Below, piece after piece: positions 1 through 64,000 of a stretch of 64,000 bases of DNA. Source of the DNA: Pelomyxa schiedti (taxonomy: Eukaryota; Protista; Evosea); the NCBI GenBank assembly GCA_020536535.1, contig JAHLWZ010000813.1, positions 1 to 64,000 of the forward strand, read 5' to 3'. The translations under genes were made by a program, and so were the position numbers. The notes beneath the pieces are model-generated. The model was not told the origin of the DNA and searched no databases. It saw only the letters and a program-made list of their open reading frames with translations. Positions within the stretch are counted from its first letter, which is position 1. Every line of letters begins with the position of its first letter.

Positions 1-830
1 CCATGTCCAACCCACTTCAGCTGTGCTCTTATTGTGATTTCCCAGGGAAGCCATCCCATAATGCCATGGGGCTGATCCAAGGCAAGCTGAAAGGTTCATC
101 ACTTCAGATGTGTGAAGCTGGCCACTTGCTCGGTACCCTTAACACCTGGGGTGACAGTTGCTCTTAAAACTTTGGCAATTACTTTGTTACAACAAAAGTC
201 ATTTAAAAAAAAAAGGCCAAGAAGAACGATACCGCTCCTTTACCAGTTCAGTGAATACGCCAGTGCTTTCTTCCACCTGAGAAACCAAACGTTCCTGCAT
301 GTGTTTTTCCATTATTTTTGGTAATTAGCATCTCCTTATTTTTCGTTTTCCAAGTCTTTTGTACGATTTCCCAGGCTTTGGTTTTCAGTAAGATCACAGC
401 CTCTGAGTTTGGAGTAAGTGGCGTGGCTGACGTTTTCACTGGGAAAGTAAGCCAGTTCCCGCCTGAGTTACATGTGAAGCATCATTGCTACAGCTTTCGA
501 GAATGCCTCAGACATGCAATCTGAGATTACTATGGTACCTGTTCCTCCAGCACATTCTATTGGTTGCATGAGTTGTTCCAGGTCAAACTCAGAGGCTGTG
601 ATCGGTATCCGTAAATGCATGCAGGTGCCACGAGGGTGCTCGTCACCCGCAAGTGACAGCCTCACAGCGGGCCTGGTCACACTCACCAGCAATGGCGATA
701 CTCCAAACGACACTGTCCCTCGCTGGTACACCACTGTTCTCGTTGTACCGCCCATCCTGTGCTTTTGGTGTTGGTGATGGTGGTTTCTTGTCGTCCGCAG
801 ACCAGAATCCACGGAAAACCCAGTGGGCAC
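1..830 (-). CDS. Hypothetical or degenerate coding region running off the left edge
   Basis: ORFs 468-830 and 248-439 give protein-like text (GTVSFGVSPLLVSVTRPAVRL) but are interrupted by stops; no family recognised with confidence. Confidence 0.25.
392..603. repeat. Perfect 20-bp inverted repeat, 172-nt spacer
   Basis: gatcacagcctctgagtttg (392-411) is the exact reverse complement of caaactcagaggctgtgatc (584-603). Confidence 0.95.
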
Positions 831-1056
831 AACACCATTGTAGTTATCCCAACAGTGAAGTGATAAACAACCTCAACACCGCTGTGCCGTTAACTTAAAA
901 AAATTTTCGTAAAAAGGTAAAAATTTTAACGGAGCTAGTAACTGACTATCAACGCCAAGAAGAAAAAGTGGAAGGAATGGTTGGAATCAGGTGAGGGAAC
1001 GAGCACGGTGCATTTCATTATGGAGCTTTGTTGTGTCTTCCGGAGTCCATATCATT

Positions 1057-2331
1057 TCAAAGAAATCTCATTACAGGCACAGACAACTTCACCGTATCAC
1101 TTGGAAGCCGATATCTGAGAGAGGCTGTTAGAAAAACCCACTTGCAGGGATGAGTGTGTTTACAGCTCGATATATGCTTACATTTGAGGACTGAAGTGCT
1201 CTGCTGAACCGTGGTTTCAATTGTGACTTTGTCAAGGGTCTTGGCAAACTTCTCTACTTTCTTTGCCTCCCTTTCTGCAGTGCACTGTGCTTCAGTTCTT
1301 GCTAGCTTCCTTTCCCCAGCCTTTATCACCAGATCGAGGAAAGGTTGCCTGTTGTGCAAGGACCTTCTTCTGGTTTCTCAGGAGGCACAGGCAAGCTTAA
1401 GTGTGCTATTCGATTTGGGGTCCGGCTGCTGTAGGTCGATTTTCCTGTGGTGACGGGATTGGTGCTGGAATAGCTGTTGGGACATATGGATGCGGCCCTT
1501 GGACTACCAATGCCTGAACAGCACTTACGTCAACCGGTTGTTGTTTGGGCTCTACTCACAATCGTGTGCCCAGAGAAGTCTTAGTAAAATGTTTGGCCGT
1601 TCTCAGTGCACACGATGCTGTGGATCACGATGTCGTCACGGTTCCTCAGATCTCGTCGCTCAAACCAAGAGATTGACTCAATGAGCCTGAGGTTTTGCAG
1701 GGTACAACCTACAGAGGGGTGTCCCCAGTGTTTAAGACACTTGGGATGGTTCGACAGCATACATGGGAGCTGAGTACCAGCGAGGTTGCACTTGATGGTT
1801 ACCAGAACGAAGGCCAACCCTAGTCTTTCTTTATTTTATTTACATATGTTCAAGGCATGTGCATAGGTGTGGACCCAGAAAGGTGGTTTAAGAGCAGGGA
1901 TGATAAAGCTGCCGAGGTGGAGGAACCACGGGGGTAGACACAGCTTCCAGGTGCCTCTGGTACCAAGCGCATTCGTGCTGCAACTCGGCCCACTCGGGGC
2001 CGTCATCTCCCAGGAGTCGTTCATGCAATCGCTTGGGAATGTGGTCGACAGTTGCTGGATCAAAGTTCGTCGTTGCGCCAGATCTTATGGGTGCACGTAT
2101 GGAGGTCGCAACGAGTTCGTTCGTCGGAGCCAGATTGGCGAAGCACCAGTAGCCCGCACCGTCAAGGACCTGTAAGTTTGTTAGCGCAGTGTGATTGTGA
2201 TGGCCCGAAGAAGGAACCATTGTGTGGCCATCTTTGTCTTCGAAAAACGTGTTGCCGTCGGGGTAGTTGACCTCGTATGCGTCCACCTCCGTGTCATCTG
2301 CGTTCCTAACGTCGCATGGTGTGCGTTCCAT
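1057..2331 (-). CDS. Hypothetical spliced protein; N-terminus resembles the pro-region of bacterial M6-type metalloproteases; 3' structure unresolved
   Basis: ATG at 2331; removing a GT-AG intron gives FFEDKDGHTM|VLDGAGYWCFANLAPTNELVAT. No HExxH motif found downstream. Confidence 0.4.
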
Positions 2332-2911
2332 GTACTGCTTTGTCCCTTTGTGTCGTGTTTGTTTGGGCTCGTCGTGTGGTGTTTTTCTTGTTGTTATCTT
2401 TTTCAAAACAGCGAGGTAGAAATCAAGAAATCAACTGTGAATCTGATTTTTGAACCCAATAGAATTTCTGAGACCCGGACTTATGAGAGAGTTAGAGAAT
2501 TTTTAACTCCCTCAACTGGGGCAGCATGCGTAGCCAGAGCCAGGGGTCCTGGGAGGACATGGAAGGATGCAGGAGCAAGGAGCTGGGGCTGGCTGCAGTA
2601 CGCCTTGCCGTTGTCATCCACATGTTTCACCTGAACAATTTTGTTAGCAGTTGGAAAGTAGAAGAACAATCCTACCCAACTCGAAGTAGCGCTGGTTGTC
2701 ATGGCTGGACTCCATCATTCCGGGTATCTGCCGGCATGTTAGCAGGCTCAGGGAAGGCTAGAGTGGGGCACAAACCGAATTTGGAGTCGGTCTGGAACAA
2801 TTTCCAAAGTGTCGGCTTAAGTCTGTGGAAAAAGTGAGAGGAAGAAAGAGGAAAAACAAGGAGACCTCAGCCCTGAAGTCCAAATTGGCTAGAACCACTT
2901 CCAAAAGTGAT

Positions 2912-3026
2912 TCCCCTATCTCCTATCCATCTGCGAGATGCCGATCGCTTCCTTACGAGAGAATGCAAGTCCATGAGTATTGTAAGGAAGCGATCGGCAT
3001 CTCGCAGATGGACAGGAGATAGGGGA
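2912..3026. repeat. 45-bp inverted repeat (1 mismatch), 25-nt loop
   Basis: Arms 2912-2956 and 2982-3026: tcccctatctcct[a/g]tccatctgcgagatgccgatcgcttccttac. Confidence 0.95.
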
Positions 3027-3397
3027 GGACGTGTAACTGCTGTAATTAATCTCTTTCCTGAGGCAATAGCCAGCATTTGGGCCACTAAACATAGCGAAGA
3101 GCATTTCTCAATTTGCATATCCTGTCTTAAGAGCATCACTGCAATGAACACGGCAGCTAAATTCCTGCCAAGAGGTAGTTCTAGGAGGTTGTGAAGGACT
3201 GGTTCAACATTATGCAACCCAAGTGCCCTGAGGAGGGATGCCATGTCTAAGATTTTGATGGGTTCTGCACTGCCACGGAGGAATCCAAGCTTGTAGGATG
3301 CCCCTTTGGTTGAGTGTTAGCATTATTCATGTATTCAATTGGAAAGGTACCATCTTCTGCGAGGCAATACTGGTAAATTTCTAACCTAGTGCCCACC

Positions 3398-3606
3398 CGA
3401 ATCTACACTCAACCTAATGTTCCTCCACTTGTCACAAACCTACTTTCCCAGCACCCTTGATCTGCAATTATATTGTGCAACTTGAAAGGAAGATCATTCA
3501 AGGGGCACCAGTCCCCCCCAGGTATCTCAAATGGCATTCCAAGGAAAATGTGCTGGGAAAGTAGGTTTGTGACAAGTGGAGGAACATTAGGTTGAGTGTA
3601 GATTCG
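3398..3606. repeat. Perfect 57-bp inverted repeat, 95-nt spacer
   Basis: Arms 3398-3454 and 3550-3606 (cgaatctacactcaacc...ctttcccagcac) are exact reverse complements. Confidence 0.95.
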
Positions 3607-4638
3607 AGTGGCCAGAGGGCCCTTTGGTAGTGACCTAATACACAATTTCTGAGATGCAAGGGGTGAAATAGGCTGGTGTTTGTGCACAGATTTCTTCATC
3701 CCGGATATATGACCCTTAAGAGCCTGATCACTGTGAAAATTCTCGTTCCTAACGAAGGTTGCCAGATCCAAGTTGAATTGCTGTCTGATGGTGCTGCGTA
3801 TTGCCTGTAGGCCTGCACTCGTAGTCTTATACGTGCCATCCCCGGCAAGAGCTCCCCAGAGGGGAAGTTGCCCTGGTTCCAGTGCCAGCAGTTCTTGACA
3901 GACTTCTTCTACTTATACTTGAATATCTCACTCAAGTGGAAAGGTCAGAACGGCAAACTGCGTTAAAGACTCAAACGAGAGTGTATCTCCTTCCTTTCTA
4001 AGTGTGGCCATATCGATCCACCTTTCGACACCTGGTGAAAACAGCGGTACACAGCTATAGGACATCACTGCATATAGATTCTCTTCTTTGCAGAGCCCTG
4101 CAGCTTCTGCAGATGGAAGTCGTGATGAAAAAAACCACCTGGTTTGTGAATGGTCAGTGGATACTAACAAAGAGAGAGAGAGAGCTACTTTGACATGAGC
4201 CTCTTCTAGAGCTTCGTAGAGGACTTGCCAAGCATATGGTTGCCCAACCCAGAGATCGGGGGGGATATGTGACTGAAAAATAGCCGAAGCACACGCACAC
4301 TCTGCACACATTGCTGAGATATGCCTCGGCCAGCCGGCCTGAGAAACATAAGTGCTACGGAATCCTTATCAAACCCCAGCTCTACAGCATCCACAAGTGC
4401 CTCTAAAGCATCCACCCAGTGATGCTGTTTGTTATTACATTAACGAATAGTATTTATCATTTCCTTATAATACAGGTATGGCATATAGGCTACAGCAGGC
4501 GATTTGGTGCGTTTTGATTCGTTTCGTTAATGAGAGGAGGCAAACCTCGAACGCGTTTTACGTCTCCAGGAGCCCCACTCATGCACCGGTCTCGTCTTTA
4601 CTTGCAGATCTGAGACCTGGAGGCTTTTGTCGTTTCCG

Positions 4639-5001
4639 CTAGATCTGCTGCGGTAAGACCACCATACTGTACATTATATAAAATCAATTCCCACACAGTA
4701 AGCTACTTTTTCATGCAGTATTTCCAAAACACACAAGGCCTGCTGTTTGTTGTGGATTCCAATGACAGGGAGAGGATCGACGAGGCCCGCGATGTTCTGC
4801 AGGGGATGATGGCCGAAGGTGAGCTGAGGGACGCCATTCTCATTGTGTTTGCAAACAAGCAGGACCCGAAAGGCCATGGCAGTGGCTGAGCTTTCCAACA
4901 AACTTGGCCTGCAGTCACTCAAGGCACACAAGTGGTTCATTCAGTCCACGTGTGCCACATCAGGAGATGGCCTCTATGGGGGCCTGGAATGGCCACACTG
5001 A
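4639..5001 (+). pseudogene. ARF: ADP-ribosylation factor (ARF1-like) pseudogene
   Basis: GKTTILY P-loop remnant with a frameshift just upstream, then [23 protein letters not shown]...FANKQD, a frameshift, and [13 protein letters not shown]...[20 protein letters not shown]. The WDVGGQ switch-II segment is missing. Confidence 0.85.
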
Positions 5002-5117
5002 AGTCATCTCACTTTGCCGAGCTGAAAACTACCAGTGTCATCAGCTGTATGTAAATTAAATTTTTATATTACCCAAACCAAAAACAACCCACAACCGAAT
5101 TTGTTGTTGTCTAGGCG

Positions 5118-7889
5118 ATGTCGTGGTTATTTGGCGCGGTTTTTCTGGTGGTGCTTGCACTGGCAGAGGCAGCAACTCACGGGCTTATGGGAGGTGCTAT
5201 GGTAGTGAAGGAGGAGGTTTCGTTGGCACTGAAAGAGGGACGACCCGTCGTGGTATTGGAATCTACGATCGTGGCTCACGGTGAGCAATTAAATACATAT
5301 CATTAAGTACTGGTAAATATACCACGTACGAAACCAACATGACATGGAACAAAAAGGGATGCCATTCCCACAGAACTTGGAGACAGCAATTGCTGTTGAA
5401 AATGTTGTCAGAGAATATGGTGCCATTCCTGCCACTATTGCAGTTCTTGATGGAGTTGTGCACATTGGTTAGCTCTCCCAAAATCAGTTGCATCTAGTTT
5501 GTGACACATATAACTTTGTGTTTTTACTTTCAGGGCTGAGTGTCTCTGAACTTGAATCTCTGGCAAGAAAGGGAAGTTCCGTTAATAAGGCATCCAGGCG
5601 GGATCTTGCGGTTGCAGTAGGTGGGAATCTGGATGCGGCGACAACAGTTTCTGCCACATCTCTACTGGCTAGTAGGGCTGGAATTGATGTATTTGTTACT
5701 GGTGGAATTGGAGGTGTTCACCGTGGTTTTGAATCTAGTATGTAGATAGTACCTCCATGCCATACCAATCACATTTTTAAATTGTTCTCCAAAAAAAATA
5801 GCAATGGATGTGAGTGCTGATCTCACTGAGCTTGGGAGGACCAAAATTTGTGTGGTATCAGCTGGTGTCAAGTCCATTTTAGATATTCCTCGAACCCTGG
5901 AATATTTGGTATTACTATCTGATTATCAATTTCTGACTGCAGGAAGGAAACGCAAGGTGTTACTGTTATAGGATACAGAACTGGTATAAAATCCAGTTTC
6001 CTTGATCTCACTAAGTTTTCCTAGATACTTTTCCTGCCTTCTTCACACCTAAGAGTAACAGCGTCGTATGTGTAATCTCGTACCTGTCTTCTGTGTAAGG
6101 ATTTCCCTAAGGTCCCGCTTCGGCTAGACACACCTGAGCAATGTGCCAATGTGATATGTATGTAAACTCAAAAAGCACCTACTACAATAATTATCTCATT
6201 ATATCCAGTGGCAAACGAGCTTCTGGATCTTCAGAGTGGTATTCTGGTGGCAGTCCCAATCCCCGAAGAAGAAGCCCCAGAAGGAGATATGGTTGAAAGT
6301 GTGATTGAAGCCGTACTGAATGAGGCCAAGGAACAAGGGATTACAGGTCGTGATATCACTCCCTTCGTTCTCAAGAGAGTGAATGAGCTTTCTGGCGGCT
6401 TATCTCTCAAGAGCAGTATCCCAAATTGAGAAGCCCCTCCTTTGTTTTCCCTTAACATACCTTAAATATTGCTCTTGTTAAGAACAACGCAAAAATTGGA
6501 GCACAGATAGCTGTGGCTCTTTCACAGAGAAGAGCTTTAAAAACAAATGTGGAACCACGGCACCCGATTGTCTTATTTGGTGGAAGCATTATTGATATAT
6601 CTTCACGGACATTGTCATCGTTTAACACAAAAACTAAATCAAACTCTGGAGATGTTTCACTCCACAATGGAGGGGTCGGCAGAAATATTGCAGAAGCTCT
6701 TACCCGATTGGGTGAAGGTACTTGGCTTCATCTCTACTTCATGTGTAAAAAAGGTTATAAGATCCCTTACTGGTTTCTGCCGTGGGTCAGGATGAATTTG
6801 GCGATTTAATACTGTCACAGTTAAAGGCCCTGAAAATGTCCACAAGGGGGATACTAGTAGGATCACAGGACCACCCAGTGCATACCGCGGTTTTTAATAA
6901 CATGATTGAGGGAGCCACTGGCGACTCCATTGCTATTGCTGAGACATCCATATTTGATGTAATTTCTTCAGATTATGTATGTTGACAAGAGTGCCATTGA
7001 CTTCAGTTCAATCCTTTAAGATTTCACTTTTCACCGACGATATTACCAGCTCACAAATTGTAATTCTTGATGGCAACGTACCTGTTGAAGCTATTGGGCG
7101 TGTTTGTGATATAGCACACTCCGCACAAGTGCCTGGTAATTACGGCTTCTCTCATGTATCTAGCGACTCATTCATCCAGTATGGTTTGAGCCCGCAACTG
7201 CGGAAAAGTCAAAAAAAGCATTGCACCCAAGGATCAATTCCAACTGCATTACTTATATTTCGCCAAACCGAGAGGAACTTATTTCTTTGGCTTCAGCAAG
7301 TGGAATTCCAGTGGGCGAGGCCCCAGAAGAGCCTGCATCTCAAAGTAAGTCAACAACAATCCCGTTGTGCTGAAACTAACTGTTGTGTACAGTACTGTTC
7401 TATAAAGAGCTTGGTGAGAAACTTTTCCTTCCCTTCCCGAGTCTCCGGGGTGTCCTGGTTAAATTAGGAAAGCTCGGAGCACTCACAATAACTCCTACAA
7501 CGTCATTGTGTAACTCCGCAAACGGTAAGTGCCTATCCACTACATTTAGCACGGAACACTTTGCTGCCCATGAAGTAGGCACACTTGTCGACGCCACTGG
7601 CGCAGGTGTGCTCTCAAACCAAAACATAAAAACCTGTTGCTTTACACAAACCGAATTGGCCGTTATACACCGCACCTCGCTTTACCTCAACCGAACTAAA
7701 CACCACTAAGGAGACTGCATGGCAGCAGCCATTATTGCACACATGCTGCCTCACCTGCGACACAATACAAACACACCTTACAACCTGCTTCCAGCAGCAA
7801 TGCAGGCCGGCCTGAGGGCTGCCAAACTATCAGTGGAGTCAGAGTACCCTGTATCACACCTCCTAAACAGTGAGGTGTTGAGGGACTAG
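5118..7889 (+). CDS. psuG-psuK: Bifunctional pseudouridine-5'-phosphate glycosidase (PsuG/IndA) and PfkB-family pseudouridine kinase; multi-exon; hydrophobic N-terminus
   Basis: [13 protein letters not shown]|[34 protein letters not shown] and GRDITPFVL are PsuG motifs; [11 protein letters not shown] and VDATGAG|D are PfkB motifs. Stop TAG at 7887-7889. Confidence 0.93.
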
Positions 7890-8090
7890 TGGCTTCCTTT
7901 TCTATAGCTACGTGACAATTTTGAGTTTTAATAAAAACTGTTTAGACAACAGCAGCTTTCATTCTTTACATTGTTTAGTTACTACAGTCAGTTCATTCAC
8001 TGACTGTGCTTGGCTGGGAGGCATGGGTTGAGCCTAGAGAGTACATACAACCCGGTTGTTGGTTGTTTGCCAGGTGACTGAGTAAACATG

Positions 8091-11000
8091 TCAGTGGTTT
8101 GTTGTGGGTTGTGAGGCCAACAACTGGGTGGGTGACAGAGTCAATGTTGGGGAAGTGGGGGTGAGTGGTGATGTGGTCACAATGTCATCAGCCAATTCCG
8201 GTGATGTGTAAATCGTCGGGCTGAGAGCGAGTGGAGGAGGGGGTGCTGGTTTACCCACCTTCACTGTCATTGTGTGTGTTGTTGGGGCTGGGGGTTGTGA
8301 CTTTGGTGGTACAGCAACCACAACTGGACGCTTCACAGGGCACCGCAGCGATGCTGCTGGAGCAAACGCGGCAAATGGTGAGTGTGCCGACTTGGAAGTG
8401 GTACTTGTGAGAGGTACAACAACAGGAAGACGGGAAGGAGCTTTGATGATTACATTGCTGCTATGTGGAGGCGGGGAGATATGTACAGTATTGTGAGAGG
8501 TTGACGTAGTAGTTGCAGTATTGACGGTCTTGCTAGTCTCAAGGCACTCTGGTTGGGATACATTGGTGTGGCCTGTTGACTTATCAAGTTCTCTTTCAAG
8601 AGGAGTGAGGACCACGTCTTGATCCCACAGGAAAGCAGCACCGTGTTCATACAATAGATCCGCAAAGGGCTTGAGCATTGCATTTCCATACAGGCCAACA
8701 CCTCTAGAGTTGTAGGTGAACGCATTGTCGGACATTTGTCGTAAGTCTTGAATAAGCTGTTTTGTTGGAAATTTTGGTAAGAAAAGTGAATGACTGTGTG
8801 TTGGAACCTGGGATCTATTGGTGTAAGCCTTAGTCTTGATTTTTTTGCTGATTGTCTGAAGGTCCATAGGCTCTGATATAATTTGCTTGTAATCGGTAAC
8901 AGCATCCGGTACTGGGTCATTAAATGACACAGCCCATAAGAACTTGCTAAGGCGGGTCACTGCGTGAGAGAGTATTTCTTCAAAATCTTGCTCTCGTTTT
9001 CTCTTTGACACCAAGGGAGTTGCGATAGGGGCAACAACAGGTGGAGGGGCTGTGATGACGGGGCTCCTTGGGGCAGGACTCCTTGGTGCAGGACTCCTTG
9101 GTGAAGCGTCAAGCTCATTCATGAACTGTGGTTCACATGTATCATCACCGGGTGACACAGGGGATGTTGGAGTATGATTACTTGGGATCACAAGAGTGAA
9201 CTTGAGCTTGTCTTTATTTGGTTGGGAAATTGGTGTAGAAGGGGGCCGAGCTATAGGCCTCTCAACTTTTATTTGTCGTGTTGTGTCAACGCTCGTTGTA
9301 CTTGAAGGGGTAGGTAAAGTCGGTGGAGCTGGGCTTGCAGCTTCCACAAGGTCAAGTTCAGTTGGTAAAACTGGGCTATACTGAGTGGCTACATGGGAAA
9401 TGGGAGTGACTGGCGAAGATGGAGAATTGGCGGCTGGTGAAGGAGGACCAGGTGAGCGTCTATCGCGCACGTCAGGGCGTGGCGTGGGAGTCTGACGAGG
9501 ACCATACAAAGGACAACCTTTGTTGGTTCTAATGTGTCCGACTTCTCCACATGCCTTGCATGTCAAATTATTTTTTGTTTTGTGAGATCTGCTCCCTCCC
9601 AGGAGGGTTGTCTCCTCATCTGCATTCTCTACTGGGGGAAGTTCGTCTTCCACTGGTTCTTGATTATTTACTTTTTTCTCCATCTTCTTTATAAAGCACT
9701 GTTGCATTGATTCTGCTTGAGTAAGTCTCCTTCTTTTTTCCTGTAAACGCCTCTTAGCTTTTCGTAGTTCCTGTTGTTGCTCTACCACGTCGCTTGTGAG
9801 GGTCGGTGGTTTCTTTGGGCCACTGGAGGCAGCCTTCTTCTTGGTTTCTGGAACAAGACCTGCAGCCTTAAGGGCAGTTGTTATGGGCACATAGGATTTG
9901 AAGAGCGTTTTCAAGACATGAGGAGGTAATGTAGTGGCTGGCTGGGGTGGTGGTGACACAGAAGCCGGAGCCGGAGCCGAAGTTGTAGTTGAAGTTGTAG
10001 TTGTAGTTGAAGTTGAAGTTGTCGTAGTAGTAGTTTCAGAGTCAGCAAACCAGTCATCTTCCTCAGGTTGCTTTGATGCCGGCCCAGAAAACAAATTCTC
10101 GAAGTCTCCATCTTCGGTGGTGTTATTTTCATCCTCACTTCTGCTGAGAAGTTGTAGCTGTTTATTGAAGATAAACTGTGAAGGCTATAAGAACAAGAGT
10201 CACACTAGAAAATAGCACACATTACATAGCCTTTCATAATGTTCGGATGCCCGTGCAAGAGTGGGATGGGAAATATTACGCGCAAATCTTGCCAGTTCTT
10301 TGTTATTGTTCGCTTTCACCCGAACTCGGGAGATCAGGTCCCAACGGTGCAAATTTGCCACTTCTTCTGCAGATTCACCACATTTAACCAAAATAGCACG
10401 AGCTGTTTCCAGAGGTATTTTGCGGAGATCAGAATCTGTGCCTTGCAGCTTAGGTTTTGTTGATTTTTGTAAAGTGGGCTCAGATCTCTTGGAGGAATCC
10501 ACAAGGTAACTGAACATTTCAGCTTCAAAGATTAATAAGAGAACTATTGGTAATTTTTTGCTTTACCTCTTTCTGAGGGATCTCCTAACCCTGTAAGCTG
10601 AAGGTCATATTGATGGTTGATGAAATTCGCGGTTAGGTTCCATGGAGTCAGCTCAACTTCATCTTGAAGGCGTTCCGCATTCTTTTTTAGTTCTTCATCA
10701 AGCAACAGGGGAATGATTTGTGAACCGAGGCTATTGGCATTCACTAATCTACGAAAGAGTGAACTTTTTTAGAATGAGGTGAAGGGATACTTTTCGATTC
10801 CACATTCATCTAAGCGTTCTATACCAAAGGCCATTGACTCAAAGGCACACATTCCCTCAGGAGTTACTTCTTCTTGTTTAGGTAGAACAAATCCCTGTTT
10901 TAATACCCAACAACCTGCACTATCGTCGCCTCCTCCACGCTGGAAGTCGGCACAGTCTTTCAAATGCTTTCTTATACTATTTTCTGTCAAAGCAGGAAAG

Positions 11001-13280
11001 GCAACTTGGATCTCGCTTGATCTTATGTTGTCTTTGCATCGAAACAGGGAATATATATAACTCCTGACTCGATCTCTTCGGAAAATCTTCATCGCTGGCG
11101 AAAAGGGAGATGGTACTTCCACCTTGGGGTGTTCTTGTCCACATGCAAATAGACTGCCCATCTCTCTGATAACCCACCTATCATCTCGGAAAGTACCGCA
11201 AGAAGAACTTGCCCCAACAGCCAACTTGTCACGTGTAACAGGCCTCACAAGTAAAAAGTCGGTGTACTTCTGATTGTGCTTCATCAGAGGAGCTATAAAC
11301 AACTTATTTTCAAGGCTCTGTACACAGCTTCCAGGTTCGATGTTACCGAGGAAAGGAGACCTATCTGACTGATGAAGAACAGCAGGCTCCCCTTCCTGAT
11401 AAGACCCTAGTCTGCTGTCAATAACTGTGGTTACGGCATCTCCGTCCTTGTAGCGATAGTAGTTGCGGATTCGAGATGACATGCCCACACCCATCATCAG
11501 GAGAGGATTTTCTTCAATGTATTCGATAAATACAAGCTTTCCATCCTGACCAGACAGGTGGCGTAACTTTCTGGGTGCCTCGTTGGAGTGGTGGTGATGA
11601 TGGTGATGGGACATAACATTGGTGGAAGTGTATTGTGCAGCACTTACAAGAGGAATAGGGCGGTTGACAGGAACAGCATCCAACTTTGGACGGTGAAAAT
11701 TTTGTAAAGTATCAGGACTGTAGTGGGTAGGCCACACACTTAAATTGAGTGCTGGAATTGCGTGTTGCAAGTCCGTGATGGGCCCCGTTGATATTGTAAT
11801 GTGATTTGTATGGGAGATAGACTCCAGGTAATATGCATCATTGGAGAGGTTAAGGGGGTCAACATCTTTCACTTTTCTTGGAGCGTTCACTGGAGTAGTG
11901 TTTGATGTCTCCTCTTCTGAAAATACCATTTCATTGTCATTTAGATCTAAAATGAGAGGATGTGCATGATGAAGGGGAGTGTCCAGAACAACGTCATTTA
12001 GCCATCTGCCGGTATCGATGTCACTATTTGTAATCGGTAATATCGAATGTTCCAAGTTAGGTAGGAAGAGCGATTCCACTTGTTTAGTGTCTGACTGAAC
12101 CATGTCCTATAGGGGTTTTGGTGTGACGTGTGGTATATTGATGTGCGTGGGTGTAAGTAGAATCAAAAAGTTACTTGTCTTGCTGGCATCTCACCCCAAA
12201 GTGCTTTACTCTGCCCATCTAATCTCGCAGCTGGCAAATGAGGGAAGAAGCTAAAGTTTGACGCTTGCGAGTGTGCACTGCTGTGGAGATGCGAATCATT
12301 TTGAGCGATGGTATCATGTTTTTCGGAGCTGAGGCATTTCTCATCCCACACAATGTCTTCCTCCCATGTGCGAAGTTGTAGTAATGTGGGATCTGAAAGA
12401 TTTAATTCATCAGACTCATAATGTTCTTGAGGCTGCTCCATATTAGAAGCATCCTTGGGCTCTAGAGAAGGTATGGTTGGGTGTTCATTGGCTTCTTCCA
12501 AAAGAGAGACAAAGAGGGGGTGAGGAATGGAAGGTTTTTCACAAGGTGCTTCCAAATTTGGTACCCTTCCCCCGGATCTCAACATTTCCTCTTCATCCAG
12601 CTCTTTAGAACGCAGTAGTGGATTAGTAGTTGGTGTGCTATGCGGTGTCGGTCTGCTATTCACTCGTCTCCGTTTTGGTTGTGGGGGATGGTAATCAAGA
12701 AGGTTGTCAAACTCACTGAACTTGAGGATGACACCAGAACTTCCTGTTAAAGTACTGCACACAGATGACAGCTGTTCAACTAGGGGACCATCCCTTAGAA
12801 TTTCAGGCGGCAGGCCATCTTCTTTTTGATTGTTCAGAACCAGCTGCAGAAGAGGGTGAACATATTCCGCCGAACCACCAGTTTCCTCTTTGGATTCTCC
12901 CTCGTTTGGCATCATTGCTTTAAAGGCATCATCGAAGCCACCCAAACCAGACATCATCAAAACTCCTTGGGCCAACTCTGGGTCCTCGTTGTTGTCTTCG
13001 GCCTCATTAGGTGCCTCGTTGTTTTCACATGGGAAAAGAGAAGATTCAGAGCCATCAGAGTCAACTGGACATGGTTGGTGTTGATGGGGCGCGGGGAAAG
13101 AAGGGGGGAAAAAAATAAATAAAAAATACTTGATGGAGAGCGTTGCTTCGTAGGGAACATCGAAGTACTGCTCAGGTTGTTGCTGGATTGGCTGGTCATG
13201 TAGTTTGCAGCGGTACTGTATACACCCGAAGCGGAGGTACCAAAAGGCCCTCCTCTCATCGCGTTTCTGTTGTCTTCCAT
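8091..13280 (-). CDS. TAF1: TFIID subunit 1 (TAF1): central conserved domain, zinc knuckle, one bromodomain
   Basis: LSGQDGKLVFIEYIEENPLLMMGVGMSSRIRNYY, TPWNLTANF, CKACGEVGHIRTNKGCPLY and YKQIISEPMDLQTI...AFTYN. Start inferred at MEDNRN (13280). Confidence 0.92.
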
Positions 13281-13705
13281 ATGTAGTTGTCGCGCAGTTG
13301 TCGGTTCGCTCTCGCCGCACCGTACGACTCCAATCAACAGTGGCCCTCCGCCTCCGAACAAAAAATAAAACTGAAAAAAGGCAATCAAGATCCGGAGCCT
13401 TTAAAAGTACTTGGACCCCGTCCTACTTCCTGGGGAGACTTATGGGACACTGACTTGGTTCCCAAGCCCAAGTTATCAGTTCCTCATTTGGGAATCGCAC
13501 AGTCCTCTGGCGGAACCACAACTGGCCCTACACCGATGTTGGAACATCTGGGGTGTCACTGTCTGTGTCCAATGATGGAAAAGGAAAAAAAAAAAGACGA
13601 TTCGCGGGCGAGCTCGTTGAGTCGTTCTCGGCACACCAGAGGCGCAATTGATTGGTTGTCGACAGTAGTAGCAGCAGTAGAGTAGTAGTTGAGATCACAC
13701 TGGCC

Positions 13706-14016
13706 ATGAGTGGTGTCCCCCAAACGACGGCCCCGAGCCCGAGCCCCTCACCGTCCCCATCTCCTTTTGTCCCCGCGTCCCCCAGCCCGCTCTCTACGTC
13801 GGCGTCGACCTCTACCTCGTCTTCGCCCTCGTCCACGGCGCCGCCGCCGTCGTCGTCTGGCACAACCACGACGCCCGCGGTCACTGGCTCCTCCTCCTCC
13901 GGCACCTCGTCTTTGAGCAGAGCTGCGCCAACGGGTGTGTGTCAAAGGCAATTTCATACATGCCCCCTTGTTGTTGTGTTGATTCTATGTTAAAAAATTT
14001 CATGTTTTTTTTTTTT

Positions 14017-14049
<33 letters not shown>

Positions 14050-15093
14050 TTTGTTGTTGTTTTTTTACATTCATGTGTAGTGCTGGTTTATGGAGGAAAT
14101 GGGGCTTTGGGACAGGCCGTTGTGGCCAAGTTCAAATCTCGGGGATGGAAGACTGTTACAGCGGATTTCATTGTAAATGAAAATGCTGATCTTCCTCTAG
14201 CTGTGAAGGGTTCCTCTGAAGAAGATGCAAAGTAATTAGACAAATTTCCGTTCTTTAATTATGGACCACTTTTCCTAGGTACATAGTTGCTCAGCTGAAA
14301 GAAAGAAGGATAGGTTTCTGTCAATCTCATCCTATCTCTTTTTTTGAAAAAAGTCTGACTAGAGTCTTTTTACAGAACTGCGTGCCATTGTGTGTGTTGC
14401 TGGGGGTTATGCCGCAGGAAATGTCAAAGAAGACATTTTCAAAACCCTAGATAAAATGTGGAAGCTAAATGTGCAGTCAGCCATTGCTGTTGCATACATT
14501 GCAAGTCAAGTTCTGGTACCAGCAGGGTATTTATTACAAGACATTTAACACCTTTTTATTAACATTGTTTCCTGTGCTTTTAATTCCAGGTTGCTTGTAT
14601 TTACTGGTGCGAATGCAGTTTTTGCACCATCAGCCAATGCACTGGCTTATGGGATGACTAAAGTTCGTATTTCAATTCTATTGTGGTGCTAAGTCTTTAT
14701 GCAGGCAGCAACACATCACTTGATATCTGCTTTGGCAAACAGTTCAGCAGATGAAAGTGGAATACCAAGACTTGCAGTTGTAATTGGGATTTTGCCTGTA
14801 ATGTTGAACACACCCCTCAACAGAAAAAGGTTTGTAGTCCCACAGAACGCGGTTTCCTTGAACTTACCCACCCCCAACAAAGCATGCCCACTGCCAATGT
14901 TGACAATTGGACACCCCTTGAGGATCTTGCCGGAAAGTTGCTGGACTGGGCCGAGGGTGTATCACTGCCTATCACAGGTAGCCTTGTTCAGGTAATTACC
15001 AAGGACCGGGTCACGGAGTACAGAACCCTGGACCTCACGTCCTTCTATGAAGCAGCAAAACCACCAGTCCCTCAGGCACCATCATCATTGTAA
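13706..15093 (+). CDS. QDPR: Dihydropteridine reductase (SDR family) with S/P/T-rich N-terminal extension
   Basis: VLVYGGNGALG, IVCVAGGY, FTGANA, AYGMTK|AATHHL, ILPVMLNTPLNRK and MPTANVDNWTPLE match QDPR motifs across GT-AG introns. Confidence 0.9.
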
Positions 15094-15284
15094 TCACATA
15101 GAGCTTCCAACACCTCCCCAATTACACCCCAAAACCTATGAAGTAATTGTAAACGAAACAAACCTCCACCCGTGATGTTTTAGTTGAACATCATCAAATC
15201 AAGATTCCGAGATGGCAAACAGCCACCTCTTACAAAGAAAAACCCTCTTCCTAAGAGCAGAAACGAAAGGCGCACGTACGGGAA

Positions 15285-17713
15285 ATGAAGACACGGAGCG
15301 CGCGTCGTACGTTCGGGGACGATGTAGAGGTCGTGATGACGCTGTCGTCGTCGCGCGTGATGGCGGCGTCGGCGGTCTCGGCGGCCGCGGCGGACGCGGG
15401 CATGTCCAGGTCGCGCTCCCACTCGCTGTTCGACGACGACGACTTCGACTTCGAGTTCCCTGCGCGCATCGCCGAGGTCAGCGACGACCTCGACGTGCGC
15501 CCCCACGGCACCGCGCCCTCGGCCGATTCCTTCCCGCAACAACAGCAGCAACAAGAGAAATCTCTGAGACTGCGCGGCCTCAAGACTGGCGAGGTCTTTG
15601 AATTCGACGACGAAGGGGCTCCCCTCGACCCGGCGGAAGCAAACGCGGCGGCGGCCGTTAGCGGAACCTCCTCCACTTGCACGACGATGATTTCTACAGC
15701 CATCACGGCCGCCGCTTCGCCACTCCCGATTATCGCGGACGCGAGAGGGCCGGACTTCCTGCCACTGAAAACGACTGTAATCACCGAAAACACGCCGCTG
15801 TCCCGGACGCCGCCTATGTTCACGGCGCTGTCCCCGCCGCCGGTAAGCAACACGCCTCCTGTGGCTTCTTCCACGCCTCCTGTGGCGAATCCTGCGTCCC
15901 GCTCTTCCGCGAGTATACATGCTCAAGGGAGTGGTCTACGCAACAGTATGAGGCTTCCGGCCTCATCTTCTTTTTCACTGCATGGTCCACGCTCAAGTAG
16001 TGGACCCCCAGCACATCATGGTGGTGGCACTGTGAAAAGACCAACACCGAAAAAAATCATTCCATCACGTGATCACCTCTTTATTCTGAATTGCACTCAA
16101 GTTTGCAATCTCATATGTCTTGTGAGTCAGCTTCTCTCTTTCTAAATGAAGCACGTGCATGAAAAACTCGGATGTTTTTACCATTACTGCAGATTTGTGG
16201 AATGATTTTTTGTTACTCAAACCTGATTTTGGCCATATCCACTCCCATTGTAACTGCGATTGTGATTGCATATAACCGCAAATATAAACCCAATATACAC
16301 AGACGTCTGACCCTTTGTATGATCATCTTTATCCTTTTCAAAATTAATTCATTCACAAAGATCCAACGTATTTTCTATGTTGCCTGACTTTTGTTGGGGC
16401 AATAGTTGGTTTTACCTCTGGGTTTTGGAAGTATCCAGACTTTGAAGCTTCAATAGTTCAATGGGTTAAGTATATATTGCCATCCACCTACCCCTTCTTC
16501 ATCTTGTTTGGTATTACAAGCACTGCCACAATGCGATCCATGAACGCAGATGCTACTGAGAGCATTGCTCGGGTTTATAAAAATGTAGAAGCAGATCAAG
16601 CTCAACCTGTTGTTCAGTATTCCACCCTCTCTGCTGGTCGTATTGTATCAGCCAAAGCCCGAGACGCTACCATTGCTGTATTCATAGCTCCAGACTCTTT
16701 GATGCAACAATACCTAGTGCGTGAGCTTGGCATTGATGCACATGTAGTAAATTCTTGCTTGGACGCCAATGAGTTATCGAGGGTTGAATGTAATGCCAAT
16801 TATACCGCGATCATGCTGAAGCTGCCATCTCTCAACAGGACTGGAGATAACTACTACTTTAAGGTTCTTACAGTTATTTTCTGGAATTTTTTTAAAAAAA
16901 CCTAGGTTGAATCTGCTGGTGTATTTTTATTCGAAAAAAAACTTGTGGTTATAATGCGAGAAGCTTTTCCATTATTTGAGTCCAGATTATTTACTGATGT
17001 TAGCAGTCTGGCCGACCTTACTGTCAGGTTGCTTTACCATTCTGTTTATTCGTTTGAGAGTCACTTGAGGTTAGTTATTTTCAACATAACAACCCAATTC
17101 TTCATTGTTGTTAACTTGGGGACTCCTAAGACTGATGAATTCATGCTGTGAGAACTTGGAATTTGATATCGCACGCTCAACAGAGAACAGCAAACTAATG
17201 CAACTCTTCACCCTCGAGAAGAATCTTGTGTATTACATCAACGCGATTGGATCCACTGGGCGGACAATCACCAAGTTCTCAGACAAAGACGTGCAAGGTG
17301 TGCTCAAACTCACTGGTGAGCAGCTTGCAATGATGGAGGACATAGCTATAGAGAACACACAGTGCTACAAAATGGCACACATATATCTCCACGTGATAGG
17401 TGGGCTTATGGACGCCCGCTCGTCAATAATCAGCAACAACCTCAATGTCATGATGAAGACCCTCACTTGTGTCATGATTGCGATAGGCTTACCAAACTTT
17501 GTATCAGCACTTGGTGGTATGTCTGAATTCAGCGCAATGGTGGGCTGGGAGAACGCTGTCATTGCGTACCCTACGTTTGTTGTTGTAATGGGCCTTACTG
17601 GGGCTGCTGTTTTCTTTACAATTCTAAAGAGTGAGCCTTTGTTTGCATACATCTTCTTTTCAATTTCAACGTTTTTTAAAACTTTGGAATTCGAAACACA
17701 AAAACTGGGCTAG
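15285..17713 (+). CDS. CorA-family divalent-cation transporter fused to an N-terminal low-complexity region and about 4 extra TM helices
   Basis: IDAHVVNSCLDANELSRVE, LMQLFTLEKNLVYYINAI, MDARSSIISNNLNVMMKTLT and a GGMSE loop between two C-terminal TMs; spliced hydrophobic exons at about 16070-16540. Confidence 0.85.
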
Positions 17714-17754
17714 ATTACAAAACATATGTGGTTGGAAAACCAGCATTGGTTTGC

Positions 17755-20067
17755 CTACAACCGTTGGTTCCCTCTTGTGAATTGTATTACTCCCACAGGG
17801 AGTACCTGCACAAATAAATTAGTAGATTAATCTTGTGTAATATATATACCTGGTGTGCATTGTTGATGACAAGAACCTCACCCTTGTCTGTTGTTACAAA
17901 CTTGTTGCCTATCAGAGTAAGGCACACAAATAAGTTTGGTCCATTGCCCCGGCAATAACGCAGGGCCATAGCCGGTGTCTTTGATAGGTAGATACCAACT
18001 CCTGGGAAAATGTTGGGTGTTTGGAATTTAGTATTATTACAGCAGGAGGGGGATTTGGGGTTGTACCTAAAGCTGCACCATGTGCTTTGCGGATGTTTTT
18101 CCCTTCCCCTTCTCCCGGTACAACCAAACCAATCTTTGTTATGCTGAGAGTGTTGGCAGAGTCAGTCCCATGGTAGCACATTACAACAGCCGTTTTTGGA
18201 CCGGTGCATTCAATGAACCTTAAGGAAATCAGTCCTTTGGGTGGCTTTTGGGTTTGAAGGGAAAAGGAGTTACCTTTCAAGAAGAGTCTTTGAAAGGATA
18301 GATTTAAAATTATCCATTTCGATATTGTTCTGCTTACAATCATTCACTACTCGCCCAGGAACATCAATATCCGTCATTTCTTTGATAATATAGAAATCAC
18401 TTCCTGGTGTCATATCCTAGAGGTTTTTTTTTAAGAGGGAAAAAAGAAGATTGCTTCTGAAAATTCATACAGGCATGGGGCACTGGTCATAAGCCTCTGC
18501 TTGAAGGCGCTGTGCGGTTTGACGGTCACTTTCTTCCATCAATCTTTTCCAGTTAGATTTTAGTTGGCATTTGGAGGTTGAGTACTGGTCAGAAAGTGCT
18601 CTGGCATATGCCTCATCCTGCAAAATTCTCTCGCTATTCTTTTCATCAATAGTCATTTCTCTACAAGAGTGAGAATGAGGGGAAATCAGTAAAAAGTACT
18701 CTGAAGCAAGTCGCCGGGCGAGCTCTTCATCAGAAAAGTTCTGCATTCTGTATCATATCAAAAAAGGAATAAAATAAAGAGGTAAGAACTAGAGTTGGAA
18801 GGATAAATGCATTTACCCAGAAACCAGTTCGCTGTTGTGTATACCGACTGTAGCACCCTTCAGCCACATATCTGCCACAGAATCCGCAGAAGAGTTCACC
18901 ACAAACACATCTCCACCCAGCGTAGGTTTTGGAATGTCATGAATAGGTGTTTGGATGGATACACGTGAATCGGTAGAGGACAAAAAGCTCTGTTGTGCCA
19001 GTCAGAATGTCACATTTATTCTGGGAAGGATGTGGTACTAAGATTTGATTTGCAGTCTTGTTGAAATCCCCTGCATTTTCGAGGTAGACATCAACAACGA
19101 AATCCTTATCGACATTGGAAAATAAATCAAACAGTGACTGAAGAATATCTTCTGAAGAAGCATTCAAGGCAGGCATAGCAGATTGTGAAGGAGATGCTGT
19201 AGATGCCATTGCGGTTGAGGATGGTGTTGCATTTGAGTTTACAACCGGTACACGTGGCGGTGTTGTTCGTGTTGGTGGCAGCGTAATAGTGAAATTAAGT
19301 GAAGGAGGGTCATTAAATGCCGAAGATGAACTACTAGGGGGAACTGGGAATATCTGAGATAATTGAGTTAAAAGGGATTCCGGGAGGCCAAGTTGGGTGC
19401 CCAAGTTCTGTGGGGCAGAAGAGGAAGAAGTAGAAGAAGTAGAGGAAGAACTGGAAATGCCAGGTACTGGCGTAGGGGTGATATTCTCATGAGTAGGCTC
19501 TGAAGAAATGGAAATGGCAGGTACTGGTGAGGGGGTGATATTCTCATGAATAGGCTTTGCAGTTGTTCCTGCCAATACCGGGGGTGATGCACTTGCTGTT
19601 TTCGCCTTGGTTATGTCCTGGTCACTCCCAGAGGAAGGTTTTGTCTGCGGCTGCAAGCCAGGAACAGATTCTGGGTCATCAAAAAGTGACGCGAATTTCA
19701 AATCGGCACCGGCATTTGTGTCCACATTGGAATTGGCCGCCCCGGTCAAATTAGATCTACTGCCTTCCACTGGGCTCGCAGCGGGCACCAAATTATCCGC
19801 GCGTGCTACGACCGACGGCAGCTTGTCAGCAACTTGCAGCAGCGTCGGCGGAGGTGTAGGAGGCTCGTTCGCCCTAGGCGGTGCTGCGTGATTATGGGTT
19901 GAAGGAGCCGTGGACAAGGGAGGGGGCGGGTTCGTCAGAATGTATTCCACTGACTGCTCCAGGTCACCTGCAAACGCCTCGGCCACATTTGTGAGGAAAG
20001 CGTCCGAAGCGTCGTCGCCGAACATGGACCGCAGTGCACTCACGGTTTCACTGGTGACAGCGGACAT
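17755..20067 (-). CDS. CUE-CUE, MIU-like helices and PARP-like ADP-ribosyltransferase domain protein
   Basis: LRSMFG...DLEQSVEYIL and LFDLFSNVD...DFNKTANQIL (CUE-like); SDEELARRL and QDEAYARAL; CYHGT...HGAALG|VGIYLSKTPAMALRY...GEVLVI. Stop at 17755-17757. Confidence 0.75.
19445..19556. repeat. Two-copy 57-bp in-frame tandem duplication in the CUE-ART linker
   Basis: Encodes PIHENITPSPVPAISISS / PTHENITPTPVPGISSSS. Confidence 0.85.
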
Positions 20068-20148
20068 GATCTCACAACTTGGTTTCTGAAATGCGAAATC
20101 AACTCTGTAGAGATTTGAAAACAGAGCTCTTTGGGAATCCTCGATTTG

Positions 20149-22377
20149 ATGGCCGACGAAAAGGAACGGGTTGTGTGGGTGTCGAAGCTGGTTTGGGAGA
20201 ACGTCGTTGTGCCCGGCTGGCTCCTTGAGCGTGTCAGCAGGGCACAGGATTCCCGCTGTTATGGGATCGCCGTTTCTCGTACGCTGTTCGTCCTCGCTGA
20301 GGCGCTGTTCCCCCTCGTCGCCCTCGTCTGTCGCAAGGTGAAGTCTGTGTCCCATAATTACACCTCCACCTACTTCCAGCTCACGTGGGCCGCCTCCAGC
20401 GGCAGCCCCCGGTGCGTCGATTGGATCCTCAGGCAAAAGCATTCCCAGTGCCCATGTCCCTTGAGCGGTCACCTTTCGCGTAAAAACCCCTACCGCGAGA
20501 GCTTGGCCATTTTGGTCGGCCTAGCTGATGGGGGTCACCTAGAAATGGCCAGCCTAATGCTGAATTTGATGCAGGCAAGTGGAAACAGGAAAACCCGGCT
20601 GAGCCGGGACACTCTGTCAAGTGGTGTGGATTATGGGATAGAGGCTGAACCACCCACGCCGTTGCCTGTGGGCGCAGAGGAATCCCCAATAAAGACAGAA
20701 TTACCGCGATTATGGGAGGAGAGAGTATTGAGGTGGATCGGAAATGCTAACGAGTTAGCAGAACCTGGGGATTGGATTCTGGATATAAAGACTTGGTACC
20801 CAAATGTGCTTATTGGGCCATGTACTGATGGAAACTTAGAGGTAGTGAAGTGGATGGTGGGGGGGTTTTGCATATCTGAGCTGTGGGAATTAGTTGTTCC
20901 TTTGAACAGAGCCTTGTCTAATGGAATGTTGGAAATTGCACAGTGGCTTTTTGAGAAGTTTGATTTGAAGCATCGACTTCCTTCTGGTACCTTGAGCGAA
21001 TTTGCTGACACGTGCGCAATGAGCAAGAATCCCAGCAGTTTGCAATGGTATGTGCAGGAAATGCAGGTCCCTATAACAAAATCCTTATTCTATGCCGTCC
21101 TTAGAAATGAATACGGCACAGCCAATCTTTGTCAGTGGATAAAAGAGAAAATAAAGTTGATATCACTCTCTCCCTATTCCTGTGCACCGTTCAAAAGTGT
21201 TGATGTTTTCAAGTGGGTGGAGCTCAATTGCATCTTCTACTCGCCGAGCCGCCTATCAAAGGTTTCCATGGATGAGATCTGTGAATTTGTTGCCGATGCA
21301 AGAGTTCTTGAATGGTTCATTACAGAGAAGCATTATGCCCCCACATCCTCCACGTTTATAGTGGCCTGCTCCAAACCCGAGGACGATCCAACCATCCTGA
21401 AATTGATATCACATACGGTGGATTTATCTCCAAGTGATCTGAGAACCTCTCTTGAAGTAGCGCTTGGGCAGGGCTGCATATCCATTGCGAATTGGCTGAA
21501 CGACACATATCACGTAATGGAACAGTTTATTGACTATACGACAGCCGTTTCCTCTCTCACTACCATATGTCATAGGCCCAACAATAGGCAGTACCAGGCG
21601 GATGGTGTAGATTGGTTTTTAAAACATATGCCGGTGACTAACAGTTTCGTTGAAATTCCTTCACACACTTCTGACTTGCTTAGAGCCACACTTACTCTGT
21701 GTTGTGCGAACACCTTTTTCTTGGTTCTGAAGACCTTTAGTTTTATCTCCCTCGATCGCTACCCAAAGGAGTGGGAAAAAGGAATTGAACATATGCTTAC
21801 CTGGTCACTTTGGGATGTTATTCACCTCTCTTCATTGGTGGCCCTTCCCGTTGAACCAATTGTAAGATGTTTGACTTCGCCAGATTGCAGCTTCGTTTCC
21901 AGTAAGGTTGTCAAGTGGCTGATCAAGCAATTTCACCTCGAGGCTGGTCATATCAAAAATAACCATAATTGCCTATTATACAAACTGCTCAACGCTGGCT
22001 TTAGTGCATGTGCGGAGTGGCTGATTGACTCTTTCTGTATCAGCTTCGATGAGGTTCTGCATACAGTCCCACTCAATGACTCACTTTAATTAATGCGGCA
22101 CTAGATTTTGGATATGGTGGATCACTGGAAACGTGAACGCATTATTTTTTACCTAAAGTTGGCACCCTGGAAGATGCTCCTGAATAAATTCCATGCACAA
22201 ATAGACCCCATAATGCTAAATAAGCTCATGGAACTGGTTTGCTGCTCGCCGTACCACATTGCAGCATCCTTGAAATCTCTCAGGTGGCTCACAATGGAAC
22301 AAATACGAAACTATTGCCGGGACGCCCACAATCTCCAGACCACCACCTCCCTGTGGTACAAAACATCCGCCCTCTGA
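20149..22377 (+). CDS. Lineage-expanded ankyrin-like repeat family protein, copy 1; one 3' intron
   Basis: RVVWVSKLVWENVVVP...FPLVALVC...SPRCVDWIL, plus repeated GHLEMA/GNLEVVKWM/GMLEIAQWL units; 652-aa ORF plus a short last exon. Confidence 0.8.
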
Positions 22378-22582
22378 TTCTCTTCTTCGATCAAAGATCC
22401 CTCACTCCCAGTAGATCTTATTTCCCACTTCCGCGAACGCAATTGCTGTTCGGAAGGTTCCTTTTTTCTCTATCGCTTCTCTTCTAGTTTCGCTGGCAAT
22501 TAAGCGCAATTTGGAGGCGCGTCGTTCCTTTTATTTTTTCTAGCAAGAGAGGTGTTGACAATACGCATTGTGTGAGAGGGGA

Positions 22583-25500
22583 ATGTCTGAATCGTGCAAT
22601 TGTTGCAGCAAGTCGTCGACATCCACGTCGGCAGCACATCGGGTTCCAAGTCGCATTGGGTGCATGTCGTGGATCCCCGGGTGGTTTCGGGGCCTGCTTC
22701 GTACTTGTGGGTGCGGGTGCTGTCCCCCACCGCCCGCGTCGTCCTCGTCCTCGTCCGCCGCCTCGTCGTCGTACCTTGGGGGCGGCGAAATTCCCCACCT
22801 GAGCTCGCACAACCTCCTGGGCTCGGTCGGCTCCTACTACGACGAAGACGATGGGGCGGCCGCAGGCGGAGGAGGTGGCGGGGGCGGGGGCGGGCGGGCG
22901 CCGCGGACGTCGGTGGACTGCCTCGACGACGAGATAGCGGCGCAGGCGCTGAGGAAGGCGGCGAGGCGCAAGTACGACGGCAAGACGCACTACCTGTCGC
23001 ACCTGGAGCTGCCCGAGGCCAAGCGGGCCAGGCGCGAGAGGCACAAGTCGCGCCGCAGCAAGCAGAAGGCGGCGGCCGCCTCGCGGTCCCACGCGGGCTC
23101 CGGGGGGGGCAAGAGCAGCAAGGGGAAGGAGCGGGACGACGAGCGGGAGGACGAGAAGGACAGCAGAGACGGAGACGGAGACGGCGGCGACGGCGCCGGC
23201 GTCGAGGACGAGGACGAGAACGGGATCGCGGACAAAGCGGGCAGTGAGACTATCGGCGGAAGAAGCCTCGGCGGGGACGGGTCGGTCAGGGTCAGCATTA
23301 TGGGAGACAGCCCCGCCACTGACTCAGAGGTCCTGGAATCCAGCGGGAGCAAAAGTACCAGCAGAAGCAAGGGAAAAGGCGAAATCAGGGGGGGTGGCAA
23401 CTCCCAGGGGTCCAAAGGAGGAAAGATCAAGAAGCAATCAAAGTACAAGAAGGACTACGACGAGGATACTTCCACCGACGACGATGACGACTTTGGAAGC
23501 GGTACGTCGAATGAAGGCAGTGACATTGAGAGGGCTGGGGGCAATGCTGTTCTTGTTGGGGTATAACTTGGCGAGATATATAAAGATTCACATTTTTCCA
23601 ATGCACGCGTGCACTGCACAACCAACCAAAAAAAACAAAAACAAAAAATAAAAAATAGAAAAGAAAAAGAAATTATAACGGTCAACTATAAGGATGAGGA
23701 GGAAGGAATTGAAATGGAAGACCTTACTCAAAAGCAAGTGGCTGTTCCGCACAGAAAGCTGACAAAGCTGGAATTCTTTGATAGAGTGGACTTTTTACTT
23801 GCACTTTGTGAGGTGTGTCTTTCCCGCAAGGCAAACTACACCCTCTCCAAGGCTCAAGCGTTTTCAATTTAGGCTCTTCATCGATATGGCTTACCAACAC
23901 ACCGTCTCGAATATCAAATCACTTGGGCTGCTCGTGTGCTTCACTCCCTTCATTACTAGGTCCTCGTTTACTTTGTTTCTTTCAGATCGATTTGGGATAC
24001 AAGGAGTGGTCTTAGTTTTTCCAACAGGTATTCTTATATCCTTTGACCACACTCAATTGTGGAAGTGATGAGTTGCATGTTTAAACGTGTTGGTTCACAC
24101 AAGAGGTCTTTCTATTTATTCTTCTACCCTCCCCTTTTTATAATACCGTACAGTTATACGTACAATATAAATTCCGAAGCGAGTTGGGACCTTGATAAGT
24201 TGGAGCAGACTGACCAACTTGCAGATAAAGTGAGACCTTAGTTAAACCACACATCCCTCAACATGCGTTAGGTAGCAAAAAATTTAGTTTCCCTACGCAG
24301 TGGCATTAAGGAATTGAAAGCCATATATGACAGACCTCCAAAATACCCTTGGTGGATCAAATTATTTTGCATGACAATCCAGAGTGGTGTTATAGCACCA
24401 TGGTTCTTTGGAGGTGGCCTTGTGGAAGCTGGAGGTTGTCTATTTTCTACTTCTGTCCTTGCTCACTTTCCATAGTTAGCATGATATGTGGTCTTATGGT
24501 TGGTTTATTAGTCATGTTGGCAGATCGTTCTATCATTTTTGCCAGATTACTTGAACCTTTATCTGCCTTTTTGGTACTTTTATTCTGAAACGCATTTGTA
24601 ACATATTTCAGGTAGCCTTCTTCGTTGGTGTTTTTGGTTACACTCAGGTCTGTACATAATGGTAAGTGTTGCGACTAAATCCATCCAGTGGTTTGGACCA
24701 ATAGATACCGTGTGCATATTACTGTCTGGTGTGGTATGGTGTTTACCTGGTTTGCAAATCAACACTGCCATTTTCGATTTGGCCACTCATATGGTTGACC
24801 TCCTGTGCAACCCTAATTTCAAACTGAGCGAACGCGTAGATGGTATCTGGAACCGCTAGACTTTTGTTTGCCACACTGATACTATTCGAACTTGGCTTCG
24901 GATTGGCACTTGGACTTGGATTATCGTCACTATTCCCAGAGGAATCACTGTCATCCTCCCTATCTTCTTCTGTCGAAGTCTCTCTTCCTACAATTCCATT
25001 GAAGTACAACTCCTCTTTTGTAACAAAGTATTTTATACTTCTCAGTCAGTGGCTGGCTATACTATACTGTCCTATCGCCGCCGTTTCGTTTGGTTTACTT
25101 CTTGGAGCGTCACCAAGACAGTTCGTGCCAATAATTATTGCTGCCTGTTGTGCCACTTCCGTATCCATGCTAAACAGGTCTGCGTGTACTGTTTAGAACA
25201 CTAATTCTTACTGGTTGGCAGAGTATTCGGAAGTGAGATGGCAACAATGGTGGCTCAGGTTAGTTCCTGTCACTTTACATAATAGACTTACCAAACAAAG
25301 AGTTCCGTTATAATAATGGGGAATACGTATGCCAGAATCTTTAAGCGGCCTGCTTTCGTCCCTACATGCATTGGTATTGTTCTTTTTCATATTCAAACTT
25401 TCTAATCGAGGGAAAAAAGGTTCCCTGTTACTTATGCCTAGGTAATTATTACCCACATTCCTTGTCAGTAACCGGGCTTTTCTTATATTATTATTAGTTC

Positions 25501-25698
25501 ACTTGGGGTTCGAGGAATAACAGCTGTTACCTTAACCAATGACGTTATATCCGCCGTTGGGTTTACATACGCCCTACTCTTAACTGGTTCATTCCACAAA
25601 CCCAACTCCCACAGATACTAACACACACCAAAGCTGTATCCATGGTCGTTGGAGGATTCTTAGGAAATATGGTTGCCTGGCCAGCCAAGTCTCTATAA
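22583..25698 (+). CDS. Threonine/serine exporter (ThrE/Prm10-like) membrane protein with a long charged N-terminus
   Basis: ALHRYGLPTHRLEY, VFPTGILISF, WDLDKLEQ, LLSGVVWCLPGLQINTAIFDLA and GSLGVRGI. Confidence 0.8.
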
Positions 25699-25829
25699 AT
25701 ACCCCACCCCCAGATAACCCAACCCACCAGAACCACCAACACCCCCTCAAAACCCGAATCAATCAATTTTTTTTCGTGTAATTTTCCAGCGAAAACGCAC
25801 GTAACCATTGGCAAAAAATCTTTCAAGCT

Positions 25830-26901
25830 ATGGGAACGGTCATCAAGTACGCGATACCGGCGGCGGCTACGTCGATCGTGTGCACGCTGTTGGGGTGCGC
25901 CCACGTGTCGTGGAGAATGGGGCACCTGTCGCCGTACGTCACGCGGTTCCCTCCCATAATATCGCTGACGGGGCGGCTGATGCCGGAGCGCCTGATCTAC
26001 GCGGTGGGGCTGTCGCTCGTGGCGGCGTCGATGGCGTACTTGGGGCGCTACGTGCACGGGTTCGTGGTTCCCAGGCTCACGAGGGGCGGCGGCGACCAAG
26101 TTGGCAGATTGAACACGGCGGCGTGGTGGTCGATTTACGTCGCCGCCGCGGGTTTGTGTGTTCAGTCGGTGATTCCTCTCCAGGTGTGCGTGGGCTTATG
26201 AATTATGGGAAAATGGGGCTGGTGATAAGATAGGGGTTTTTTTTTTTTTTTTTTAGTTGTAAAGGTAGCAACACAAGTACGTTTGATAGGATACTATTAT
26301 ATAAGAAGTTATAGCTTCCACCTTGTTCTCTCATCTACCTTGTACTCATTTGGGATAGTAATTCTTCAAATCAAACAGAGTGATATATTCGCCGTGATGA
26401 ATGGGGAGGGCTCACTAAAGGCCCAGTCAGTCATTCATCAAGGAGCGGCACTAATTTTCTTTTTACTAACAATGCTGCACACATATCTGCTTCTCTATAT
26501 GATAAAGTGCGTTGTCATTCTCATTCAGTCAGAATACATTATTAATAACAACCTTCAACCTCTAACACTCATTGATATTTGTTACCCTCAGGAAGTCACC
26601 CAAACTCAATCAGCACCTGGGTGGGACAATGTGGTACTTAAGAGCCGGTATTCTGTGTGCCTCAGTCCTGGCCCTGTTTCTTGGTGCCTTTTACCACCCT
26701 ACATCACCAAAGCTCGTCACAACAGGAGCATCGACAGCAGATATCAAAGTGGAGATAATTGCAAATCAATTGTTTGTGGGAGCTCTGTCACAGTGGCTGT
26801 GGTGCCTCTGTTTTGTGCTCATCCTGTGCGTTTATGATTATGAGCTCAAAAAATTGTCACCACTTCTTTCCTATTCACATTCCTTTTCCTTCGACCAATA
26901 A
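25830..26901 (+). CDS. Frag1/DRAM/Sfk1 (TMEM150-like) membrane protein
   Basis: FPPIISLTGRLMPERLIYAVGL, IHQGAALIFF and GALSQW; about 6 TM segments. Confidence 0.75.
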
Positions 26902-26964
26902 TTGCAAAGATAATGGTTCATTCTATTGTTCTTACTCCCCAAACACTAAAAGGGTGGTTGTTCC

Positions 26965-29265
26965 TCATTCATCATCATCTGAAGAACATGAGAATTCAGA
27001 GAAGTCCTCATTGTGTTCATGTCCAGACTGTGTCCTAGCAGTCAAATGACTGGGGGTGAACGTTGGTGTCACCGAGGCAATATTGGGGGAAACACAGACT
27101 GGATTTTCAGGATCACCCTGTGAAGAGTTAATTCTCTGATGTGCTCAATGTTTGGATTTACAATGGATGGTGCATAGGGTGGGATCACAGTTCTGTTGAG
27201 AATGTCGGCCCAACAAATTCCTTGGAAAAACTGAGGTAGTCGAAGTCAGAAAAAAGGATGGGTTATTAACTTATGGAATACCGGGTGTTGTTTCATCAAA
27301 GCAGGGTCACATAGTCTATCAACAGGGTTTTTGGCTAACAACTGGTTTGTGGTGTAAGAAAATTCGTATTAGAATGGTGGAGACCTTGGAAATAAAGTCT
27401 ATTTCTTCAGGGGAAAGACCTGGCGGAAAAGTGGGAGATTGGGACATAACTCGTGCAAACAGATCAGGAACACTTGGAGCATTAAATGGAGTCTGTAACA
27501 AATGGCAAAGGAAAAAGCCAATGTCAACATTGAGAACAGAGTTGAATCAGTGCATACAACACCCGTCCGCAGTTCGTACAATAGAATTCCTAATACACTG
27601 AGAACAGAATAAAATAACTAAAACAGAACCAAGAGACCACCAGTCTACAGAGACACCTAAGGGTGTATTAGTTAGAGATTTGTTGTGTGCATAGAGACCA
27701 TAGCCTTCGCCACGTAATATTTCTGGTGCTAATAGATATTAGATCGTGGTAGAAGTTCAATTGACTTGGTTACCCATGTATTCAGGAGTTCCACAAAAGG
27801 TTGAAGTTGTTTCGCCTTTTCTTAACAGTTTTGCGAGTCCTGTGTCCCGTGATTTCGAGTTAAGTCACTTTTTTCACATACGAAGGTCGAGGAGGCAAAC
27901 GTGGCCTTAAGTAGATGAGATAAAAGAGAACCGAGGGGGTACAAACCTTCCTTGGATACAAATATTTCTTCTGGCTTGAGATCTCTGAATTGAAGTAAGA
28001 GATTGTTGCATTGGGTCTTCTCACCGGAATATAATTGGCAAGTTATGGAGATGCTCCAAGGCAAGAAGAAGTTCAGCAGCCCAGATTTTCACTACAGGGG
28101 CATCAAATCTAACCGCTTGGGACAGGTGGTGAAACAGTTCCCCACCAGCGAAGTAGTCAAATATGAAGTAATTCTAGCTATATGTTACCTCATTTGGTGA
28201 TAAAGAAGTGAGACATATTCAGGGGTTCCATAAGAATAATGGGGGGCTGCCACAAATGGGCTGTGGATAAATTCATATTGCACTTGTTCTGGAGGCTTTC
28301 TTGGTTTTCCAAGTGGTGTTTTGGAAGTCCTCATGGAGAAGTATTTCTTGGATGGTATATGTTGTACACAACACAGCTTGAAACGACAGTAAAAAACGAG
28401 AATTACGACAGATGAAGAAACCTCATCTGAACTCTCTCTTTTAATAATATGTACGAGTCTAAAGTCGGATAAAAGTACGGGTATTTCCTTGAATTATTTG
28501 TCTCTCTACTTGGGTTTTGAGATTACCTGAAATAAAAGCCTGCCAATATTTTTCACAATCTCTTCTGGAAGGCACTTAAGAACACTTCCCACAGAGGCTC
28601 TAGGGTGGTAGAATCCGACTAAAAATGTCAAGAGTGCCTGCTTCATCGTTGCTTTCCACACCTATAATCTGTCAGTTGCCTAATTCTGGGACACTTTTTC
28701 TGGTACCTCAGGAAAGTATGTGGTCAGAGCATTGTTGATTTCGGCAATCCACGAGTCCCTCTCTTGTTCACTTACAGCAGCCAGGTGGAAACACATTTCC
28801 TTGGAGTTGATGCAAAAGCAAAGTGATGGAGACACACCTCTCCTCAGTGTTAGAATTGGAGAATTTGTGTTGAACAAACCCACAGTGGGTGATCCTGGCC
28901 AAGGCATGCCAACATGTTAGGGTCGTCAAGTTGAATTTTCCTCAGTTCCTTCTCTCCTTTTCGTTTTCTCTGTGAGGTTTTTTTTTTATTATCCCGTTTG
29001 GTGCTTAGTATTTAACACAATGATACAAGTAAGCTGTTTGCTTTTCCAATACATTCTAATTGTAAGTCATTTGTATGTAATTTGCTACCATGAATACAAT
29101 CAGTTCATTGTGAGATGTCAAAACCACGTAGCGCATCGCCCACGTGCTCCCTCCATCTTCGAACACCAACAAATTTCCTTTCTTCCTCCACGATCGACCT
29201 TGTGTTGTCCCACAATGTGGAGACCAGTACCGCCAATGAGCCGAAGGTGGTGGACCGTCACTCAT
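26965..29265 (-). CDS. PH domain, HPR/F-box-like motif and AGC-family pseudokinase
   Basis: PH (KKGNLL...WAMRYVVL; FHLAAVSEQERDSWIAEI); kinase GELFHHL, RDLKPEEI, TFCGTPEYM, VDWWSL, FFQGICW; catalytic motifs degenerate. Stop at 26965-26967. Confidence 0.82.
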
Positions 29266-29672
29266 TCAATCAACAAAGAAAAGAACACAAAAGAAAAGCC
29301 TCAGGATTCCGACAGGCGCACACAACAGGCAGTTAATCTCGAAGGGGCAGGGAGAAACTTCTGGCGGTTGGTGATCGAGGAATCAAATAGAACACAGAAA
29401 AGCTGTGAAAACAAGATCTGAAGGAAAGGAGGGCGAATCAGGCCTTACGGAAGTGGTTTTTTGTGCTCCTCTCATGAAATTTCAATGCACGAAAGTGCAA
29501 CGGTGATTGGGTCCGGTTTTGTACCTCTGAGAGTATCATAAAAGCAACGTTCTTCTTCCTTTCCAAATATAAGGAACCGAGAACAGTCAGTTAATCTGTT
29601 TCCCAAAAAAACCTGCGTGCAAAAAAAGCTGATCAAAAACCCCACCAAAATCCATTCCTCTGAAAAAAACCA

Positions 29673-32204
29673 ATGTCTATGCAACGAAAGAACTGTTACT
29701 TCGGAACCACAACGTCTACGGGCACAGCCACAGCGTCGTACGTTGGCGGCGGCGGCCCCACCAAACGCGTTCCTGGACTGCTGAGTCCTAACCTGGCCCA
29801 CAACAAATACCCCCGCGGCACTCCCCCCGCCGTGCAACCCAATTATGGGATGTGCGGCGCCTCCTCTCCCTACGAAGACTACAGGTTAAACACCCCAGGC
29901 AGCACTGACACGACACCCATAATCAACGGCGCGGACGACCCCCCGAGCGAGTTTTCGCCCCCGGGCACCTACTCCTACGGGTCACCGTCCTACAGCAACG
30001 ACCTCGCACCCACAACAATAACAGCCAACAGCACCCTCAGCCACAACCCTCGATACTACTCCCGAGGATCTGCCAACAATTCAGCCACTGGGGGTATTTA
30101 CGCTCCTCCTCCTCAGCCTCAGCCTCAGCCACAGCCACAGCTCCAGCCCCGTAGCAGGCCTCAGCCTCAGCCCCCATCGCAGCCCCAGCCTCAAGTTCGA
30201 ACTTTTGTTATCAGCCCGGGCGCGGTGAGAATCAGAGGGGGGCACAATACATTCAATTCTGGTGGAAATGGTGGCAGCCCTGAAGGTTGATTTTTTTGGT
30301 TATTACTATTATGAAATTATTATTTTTATTGGCTATGTAATTTTCAACTTATTATTAATTAATTTTTTTTTTTGTTCTTTTTTTCTCCTGGATCTGTGGA
30401 ATGGAATGTATTCTTAATCCACATTTAGTGCAGGGAACAATGGGGGACTTTGATCAGAAGCAAATACAGAGCCACCCTGGAAGGGAGTTGGTGCCTCCAA
30501 GTGTCTATCCCCCTGATCAAGATTCGTTTAACTCCGAGGAGCTTGTGCCGCAAATAGATCAACCTCTTTCCGAGAGTGGCAGTGGCAGTGACAGTGATAG
30601 TGACGAACCCCTAGAGATTTATGTTAACCGAAATAACCGTCTGGAATCAATTGGACATATATCTGCACACACTCTTCGTCAGATGACATACAAAGGGACC
30701 ATCTTGAAGAAAGCACCTCACAGATCCACCACACAAGTACATCACCCTACTGGAAATCCTCCTTGTATGGAACAAGCCGGAGAAGTGGAAAATGCACAAC
30801 CTGTAAATCCACAAACTGCATTTCCAGCTGAATCAGTAACTAAGAATGAAGCCCCATACATTTCTACCAATACACCAGTCACAACAGGAGACAATACCAA
30901 AGAATCATCAGAGATCACTAATTCAGATGGTCCAAATCAATCTAGACAACAACCAACATCCCCTGAAGACGACAACGACGACGATTTCACAAGAGGCTCT
31001 GATGATACAAGCGTTTCAGCCAAACTTCAGGCCTGTAAAGATTTTGTCAGTAGTATTGAAGAGTTTGTGCCGCGAAGCATGCAACCCCCACACATGCAAC
31101 CTCACATGCAACCGGAAATGGAAACACAACACTCATCCTCCCTCTCTCCCACCGTAAGACGGTTTTCATCCATGCCAGTTACACGGCACCAACCTACTAG
31201 AATTTCTATGCCACTAATACCACACCCCAATACACCTCCTTGCGAACCTTCAGGCATACAGATGCCACTACTTGATCCAGATACACAACCTTTCACGCCT
31301 AGCCGACCCCTACAACAACCCTTATTTCTTGAAGGTAATGCCCAACATCAACCTTACTCGTCAGCATGCCAGTATCCAGTAATGAAGACAGCTATAAGAA
31401 ACTTCCCCACAGCTCCTCCTATACACAGAGCATTCACCAATGACCCAGCTGCACAGGTTGTTTACCCGTCTTTTGGGTTTCTTTAAAACTCTGACAGGTG
31501 GAACCCCCACAGCATCTGTACCCTCCTGGTGTTACAGAAAGAAAAATGATAACAATACCAGCACCGATTAGAAAGCTCCCTTCAGCGCCACCAGTGGTAT
31601 TTTCTAATATTATACTCCCTATGCTTGACATGGCGCAGTATCAGACTTCTATGATCGAAAGGGAAGAAGCATTTTCATTTGCCGGACCAAGGTTCACTAT
31701 CTCTGTGCACTCTGATGGGTCTATTACTGATCCAAGAACTACCCTAATGATCAAGAACATCCCAAATAAGTACACCCAGAGGATGATTCTCGAGGAAATA
31801 AACAGGAACCACTCAGGGTCCTATGATTTCTTCTATCTACCAATAGACTTCAAGGTACTACTCCTATCCTTTTTACCCTACTTTACACCTGCCAGAATAA
31901 ATGCAATGTTGGGTATGCCTTCATCAATATGGTCAGCACGGACCGGATATCGGCCTTCCTCAGTGAATTCATGCACACAAGATGGTCACGTTTCAACTCC
32001 GAGAAGATCTGCCAAATAACCTATGCGAGGATACAGGGCCTTACATCACTGATTGACCACTTCAAAACATCCTCACTATTAGCGGAGGAGGAAAAAGTAA
32101 GGCCAGTTGTGATGCTAAATGGAGAACTCCGGCCCTTCCCCGTTGGCGTGGAATTACACGTCGTAAGATGCGGATGTGCAGACTTTGTTGTCACGTGTGT
32201 TTAG
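29673..32204 (+). CDS. Mei2-like RNA-binding protein (C-terminal RRM3 only recognised; long P/Q/S-rich N-terminus)
   Basis: DPRTTLMIKNIPNKYTQ...YDFFYLPIDFK|NKCNVGYAFINM...FNSEKICQITYARIQG. Confidence 0.88.
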
Positions 32205-32391
32205 AAGATTCTTTTAATATCAGTTCTAACGCACTTTAACAGGGATGACCACCTACATCTCTACACTGGGGACCCAACTGAGCTTCCATAACTTTGTTTA
32301 TGTTTCACTTTGTTTAAAGAAGTACTCAAAATAGAAATAAGGCTTGGAAGCCTTTTTTCTTACAACACAGAAAATTTTCTTTAATGGATAA

Positions 32392-33397
32392 TCACGTGTT
32401 GAAAAAGGAGGAAACGAGAGGAGGAACGTGTTCATCACTTTTTGTGGTTACCCACTGTTGGAAATTAATCATGGAAATACTTGGGCGTGTTGAAGAAACC
32501 TGTTTGTATTGCTGAAGGTATTTGTCAGTTGGTTCAACCGATTCCCAGTCACAGCAGCAGAACATCCGGTATGCATCATTGGCATATTTTCCTATCCCAT
32601 GCAACTGGTCTGGGTATTCCCAATCCACAGTGAGGAACTCGTGGCTGAATTGCTTTAGGGCTACAGATCTTTTGTGCTGCAGACCTTCACAATCAGTGAG
32701 ATTGCAGAGGGAGGGTTGTGGTTGTGTGCCAAAAGGCAACCCAGAGGGGCAAGAAGTTGAGCTAACTCGTCATCAGTAGACTCACATAGTTCATGCGGCC
32801 CTGGGAATATCCCTGCTAAATTAGAATAGCCAAAAAGGTGGTACATTTACTAAAAAGGTTCTGCATCACTCTCCAGGCCTGGTTGCAACTCGTTTTGTTG
32901 AGTAACTGTTTGACTTAAAAACGGTTTAACAAGGGAAATCAACAACAAACCTGGCATGCAATAAGTAACTTCCATGGGTCCTTGGAAATATCACTGAAAC
33001 AAACCAAAATAAATGACACAACATGCATTAGAAGAAAAAAAAAAAAAAAAAAGCCACGCCACTCAGACACCGAAGCATACTAGTCACCACAGTCATCATA
33101 CACATCATACGCAATACGCACGTAGAACAATGACTCCTCGACGAGGTGCAGGGGGCTCACCGGGGGTTCCCGCGCCGAGCCGGGGCCCCCATGCGCGCGC
33201 GCCACGAGGTGGGCTGCCCGCGTGCTCGCTATGGCGTACCTCGGCCCCCGGCCCCCCCCAGGGGTCCCGCCCCCGATTGCCCCACACCTCCCTCCTCCCC
33301 CCTCTCGTTCCCACCCCTCCGCCGCTCCCTCTGGGGGATCATCAGTGCGTGGCGGAGCAGGGCTGGCCCAGTACGGCGACGTTCGTCTGTCCACCAT
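32392..33397 (-). CDS. MBD4: MBD4-like mismatch DNA glycosylase (HhH-GPD catalytic domain; no MBD domain seen)
   Basis: PPVSPLHLVEESLFY|DPWKLLIAC..LLNKT, LLAPLG|LQHKRS and LHGIGKYANDAYRMFC...PTDKYL. Confidence 0.88.
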
Positions 33398-33682
33398 TAG
33401 ATAGCGGCTACAAGATAAAGCATTTCAAATCTGTGGCGCTAATCAGGTACTGTACTCGAGTACTGTACCTGCACTCTTGTGCTTCGCGTGCAACAAAGTG
33501 GGCCATGTGTTCTCCCAAACGTACAGTTGCAGTTCTTGTCAGACTGCGCTGCCAGAGCGCAATAAGAACCGTTTTCCGTAGTTATAGGAAAGGCCACTTC
33601 AAAATTTCTTCAGTTTGGCCCAACCCCGGAGTTCAAGACTTTCGATTTGTACCAAAAATCAATCACACAAGACGAAAAGGAG

Positions 33683-35082
33683 ATGAGCATCCGGATTACA
33701 CTGTATTCAGCTAGGAACATAGCCCCGAGCACCACCTGCAGTGCCTCAGAGCTCAACCTTGACTGTGAGACTTCCATTCTCTCTGTATGGGGTGGTAGCG
33801 CTGGGATGTTTACTGAGCAAGTCCACATAGTGTGCCCTCTTTTTTTTGGAGTGTTAATACTGACACTGTGTAGAATGGGTGTCCTAAGAAGACCCCAGTG
33901 TGTGCCCATACTTTTGACCCATACTGGAACCACACGTGCTCATGGCCACTCAACATGGACACATGGAACGAGGCCCCAGATGACTTCACACTCAAGTTCA
34001 GAGTTCAAAGCGGCTCGCAGCTCTGTGGGCAGTTCAGCTACTCATGGCACCGCAAAATGCAACCTGACACTGGCTCGGTCACAATTCAAGGCCCGGTTAG
34101 TGGGAAGAGCTCACTGGGGAATACCTCGCTGACAGTGCGCTGCTTTGTAGACCTCTCTGAACAGGTAACAGTATCATTCCTTTGGTGTGACAACTCATAA
34201 TTGCGCAACTAGGCAAAAGCTGAAGCAAGGCAGCAAACTGCGGAGAAGGCCACTGCAAACTCTCAAGAAATAAAGGGAGAAATGATGAAGTTTGCCCAGG
34301 GTTTACTCCAGAGTTTGGCTGGTGAAATGTTTGCCAAAGTATTTGACCTGCGGTAATGTTCACGATGTGATTTGGAAAAAAAGGTTACAGAGGAAGACAA
34401 AGCCGCCTTGAGAGGGGCTTGTGAAGCAGCGGTGGCCTGGCTAAATGCCAACCAAGCTGCTTCCGGGGATCAAATTCAATATGAGAAACAGAAACTGGAT
34501 GGTATTAGCAGCATTTTAAATTGTCCACTTATTGTTTCGAGTAGGTATTGTCAATCCAATGCTCCAACGCCTTGAGCAAGAAGGTAAGATTGACATGAAG
34601 GCTGAAATGAGAAAGGGTATGGCGCAGATGAGCAATATGATGGGCGGAATGATGGGCGGCATGATGGGCATGGGAGGCGGAATGCCTGGGATGGGAGGAA
34701 TGCCAGGCAACCCAATGGGTATGTCATTTCAACATTTCATCCACTTATATGACCCAGGATGCATGGGCGGTCCAATGGGAGGAATGCCAGGAATGGGAAT
34801 GGGTATGGGAGGAATGCCGGGAATGGGAATGCAATGCCAAATGGGAGGAATGCCAGGTATGCAATGCCAAATGGGAATGTGTGGAATGCCAGGCCAGATG
34901 GGCGGAATGCCGGGCCAAATGGGAGGAATGCCAGGTATGCAATGCCAGATGGGTGGAATGCCGGGCCAAATGGGAGGGATGCAATATCAAATGGGCGGAA
35001 TGCCAGGAGGTATGGCATCCCATCATCTCTTTTTTTTTTTTTTGCACTTACGGCCAAAGCAATGCCAATGACATTGGGCTAA
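33683..35082 (+). CDS. C2-like domain, Hsp70 C-terminal lid helices and GGMP-repeat tail
   Basis: IRITLYSARNI...KTPVCAHTFDPYWN (C2-like); KVTEEDKAALRGACEAAVAWLNANQAA..IQYEKQKLDG|IVNPMLQRL (Hsp70 lid-like); many GGMPG(Q/M) units. Confidence 0.65.
34640..35010 (+). repeat. Coding degenerate tandem repeat (GGMPG/MQCQM units)
   Basis: Repeated atgggaggaatgcca(g)-type units, split by one intron. Confidence 0.85.
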
Positions 35083-35352
35083 ACCTGTTTCCTGTCGCTG
35101 CAGTCACAGCATGCAAATACGAACATATTGTCGTGGGTTTTTTCTTCAGTCATGGAAACAACAAAACTTGTTGCAGGCAAGTGGGTGAATAAATCAACAA
35201 ACAGTTGCGGTCATTTTCTTTGCCCACGCCTGCGTTAGAAGTTGTTGCAACGGTCGGCGGTAGAAGATCGTTTGTCCGTTACCTTCGGAGAACAGACAAG
35301 ATCTGAGGGAAATTTCCGAACCCGCAGGAAAAAGAACAAACAACCAAACGAA

Positions 35353-36746
35353 ATGCAACCTAACGAAACCGCACCTCCACCGCCACCGCCTCCGCCACCG
35401 CCTCCACCTCCTCCCTCATCATCGGGCACCTCTGGGCCACCTGAGATGGGTCGGGCAGCCAAAGCTCGCCACGACACCGCGGCAAGCGAAGCAGCTGCCG
35501 CAGCTAGGGAACGAGCCAGCGGGGGTGGAGGAGGCGGGGGCGGCGGCAAGCCGTCGACGGGGAAGACTGCATACACGTCGGTGGAGTCGGCCGCCGCCGC
35601 TATTGTGAAAGCGGCGCCACCGTCGCTGGGCGGTGCTTTGGGGAGGCAGATTGTCTACTTCAACAGAAACAAGTTTAGTAGTTTCCCTCTACTGGCTTCC
35701 CTGTTTGACTTTGTTGACCTGAGATTTAAAATTAAAAAAAAACCACACAAACAAAAAAGGTTACATGAAGTGGATCATCATATTCTTGGAGAGGATGTAC
35801 ATGTATCAAAAGGGAGGCAGTGCTACGGACTGCAAGGTGCCTAGAGTTTACTTACACCTGTGAATTTACCCTTCCGTTGCAAACATAGATGATGAAGACA
35901 AAACTGAGTACTTTGATGAACCTTCCGTAGTCGATGAAAAATGCCGTACACTAGCGCAGTGGGTTCATGCCTCGCATTATATGATGGCATACACTGGTGC
36001 TGGTATTTCCACCAGTGCAGGCATTCCTGACTTTAGGTCGTACTTGTCGTGGCCAGTGATGGAAGTTGATAAATTATTACAGGGGCCCTGAAGGAGCATG
36101 GACAGCTTTGTCAGAGGGGCGTAAAGTCAAAAAAACTGGAAAAATGACGGATATGGAACCTACTAAAGCACACCAAGTTCTGGCATCTCTATGTCGCCAA
36201 GACATACTAAAGTATCTCGTTACTACAAATGGAGGTTCTTGATCCACTCTTGTTAGAGCTTCTTTTCCTAAGTAGCATTGTATCACAGATGGACTCCACC
36301 TGAAATCCGGAATTCCTCCAAACAAACTCTCCGAACTGCACGGCAGTCTATACAAGTTCCGCTGCCGCACATGCAACACACAGTTGATCCACATGTTTGA
36401 AAACGGTGCGAGCCGGCCGGACTTCTGCTCCTGTGGTGGAATTCTGTGGTCCACAGGAGTAGGATTCGGAGACAACCTCCCTCAAGACGAGTGGGAACCC
36501 GCAAAGTCCCACTCCACTCACTGCGATTTGGCTCTCGTTCTGGGCACTTCTCTGAGAGTATCACCAGCCTGCAACTTGGTAGAGCACTCGTACAAGAACG
36601 GAGGGCACTTGGTTATTGTAAACCTTCAAACCACACCCTATGACAAGTATGCCCAGCTTGTAATCCGTGCTAGAACCGACGAAGTCATGGCCAAAATGGA
36701 GGCTGAGTTGGCCAAACTTGTATCACCACCCACATCCAGCTCTTGA
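35353..36746 (+). CDS. NAD-dependent deacylase sirtuin (SIRT6/7-like class)
   Basis: TEYFD, YTGAGISTSAGIPDFR|GPEGAWT, TTN|VDGLH, ELHGS, CRTC..CSC, VLGTSLRVSPAC and IVNLQTTPYD. Confidence 0.92.
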
Positions 36747-36850
36747 TGTAGATAGACATAAACACATAAAGTTGGTCTTTAATTAGCACATGATCCCCAC
36801 TTCCCGTAACTGATGAAACAAGGGGAAAAAAAACAAAAAAGCCCAACCCG

Positions 36851-37763
36851 ATGGTACGAAATACCACGAAATACCCCCTATTCACAACTCAACAAGGACG
36901 CAGTGCACCCCGTGGCTAGGTTGGGATTCGGCTCCAACGCCGACGTGTACGACCGCGGCCGGCCCGAGTACTCCCGCGCCGTGATCCAGGCGCTCTGCGA
37001 CTCCATCGTCCCCGGCCGCCCCGGCTCCGACACCACCGGCACTCCGCCGCACCCGGCGGTGCGAGTGGCCGACATTGGCTGCGGGACCGGGAAGCTGACT
37101 CGAGCCATCCTCGCGTGCCTGCCTCCCGCAGCCAGCGTGGTGGCCATCGACCCGTCAGCGGCGATGCTGGAGCAGTTTATGCACTCGACTACGGGATATG
37201 GCGAGAGCGGGAGCGGGAGCAGGTGCGTGGCTTCGCAGGGGACCGCGGACCGCACCGGGAGAAGTGACGCCGAGTTCGACGCCGTGTTTGTGGGGCAGGC
37301 GTTCCACTGGTTCGCGAACGAAGCTGCCATAACTGAAATGCGCCGCATACTTCGCCCGTCGGGCCTGTTGGCCCTTGTGTGGAACCAGGACGACGAGGAT
37401 TCGGCAGAGTGGATTCGCGGTCTTCGCGCTTTGACCGATGCTCACTTGGACCCCGCTATTGTCCCACAATTCAGGTCTGGTGCTTGGCGCGCTGTGTGGC
37501 GTGGTGCGGCCGCTGCAAGGCTCTTCGCTCCCATAACTGAGACCGTACACCGCGGCGCTCTTGTGCACAGGCTTACAAGGCCACAGTTATGGGATAGGGT
37601 ACAAAGCCGATCATACATCAGCGTCCTTCCTAGTGACAAGAAAGAAGCCCTGAAGCGAAGCATTGACGAGCTTCTCCTTAGTGTCTTTGGTGCTGACACT
37701 GGCAAAATGCTAGAGATACCAATCAATACAACTGTAGTTACAACCCGTGCACTTTCTTGTTGA
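36851..37763 (+). CDS. SAM-dependent class I methyltransferase (type 11-like); ATG-only first coding exon
   Basis: YDRGRPEY, VADIGCGTGKLT, GQAFHWF and ILRPSGLLALVWN; ATG 36851-36853 is followed by a 43-nt GT-AG intron (36854-36896). Confidence 0.88.
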
Positions 37764-37895
37764 AAGGTGGGTGGATATCCACCAACCAACAAATAAAGCT
37801 TGAGTTTCTTCAACTCCCAGACCGACATTTGTAAAAATGGATCAAAGGTGCCAGTTTTCCCGGCGCCTAAGTTGGTCTTGCAGGAACGGCGTCAG

Positions 37896-39841
37896 CTACT
37901 CGGCGATTTGGTGATGGCGTTTTGTGGCGAAGTGCTGGTTTTCATTTTGATTAAGGGCATAAGCAGGTATAGGCCGGTCAAAATGCGTTTCTGTCTGGGC
38001 ACCATTGAAAGTAGTACATTCTAAACAACAAGGTTGATGCTTGATTTATTTGTACTGAATTGACCAAAGCATGCAGAACATAGACTAAATACCAACCAAG
38101 GAACAAGAAGAGCAAATGCCGGTATGAAAGAACTGGAGCTGTTCTTCAAGAAGTTTCCGCTGTTCTTTTCGTTCTAAATGATATATTAGTGCTTCTGGTG
38201 ATGCCACGTAGAGGCCCTTTTAAGGGTATGGCTACTGAGAGGGAAGTCATCATCGAATGAGTAATGCAATCAATTTGGAGGACTACTGGCAACAAGCTTG
38301 AGTAACCTTCACTCTGTGATCACTATCTACAGCAATTACCTGGCAAATCGGAAGTTCTTGTCCGCGAGCAGGAATGACTTGTTGACATGAACCTGCATGT
38401 TTGCTCCCTGTGTATTTACTCACAGTACTTTATCACAAGGGGCCTTCCGGAAGACTCTTCAGAATCCTCCCCTCTGGCAATTGTATAAGTATGTACACTC
38501 ATCAGGTTTGGGTTGGTTCCTTTTACACCCACCTTCATAGGAACAATGCTGTCTTCTTATACTGGAATTGAACATTTCAGCATTCCCGGTGACAGTGGCT
38601 TTTCCGGTGTAGCAATGCAGAGAGGAAGCCCTCTACGCAAAGGAACTGTCTCCTGTAAACGTGGAACGAATTGCTTCCTTGAGAACAGTGCAAATTAAAT
38701 GCTGGATGGATTCTAGGGAAAAGCAGAAGGCCAGACCCACTCATCATTCCATCTTAGTGACTACAACCCCTAAACTGCTGTGTGGAGCAAGCTTCTGTAA
38801 GCTACTACTTCGAGAATAAATGAGAGGTTTCCGAATTATTGTTGGACCCCGTGGCCAACAACATCGCTGTGGGTCATGTTGGCCCCCACAATGCTTTTTC
38901 CTTCTCCTTTATTGTGAAACCATCAAAGAGTAACAACCTTAAGTGGGGTTTTTCTTCCTCGGATTGGGCTCTCGATCTCGACCCTCAGGTGTCGTAAGAA
39001 CAGTTCTCACAATCACCAATGCCCCCACCCCTGAGTGCACCTGCTTGTACCTCCTTTTTTTTTCTCTTTTGTGCTACTGACCCAGTTGCAAAAATTTCGA
39101 TATTTTTTCTTGGGAAACATTTAAAAGCGCGATTAAAAGCAAAAAACATAATAAACCAAACAAATCAAAGCCGGCAACAACACGGTGGGCGGGTGCATGC
39201 GTATGTGTTTCCTGTATTTGCTTATCGCGTTTTCCTACATGGTTTTTGTTTGTTTTTGTTTTGGTTTTGGTTTTTGTTTTGGTTTTTCCCCAGTGGTTGC
39301 TTGTTGTTTTCTTACATTCTTGTGGTGTGAAGGTACAAAATCCTCCTGCGCTATTGCCTCACACACTGTTGACTTGCAGCATTGGCAGTTGTTCAAAATT
39401 CTAATCTCTATGAAAGAAGAAGAAGGCTGCTCTCTCTGAATCTTCTGTGTATATTTTCTCTTGGTTAATTACTTTCGAAATTTAACCCTATAACCCTCTC
39501 TAATTTTACTTAACATTTCTCAATTTCGTTCCATTTCATTATTATTATCATCGGGGGAGAATTTATACCTGGATTTGACACCTTGGGATATCACATTGTC
39601 ATACTTTGGATTATTGGGATTATATCTTCTCGATTTCTGCTTGCTCTCTCACTGGGAACTCTCCAATTCTCCTTCCTTCCTGGCGGAAAAACTGGAAGAA
39701 GAAGTTGGTGTTCTGTGCTGGCCGCTTAACTGCTTTAGGCTGGGGAACACCAACTTCTCTCTGGTTCGAAACTGGGGATGATGGAGTCTTGGAGAGATGG
39801 TGGATGTGGTAGTCTGGCGAATTGTGTTCTATGCTGGCCAT
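37896..39841 (-). CDS. Hypothetical multi-exon protein (5' end uncertain)
   Basis: Spliceable exons, e.g. QVIAVDSDHRVK|GLYVASPEALIYHLERKEQRKLLEEQLQFFHT; no family recognised. Confidence 0.35.
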
Positions 39842-40034
39842 TTATAGGCTGGGGAACACAGGGCACGTTGTCGTGACCCACATTGTTATCGTGGTGTGCT
39901 TGGAGAATGTGGACCAAGTTGGCGTGCGTGGTTGCTGCCGTTGAAAGGAAAACACAAACGAAATTTTCAAACAAAAGAAATGCGAATCGTTTTTTTCTGA
40001 AACCGACCGGGAAAAACGATATAACTAAGACAGG

Positions 40035-40424
40035 ATGCCAACAATGTGCAGATCAAATGCGGCAGTCGGTTGTGTAGCAACTTGCCTGACTGCTGTGCCT
40101 CCTCAACGTAGCAAAGAGATTACGTGGACTGGCACAAATTTCATAGTAGGAATGGATATCAGGGCTGGTGACTCCTTGAACCTCAGTCTGGTGTCCGGAG
40201 CTCCGTCTTTTGCGTGTGGATATGCCTGCTATGCTCACCCTCACGTGCACATCCTAATTATGGGAATGCCCCACTACAGTACACGTACCAGCACAACAAT
40301 AGTTACAAGTGGTGGAGATTGGAACACAAGGCTCGGGAAGCGGTGTGACTTTCGAAGTTAGTTCGGACCTACATTGGGCTCTTATTTCAGATTTACGGAA
40401 CCATCATTCCCAACAACAACCTAA
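40035..40424 (+). CDS. Small hypothetical protein
   Basis: 108-aa ORF with a plausible terminal intron; no family recognised. Confidence 0.25.
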
Positions 40425-40554
40425 GATTGTGGGTCATCATAACCACTTTCCCGGACAGTTGAAAGCCCTTCTGTCACCTGTTCCTTGATTTAATTCATTT
40501 ACCATCATTTTTTTATTTTGTTGTTAGCCAGATCATACAAATTACTTCTTCCTG

Positions 40555-43500
40555 TCACCCTTCTTCATCATATACACTTGGTTCCGGTTTGGCTGAGCTT
40601 GTTGGCCCTTGTCTGATTGTGTACAAGGTCTTGTATATAACGGCGAAAGTAGGCCGTTTGTTGGCCTCAGAATGCCAGCAGTCTAACATAAGCTTGTACA
40701 CTGCTTCTCCCAGTATATTTTGTGGTTCTTGTTGGAGATATCTGGGAATAGGCATACGATAACCAGCTCTGATTGCTGTGAGAGCCTGTTGGTTTGTCAT
40801 AGCGGGATAGGGTTCTATCCCAAACTCAAATATTTCCCACAGGACTACTCCAAAACTGTATTGGGGAGTTTGTTTTGAGGTTATTTTGTTCTGGGACACA
40901 CCTCCATACATCACTTTTGTCGGTGTAGGTTGCATAGTCGGCTGCCTCTGGAGCAGTCCATTTATATGGGAAATGGACGTGATTTGAGCTCACATAAGCA
41001 TTGGAAGTGACAACACGAGAGAGGCCATAGTCATTGACTTTGGTCGAGTACTTTTCACCATCTCGGGAAACCTTGTGGAATTAAGTATTCCATAATAGAA
41101 AAGAGTATTAAATACTAGACAGTTCCTGGCAGCTAAATCTCGGTGAACAACAGCTTGATCAGAGAGGTACTTCATTCCTGCTGCAGTTCCAAGTGCCATA
41201 TCAAGGAGATCCTTTGTTTTTTGCACTAAATAGAGTATTGTAGGGGGAACAGCTTACATTGAAGGTCATATTCACTCCTTGTCCTCGCAGAAAAACATCC
41301 AAACTGCCTAAAGGGAGGTATTCTCTGTATGCAATAAGAAAAAAGCCTATTGAATTCACAAGGTAGCTCACGTGCAAATAAATCTCCCCTCAGAACTGTC
41401 ATAAATACCATAGAAAAAAACGCAATTTGGGTGTCTGGGGAAATTTTAGATGGATTGGCAAATTGTGAATTAAGACACCTCAAAATGCATAGCATCTTAT
41501 ACTCGGTGAGGAACTCTTGGTCTCCTTCACTAAAAATTTGTTTCATGGCAACTCTAGTGGTATCTGTTTGAGTTTCGATTAACATCACTTTTGATCATTC
41601 AAAAATGCAACCTTGCCAGAGGCCTTCAAATACAGCTCCATGCCCACCATGTGCTATAAGGCGGATGATCTTAATGTCTTTCAGTAAGTATGACTTAATT
41701 GTAGCCGATGGGTCTGATCCCAGATTTGGGGATACTGCAGCTGATGACAACTGTGCAATTGCGGTTTGCAGTTGCTTTCGGGCACCCATCTTGACTCCCA
41801 ATTCCTAAAACCATTAATACTGAATGCATGGGAAGCTGTTACCTTCAAGTCAGCCTCTGTAAGAGAAGGAAGGGTGTCCAATGTTATTTCTTCATCCAAA
41901 AAGGCATTGAGATAGCCAGATAAGTTATGCTTTTCCAACCAGGCAGCCAATTCTTCCTGCTTCTTAGTTTTCAGATCTCTCAATTTTGAGGCTGTATCTG
42001 CTTGAGGTGCTGTGGGGCTAAGCTTTTCAAAGGACTGTGATGATGTCAAAAGAGATGGAATGGGTGGTGTGGGTGCATGCACTTGTGCTGTAGTGGTGGA
42101 AGACGAAGTGTTTGGTTGGGAAGTTGTTGATTGGGGGTTGAACGATGGAGATGTTTCAGATCCAGGTGGCAGTGTAGTTTTCACAAATTCTGGTGCAGAG
42201 TAAGAGACAAAACATAGAAGAAGGAAAACCAAGCGAAATGTGAGCCAGATCGTTGAGGTTTTTCTGTGATTTAAAGTCACTGTCAGAAAATCCAATACCC
42301 CCAAAGACCCATATTGTCCCATCATTCGACTGTGCCGCTATGTGGAAATACCGAGCAGTCTGGAGAGATTCATTACAAACAAGCACCCATGACTTCGTGC
42401 CTTTCAAAAATGAATTCATTGCTTTTTATTTGCACTCTACCTAAGTCATATGCAAGGAGGTCTCCAACTGGATTTTCTTTTGCTCTACCCCCCAATACAA
42501 GAATGAAGTGTGCACCATTAATATTACACAGTATTGCTGAGTGACCTCTTCGCGGGATAAACTCCACAGGTAGTGGAACTGATGTCCATACATTGGTTAC
42601 TGTTGGGAGTAGGTTGGTGAACACAATTGGGAAAAAGAACTTACTTAGATTCAATTCGTGCATTGTGCGACTATTTGCACCAGCAAATCCAGAAATTACT
42701 ATCATTGATGACTGGAAAAGAATTGCAGAGTGGAAGTGTCTTGGTGTTGGCACAGCTCCCACCGTTGAAACACATTCCCAAGTAAAAGTTTCTGAGAGGA
42801 GGAAGAGGAGTGACTATTGGTGGAGATTATGATACATACCTAAATGCAAGCGATATAAATCGTTCATGTATGAGGATCCAAATCCACCAAAGATAAACCT
42901 ATGAACAGTAAAAATGTCACAGTTTGACACTGGAGCTCACATTATACCCTTTCTTACAATTGCGGAATGCCCCCATCTATTCAGTTCATTAGCAATTCAG
43001 AATCAAGGGAAGGTATTGCAACCTCCTTGAAGGGACGTCTCCTTTACAGACTACTTTGTGCCATTTCTTTTTTACTGTTAGTGGGTCAATGAGGAGGGGA
43101 AAAAAAATATAGATATCAAACATTATATATCCTATAACAAAGAGGATGCCAAGTACCAAATGAGTAGCAATATGTGTCATTATTCTGCTGCCCGCAGTCT
43201 ATCCCCCCAAAGATATACATGTCATCTTCCCACACCACTGCCGAGTGGCTATGCCGTGGGGATGGCCCTCCACGAGAAGAAATCTTCTTCCATTTGGCAG
43301 TGCCTTAACAAAATTATGGCTAAAACGATTTTGTGGAGGTCTACTGAAAGTGAACTTATAAAAATCATTGAGATAAATACAATCATCTGGGTACAATGAG
43401 ATTCTCGAAGTTATTTTGAAACTGCTTACTGCTATAGCCACCAAAAATATACATTGAAGGGTCACTACCCCATACTGCAGAGGTATGACAATGTCTGACT

Positions 43501-44661
43501 TTTGGCCAAGGAATTTCTGCTGATGATGGCGGTGTCATATGAGAAAGGGAATGAACAATCAAATCATAATGTTCATTATTACTCAGAGTAAAGGCTTTGT
43601 GAAGAATTAGGAAATGCAACTTCAAAAATGAGGCGTACTACGAAAACATTTAGGGCCGTCTGGATCGGTTCCCGATTGTTTTCGCCAGTTTACTGATGCT
43701 GTTGAAAGAGACGATGAACTTACAGTGGAAGATGCAGATGTACGCAAAGGGGCAGGATCAGAAGAGGCCCGTAATTGAGTTTCTGAAGGGGTGTCATTTA
43801 CATCAGTTTCACCAGAGGAACGATCAGTTGAAGTTAGAAGGAGGTCATGCCGATCAACATTGGCTGATGTGCTGGTTGTGGTGCAAGTGGAATTAGGTTG
43901 TATGGCTTTATCTGTGCTATGATGCAGTTCACCAACATCTCTGGATTCCTTCAAACAAAAGGATTCCATAATTTCACTTGCTGCTGTCACCAAAGTACCA
44001 TTTCCTCCAACGCCTATCCCACCACTAGACCCAGCACTCCCATAAGTGTTACTGCTTATTGAACACAGTGATGTGATGTGTGAGGTGACCCATTGTTCAG
44101 TATCACCGTTTTTACATGAACTTGCCATCATTCTGTTGACGACGATAAGCAACGAACCCATAATTTTGTGAGAGGGAAAAGGTAATTGAACAGGAATAAA
44201 TTTAGTGTGGTGTTCATACTCTGGAAGCACGTGGGTCACATAATTCCACTCTGGCATACTCGCGGATTCGTCGGTGGCGATGACCACGTTAGCAGTTCTA
44301 AACAGTACTATGAATTTGGACCGAGGCATCAACCCATTGTACTGCATCAAAACAAACAGTTTGTCATCCGACTCGGCACTAAGGTAAGACAGTTAGCCCA
44401 GAACCCACAAACCATAAGCCACATACACTACACTGTACTGTGACAGGCGCCCAAACCATGGAACTACAAAAGGGCGCGGCTTCAACCACATCTTTGTTGT
44501 TTCAATGAAAATCAGTCGAAGGGATTACCGGAAAGGTTCAGATGAGGGAAGTGGTTCTTTGGCACAACAACGAGAATGACGTTGACTTTGGTACCTTGAA
44601 TCTTGAATTCCAATAGGTAGAGGGAGGACTCCGTAGTGGTGGGCGAACCAGACAACCACAT
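40555..44661 (-). CDS. Kelch-repeat, SAM and tyrosine-kinase-type protein kinase
   Basis: Kelch ([34 protein letters not shown]); SAM ([33 protein letters not shown]|ELG); kinase [31 protein letters not shown]. Start uncertain. Confidence 0.88.
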
Positions 44662-44716
44662 CGAAATTCCTGTCACAGAAAGCAGATCCAAACGCGAAAA
44701 AGAAACAACAAACAGA

Positions 44717-45596
44717 ATGCAGCAGCAGTGCGGGGCGAGACGTAGTGGATGGGACGTACGTGATGAAGAGGACGTGAAGAGATCTCGTGTGATACGGATG
44801 CTGGGGCTGGCGGTGGGAGAGGCGATGAGCGGGGACATGGTGGACAAGCACGGGGCGGTGGTGGCCACAACGTCGGGCCGCGTCCTGTCCCTGGGTCGCA
44901 ATCGCCCCGTGAATCGCGTAGGAGGTAGCTGCAATGTTACGGTTTTTTGTTTTTGTTTTGTTTTGTTTTTGTTTTGCTTTTTTTCTTCACAGCTAGTTAT
45001 GCTTCTTGGTTTCATTTTTATGAAGTGAAGTACTTTGTAACGTGTCGTAGTATATGCTATTGAATAACTGACAGTGTGTAGGGTGTAATTGCCTGAGCAC
45101 ACACGCTGAAGTGGACGCGCTGTGGCGTCTTCAAGGGGCTTATGGCCAACAACAACAGCAAGAAGAATCGCAAGGTGATTGACCTGTACGTGGTGCATGT
45201 TGGTGGCTGCGGGGAAAGGGGTGGACTTAACAATGGAGCAACATACCAGCGGTGTGCTATGTCAAGACCGTGCTATGGATGCGTAAGGTGTGCTGAAAAA
45301 TGCCACCTTGTTTTTATTATTATTTATGACTGTACAGGTGGCTGAGTGCCTATGGAGTAAAGCGTGTATTCTACAGCGTTGATATAGGCACAGACACGCA
45401 GCACACGCTTTATCACAATGGCGGCACTGTTTCATTGTCATGGCACATGGAAAAGACTAGCACACTCCGGCAGATGGTGGTATGTGGTTCTATCCCCCAA
45501 CCCGTCACTAAACATCACTAGACCTACAAGACAGCCATCCAGAGAGACCTGGGCATCACCCTTTCCCCCAAAAAAACCCCCAAACACCATAACTGA
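44717..45596 (+). CDS. Zn-dependent cytidine/dCMP deaminase-fold protein split by a +1 frame change
   Basis: Frame 0: DKHGAVV..GRVLSLGRN|..STHAEVDAL, stop at 45180-45182. Frame +1: DLYVVHV..MSRPCYGCV|RWLSAYGVKRVFYS..|TYKTAIQRDLG, stop at 45594-45596. Confidence 0.85.
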
Positions 45597-45730
45597 CATA
45601 CAATATACTGTATTGTTTCCTGTTTACTGTAGTGAACCTCTTACAACTTTCTCGGGGTGACTTTGTAAAGAAGGGAAAAGGGAACTTCGTGAAACTCTTT
45701 TAGTATTCCTAGCAGTGCGGAGGGTGAATT

Positions 45731-47010
45731 TTACTCGGAGTCACTGTCTTTTGTGCTTCGTTTCTCCTTCTTTCTTCTCGTCCTGGCTTTGGGAGTTGTG
45801 CAATCGGCACCCACTCCAACTTTTGGGCAGTCGTTGCGCAGAACACATCCAGAGCATGTGGGGTTTCTGGAATGGCAAGTCTTCCTCCCATGTTGAACTA
45901 GAAGCATGTGGAATTTAAACTGCGTAGGTTTTCTGATTAGGCCTATGAAGAATTCAGTTCTTATCTACAAACCTTTATGCCATCAGGAACTATATTTTGC
46001 ATTTCTCTCTGGGTCTGCTCTCGGGACAAGTTCCATGGAACAAGTCCTAGCCGCCTTGATACTCTAGAAAGTTTAGAAGAAGCCGTTTATATAAGGAGAG
46101 GAGATGTTCCTGTGCACATGTGTGTCAACGGGAAAAACATCTCTATTCATTGAAAACATCAAAACGCATGCTGCTGTCTTGGGCCCAACTCCTTTCATCC
46201 CTGTCAAAACTGATGTAGCTTCTTCACTGGACATTTGGCAAAGAGGACGAAGTGTTGGAGGTTCCCCAAATTGCCTTCTAGCTTCTGCTATGGCCTCTTG
46301 TATTGATGCAGCTTTTCTCGTAGCTAGACCACCACATCGAATTGCAGCTTCTATTTCCCCTTGTGGTGCTTTAGCAACAGCATCCCAGGTCGGGAAGAGC
46401 TTTCTTAGAGACGCGAACTGCACAGTAAGGATAGGTTAAACGCAAATGGGAACCAAAGGTATCCCCCAGCCTAAAAGAAAAAACTAAAAAAAAAAAAAGC
46501 TCACAGCGCGGCTGCTATTGACGTCAGTTGTATTCTGTGAGAGTATAGTCAAGACCAAACTATCCAAAGGATCAACATTCTCCTGTTGTTGCAGGGAAAT
46601 TAAAACAAAAAAAACCCAAACAAACAAAATATCCAACAAAAGAAAAACCACACTTCCCCACACAACGTCGCTCCCCTGCTCCCACCCCTACTCCTACCCC
46701 TGCACACCGCACTTCGTTGTGGCTCCCCGTACTTCGTGCATAGAGCACCGCACGCCTCTTCTATGTCCACCCGACTTGTCCGCCCTGTAGCTGTCGCTGT
46801 CCCTCGCACCGGTGCTGCTCCCCTTCCTCGGCGGGGCCGACTGCACCGCTCCTCCTCGCCTGAGCTCCCTCCTGTGCTGGACTCGCCCTCCGAGTAGGAC
46901 GACTCGGATGACGCCGATGACGACGAAGAGCGTGAGCGTGAACTTGACGAACTGCTTCCTCGGTTGTGCGGTGACACCGAGGTGGTGCGGCCCCTGGGTC
47001 GTCGTCGCAT
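45731..47010 (-). CDS. Endonuclease III-like HhH-GPD DNA glycosylase with 4Fe-4S motif
   Basis: DPLDSLVLTILSQNTTDVNS, IRCGGLATRKA, MKGVGPKTAACVLMF, FPVDTHVHR and CHSRNPTCSGCVLRNDC (C-x6-C-x2-C-x5-C). Confidence 0.9.
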
Positions 47011-47054
47011 TCCAATGAGGGTGGGAAAAATGTGGATCAGTTTATTGTCGTTGT

Positions 47055-49472
47055 CTATTGTGAGCGGGAGCTGGAGTGCGATAGGGAGGAGGAACTGTTT
47101 GTGGAGGTGATGGTGGGATTAAAGGCCCATGTAATCCACCCGGGTATGAGGGCGGTGCAAGAGAGAGCAACCACACAAATGAGGCTCAGTGCCCCACCTG
47201 CGATTATCATCTCTATTGTGGAAAGTAGGTAAGTGGTCTCGAGATAAGGTGCGGAGAGAAACAAACCAATGATTCTGAGGCGTCGGCTGCCGAATGCTAT
47301 TATGTTTGGGCCACATGCAGTTGGGAGCATAAATGCAAAGGATGTTGTCTGGCCTCCCCATTAAATTGAATCTCAAGAAGGGGCAGATAGCATACCAATG
47401 TGGCAGGAACCATTACTATAAGTGGCTCAATGCCGATTTCGAGGGCAATACTTGCTAGTATTGGAAGAATGAGAGTGGCAGCCGTTAGATTAATAGTAAA
47501 TTCTGTCAAGATCTCTCAAAAGTGTTAATCACGAAAGAAAGTGTAATGTGCTCCACCTTTGTAACCAGTGTGGAGATCACAACAAGACCCCAGACTGGAA
47601 GTGTTCGTAAGCCAGATAGAACTTGCCCAACTAGCTGCCCCAGGCCACTCACAGATATTCCCTACATTTTTAAATGCAGATATTGAAAAATGTGGAATCA
47701 CCTGTGCAAGAGACAGTCCCCCACCCAAAACCATTAAAATGTCCCATGGGAGTTGATGAAAGGATGTCTCATCTAGCAGTTGTGTGTCGGACCAACATAA
47801 CACCTTACGCAGTGTGAACTTGAAGCCGACAGGATTCCTGGACATTGGCATAGAGCTATCGCCAATCAGGGGATAAATTTCATGTGTACTTGAAGTGGTT
47901 GTTGTTGTTGTGCACAAGGTGGCTCCTGTGGAATTTTGGCTCTCAAGTGGTATGCTGGATGAAGAGTCTTGTGTAGAACTTGCATCCACGCTTGGAGGCG
48001 GTACTGTTTGGCGATCACGCTCAGAAAACAAGTATGCAGAGCGAGCTGGAATAAGATAGAGAATCCCTCCACAAAAGATTGCTGAAGTACCATCATTTAA
48101 ATACAGTGGCTCAGGGAAGATCTGACTCCATCCAAATTTGATACCTGCAATGGGGTAGATTAAAATCTTCAGTGGTGAAGGTACCACTTCTGAATAAGAA
48201 CAGTAAAACCAATATGCAAAAATCTACAAGTACAACAATTTCTTCATAGCATATTTTGGGGAAATTGCTGTATCGCTCTTTAAAAATTGCTCTGGATAAA
48301 TCTCTAAGGCAGCTTGTCCCTAGTAGATTTTGCATTGGTCGGTTATAAAAAATAGGAAAAATAAAATGGCCAAACCACTCACCAACCTCTGATTCCACCA
48401 CGAAGAAACCAAAAATAGGCAACGAGAACAATCCAACATGCAAGATTAAGAGCAAAACAGAGGGGAAAACTAAACAAAAACCACTGAGTAAAAGTGATCT
48501 CTGTTGCCTCGGGGAAGAAAGATTGATAGATTCTCACAAAGACGAGATTGGTTGCTGTACCAACAAGAGTAGCACACCCTACACAAGTTAGTTCACTGAT
48601 ATCATTTTTCTTCCTAACCTCCAAGAGAAGAAGACCATGATGTGGATAACACTAGAGCCTTAGTCAAGGCTGTCACCTCAACTCTGCTCCTGTCAAATGT
48701 GAAAATCGAAATAGTGCCTGTACGAATAGGACCTGTTATCATGTTCAATGTTTCCAAGAATAGATTCTATTTGGCCAAGAAAGGCTAGCGAATTGGCCAG
48801 CATGAGGATAGTTGCCGTAACGTTTTGGATCCACATGCTCAGAAAGAAAGTTATTCCAGAAAAAACAAAAATGATCATTTCTGGCCTTGTCCCCACCTGT
48901 TTTTGTAGGCATATATTAAAATCCAAGTGCTGATTAAACGCAAAACAAACTTGTATTATGAAAAGCTTACCTTGGAGATAAAATACAAAGCCATTCTTTG
49001 TTGAATTCCCCAGCGATCCAGAGCCATGGCCACCATTGATCCACCAAGGCACAAAGTACTGACTGGGTCAAAGTACATTTTGGAAACTTCTGCACCAGAC
49101 ATAATTCCCAGAGTCGGGAATAGAACCAGCGGTAGCAGGGATGTGACACAAAGCGGCAGTGCCTCAGTTATCCACCACAGGCTCATCCACACCACAACTC
49201 CCAAGCACCTTCCCGCCAGCGGTTTGTCTTCACTTCATACGAGTGAGTAGTTATAGTGAGGCAATTGAGGAGTAAGTTTCTATATGCATTTTTGGGTGGG
49301 AATTAGTAACAACGCACGGTCACGCGCAAGTACGGGTTTTCAATCACAAAGTCAACAATTAAGTAATAAGTAATCGTACTACTCACTCGAGAGGCAAGAA
49401 AAAACAAACTAGAAGCGACAAGGGACCACCGACGAGACCTACGATCTTCTTTACAGAAGGTGTCTTGCCCAT
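47055..49472 (-). CDS. SLC13/DASS family anion:sodium symporter
   Basis: LWWITEALPLCVTSLLPLVLFP, SMWIQNVTATILM, ATLVGTATNL, LPWDILMVLGGGLSLA and CGPNIIAFG. Confidence 0.92.
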
Positions 49473-49630
49473 CAATATACCGCAACCACCACACCGCAAC
49501 AGCGCCGGATCTCGCAGCCGGGTAATGACGCCAAACGAACCTTGATTTGTGCAGGGAATAAAACGGCAGTTATCTTGTCAATCGATGTTTCCCAGAACTG
49601 AACGAAGCAAGCGAGATACAAAAAAAAAAA

Positions 49631-52600
49631 ATGAGTGGAGTCGAGGAGCAGGTGGTACCGGGTGCCACTCAATCAGATCTTACGACCACGACCACAACTA
49701 CCGAGAATGTGAGAGATAAAAGCGAGGCGGTGTTTGGTACTGCGTCTTCGCCGTCGTCGGCCGCGGCGTCGGGCCGGCTGGTCGTCGTGGGCACCCACGT
49801 GTCGGCCGAGTTCGTGCTCTCGCCGCTGCCCACGGCGGCCGCGGACTCGGCGGCGAGCGCGGCGGAGACCGGCGCCGCGGCCCCCGGCGCCGACCTGGAC
49901 GAGACCGAGTGCGACTTCGCGGTGGACGGCGTGTATCCCCCCCAAGGCGGGGACGACGCCACGACGGCGCCTCCGGCGAACGCCAAGAAAAGCGGCGGAA
50001 AAGCTGCAAAGAAGAAGCCGCAGCAACAGCAACAGCAGCAGCAGCAAGCTGACGGAGCTGCCACTACTACTACGACCGTAGACGGAGCTGCTCCTGTGGT
50101 GAGGAACACCTCTGCGCGGAGAAGGAAGAGAAGCGGCAAGAAAGCTGCTGCTGCTTCTGCTTCGACCGCGGGTGGTGATGTTGGCAGGCCGGAGGGGGAA
50201 TCTGCCACCAAACCGCAGGTTGGGCAAACCGGAACAAATGCCGAGCGGCCTGCGTCTAAAACAGGCACTGTAGTCGCGGAGTCTGCTCTTGTGAGGATCC
50301 AGTCTGCATTCAGGGGCCATTCGGAGCGCAGGAGCACACCTCTATCTACACCGCACCTTACACCTCACTCTTCTGTAGTAATTGAGCCTAACACACAGCT
50401 TCAAGCACTTAGTGAGTGCCCCATCTTGAAACTTTTATATGTAACTCATCTTCAGACAAAGCTTCATCCTCGCCGACCTCGCAGAAGCAAACAGAAGATC
50501 CCACAAACGACCCAGAGCACGATGGGGCACAGAAAAAAATGTTGTTCTTCCAAACCAATATACAAATCATTATAACTTGCAAACCCCCTTCCCTCACACT
50601 TACACGCATTACACCTCACTGGCTTATAAATCACAAAGCCCACTATCGCAGCTCACTGGAATAGAAAAGGATACTGCTGCAGCAACAAAGATACAAGCTG
50701 TTTATCGTGGGCATGCAGCACGTGTGGCTTACAAACAAGAAAAGGAGAAAATTGCACAAAATAAGGCTTGCAATCATAATTAGAATTTTATTTCATAACT
50801 GCTTTGTAGCCCTCAGGAGGAAACACTTCTGCCGCGTCCACTGCGCAAACAAACCAAGATAATACACCCCTTGGAACACCACAGAAACATGTTGCCTCAT
50901 TCTTTGTTCCTTTGCACAATACGGTACCAGAAACTGCAGCTGACACTTCTCACAACAATCGTAATCAATCTGTGCCCAAGCTTCACACCTCACAGAAAAA
51001 CAAAGAACCCACTATTCCACCTTCTTCTCAAGTCAAACAATCCCAGCAATCACAGAACATGCAATCCCATGAAAATACACCCAAAAGTACTCAAACATCA
51101 CAAAATGGATTATTACAGAAAGACCCCTTGCTACCGCAGCTGCCACCTCAACTCCAAAAGCAAAAAAATAGAAAACAAGTTGATTCCTCCCTAAGATCCA
51201 ATGCACTGCCAACAAATCTCCCTGCACCCAATTCCCCCCCTAAGAAGCAACACCAAATCCCCTCATCACATCTGTCTCCTCCAAAATCCACCTTCGGTTT
51301 ACCTAAGTCAAAAGACCTGGACCCCCCACCTGCCCAACTTGAGCAAAGATATGCTTTTCCAGCCAAACGGCGGTGCCCGACTGCCTCGACAAACATTCCA
51401 AAACCTTCTTACTTTCCCAGTGTACTTTCTTCACACCATTGTTATCTTTACTTATTTTATCTAGATTTCCTCAATGAATGTCTCTCCTAATTTGCCCAGG
51501 CAAGAACATAAATTTGTAGAGCAATCTGAGGTTAAATGACTATTGGTATCATGTGACCCTGAACATTTGATAGGAAAACGCAGACACCGCTTCACCACTG
51601 CTTTCGGAACAGAATACAGCTTCCAGTGATTATAACTGGAGCACAACAAGCTCTACACATGGAGTCTGGTCCAAGTATGTGCATCCATAAGTCTGTAGAA
51701 ATCATTGATGCACAGGAGTTTTGATATAGCCGAATCAGAACGGCAGAGACATATTCGAAATAAAATTGTTGAAAAAGATAAAATGATTAATCAACTCCGG
51801 TCACAAAATAGAATGCTTCTCCACGTGTGCCTCCCTTTGCACTTGGTCCTTCTAGACCCATGCCCCACAGGAACGGGAACACTTGGCACGAGAGAATTCA
51901 CAAATACCTGTCTCTAAAGTCATTTCCCGAATCTCTGAGGATATTAGAGATTTGCGGGTACGTTATATTAAGATTTTCTCTCAGTAACATTTTCCCAGGC
52001 ACAAGTGAATATGTGCCATCCAACTATGGGTACACAGCAAGCAAAAATAGATATGCTCAATGCCAAAATCACTAAACTGGAGCAGATTTTACATACCCCT
52101 ACAGTTCATGTAACGAAACCCTTTTTTTCTTTTCTTATTTTGTAGAAGGATAGTCTCATCTCTCAGCAACAATCCGAAATAGAACAATTGAAGCTGAAGT
52201 TCACACAATTTGAGAACCTTCTGAAAGACACCGCACTTTTGAGCAATCCCAATACCCCAACTAGCACACACTCAAGCCTACCCCCAATAGCACCAAATCC
52301 CAAGATTCCACGGGAGCATTTTTCGGTTCCAACCAACTAGCCAGACCTCATGTTTTAATGCTCTATACAGATGTTACTGAACCAAGCAGACTCCCTCACC
52401 CAAGCCTCCCCTCATGAACTTCCGGAGTACAAACAACAGTTGCGTACAACAATGATAGAATTAAGTCATATGCTGCAAGAGCTTTTACAACGGCAAATGG
52501 CCTTGCAGGTTGGCAGCCTCGATTTTCTCATCAAAATAACTTGCCCTAGGAGAAGGAGAAAGAATTCGAACTGGAAAGAGAACTCTCACTCCAAATGGGT

Positions 52601-52687
52601 CACAAACCAAACCCACCAGAGAGAAATAACAAACTTGTAAAACTGGCACCCCTCACACAACCCACACCCCCTACGGGCAAGCTATAA
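49631..52687 (+). CDS. IQ-motif, low-complexity and coiled-coil protein
   Basis: VRIQSAFRGHSERR and TKIQAVYRGHAARV are IQ motifs; C-terminal heptad-rich exons. Confidence 0.7.
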
Positions 52688-52739
52688 ACCAAACACTAAA
52701 CACAATACCCATTTTGTAAAAAAAAACTTTCTTTTTTTT

Positions 52740-55158
52740 TCAGGAACCTTTTTTGTTTGAGTTTTTCCAGTCAATCCACCACAGGGTGTCACTATAACTG
52801 TACCCACTATCACGACACCACTGCGCAATTTCATTCAGAGATACACCGAGCTTTTCTGACGTGAACTGTGCGTGAAGTGGGGATCCTGCAATAATTTCGA
52901 TAAAGTGTATCCTGGCAACATTACCAGTGATTTCCGGGAAGAGCCTCAACATAAGTTTCCACGTGGCTAAATCGACAGTAGCGCTCAGCGTGGCCTTCGG
53001 TTTTTTCGTTTCAACAATGACCTAGTGTGATTAGGTTAAAGTGAAGAGTCTCTTTGTTTTGTGTAGAAACAGGAATGCATACATCGGCAAGTGTTATATG
53101 GAATTTGTTGAATAACCACTTGGCAGACCCCCGCTTGTTTTTCCCCAATAATTCAACAAAGATTCTAGCCAAGTTTGGGGGCTTCCTGCTTGGCAAGGCA
53201 GATGGTTCATTTCCGTTTTGTGCGAGTGAAGAGACTAGCCACTTGGCAATTTTGCCGGATTCCAAAACAGCCGTATCGCTTATATGTTCCAATTCAGATT
53301 GTGAGAATTCACCAAGTGAAAAAACTTGCTGGACTTGAGAAAATGTTCCATACGAAATAACATCATCCAATAGTTTGACAAGAATATCGTGGTGGATAAC
53401 TGGAGACAAGGAGAACTTGTTCCAAACAAAAATAGCCGTGCACAATTTACACTTGGAGGTGCCTGTAAGGCTCATAATCTTGACAAGCTCACTTTCACTG
53501 CAGTCAATGTCACATGAACTTGAGTGAGTAAACAGCCACTGGAACCACTCCTCAAGGGGATAGCGGCAATCAAGACACAGCTTGAACAGAGACACTTTTG
53601 GCCTTGTATTTGTAGTGGAAATGTAGCGATCCTCCAACCACTTGGAAATCCTATCACTCTGGGCTACCAATGCTTTGTGGAGAGCACTAAGTAAGTCTGC
53701 GCTGCTCAGTGAAACATGTTTGAATAACCACTCAACAAAAGACACTCTGGAAAACTTGCTTGAACAAGCTGAAATGAAGTTATCGGGTATGGGGATGATC
53801 CCCTTTTCTTCAATGAACCATTTTCCCAAATCAATATCGCCAATTTGCCTACATGATAAATTCCAAACATCGCCCAGGGAATATTCATCTGTTACATTAG
53901 ATAGTGCCCACTTGATTACCTTGGGGTGTTGTGGCAGCTTATCCCATGAAGTGAACACAAACCCGTCGAAAGCAAATTTGTCCTGGAGCCATTGACACAC
54001 ATTGATTATGTCGTCAGCTGAGGAGAACCTGGCCAATCCAGCTGAAATGGCCAAATTCCACGAAGAAGAAAAGTCCCATTGGGGGAAGGTCAGAACGAGG
54101 GATTTCAGGTCATAAACACCATTCTTGGCTCGGAATGAAGTGCCAAGGCACATACTGGTAGCAAAATGATCCAAACCAAAGGTTTCGATCAACCACTTCA
54201 GGATGAGAAACTGGCCTTTGTGTGCCGAGACCAGTAGCAAATCCCCGGTCATCAATTTGTTTCCTTCATTGATTTGGAACAAGTTACTCATAATCCATTT
54301 GAAAACTTCCAAGTGTCCGTTTGAACATACTTCCTCCATAAGGTGAAACACACCCCTCCTGCTCCAGAATTCCTCCACTAAGATATTTTCCTCCCGGAAT
54401 ACAGAACCCATAGACCGCCACTCCAGTAGTGAGGGTACCTATGTACATCCCCCACATTTAGTTGATGAATGAAACCACTTCTTGAGGATGGTTTTTTCCA
54501 AAAAAAAAAAAAAAAAAGAGGCCAGTCGCACCACAGTGCCACCACTACCAGCTTCCAGAGCGCTGCTAGTGCCATAATCGAAGCTAACTGCGGTAGTTCC
54601 CCCCTTTGCTGGCCAGAATAGCCACCTCCTCGCCCTGGCCCTGTCCCCAGGCCCCTCGCCCCCCTCCTCCACCCAGCACTCGCAGTTGGTCCCGACGAAC
54701 CTCTGAGCGATTTCCAAGTGCCCGCCCATGCACAGCCCCGTCAGCACGGCAATCTGCTCCCGGGCCCGCTTCCTCCCCTCCCTCTCCCGCTCCCAGTCCC
54801 CGTCCCCCCCTCCGCCTTCGGCCCGGCGTGCTTTCTTGCCGGCTGCGACGAGCCACGCGACGCAGCGGGGGCTGGGGGCCGCCGCGGCGTCCTCGAGGGC
54901 GCGGTAGTGCGCGCTGGAGAGCCTGGCCCACTCCCACAGAGGGGGCGGGGCGACGGCGCGGCAGCACAGCGCGACGAGGGGGAACGCCGCCTCCGCCGCC
55001 CGCAGCAGGCACGACGTGGCCGCCGCGGGGAGCAGCCGCACAGGGCGGACGCTGACACGGGCGGGGACCAACACCCACGGCACCAACACTTGCTCCCACA
55101 GTAGGCGCGAAAGCCAAACCACCCGCGCAGACGCCCCAGGGTCGACAGCGATGTTCAT
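52740..55158 (-). CDS. Lineage-expanded ankyrin-like repeat family protein, copy 2; two introns
   Basis: ARVVWLSRLLWEQVLVPW...FPLVALCC...SPRCVAWL, GHLEIAQ and GHLEVFKWI; same motifs as 20149-22377. Confidence 0.8.
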
Positions 55159-55216
55159 GGAATTCCCGACCGCCTCGAGGGTTCTTGGAAACAATACAAT
55201 CCAAGTACAAAGGCTC

Positions 55217-58467
<3,251 letters not shown>

Positions 58468-58489
58468 AACGACCAAGTGCTTTTTTTAA

Positions 58490-61400
58490 TTACACTTTGG
58501 AACTATTTGTGGGTTTTACTGATTTGGGGGTGGTACTGCCACTACCCCACGAGTGCAAATTGTGGTGAAGGTTTTGTACAGGTTCTTCCAGCTCAGGGAA
58601 TACTTTATACATAGAATCATACAGCGGTCCGACAACAAACTCGTTGAAAGCGCTCTGTGATGGAATCATTAGTGTTTTGGTGACCATAGATAATTAAATG
58701 TCTATCCATTAAGGTGGGTGTATCAACACAACCTGCATTTTTGGTACATTACAATCATCTCTTTTCATGAAAGGGGAAACAGGAAGCCCAGCGCTTCGCT
58801 CTTTATCCCCTTGGGAGAGGAACTCTTCTACTACACAATGTGCCCACTTTTCACAGATTGTCCAGTTTCGTGCTGAATTGGCGAGGTCGGCACATTTGAT
58901 AAAAAGCTTGAGTGCCAGTAGCCTGGAAGTACTATCTGTGAATTTCAACGAATTTTCGGCTGTTGCGGTGCTAGACTTCCACATTCCAAGCAGTTCGACA
59001 TGACTAGGTAACGTGAACAATAAAACCTAAAAATAAATTTTACCGAGACATATCAGTAGCCAGAACTAGATTAATAACAAGAGTGCGGAATTCGCGAAAC
59101 CTAAGTTAGTTGTTACTTAGAGACCTGATTCAAATAAGGATACATTTCTTTGGAGAACGAGGCTGTAAAATTCATGTCGGGCTGTTCGAGAAGTTGGAAC
59201 GCTGTGGAGGCATGGAAATTCTCCAGGATAGAAATATCGTTATAGGTCATGCTGAGCTTAGATTTCGTGGCTGCTGGGAAGTTAAACTTGATTGGTACGG
59301 AACGGAGGAAAAAATACCAATAAGGAAGTTATTGTTAACACCTTGATAGTCGTCAGATGTAAGGAAACATGAAAATCAAATACCAGGATGCTGTATATCA
59401 TGAACAACGGCAGAAAATAATGCAGCAAAGTGTTCCATTGGAGTCAACTGCAAGACACTGCCACATTTGGTCAGAAACCAATTCATCGCTTGTAGCACGT
59501 CACAGGCGTGATTCTGGGGTACTGATTATTTTTAGGTTTTTCCCCTTTTTATTTTCCTATCCTAACCTTATTGTGATACGGGGTAGTGATATAAGACTGA
59601 TCCGCGGCATAGATGTAGTTATGTAAGTGTGTTGGTGATATTGCAAGGCTTTGAAGGACTCCGCTTTTGTTGAACAGATAAGATGAAGCCTGGGCCAGAA
59701 GGGGGCCTAAATCGGTACTTAATGGGATGTCAATTACGCGTGTTTACCTTCTATTCCCAGTGGGCAAAAATCCCAGCTTTCAATTTGTTGTATTAAAGCC
59801 TGGTTGGGTTCCCCCTGCTGCCTGAATCAAAGGGAAGGAAGAATTAAAGAAGCAATCAATTGGACTAAAAGATTACAAGGCTAGGCTTCCTTGGACGAGA
59901 GCAGGTGTAGATAAAATAGGTACTGAGGTCTTGGTTAGAACTTGATCATAAAGGTAATCCTTGATATCCGACTCGAGTTCTGTAAATTAATAAGTCGAAA
60001 ATAAGTTGAGTGAAGGAGACTCCCCACCTGTTACATTACTATAGTCTACACTATACATCTTGCGGGAGGTGATGATTCCTATTGCATATGCTAATGTATG
60101 GCTCTGCCGTGGGGATACATCTAATGATATTAGATCTATGTCCACTAGTTTGGGTGCTCACATTCTTTCAGTGACTCTAGGGCGCGCACAACACTTTCAG
60201 CAGGAGTACTGAGTAAGTCTCCTGGAGATACTCTTTGGCCGAGAACAGACTGCAAATGCACGTTCTGCTCTTGAAGTTCGTCATTCACTTTAGCCATTTT
60301 TTTCTGATGGAATTGAGTTTGGTAAGAGTAAGGAAACGCAATACAAGTCTCCTGATCAGAAATAGTGCGATAGATAATAAGATGACAATGATTAACAATG
60401 ACCCCAACGTTGGGGGCAGCCAATACACTAGATCGGACTTGGACTTGGTTGTACGGTATTCTACAATAAACCCATTCCCAGCAGTTGCATAGTCAGTGAT
60501 GAACACAAGCAGCACATGTTTTGAATAAATCGTCAGTGGCAGTGAACCGTAGCCATTGAGCAAACCAACAACAGCTCCATATGTCCCATTTTCGTCAGAT
60601 AAGCGTACACTGAGTACATCACTCTCTTCAATGTAGAGAGAAGGAAATGTGAGAGTGATTGCATCAAAGTCGCCCTTAGGGGATATCAACCACGAGCAGT
60701 AAACATTTGCCACATAGGTCATTGCCATCCCCTCTGGAGGGTAGTCACTCTGTATAGTGCCACTTGATTCTTCGACTACTACGTGCCCACTACAGCCTCG
60801 AGAACAGTCGTACCAAAATCTACCCAAGGCACAAACACATTCAGAGTTTACACAGTATCCGTGTCCTTGTGACAGTCCGCATTGATTTGCCCGAGTGGAC
60901 CCACAGGTAGCGTTTTCGGCCCCACAGGAAAGCCAATCTGAGTACTTTAGCACACAGTACACTAAACTTGATAGATACCTTTGACGTGCAATGCACTTTG
61001 AAGGAGGGTTAAATCTATGTTTGTTGTTTTTACTGCACGAAGAAAAACATAAGGAAGGGAAAATAAAGAAGGTAGATGCCTGTTGTGAGCACAATGTAAT
61101 AATCTCCTGGAGGGAAGAATGCCGGGAGAACATGTTGCCCCTTCACATCAATGTCACTATCAATTCTCTCGCCTACATCATGTAGTTTGGACCAAGAATA
61201 TAAGTACCTTCCTTTTGGTTAGAGAACGAGTTTGATTTGCGGCTGTTAACCTCCAGTCCAGTATCCTATCCCCGTGGAAGATAGTATACCACGCCCATAG
61301 TGCGGGAAGCATAAGATCATACAAATTTGCACTGTGCAATATTTAGAAGGGTAACGCAGTTTTTTGTAGAGAGATACGGAACAAAGAAAGTCATATTGAA

Positions 61401-62251
61401 CTGATCTTGAGGGCATATAGTCGTTTCCATTGAAAATTGTAACCCACAAGAAACTCCAGCCCAAGGTTCTTCACAGTCACACCAACCAAGGAGATCGTTG
61501 CACTCTCCATGGGCACTACAATAGCTTGTGCAACTTGGCTGGTAGCACTCCCAAGTAAAAATAAACTCCACACTGTGAACATTAACGCCACTGAGGCCAA
61601 TCCCCTCACCAGCCAAGCTACTTGAATTGTCCGTAGCGAATGTGAAGTAGAGATTTAAACCAACAGTAGCCCGTGCAGAACAAGCAACAGTGGCAGAAAA
61701 AGTGGTTGGAGTTTTGGGTACAGTGCCACTCAATGGAAGATCCACAGAAGCTGTGAAATCAGATACGCCCACGGTATTTGACTTGGAGGAAACAACCACA
61801 CGATCAGAAAGATACTATGCTATGGTGTCAACAAATACAGCAGAAGGAGGGGCCAAAGATTACCTGATATTCTGTGCTGGTGTTGCCTGTTGACGAATCC
61901 CACCACCGAAAATAGATAGTAGGGTATGGATAGTTGAAATGAGGAGCATAGAGAGTCACGTTTTCAGTCGAGAATTCTGGCTGGACTTGGCCACACACAA
62001 CCACATCCTGGAACACTCCATCTTCCTGTTGTGTTTAGTTTAACAACCCAACAAACTAAAGGACAAGATAGGAAACTAATAGAATGAGGAGCAAAAAAGG
62101 GAAAAAAAAAAGGTCGAGTGCACTCAACTACATTTCTAATTTGCAGAGTCGGACAGGAGGCAATCACTCCCCGGTTAGTCAAGCCATTATGGGACGCGGC
62201 CGCGTGCAGCACCCACACCGCTACGAGCACGCACACGCCGAGACCAACCAT
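58490..62251 (-). CDS. Single-pass membrane class I cyclic-nucleotide phosphodiesterase with signal peptide and EGF/CUB ectodomain
   Basis: MVGLGVCVLVAVWVLHAAA signal peptide; EGF CSAHGEC..CDCEEPWAGVSC; CUB CSWLI..ITLTF..GFIVEY; TM LGSLLIIVILLSIALFLI; PDE PYHNK|NHACDV, VHDIQHPG, LENFH, LATDMS, IKCADLAN, EEFLSQGDKE. Confidence 0.9.
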
Positions 62252-62523
62252 CAAAACTACGTGTGGCAACTTGTACGACCTCAGAAGGAACTGAGAAAAG
62301 AGCAGACAACGCAGAAGAAACTTATGCTAAATGGGAAAACTTCAAACATCCTTTCTCCAAAATAGGGAGTTCCTAGTGCTCTGGCTTGATGCAGATCATT
62401 CTGCGCGACGATCAATCCCCGAATGTCGTTTTGAACACTTCTTCCGCTTGCAGAATTTCGTGAACAAGCACTTTCTCTGCTTGTAATTTTAAGTTTGTGT
62501 GATGTAGCGGAATGTCTATCAGT

Positions 62524-64000
62524 TCAAAGCTTTTTGCCGACGGCGAACCACCTCGGAACTTTCTTAGTCGGAGGGATCCCTGTGGGAAAGTGTAAGTAGC
62601 GTAAGAGAAAAGTGTTGTGAGTACCCGGAAGTTCTTCAACTTCATGATTAGCAATGGGCCCAACGTGAACTTGCTTGTTACATCGTGCACAGAGGTGGGC
62701 GTAGCAGCTCTCACACCAGAGGGTTGCTTCTTGGGTGGTGCAGTTCAAGCAACGCTTTACCGCCGGATCAGTGGAGGCGGTGATGCTCCTGGCAGAGGCA
62801 TTCGAAGTCGATGCAGATGGTAGTGGTGTGTGTGTGGAAACAAAATGCTGAGCAACTTGCGCATCGTAGCTCCAATTTGGGGGTAGTTTCTCTCTGACAT
62901 TGGACATCAAGTCCTCCCTTAGAAACGGATGTGATACCACTGATTTATAATTAGCCTTTGTCAGGAAGATGAAATCTTGCTTACAAGAAGGATTTTTCCA
63001 TTTGAAATGAATCAAGGCCGATGGAACAAGGCCACGCTTTATCAAGTTACATTCTGGATCTCCTAGTTGTTCCACAGGAGGTGAGGTAACTGAGATGTTG
63101 TGAGCTATTTCCGTTATTTCATTGACATAGCATACAGAGGATAAACGGATGTTCAGGGTGAGCTAAACAAGTCTGTACAAATTCGAATATTGATTGCACG
63201 TTGGCTCGTGGATGAAATGCCCGTTCTATTTCAATGCGATCAGGGAATCGGACACGTATTTTGGCCTGGATGCCCATAAAAAAAAAATGCTTCAGAGTCC
63301 GAGTACCTTGTCAAACTGACTCCATTTTCTCATTTCCTCCCTTTCCCGTATCTCTCTTGTTTTGAGAACTGCACGGTCAGCTTCTGCTTCCCTGCGGGAC
63401 ATCAGTTCATGTTCACGAATGCTATTGAGATCTTCCGCTGTGATTTCATAGAATGCTTCAGGGATCTCCACTTTTTGTGTTCTTGTGATTAGCTTATGCA
63501 TGAAAACAGGCGGTTCGGTTAGTGACAACTTACAAGCAGAAGGGTTGAATGGTGTATCACATGGTGGGTAAACAGAAACAGTTTTGTCACCTTCAGGTAG
63601 ATCAAAAACAATAGGCTCGGAAATCCCCTATCAACATAACAAATTTATAGAAGGGAATGTCCTACAAACCGACGAGGCTGTGTCTTTTGCAGAAATTTTA
63701 GGTGCCTTTTCATGATGTTAAAAAAAAGGACAAAAGATATCGGCAGTAAGTCACCATGCTGCCAGAATTTCTAAGAGAATTTTGCTGAGCCTCTTGAAAT
63801 ATGCGAAGCTGTTCGGCATCACTGTTTGGATGGTCAATGCTTCTTCAAAGTTCATATGTGTACCGGGCAGCTTGGTCTGCAGCAAGCATCATTTCATAAT
63901 CCCTTCTTTGAATTTCTAGTCGAGTTGCACGCTGCCTGGCCAGTTCAGCTTGGAAAGCCTCACTCTCAGCCTGCTTACGTCTTGCCTCACCTTCAGCTTG
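62524..64000 (-). CDS. TUG/ASPSCR1-like UBX-domain p97 adaptor with B-box (5' partial)
   Basis: EIPEAFYEITAEDL, LKTREIRE, VRFPDR and GLVPSALIHF; B-box CLNC..WCESC..HLCARCNKQVH..H; terminal KKVPRWF. Confidence 0.75.

Follow-up and report, generated by a model that had tools for sequence, protein, structure and literature searches.

Ty1 and the cellular genes ABP140 and EST3 of yeast shift the ribosome by +1 at sequences such as CUU-AGG-C and CUU-AGU-U, and CUU-N is an established slip site of this type. A second type of site lies at a stop codon, which is a natural pause for the ribosome: antizyme (OAZ) shifts at UGA and prfB at CUU-UGA-C, and Euplotes, where shifting is a genome-wide feature, uses AAA-UAR. 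To our knowledge, few cellular genes outside the ciliates depend on a +1 shift (antizyme, prfB, and yeast ABP140 and EST3), and none is known to us in Amoebozoa or in a deaminase; literature searches likewise found no +1 frameshift case in Amoebozoa or in a deaminase. Here, we describe a deaminase gene of the anaerobic amoeba Pelomyxa schiedti whose two halves lie in different reading frames. The break is real in the DNA and is common to both copies of the gene in the genome, both halves are selected, and both are homologous to one uninterrupted viral domain. The best explanation, to which we assign a probability of roughly 0.58, appears to be a conserved programmed +1 ribosomal frameshift that was kept in two paralogues.

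The window, i.e., the whole 64,000-nucleotide stretch of DNA analyzed (contig JAHLWZ010000813.1, positions 1 to 64,000), carries this gene on its plus strand as four exons between positions 44717 and 45596, separated by three GT..AG introns of 157, 50, and 42 nt. Exon 1 (44717–44924) begins with the ATG at 44717–44719 and encodes helix 1 and strands 1–2 of the deaminase fold; its last base opens a Gly codon, and it is 60% identical to its counterpart in the paralogue. Intron 1 (44925–45081) is T-rich with 32% GC. Exon 2 (45082–45287) is 206 nt long, one base over an in-frame length, and it is here that the reading frame breaks. In frame 0 the exon reads ..CLSTHAEVDALWRL, including the HAE zinc/catalytic motif at 45102–45110, and past HAE it continues ..VDALWRLQGAYGQQQQQEESQGD to a TGA at 45180–45182. 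The +1 frame has no stop from 45096 onward, and its translation, ..DLYVVHV..SRPCYGCVR, contains DLYVVHV (45181–45201), the core strand beta3, and PCYGC (45268–45282), the second zinc motif; this frame then splices in phase to WLSAYGVKRVFYS.. and runs to the stop at 45594–45596. HAE and PCxxC are thus present in the expected order, in the window copy as in the paralogue, but in different frames. Intron 2 (45288–45337, 50 nt, 32% GC) is followed by exon 3 (45338–45479), which begins with WLSAYGVKRVFYS.. and carries strand 4 onwards; intron 3 occupies 45480–45521, and exon 4 (45522–45596) encodes TYKTAIQR.., a match to the motif T-Y-x-T-A-[IM]-Q-R common to the paralogue, and ends in TGA. On re-reading, the coordinates, translations, and the frame-0/+1 split of HAE and PCxxC given in the first-pass annotation, which had been made from the sequence alone, were all correct. 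Two neighboring features were recorded. An antisense ORF of 228 amino acids (44512–45198, minus strand) lies over exon 1, intron 1, and part of exon 2, and its translation is non-coding-like; just downstream of the deaminase gene, also on the minus strand, is an endonuclease III-like exon of the Nth/HhH-GPD type (46073–46423).

Searching the assembly with exon pieces revealed one further copy in the P. schiedti genome, on the minus strand of contig C151 at about 5200–6300, the annotated protein of which is KAH3766362.1 ("hypothetical protein Pelo_1747 [Pelomyxa schiedti]"). All three introns of the window copy recur in the paralogue at the same positions and in the same phases, the position of intron 3 being seen in the annotated protein. 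Exon 2 of the paralogue is 239 nt long and leaves the same remainder of 2 modulo 3, with HAEVDALWRL in frame 0 and DLFVVRV..SKPCSNCVR in frame +1, and frame 0 of either copy ends at a TGA overlapping the codon for the Asp of D-L-[YF]-V-V. Between the two copies, dN is 0.38 and dS 1.71 in the upstream half, dN is 0.58 with dS saturated in the downstream half, and the overall dN/dS is ~0.2. The 107–108 downstream codons are free of stops in both copies, for which the neutral chance was estimated at roughly 3e-5. These values suggest that both halves have been under purifying selection since the duplication and that the copies are old. Because the downstream halves are both stop-free and selected, they were presumably kept as protein in the other frame since before the duplication; the only alternative is two recent independent lesions. 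The break is carried by two sequences only, both of one species. Among the matches to the paralogue's protein in the collection searched, none is an annotated protein for the window copy, which the published annotation apparently overlooked.

Relatives outside P. schiedti were reached only indirectly. Word-indexed protein searches with exon 1 and with the paralogue's protein as queries returned only the paralogue's own protein, and a profile search with exon 1 over 1.84 billion proteins returned the paralogue and one spurious bacterial repeat protein. Viral contigs searched with a single amoeba-deaminase protein query gave no match, nor did the frame-+1 piece in a profile search of the PDB. 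Chlorovirus genes were reached with a degenerate DNA pattern for HAE-[VIM]-DALW, and the relatives recovered amount to 24 chlorovirus-type proteins with PF00383 and another 56 viral loci, all of them uninterrupted ORFs. The frameshifted amoeba products score 74–79 bits when compared with a family HMM of 69 uninterrupted viral homologues. Each half is also recognized alone, the frame-0 half at 40.2 bits (window) and 45.5 bits (paralogue) and the frame-+1 half at 27.4 and 27.0 bits, respectively, whereas shuffled sequences score at most 6 bits. Language-model look-alikes of the amoeba deaminase are Nucleocytoviricota PF00383 clusters (score 0.93). The structural model of a chlorovirus homologue (pLDDT 88.6) matches cytidine and dCMP deaminase structures at TM 0.7–0.76 and places a strand at residues 70–77 (..AVIVRV) between the helices of HAE and PCxxC; the amoeba D-L-[YF]-V-V-[HR]-V aligns with this viral beta3 strand. 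AlphaFold prediction of the amoeba protein without an alignment gave a pLDDT of 32 and was unusable. Pfam found no match to single exon pieces, and a PF00383 scan of the amoeba's own genome picked up neither copy; the paralogue's annotated product, from which beta3 is missing, scores 23.2 bits (E=6.7e-5) against PF00383, for which the gathering cut-off is 25. Taken from sequence likeness and the viral model, the gene product is predicted to be a small zinc deaminase with a cytidine/dCMP-deaminase fold, belonging to the PF00383 superfamily, and WRL in frame 0 and D-L-[YF]-V-V-[HR]-V in frame +1 both appear to be coding, as the viral relatives indicate.

The amoeba copies contain the same single domain as the small CDA-like deaminases of chloroviruses and giant viruses (e.g., the "cytidine and deoxycytidylate deaminase" of Paramecium bursaria Chlorella virus). 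The order of elements is common to both: a KHG strand, S-x-HAE-x-DALW[KR][IL], a loop, a hydrophobic beta3 ending in R/H-V, a short excursion, S[RK]PCxxC, and GV[KR]-x-[IV]-x-YS. The viral genes are uninterrupted and intronless and encode 117–195 amino acids, whereas the amoeba copies have three introns and the +1 break; they are also extended at the N and C termini, have a longer loop ahead of beta3, and carry an insert of 14–16 amino acids between beta3 and PCxxC. The paralogue with the same break and the uninterrupted viral homologues strongly support the first-pass view that an otherwise intact, selected gene needs a +1 change of frame. The break and a YUU-NAA-like codon pair, whose recurrence at the same position it had set down as a point to check, are found in the C151 paralogue; the fungal or invertebrate homologues that it described as often annotated to end after HAE were not found, the only relatives recovered being the uninterrupted viral ones. 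Detectable relatives are confined to genes of chloroviruses, other giant viruses, and possibly phages (IMG/VR viral contigs), so that one may ask whether viruses and Archamoebae have exchanged genes. The same genome also contains two canonical PF00383 genes (C1112:7710-7946 and C807:114926-115060), one FCY1-like and the other CDA-like, with an ordinary intron between HAE and PCxxC; the in-match TGA of one of them sits in that intron, and there is no frameshift there.

An extra base in the GGGG or CTTC run could have been introduced by sequencing or assembly, and the origin of the reference lends this idea some substance: it is an Illumina-based SPAdes assembly of amplified single cells, made from whole-genome-amplified DNA, and Nanopore reads were also used (PMC8887013). 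However, separate assemblies of three runs from one sample gave contigs (k-mer depth 42–49) that are identical to the window across the frame break, and a 393-nt contig from the later single-cell RNA library of a second sample matches 44989–45338 with zero differences and zero gaps, all four runs being from the same study as the reference and probably from the same culture. Both the GGGG run, whose G count had been set down as a point to check, and the CTTC run therefore stand as assembled. In addition, the paralogue has the same offset despite a different local sequence, and assembly error is effectively excluded as the cause of the break. The RNA-library contigs are shallow (depth 3.5–5.2), and introns 1 and 2 are unspliced in the one that extends into them, which retains intron 2 whole and intron 1 partly; it is thus not mature mRNA, though it is co-linear with the genome at the break. 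A start at the T-rich tract of intron 1, as seen in one RNA-library contig, points to internal priming or carried-over DNA; this contig could equally derive from an antisense transcript. One run yielded a second contig set covering window positions 44519–44934, with eight substitutions and a 6-nt deletion upstream of the gene (44549–44647) and three non-synonymous differences (G44753T, C44773G, and T44775G) in the poorly conserved N-terminal tail. It is probably a second allele or nucleus type.

A break that is real in the DNA might mean that both copies are young pseudogenes, each with its own one-base error in the same variable loop, or with one error that spread by short gene conversion. 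Nothing in the run data examined shows translation, the window copy is seemingly unannotated, and the 21-nt block that is identical between the copies next to one candidate shift site could be a conversion tract. Even so, we consider decay unlikely. Two lesions would have to be of the same sign, fall in the same ~10% of the coding sequence, and be the sole defect in each copy, in which the start codon, the catalytic motifs, every splice site, and a frame of roughly 200 codons are otherwise intact. The loops are unalignable and differ by 33 nt in length, so they were not recently converted, and the base between CTT and AAG is C in one copy and A in the other, a poor fit to a copied insertion. 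A dN/dS of ~0.2 and stop-free downstream halves are not what an old, shared, and unexpressed lesion would leave. That both copies share the break and yet stay under purifying selection is what makes a programmed +1 frameshift the best explanation.

Repair of the frame in the RNA is the other route to a full protein, and the NCBI model of the paralogue embodies one version of it: ..KQG is joined to QQHRS.. via a 52-nt GT..AG intron that removes the core beta3 strand (YDLFVVRVAAVAEDEG). The window counterpart is a 64-nt stretch from the GT at 45175 to the AG at 45238, and its excision would give a protein without DLYVVHV. Such an intron restores the frame in both copies and leaves a spacing between HAE and PCxxC that is near that of the chlorovirus proteins, because of which its products score best against a narrow chlorovirus-only HMM; the match of the paralogue's annotated product to PF00383, cited above, also speaks for it. 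Nonetheless, we judge it very improbable that this intron is real. The stretch is conserved between the copies as protein in frame +1 (identity at the three codon positions of 13/7/2 of 16, p=0.0017; an amino-acid score reached by 0/20000 shuffles), it encodes the core strand that, in the folded viral homologue, lies between the zinc-binding helices, its GC content is 55–56% (55% in the window) versus 32–39% in real introns, and neither the position nor the phase of its ends is the same in the two copies. With the broad family HMM, the frameshift products outscore both intron products in both copies, the product of this intron falling 3–6 bits short, and in the window copy removal of the stretch costs 5–6 bits as well as beta3; short beta3 peptides were too short to score against the chlorovirus HMM. 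The annotated intron of the paralogue looks like a gene-finder detour round the frame break. A frame restored by a very short or non-canonical intron within the loop (GC..AG at 45138–45174, 37 nt, in the window; GT..AG, 40 nt, in the paralogue), or by nucleotide-deletion editing, is less improbable than this but still doubtful, about as much so as decay of both copies. We know of no deletion or insertion editing of nuclear mRNA. Suitable GC/GT..AG pairs do exist, and the genome is very intron-rich, with 7.4 introns per gene (PMC8887013). The window contains no GT at all between 45132 and 45174, so no GT-AG intron in it can join the WRL and beta3 blocks; only GC..AG pairs of 25–37 nt spare both conserved blocks, and these have no matching positions in the paralogue, unlike the three real introns. 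They are also shorter than the six inferred introns (42–157 nt), have exon-like GC, and lack the CTRAY-like branch motifs of real introns; GC-AG introns make up only 1.6% of annotated introns, and the RNA-library contig that is unspliced at introns 1 and 2 keeps the whole stretch. Two further GT..AG introns were rejected, one at 45111–45135 (25 nt), which the first-pass annotation had named as an example of what would refute a frameshift and against which the arguments come from the sequence, and one from GT 45122 (GTGGCG) to AG 45158 (37 nt; 70 nt in the paralogue). Both would delete the virus-conserved W-R-L (W[KR][IL]), and their 5' ends are identical between the copies at 10/10 positions versus ~4/10 for real introns.

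We infer that the frame is corrected on the ribosome, and likewise where. Under a programmed +1 frameshift, the full product of ~209 amino acids would require a single +1 move in exon 2, between 45131 and 45181. Ribosomes that do not shift would stop at the UGA at 45180–45182 and release a 102-amino-acid fragment with HAE, which, without beta3 and the two cysteine zinc ligands, would presumably be inactive. The presence of the same arrangement in a diverged paralogue argues that the shift is old and tolerated, and hence programmed. Two candidate sites lie at the borders of this interval. Site A (45129–45135) is CTT CAA G in the window and CTT AAA G in the paralogue; here, the Leu-tRNA would slip in the P site from CUU to UUC (UUA in the paralogue), yielding ..WRL-KGLMANN... 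The heptamer CUU-NAA-G is conserved, the skipped base varying (C/A) while the +1 codon AAG is kept, and it follows 21 identical nucleotides (45111–45131), seven unchanged codons for V D A L W R L (p=0.015 gene-wide), the last three of which correspond to the viral W[KR][IL]. A 6-bp hairpin is possible in this block, but it folds no better than shuffled sequences. The exact 21-mer, GTGGACGCGCTGTGGCGTCTT, was found once in metagenome contigs (JAEEGI010014064.1, 8715–8735), in an unrelated bacterial gene also encoding EVDALWRL, which is about the chance expectation for a collection of that size.

Site B (45177–45183) is GAT TGA C in the window and GTA TGA T in the paralogue, and the +1 move would occur at the slowly decoded stop (GAU-UGA-C or GUA-UGA-U), yielding ..ESQGD-DLYVV... 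The UGA stands at the same codon overlap in both copies. The nine nucleotides before it differ at frame-0 codon positions 3, 3, 2, and 3, and the Q and G just before the UGA are kept through synonymous changes; many viral homologues have a matching [RKQ]-G two residues ahead of beta3. The codon in the P site is GAU in the window and GUA in the paralogue, and +1 re-pairing is impossible. No RNA fold around or downstream of either candidate site was better than those of shuffled sequence, and no Rfam frameshift element matched. The family HMM does not separate sites A and B (74.5 versus 75.7 bits in the window, 79.4 versus 78.8 in the paralogue). Nor did codon usage discriminate when the likelihood of the loop was compared between frame 0 and frame +1. 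The shift had originally been placed at CUU-CAA-G; conservation of CUU-NAA-G after 21 identical nucleotides favors that placement, but the UGA at 45180–45182 is at least as good a candidate, and CAA and AAA are not rare, being as frequent as CAG and AAG in the long open frames of the window by a rough codon count. On the present sequences, we would give the two sites roughly equal weight. Two other modes of expression were considered. A split enzyme starting at an internal ATG (45142) was rejected, as the +1 frame of the paralogue has no ATG, and a ribosome hop from CUU to CUU or from CUU to CUG was set aside, as the paralogue has no matching landing codon and the loop would be lost.

Should the shift occur at site B, it would be a stop-dependent +1 shift (GAU/GUA-UGA) with no tRNA re-pairing and no known stimulator, kept through a duplication and a long divergence, and thus a new kind of shift site. 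We put this forward only tentatively, as we do the idea that the cell uses such a shift to set or sense how much of a potentially mutagenic or nucleotide-pool enzyme is present, perhaps with the aid of the conserved upstream 21-nt element or of a nascent-peptide element. With two diverged paralogues and uninterrupted viral relatives as a natural control, the locus would offer a compact system of ~80 nt for eukaryotic ribosome shifting, in which one could also ask whether shifting adjusts the dosage of a deaminase acting on nucleotides or nucleic acids. The paralogue was annotated via a false intron and the window copy seemingly not at all, suggesting that gene finders hide such cases.

Compared with the described systems, site A resembles the Ty1/ABP140/EST3 type in having CUU in the P site, a +1 codon (UUC or UUA) that a wobble-reading Leu-tRNA could re-pair with, and a retained AAG. 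It differs from that type in its frame-0 A-site codons, which are not rare in the window. Site B is like antizyme, prfB, and Euplotes sites in that the junction of either copy coincides with a frame-0 UGA, the next base being C in the window. The AAA-UAA/UAG of Euplotes is absent at the gene, whose own terminator is a normal UGA, and, relative to antizyme, site B has a P-site codon that is not conserved, no downstream pseudoknot, and no known 5' element. A further likeness lies in the architecture, as a functional part of the protein is in frame +1 and the arrangement has been kept over a long divergence. What the gene has in common with +1 frameshift genes in general is that both frames are conserved and selected around a single break shared by two paralogues.
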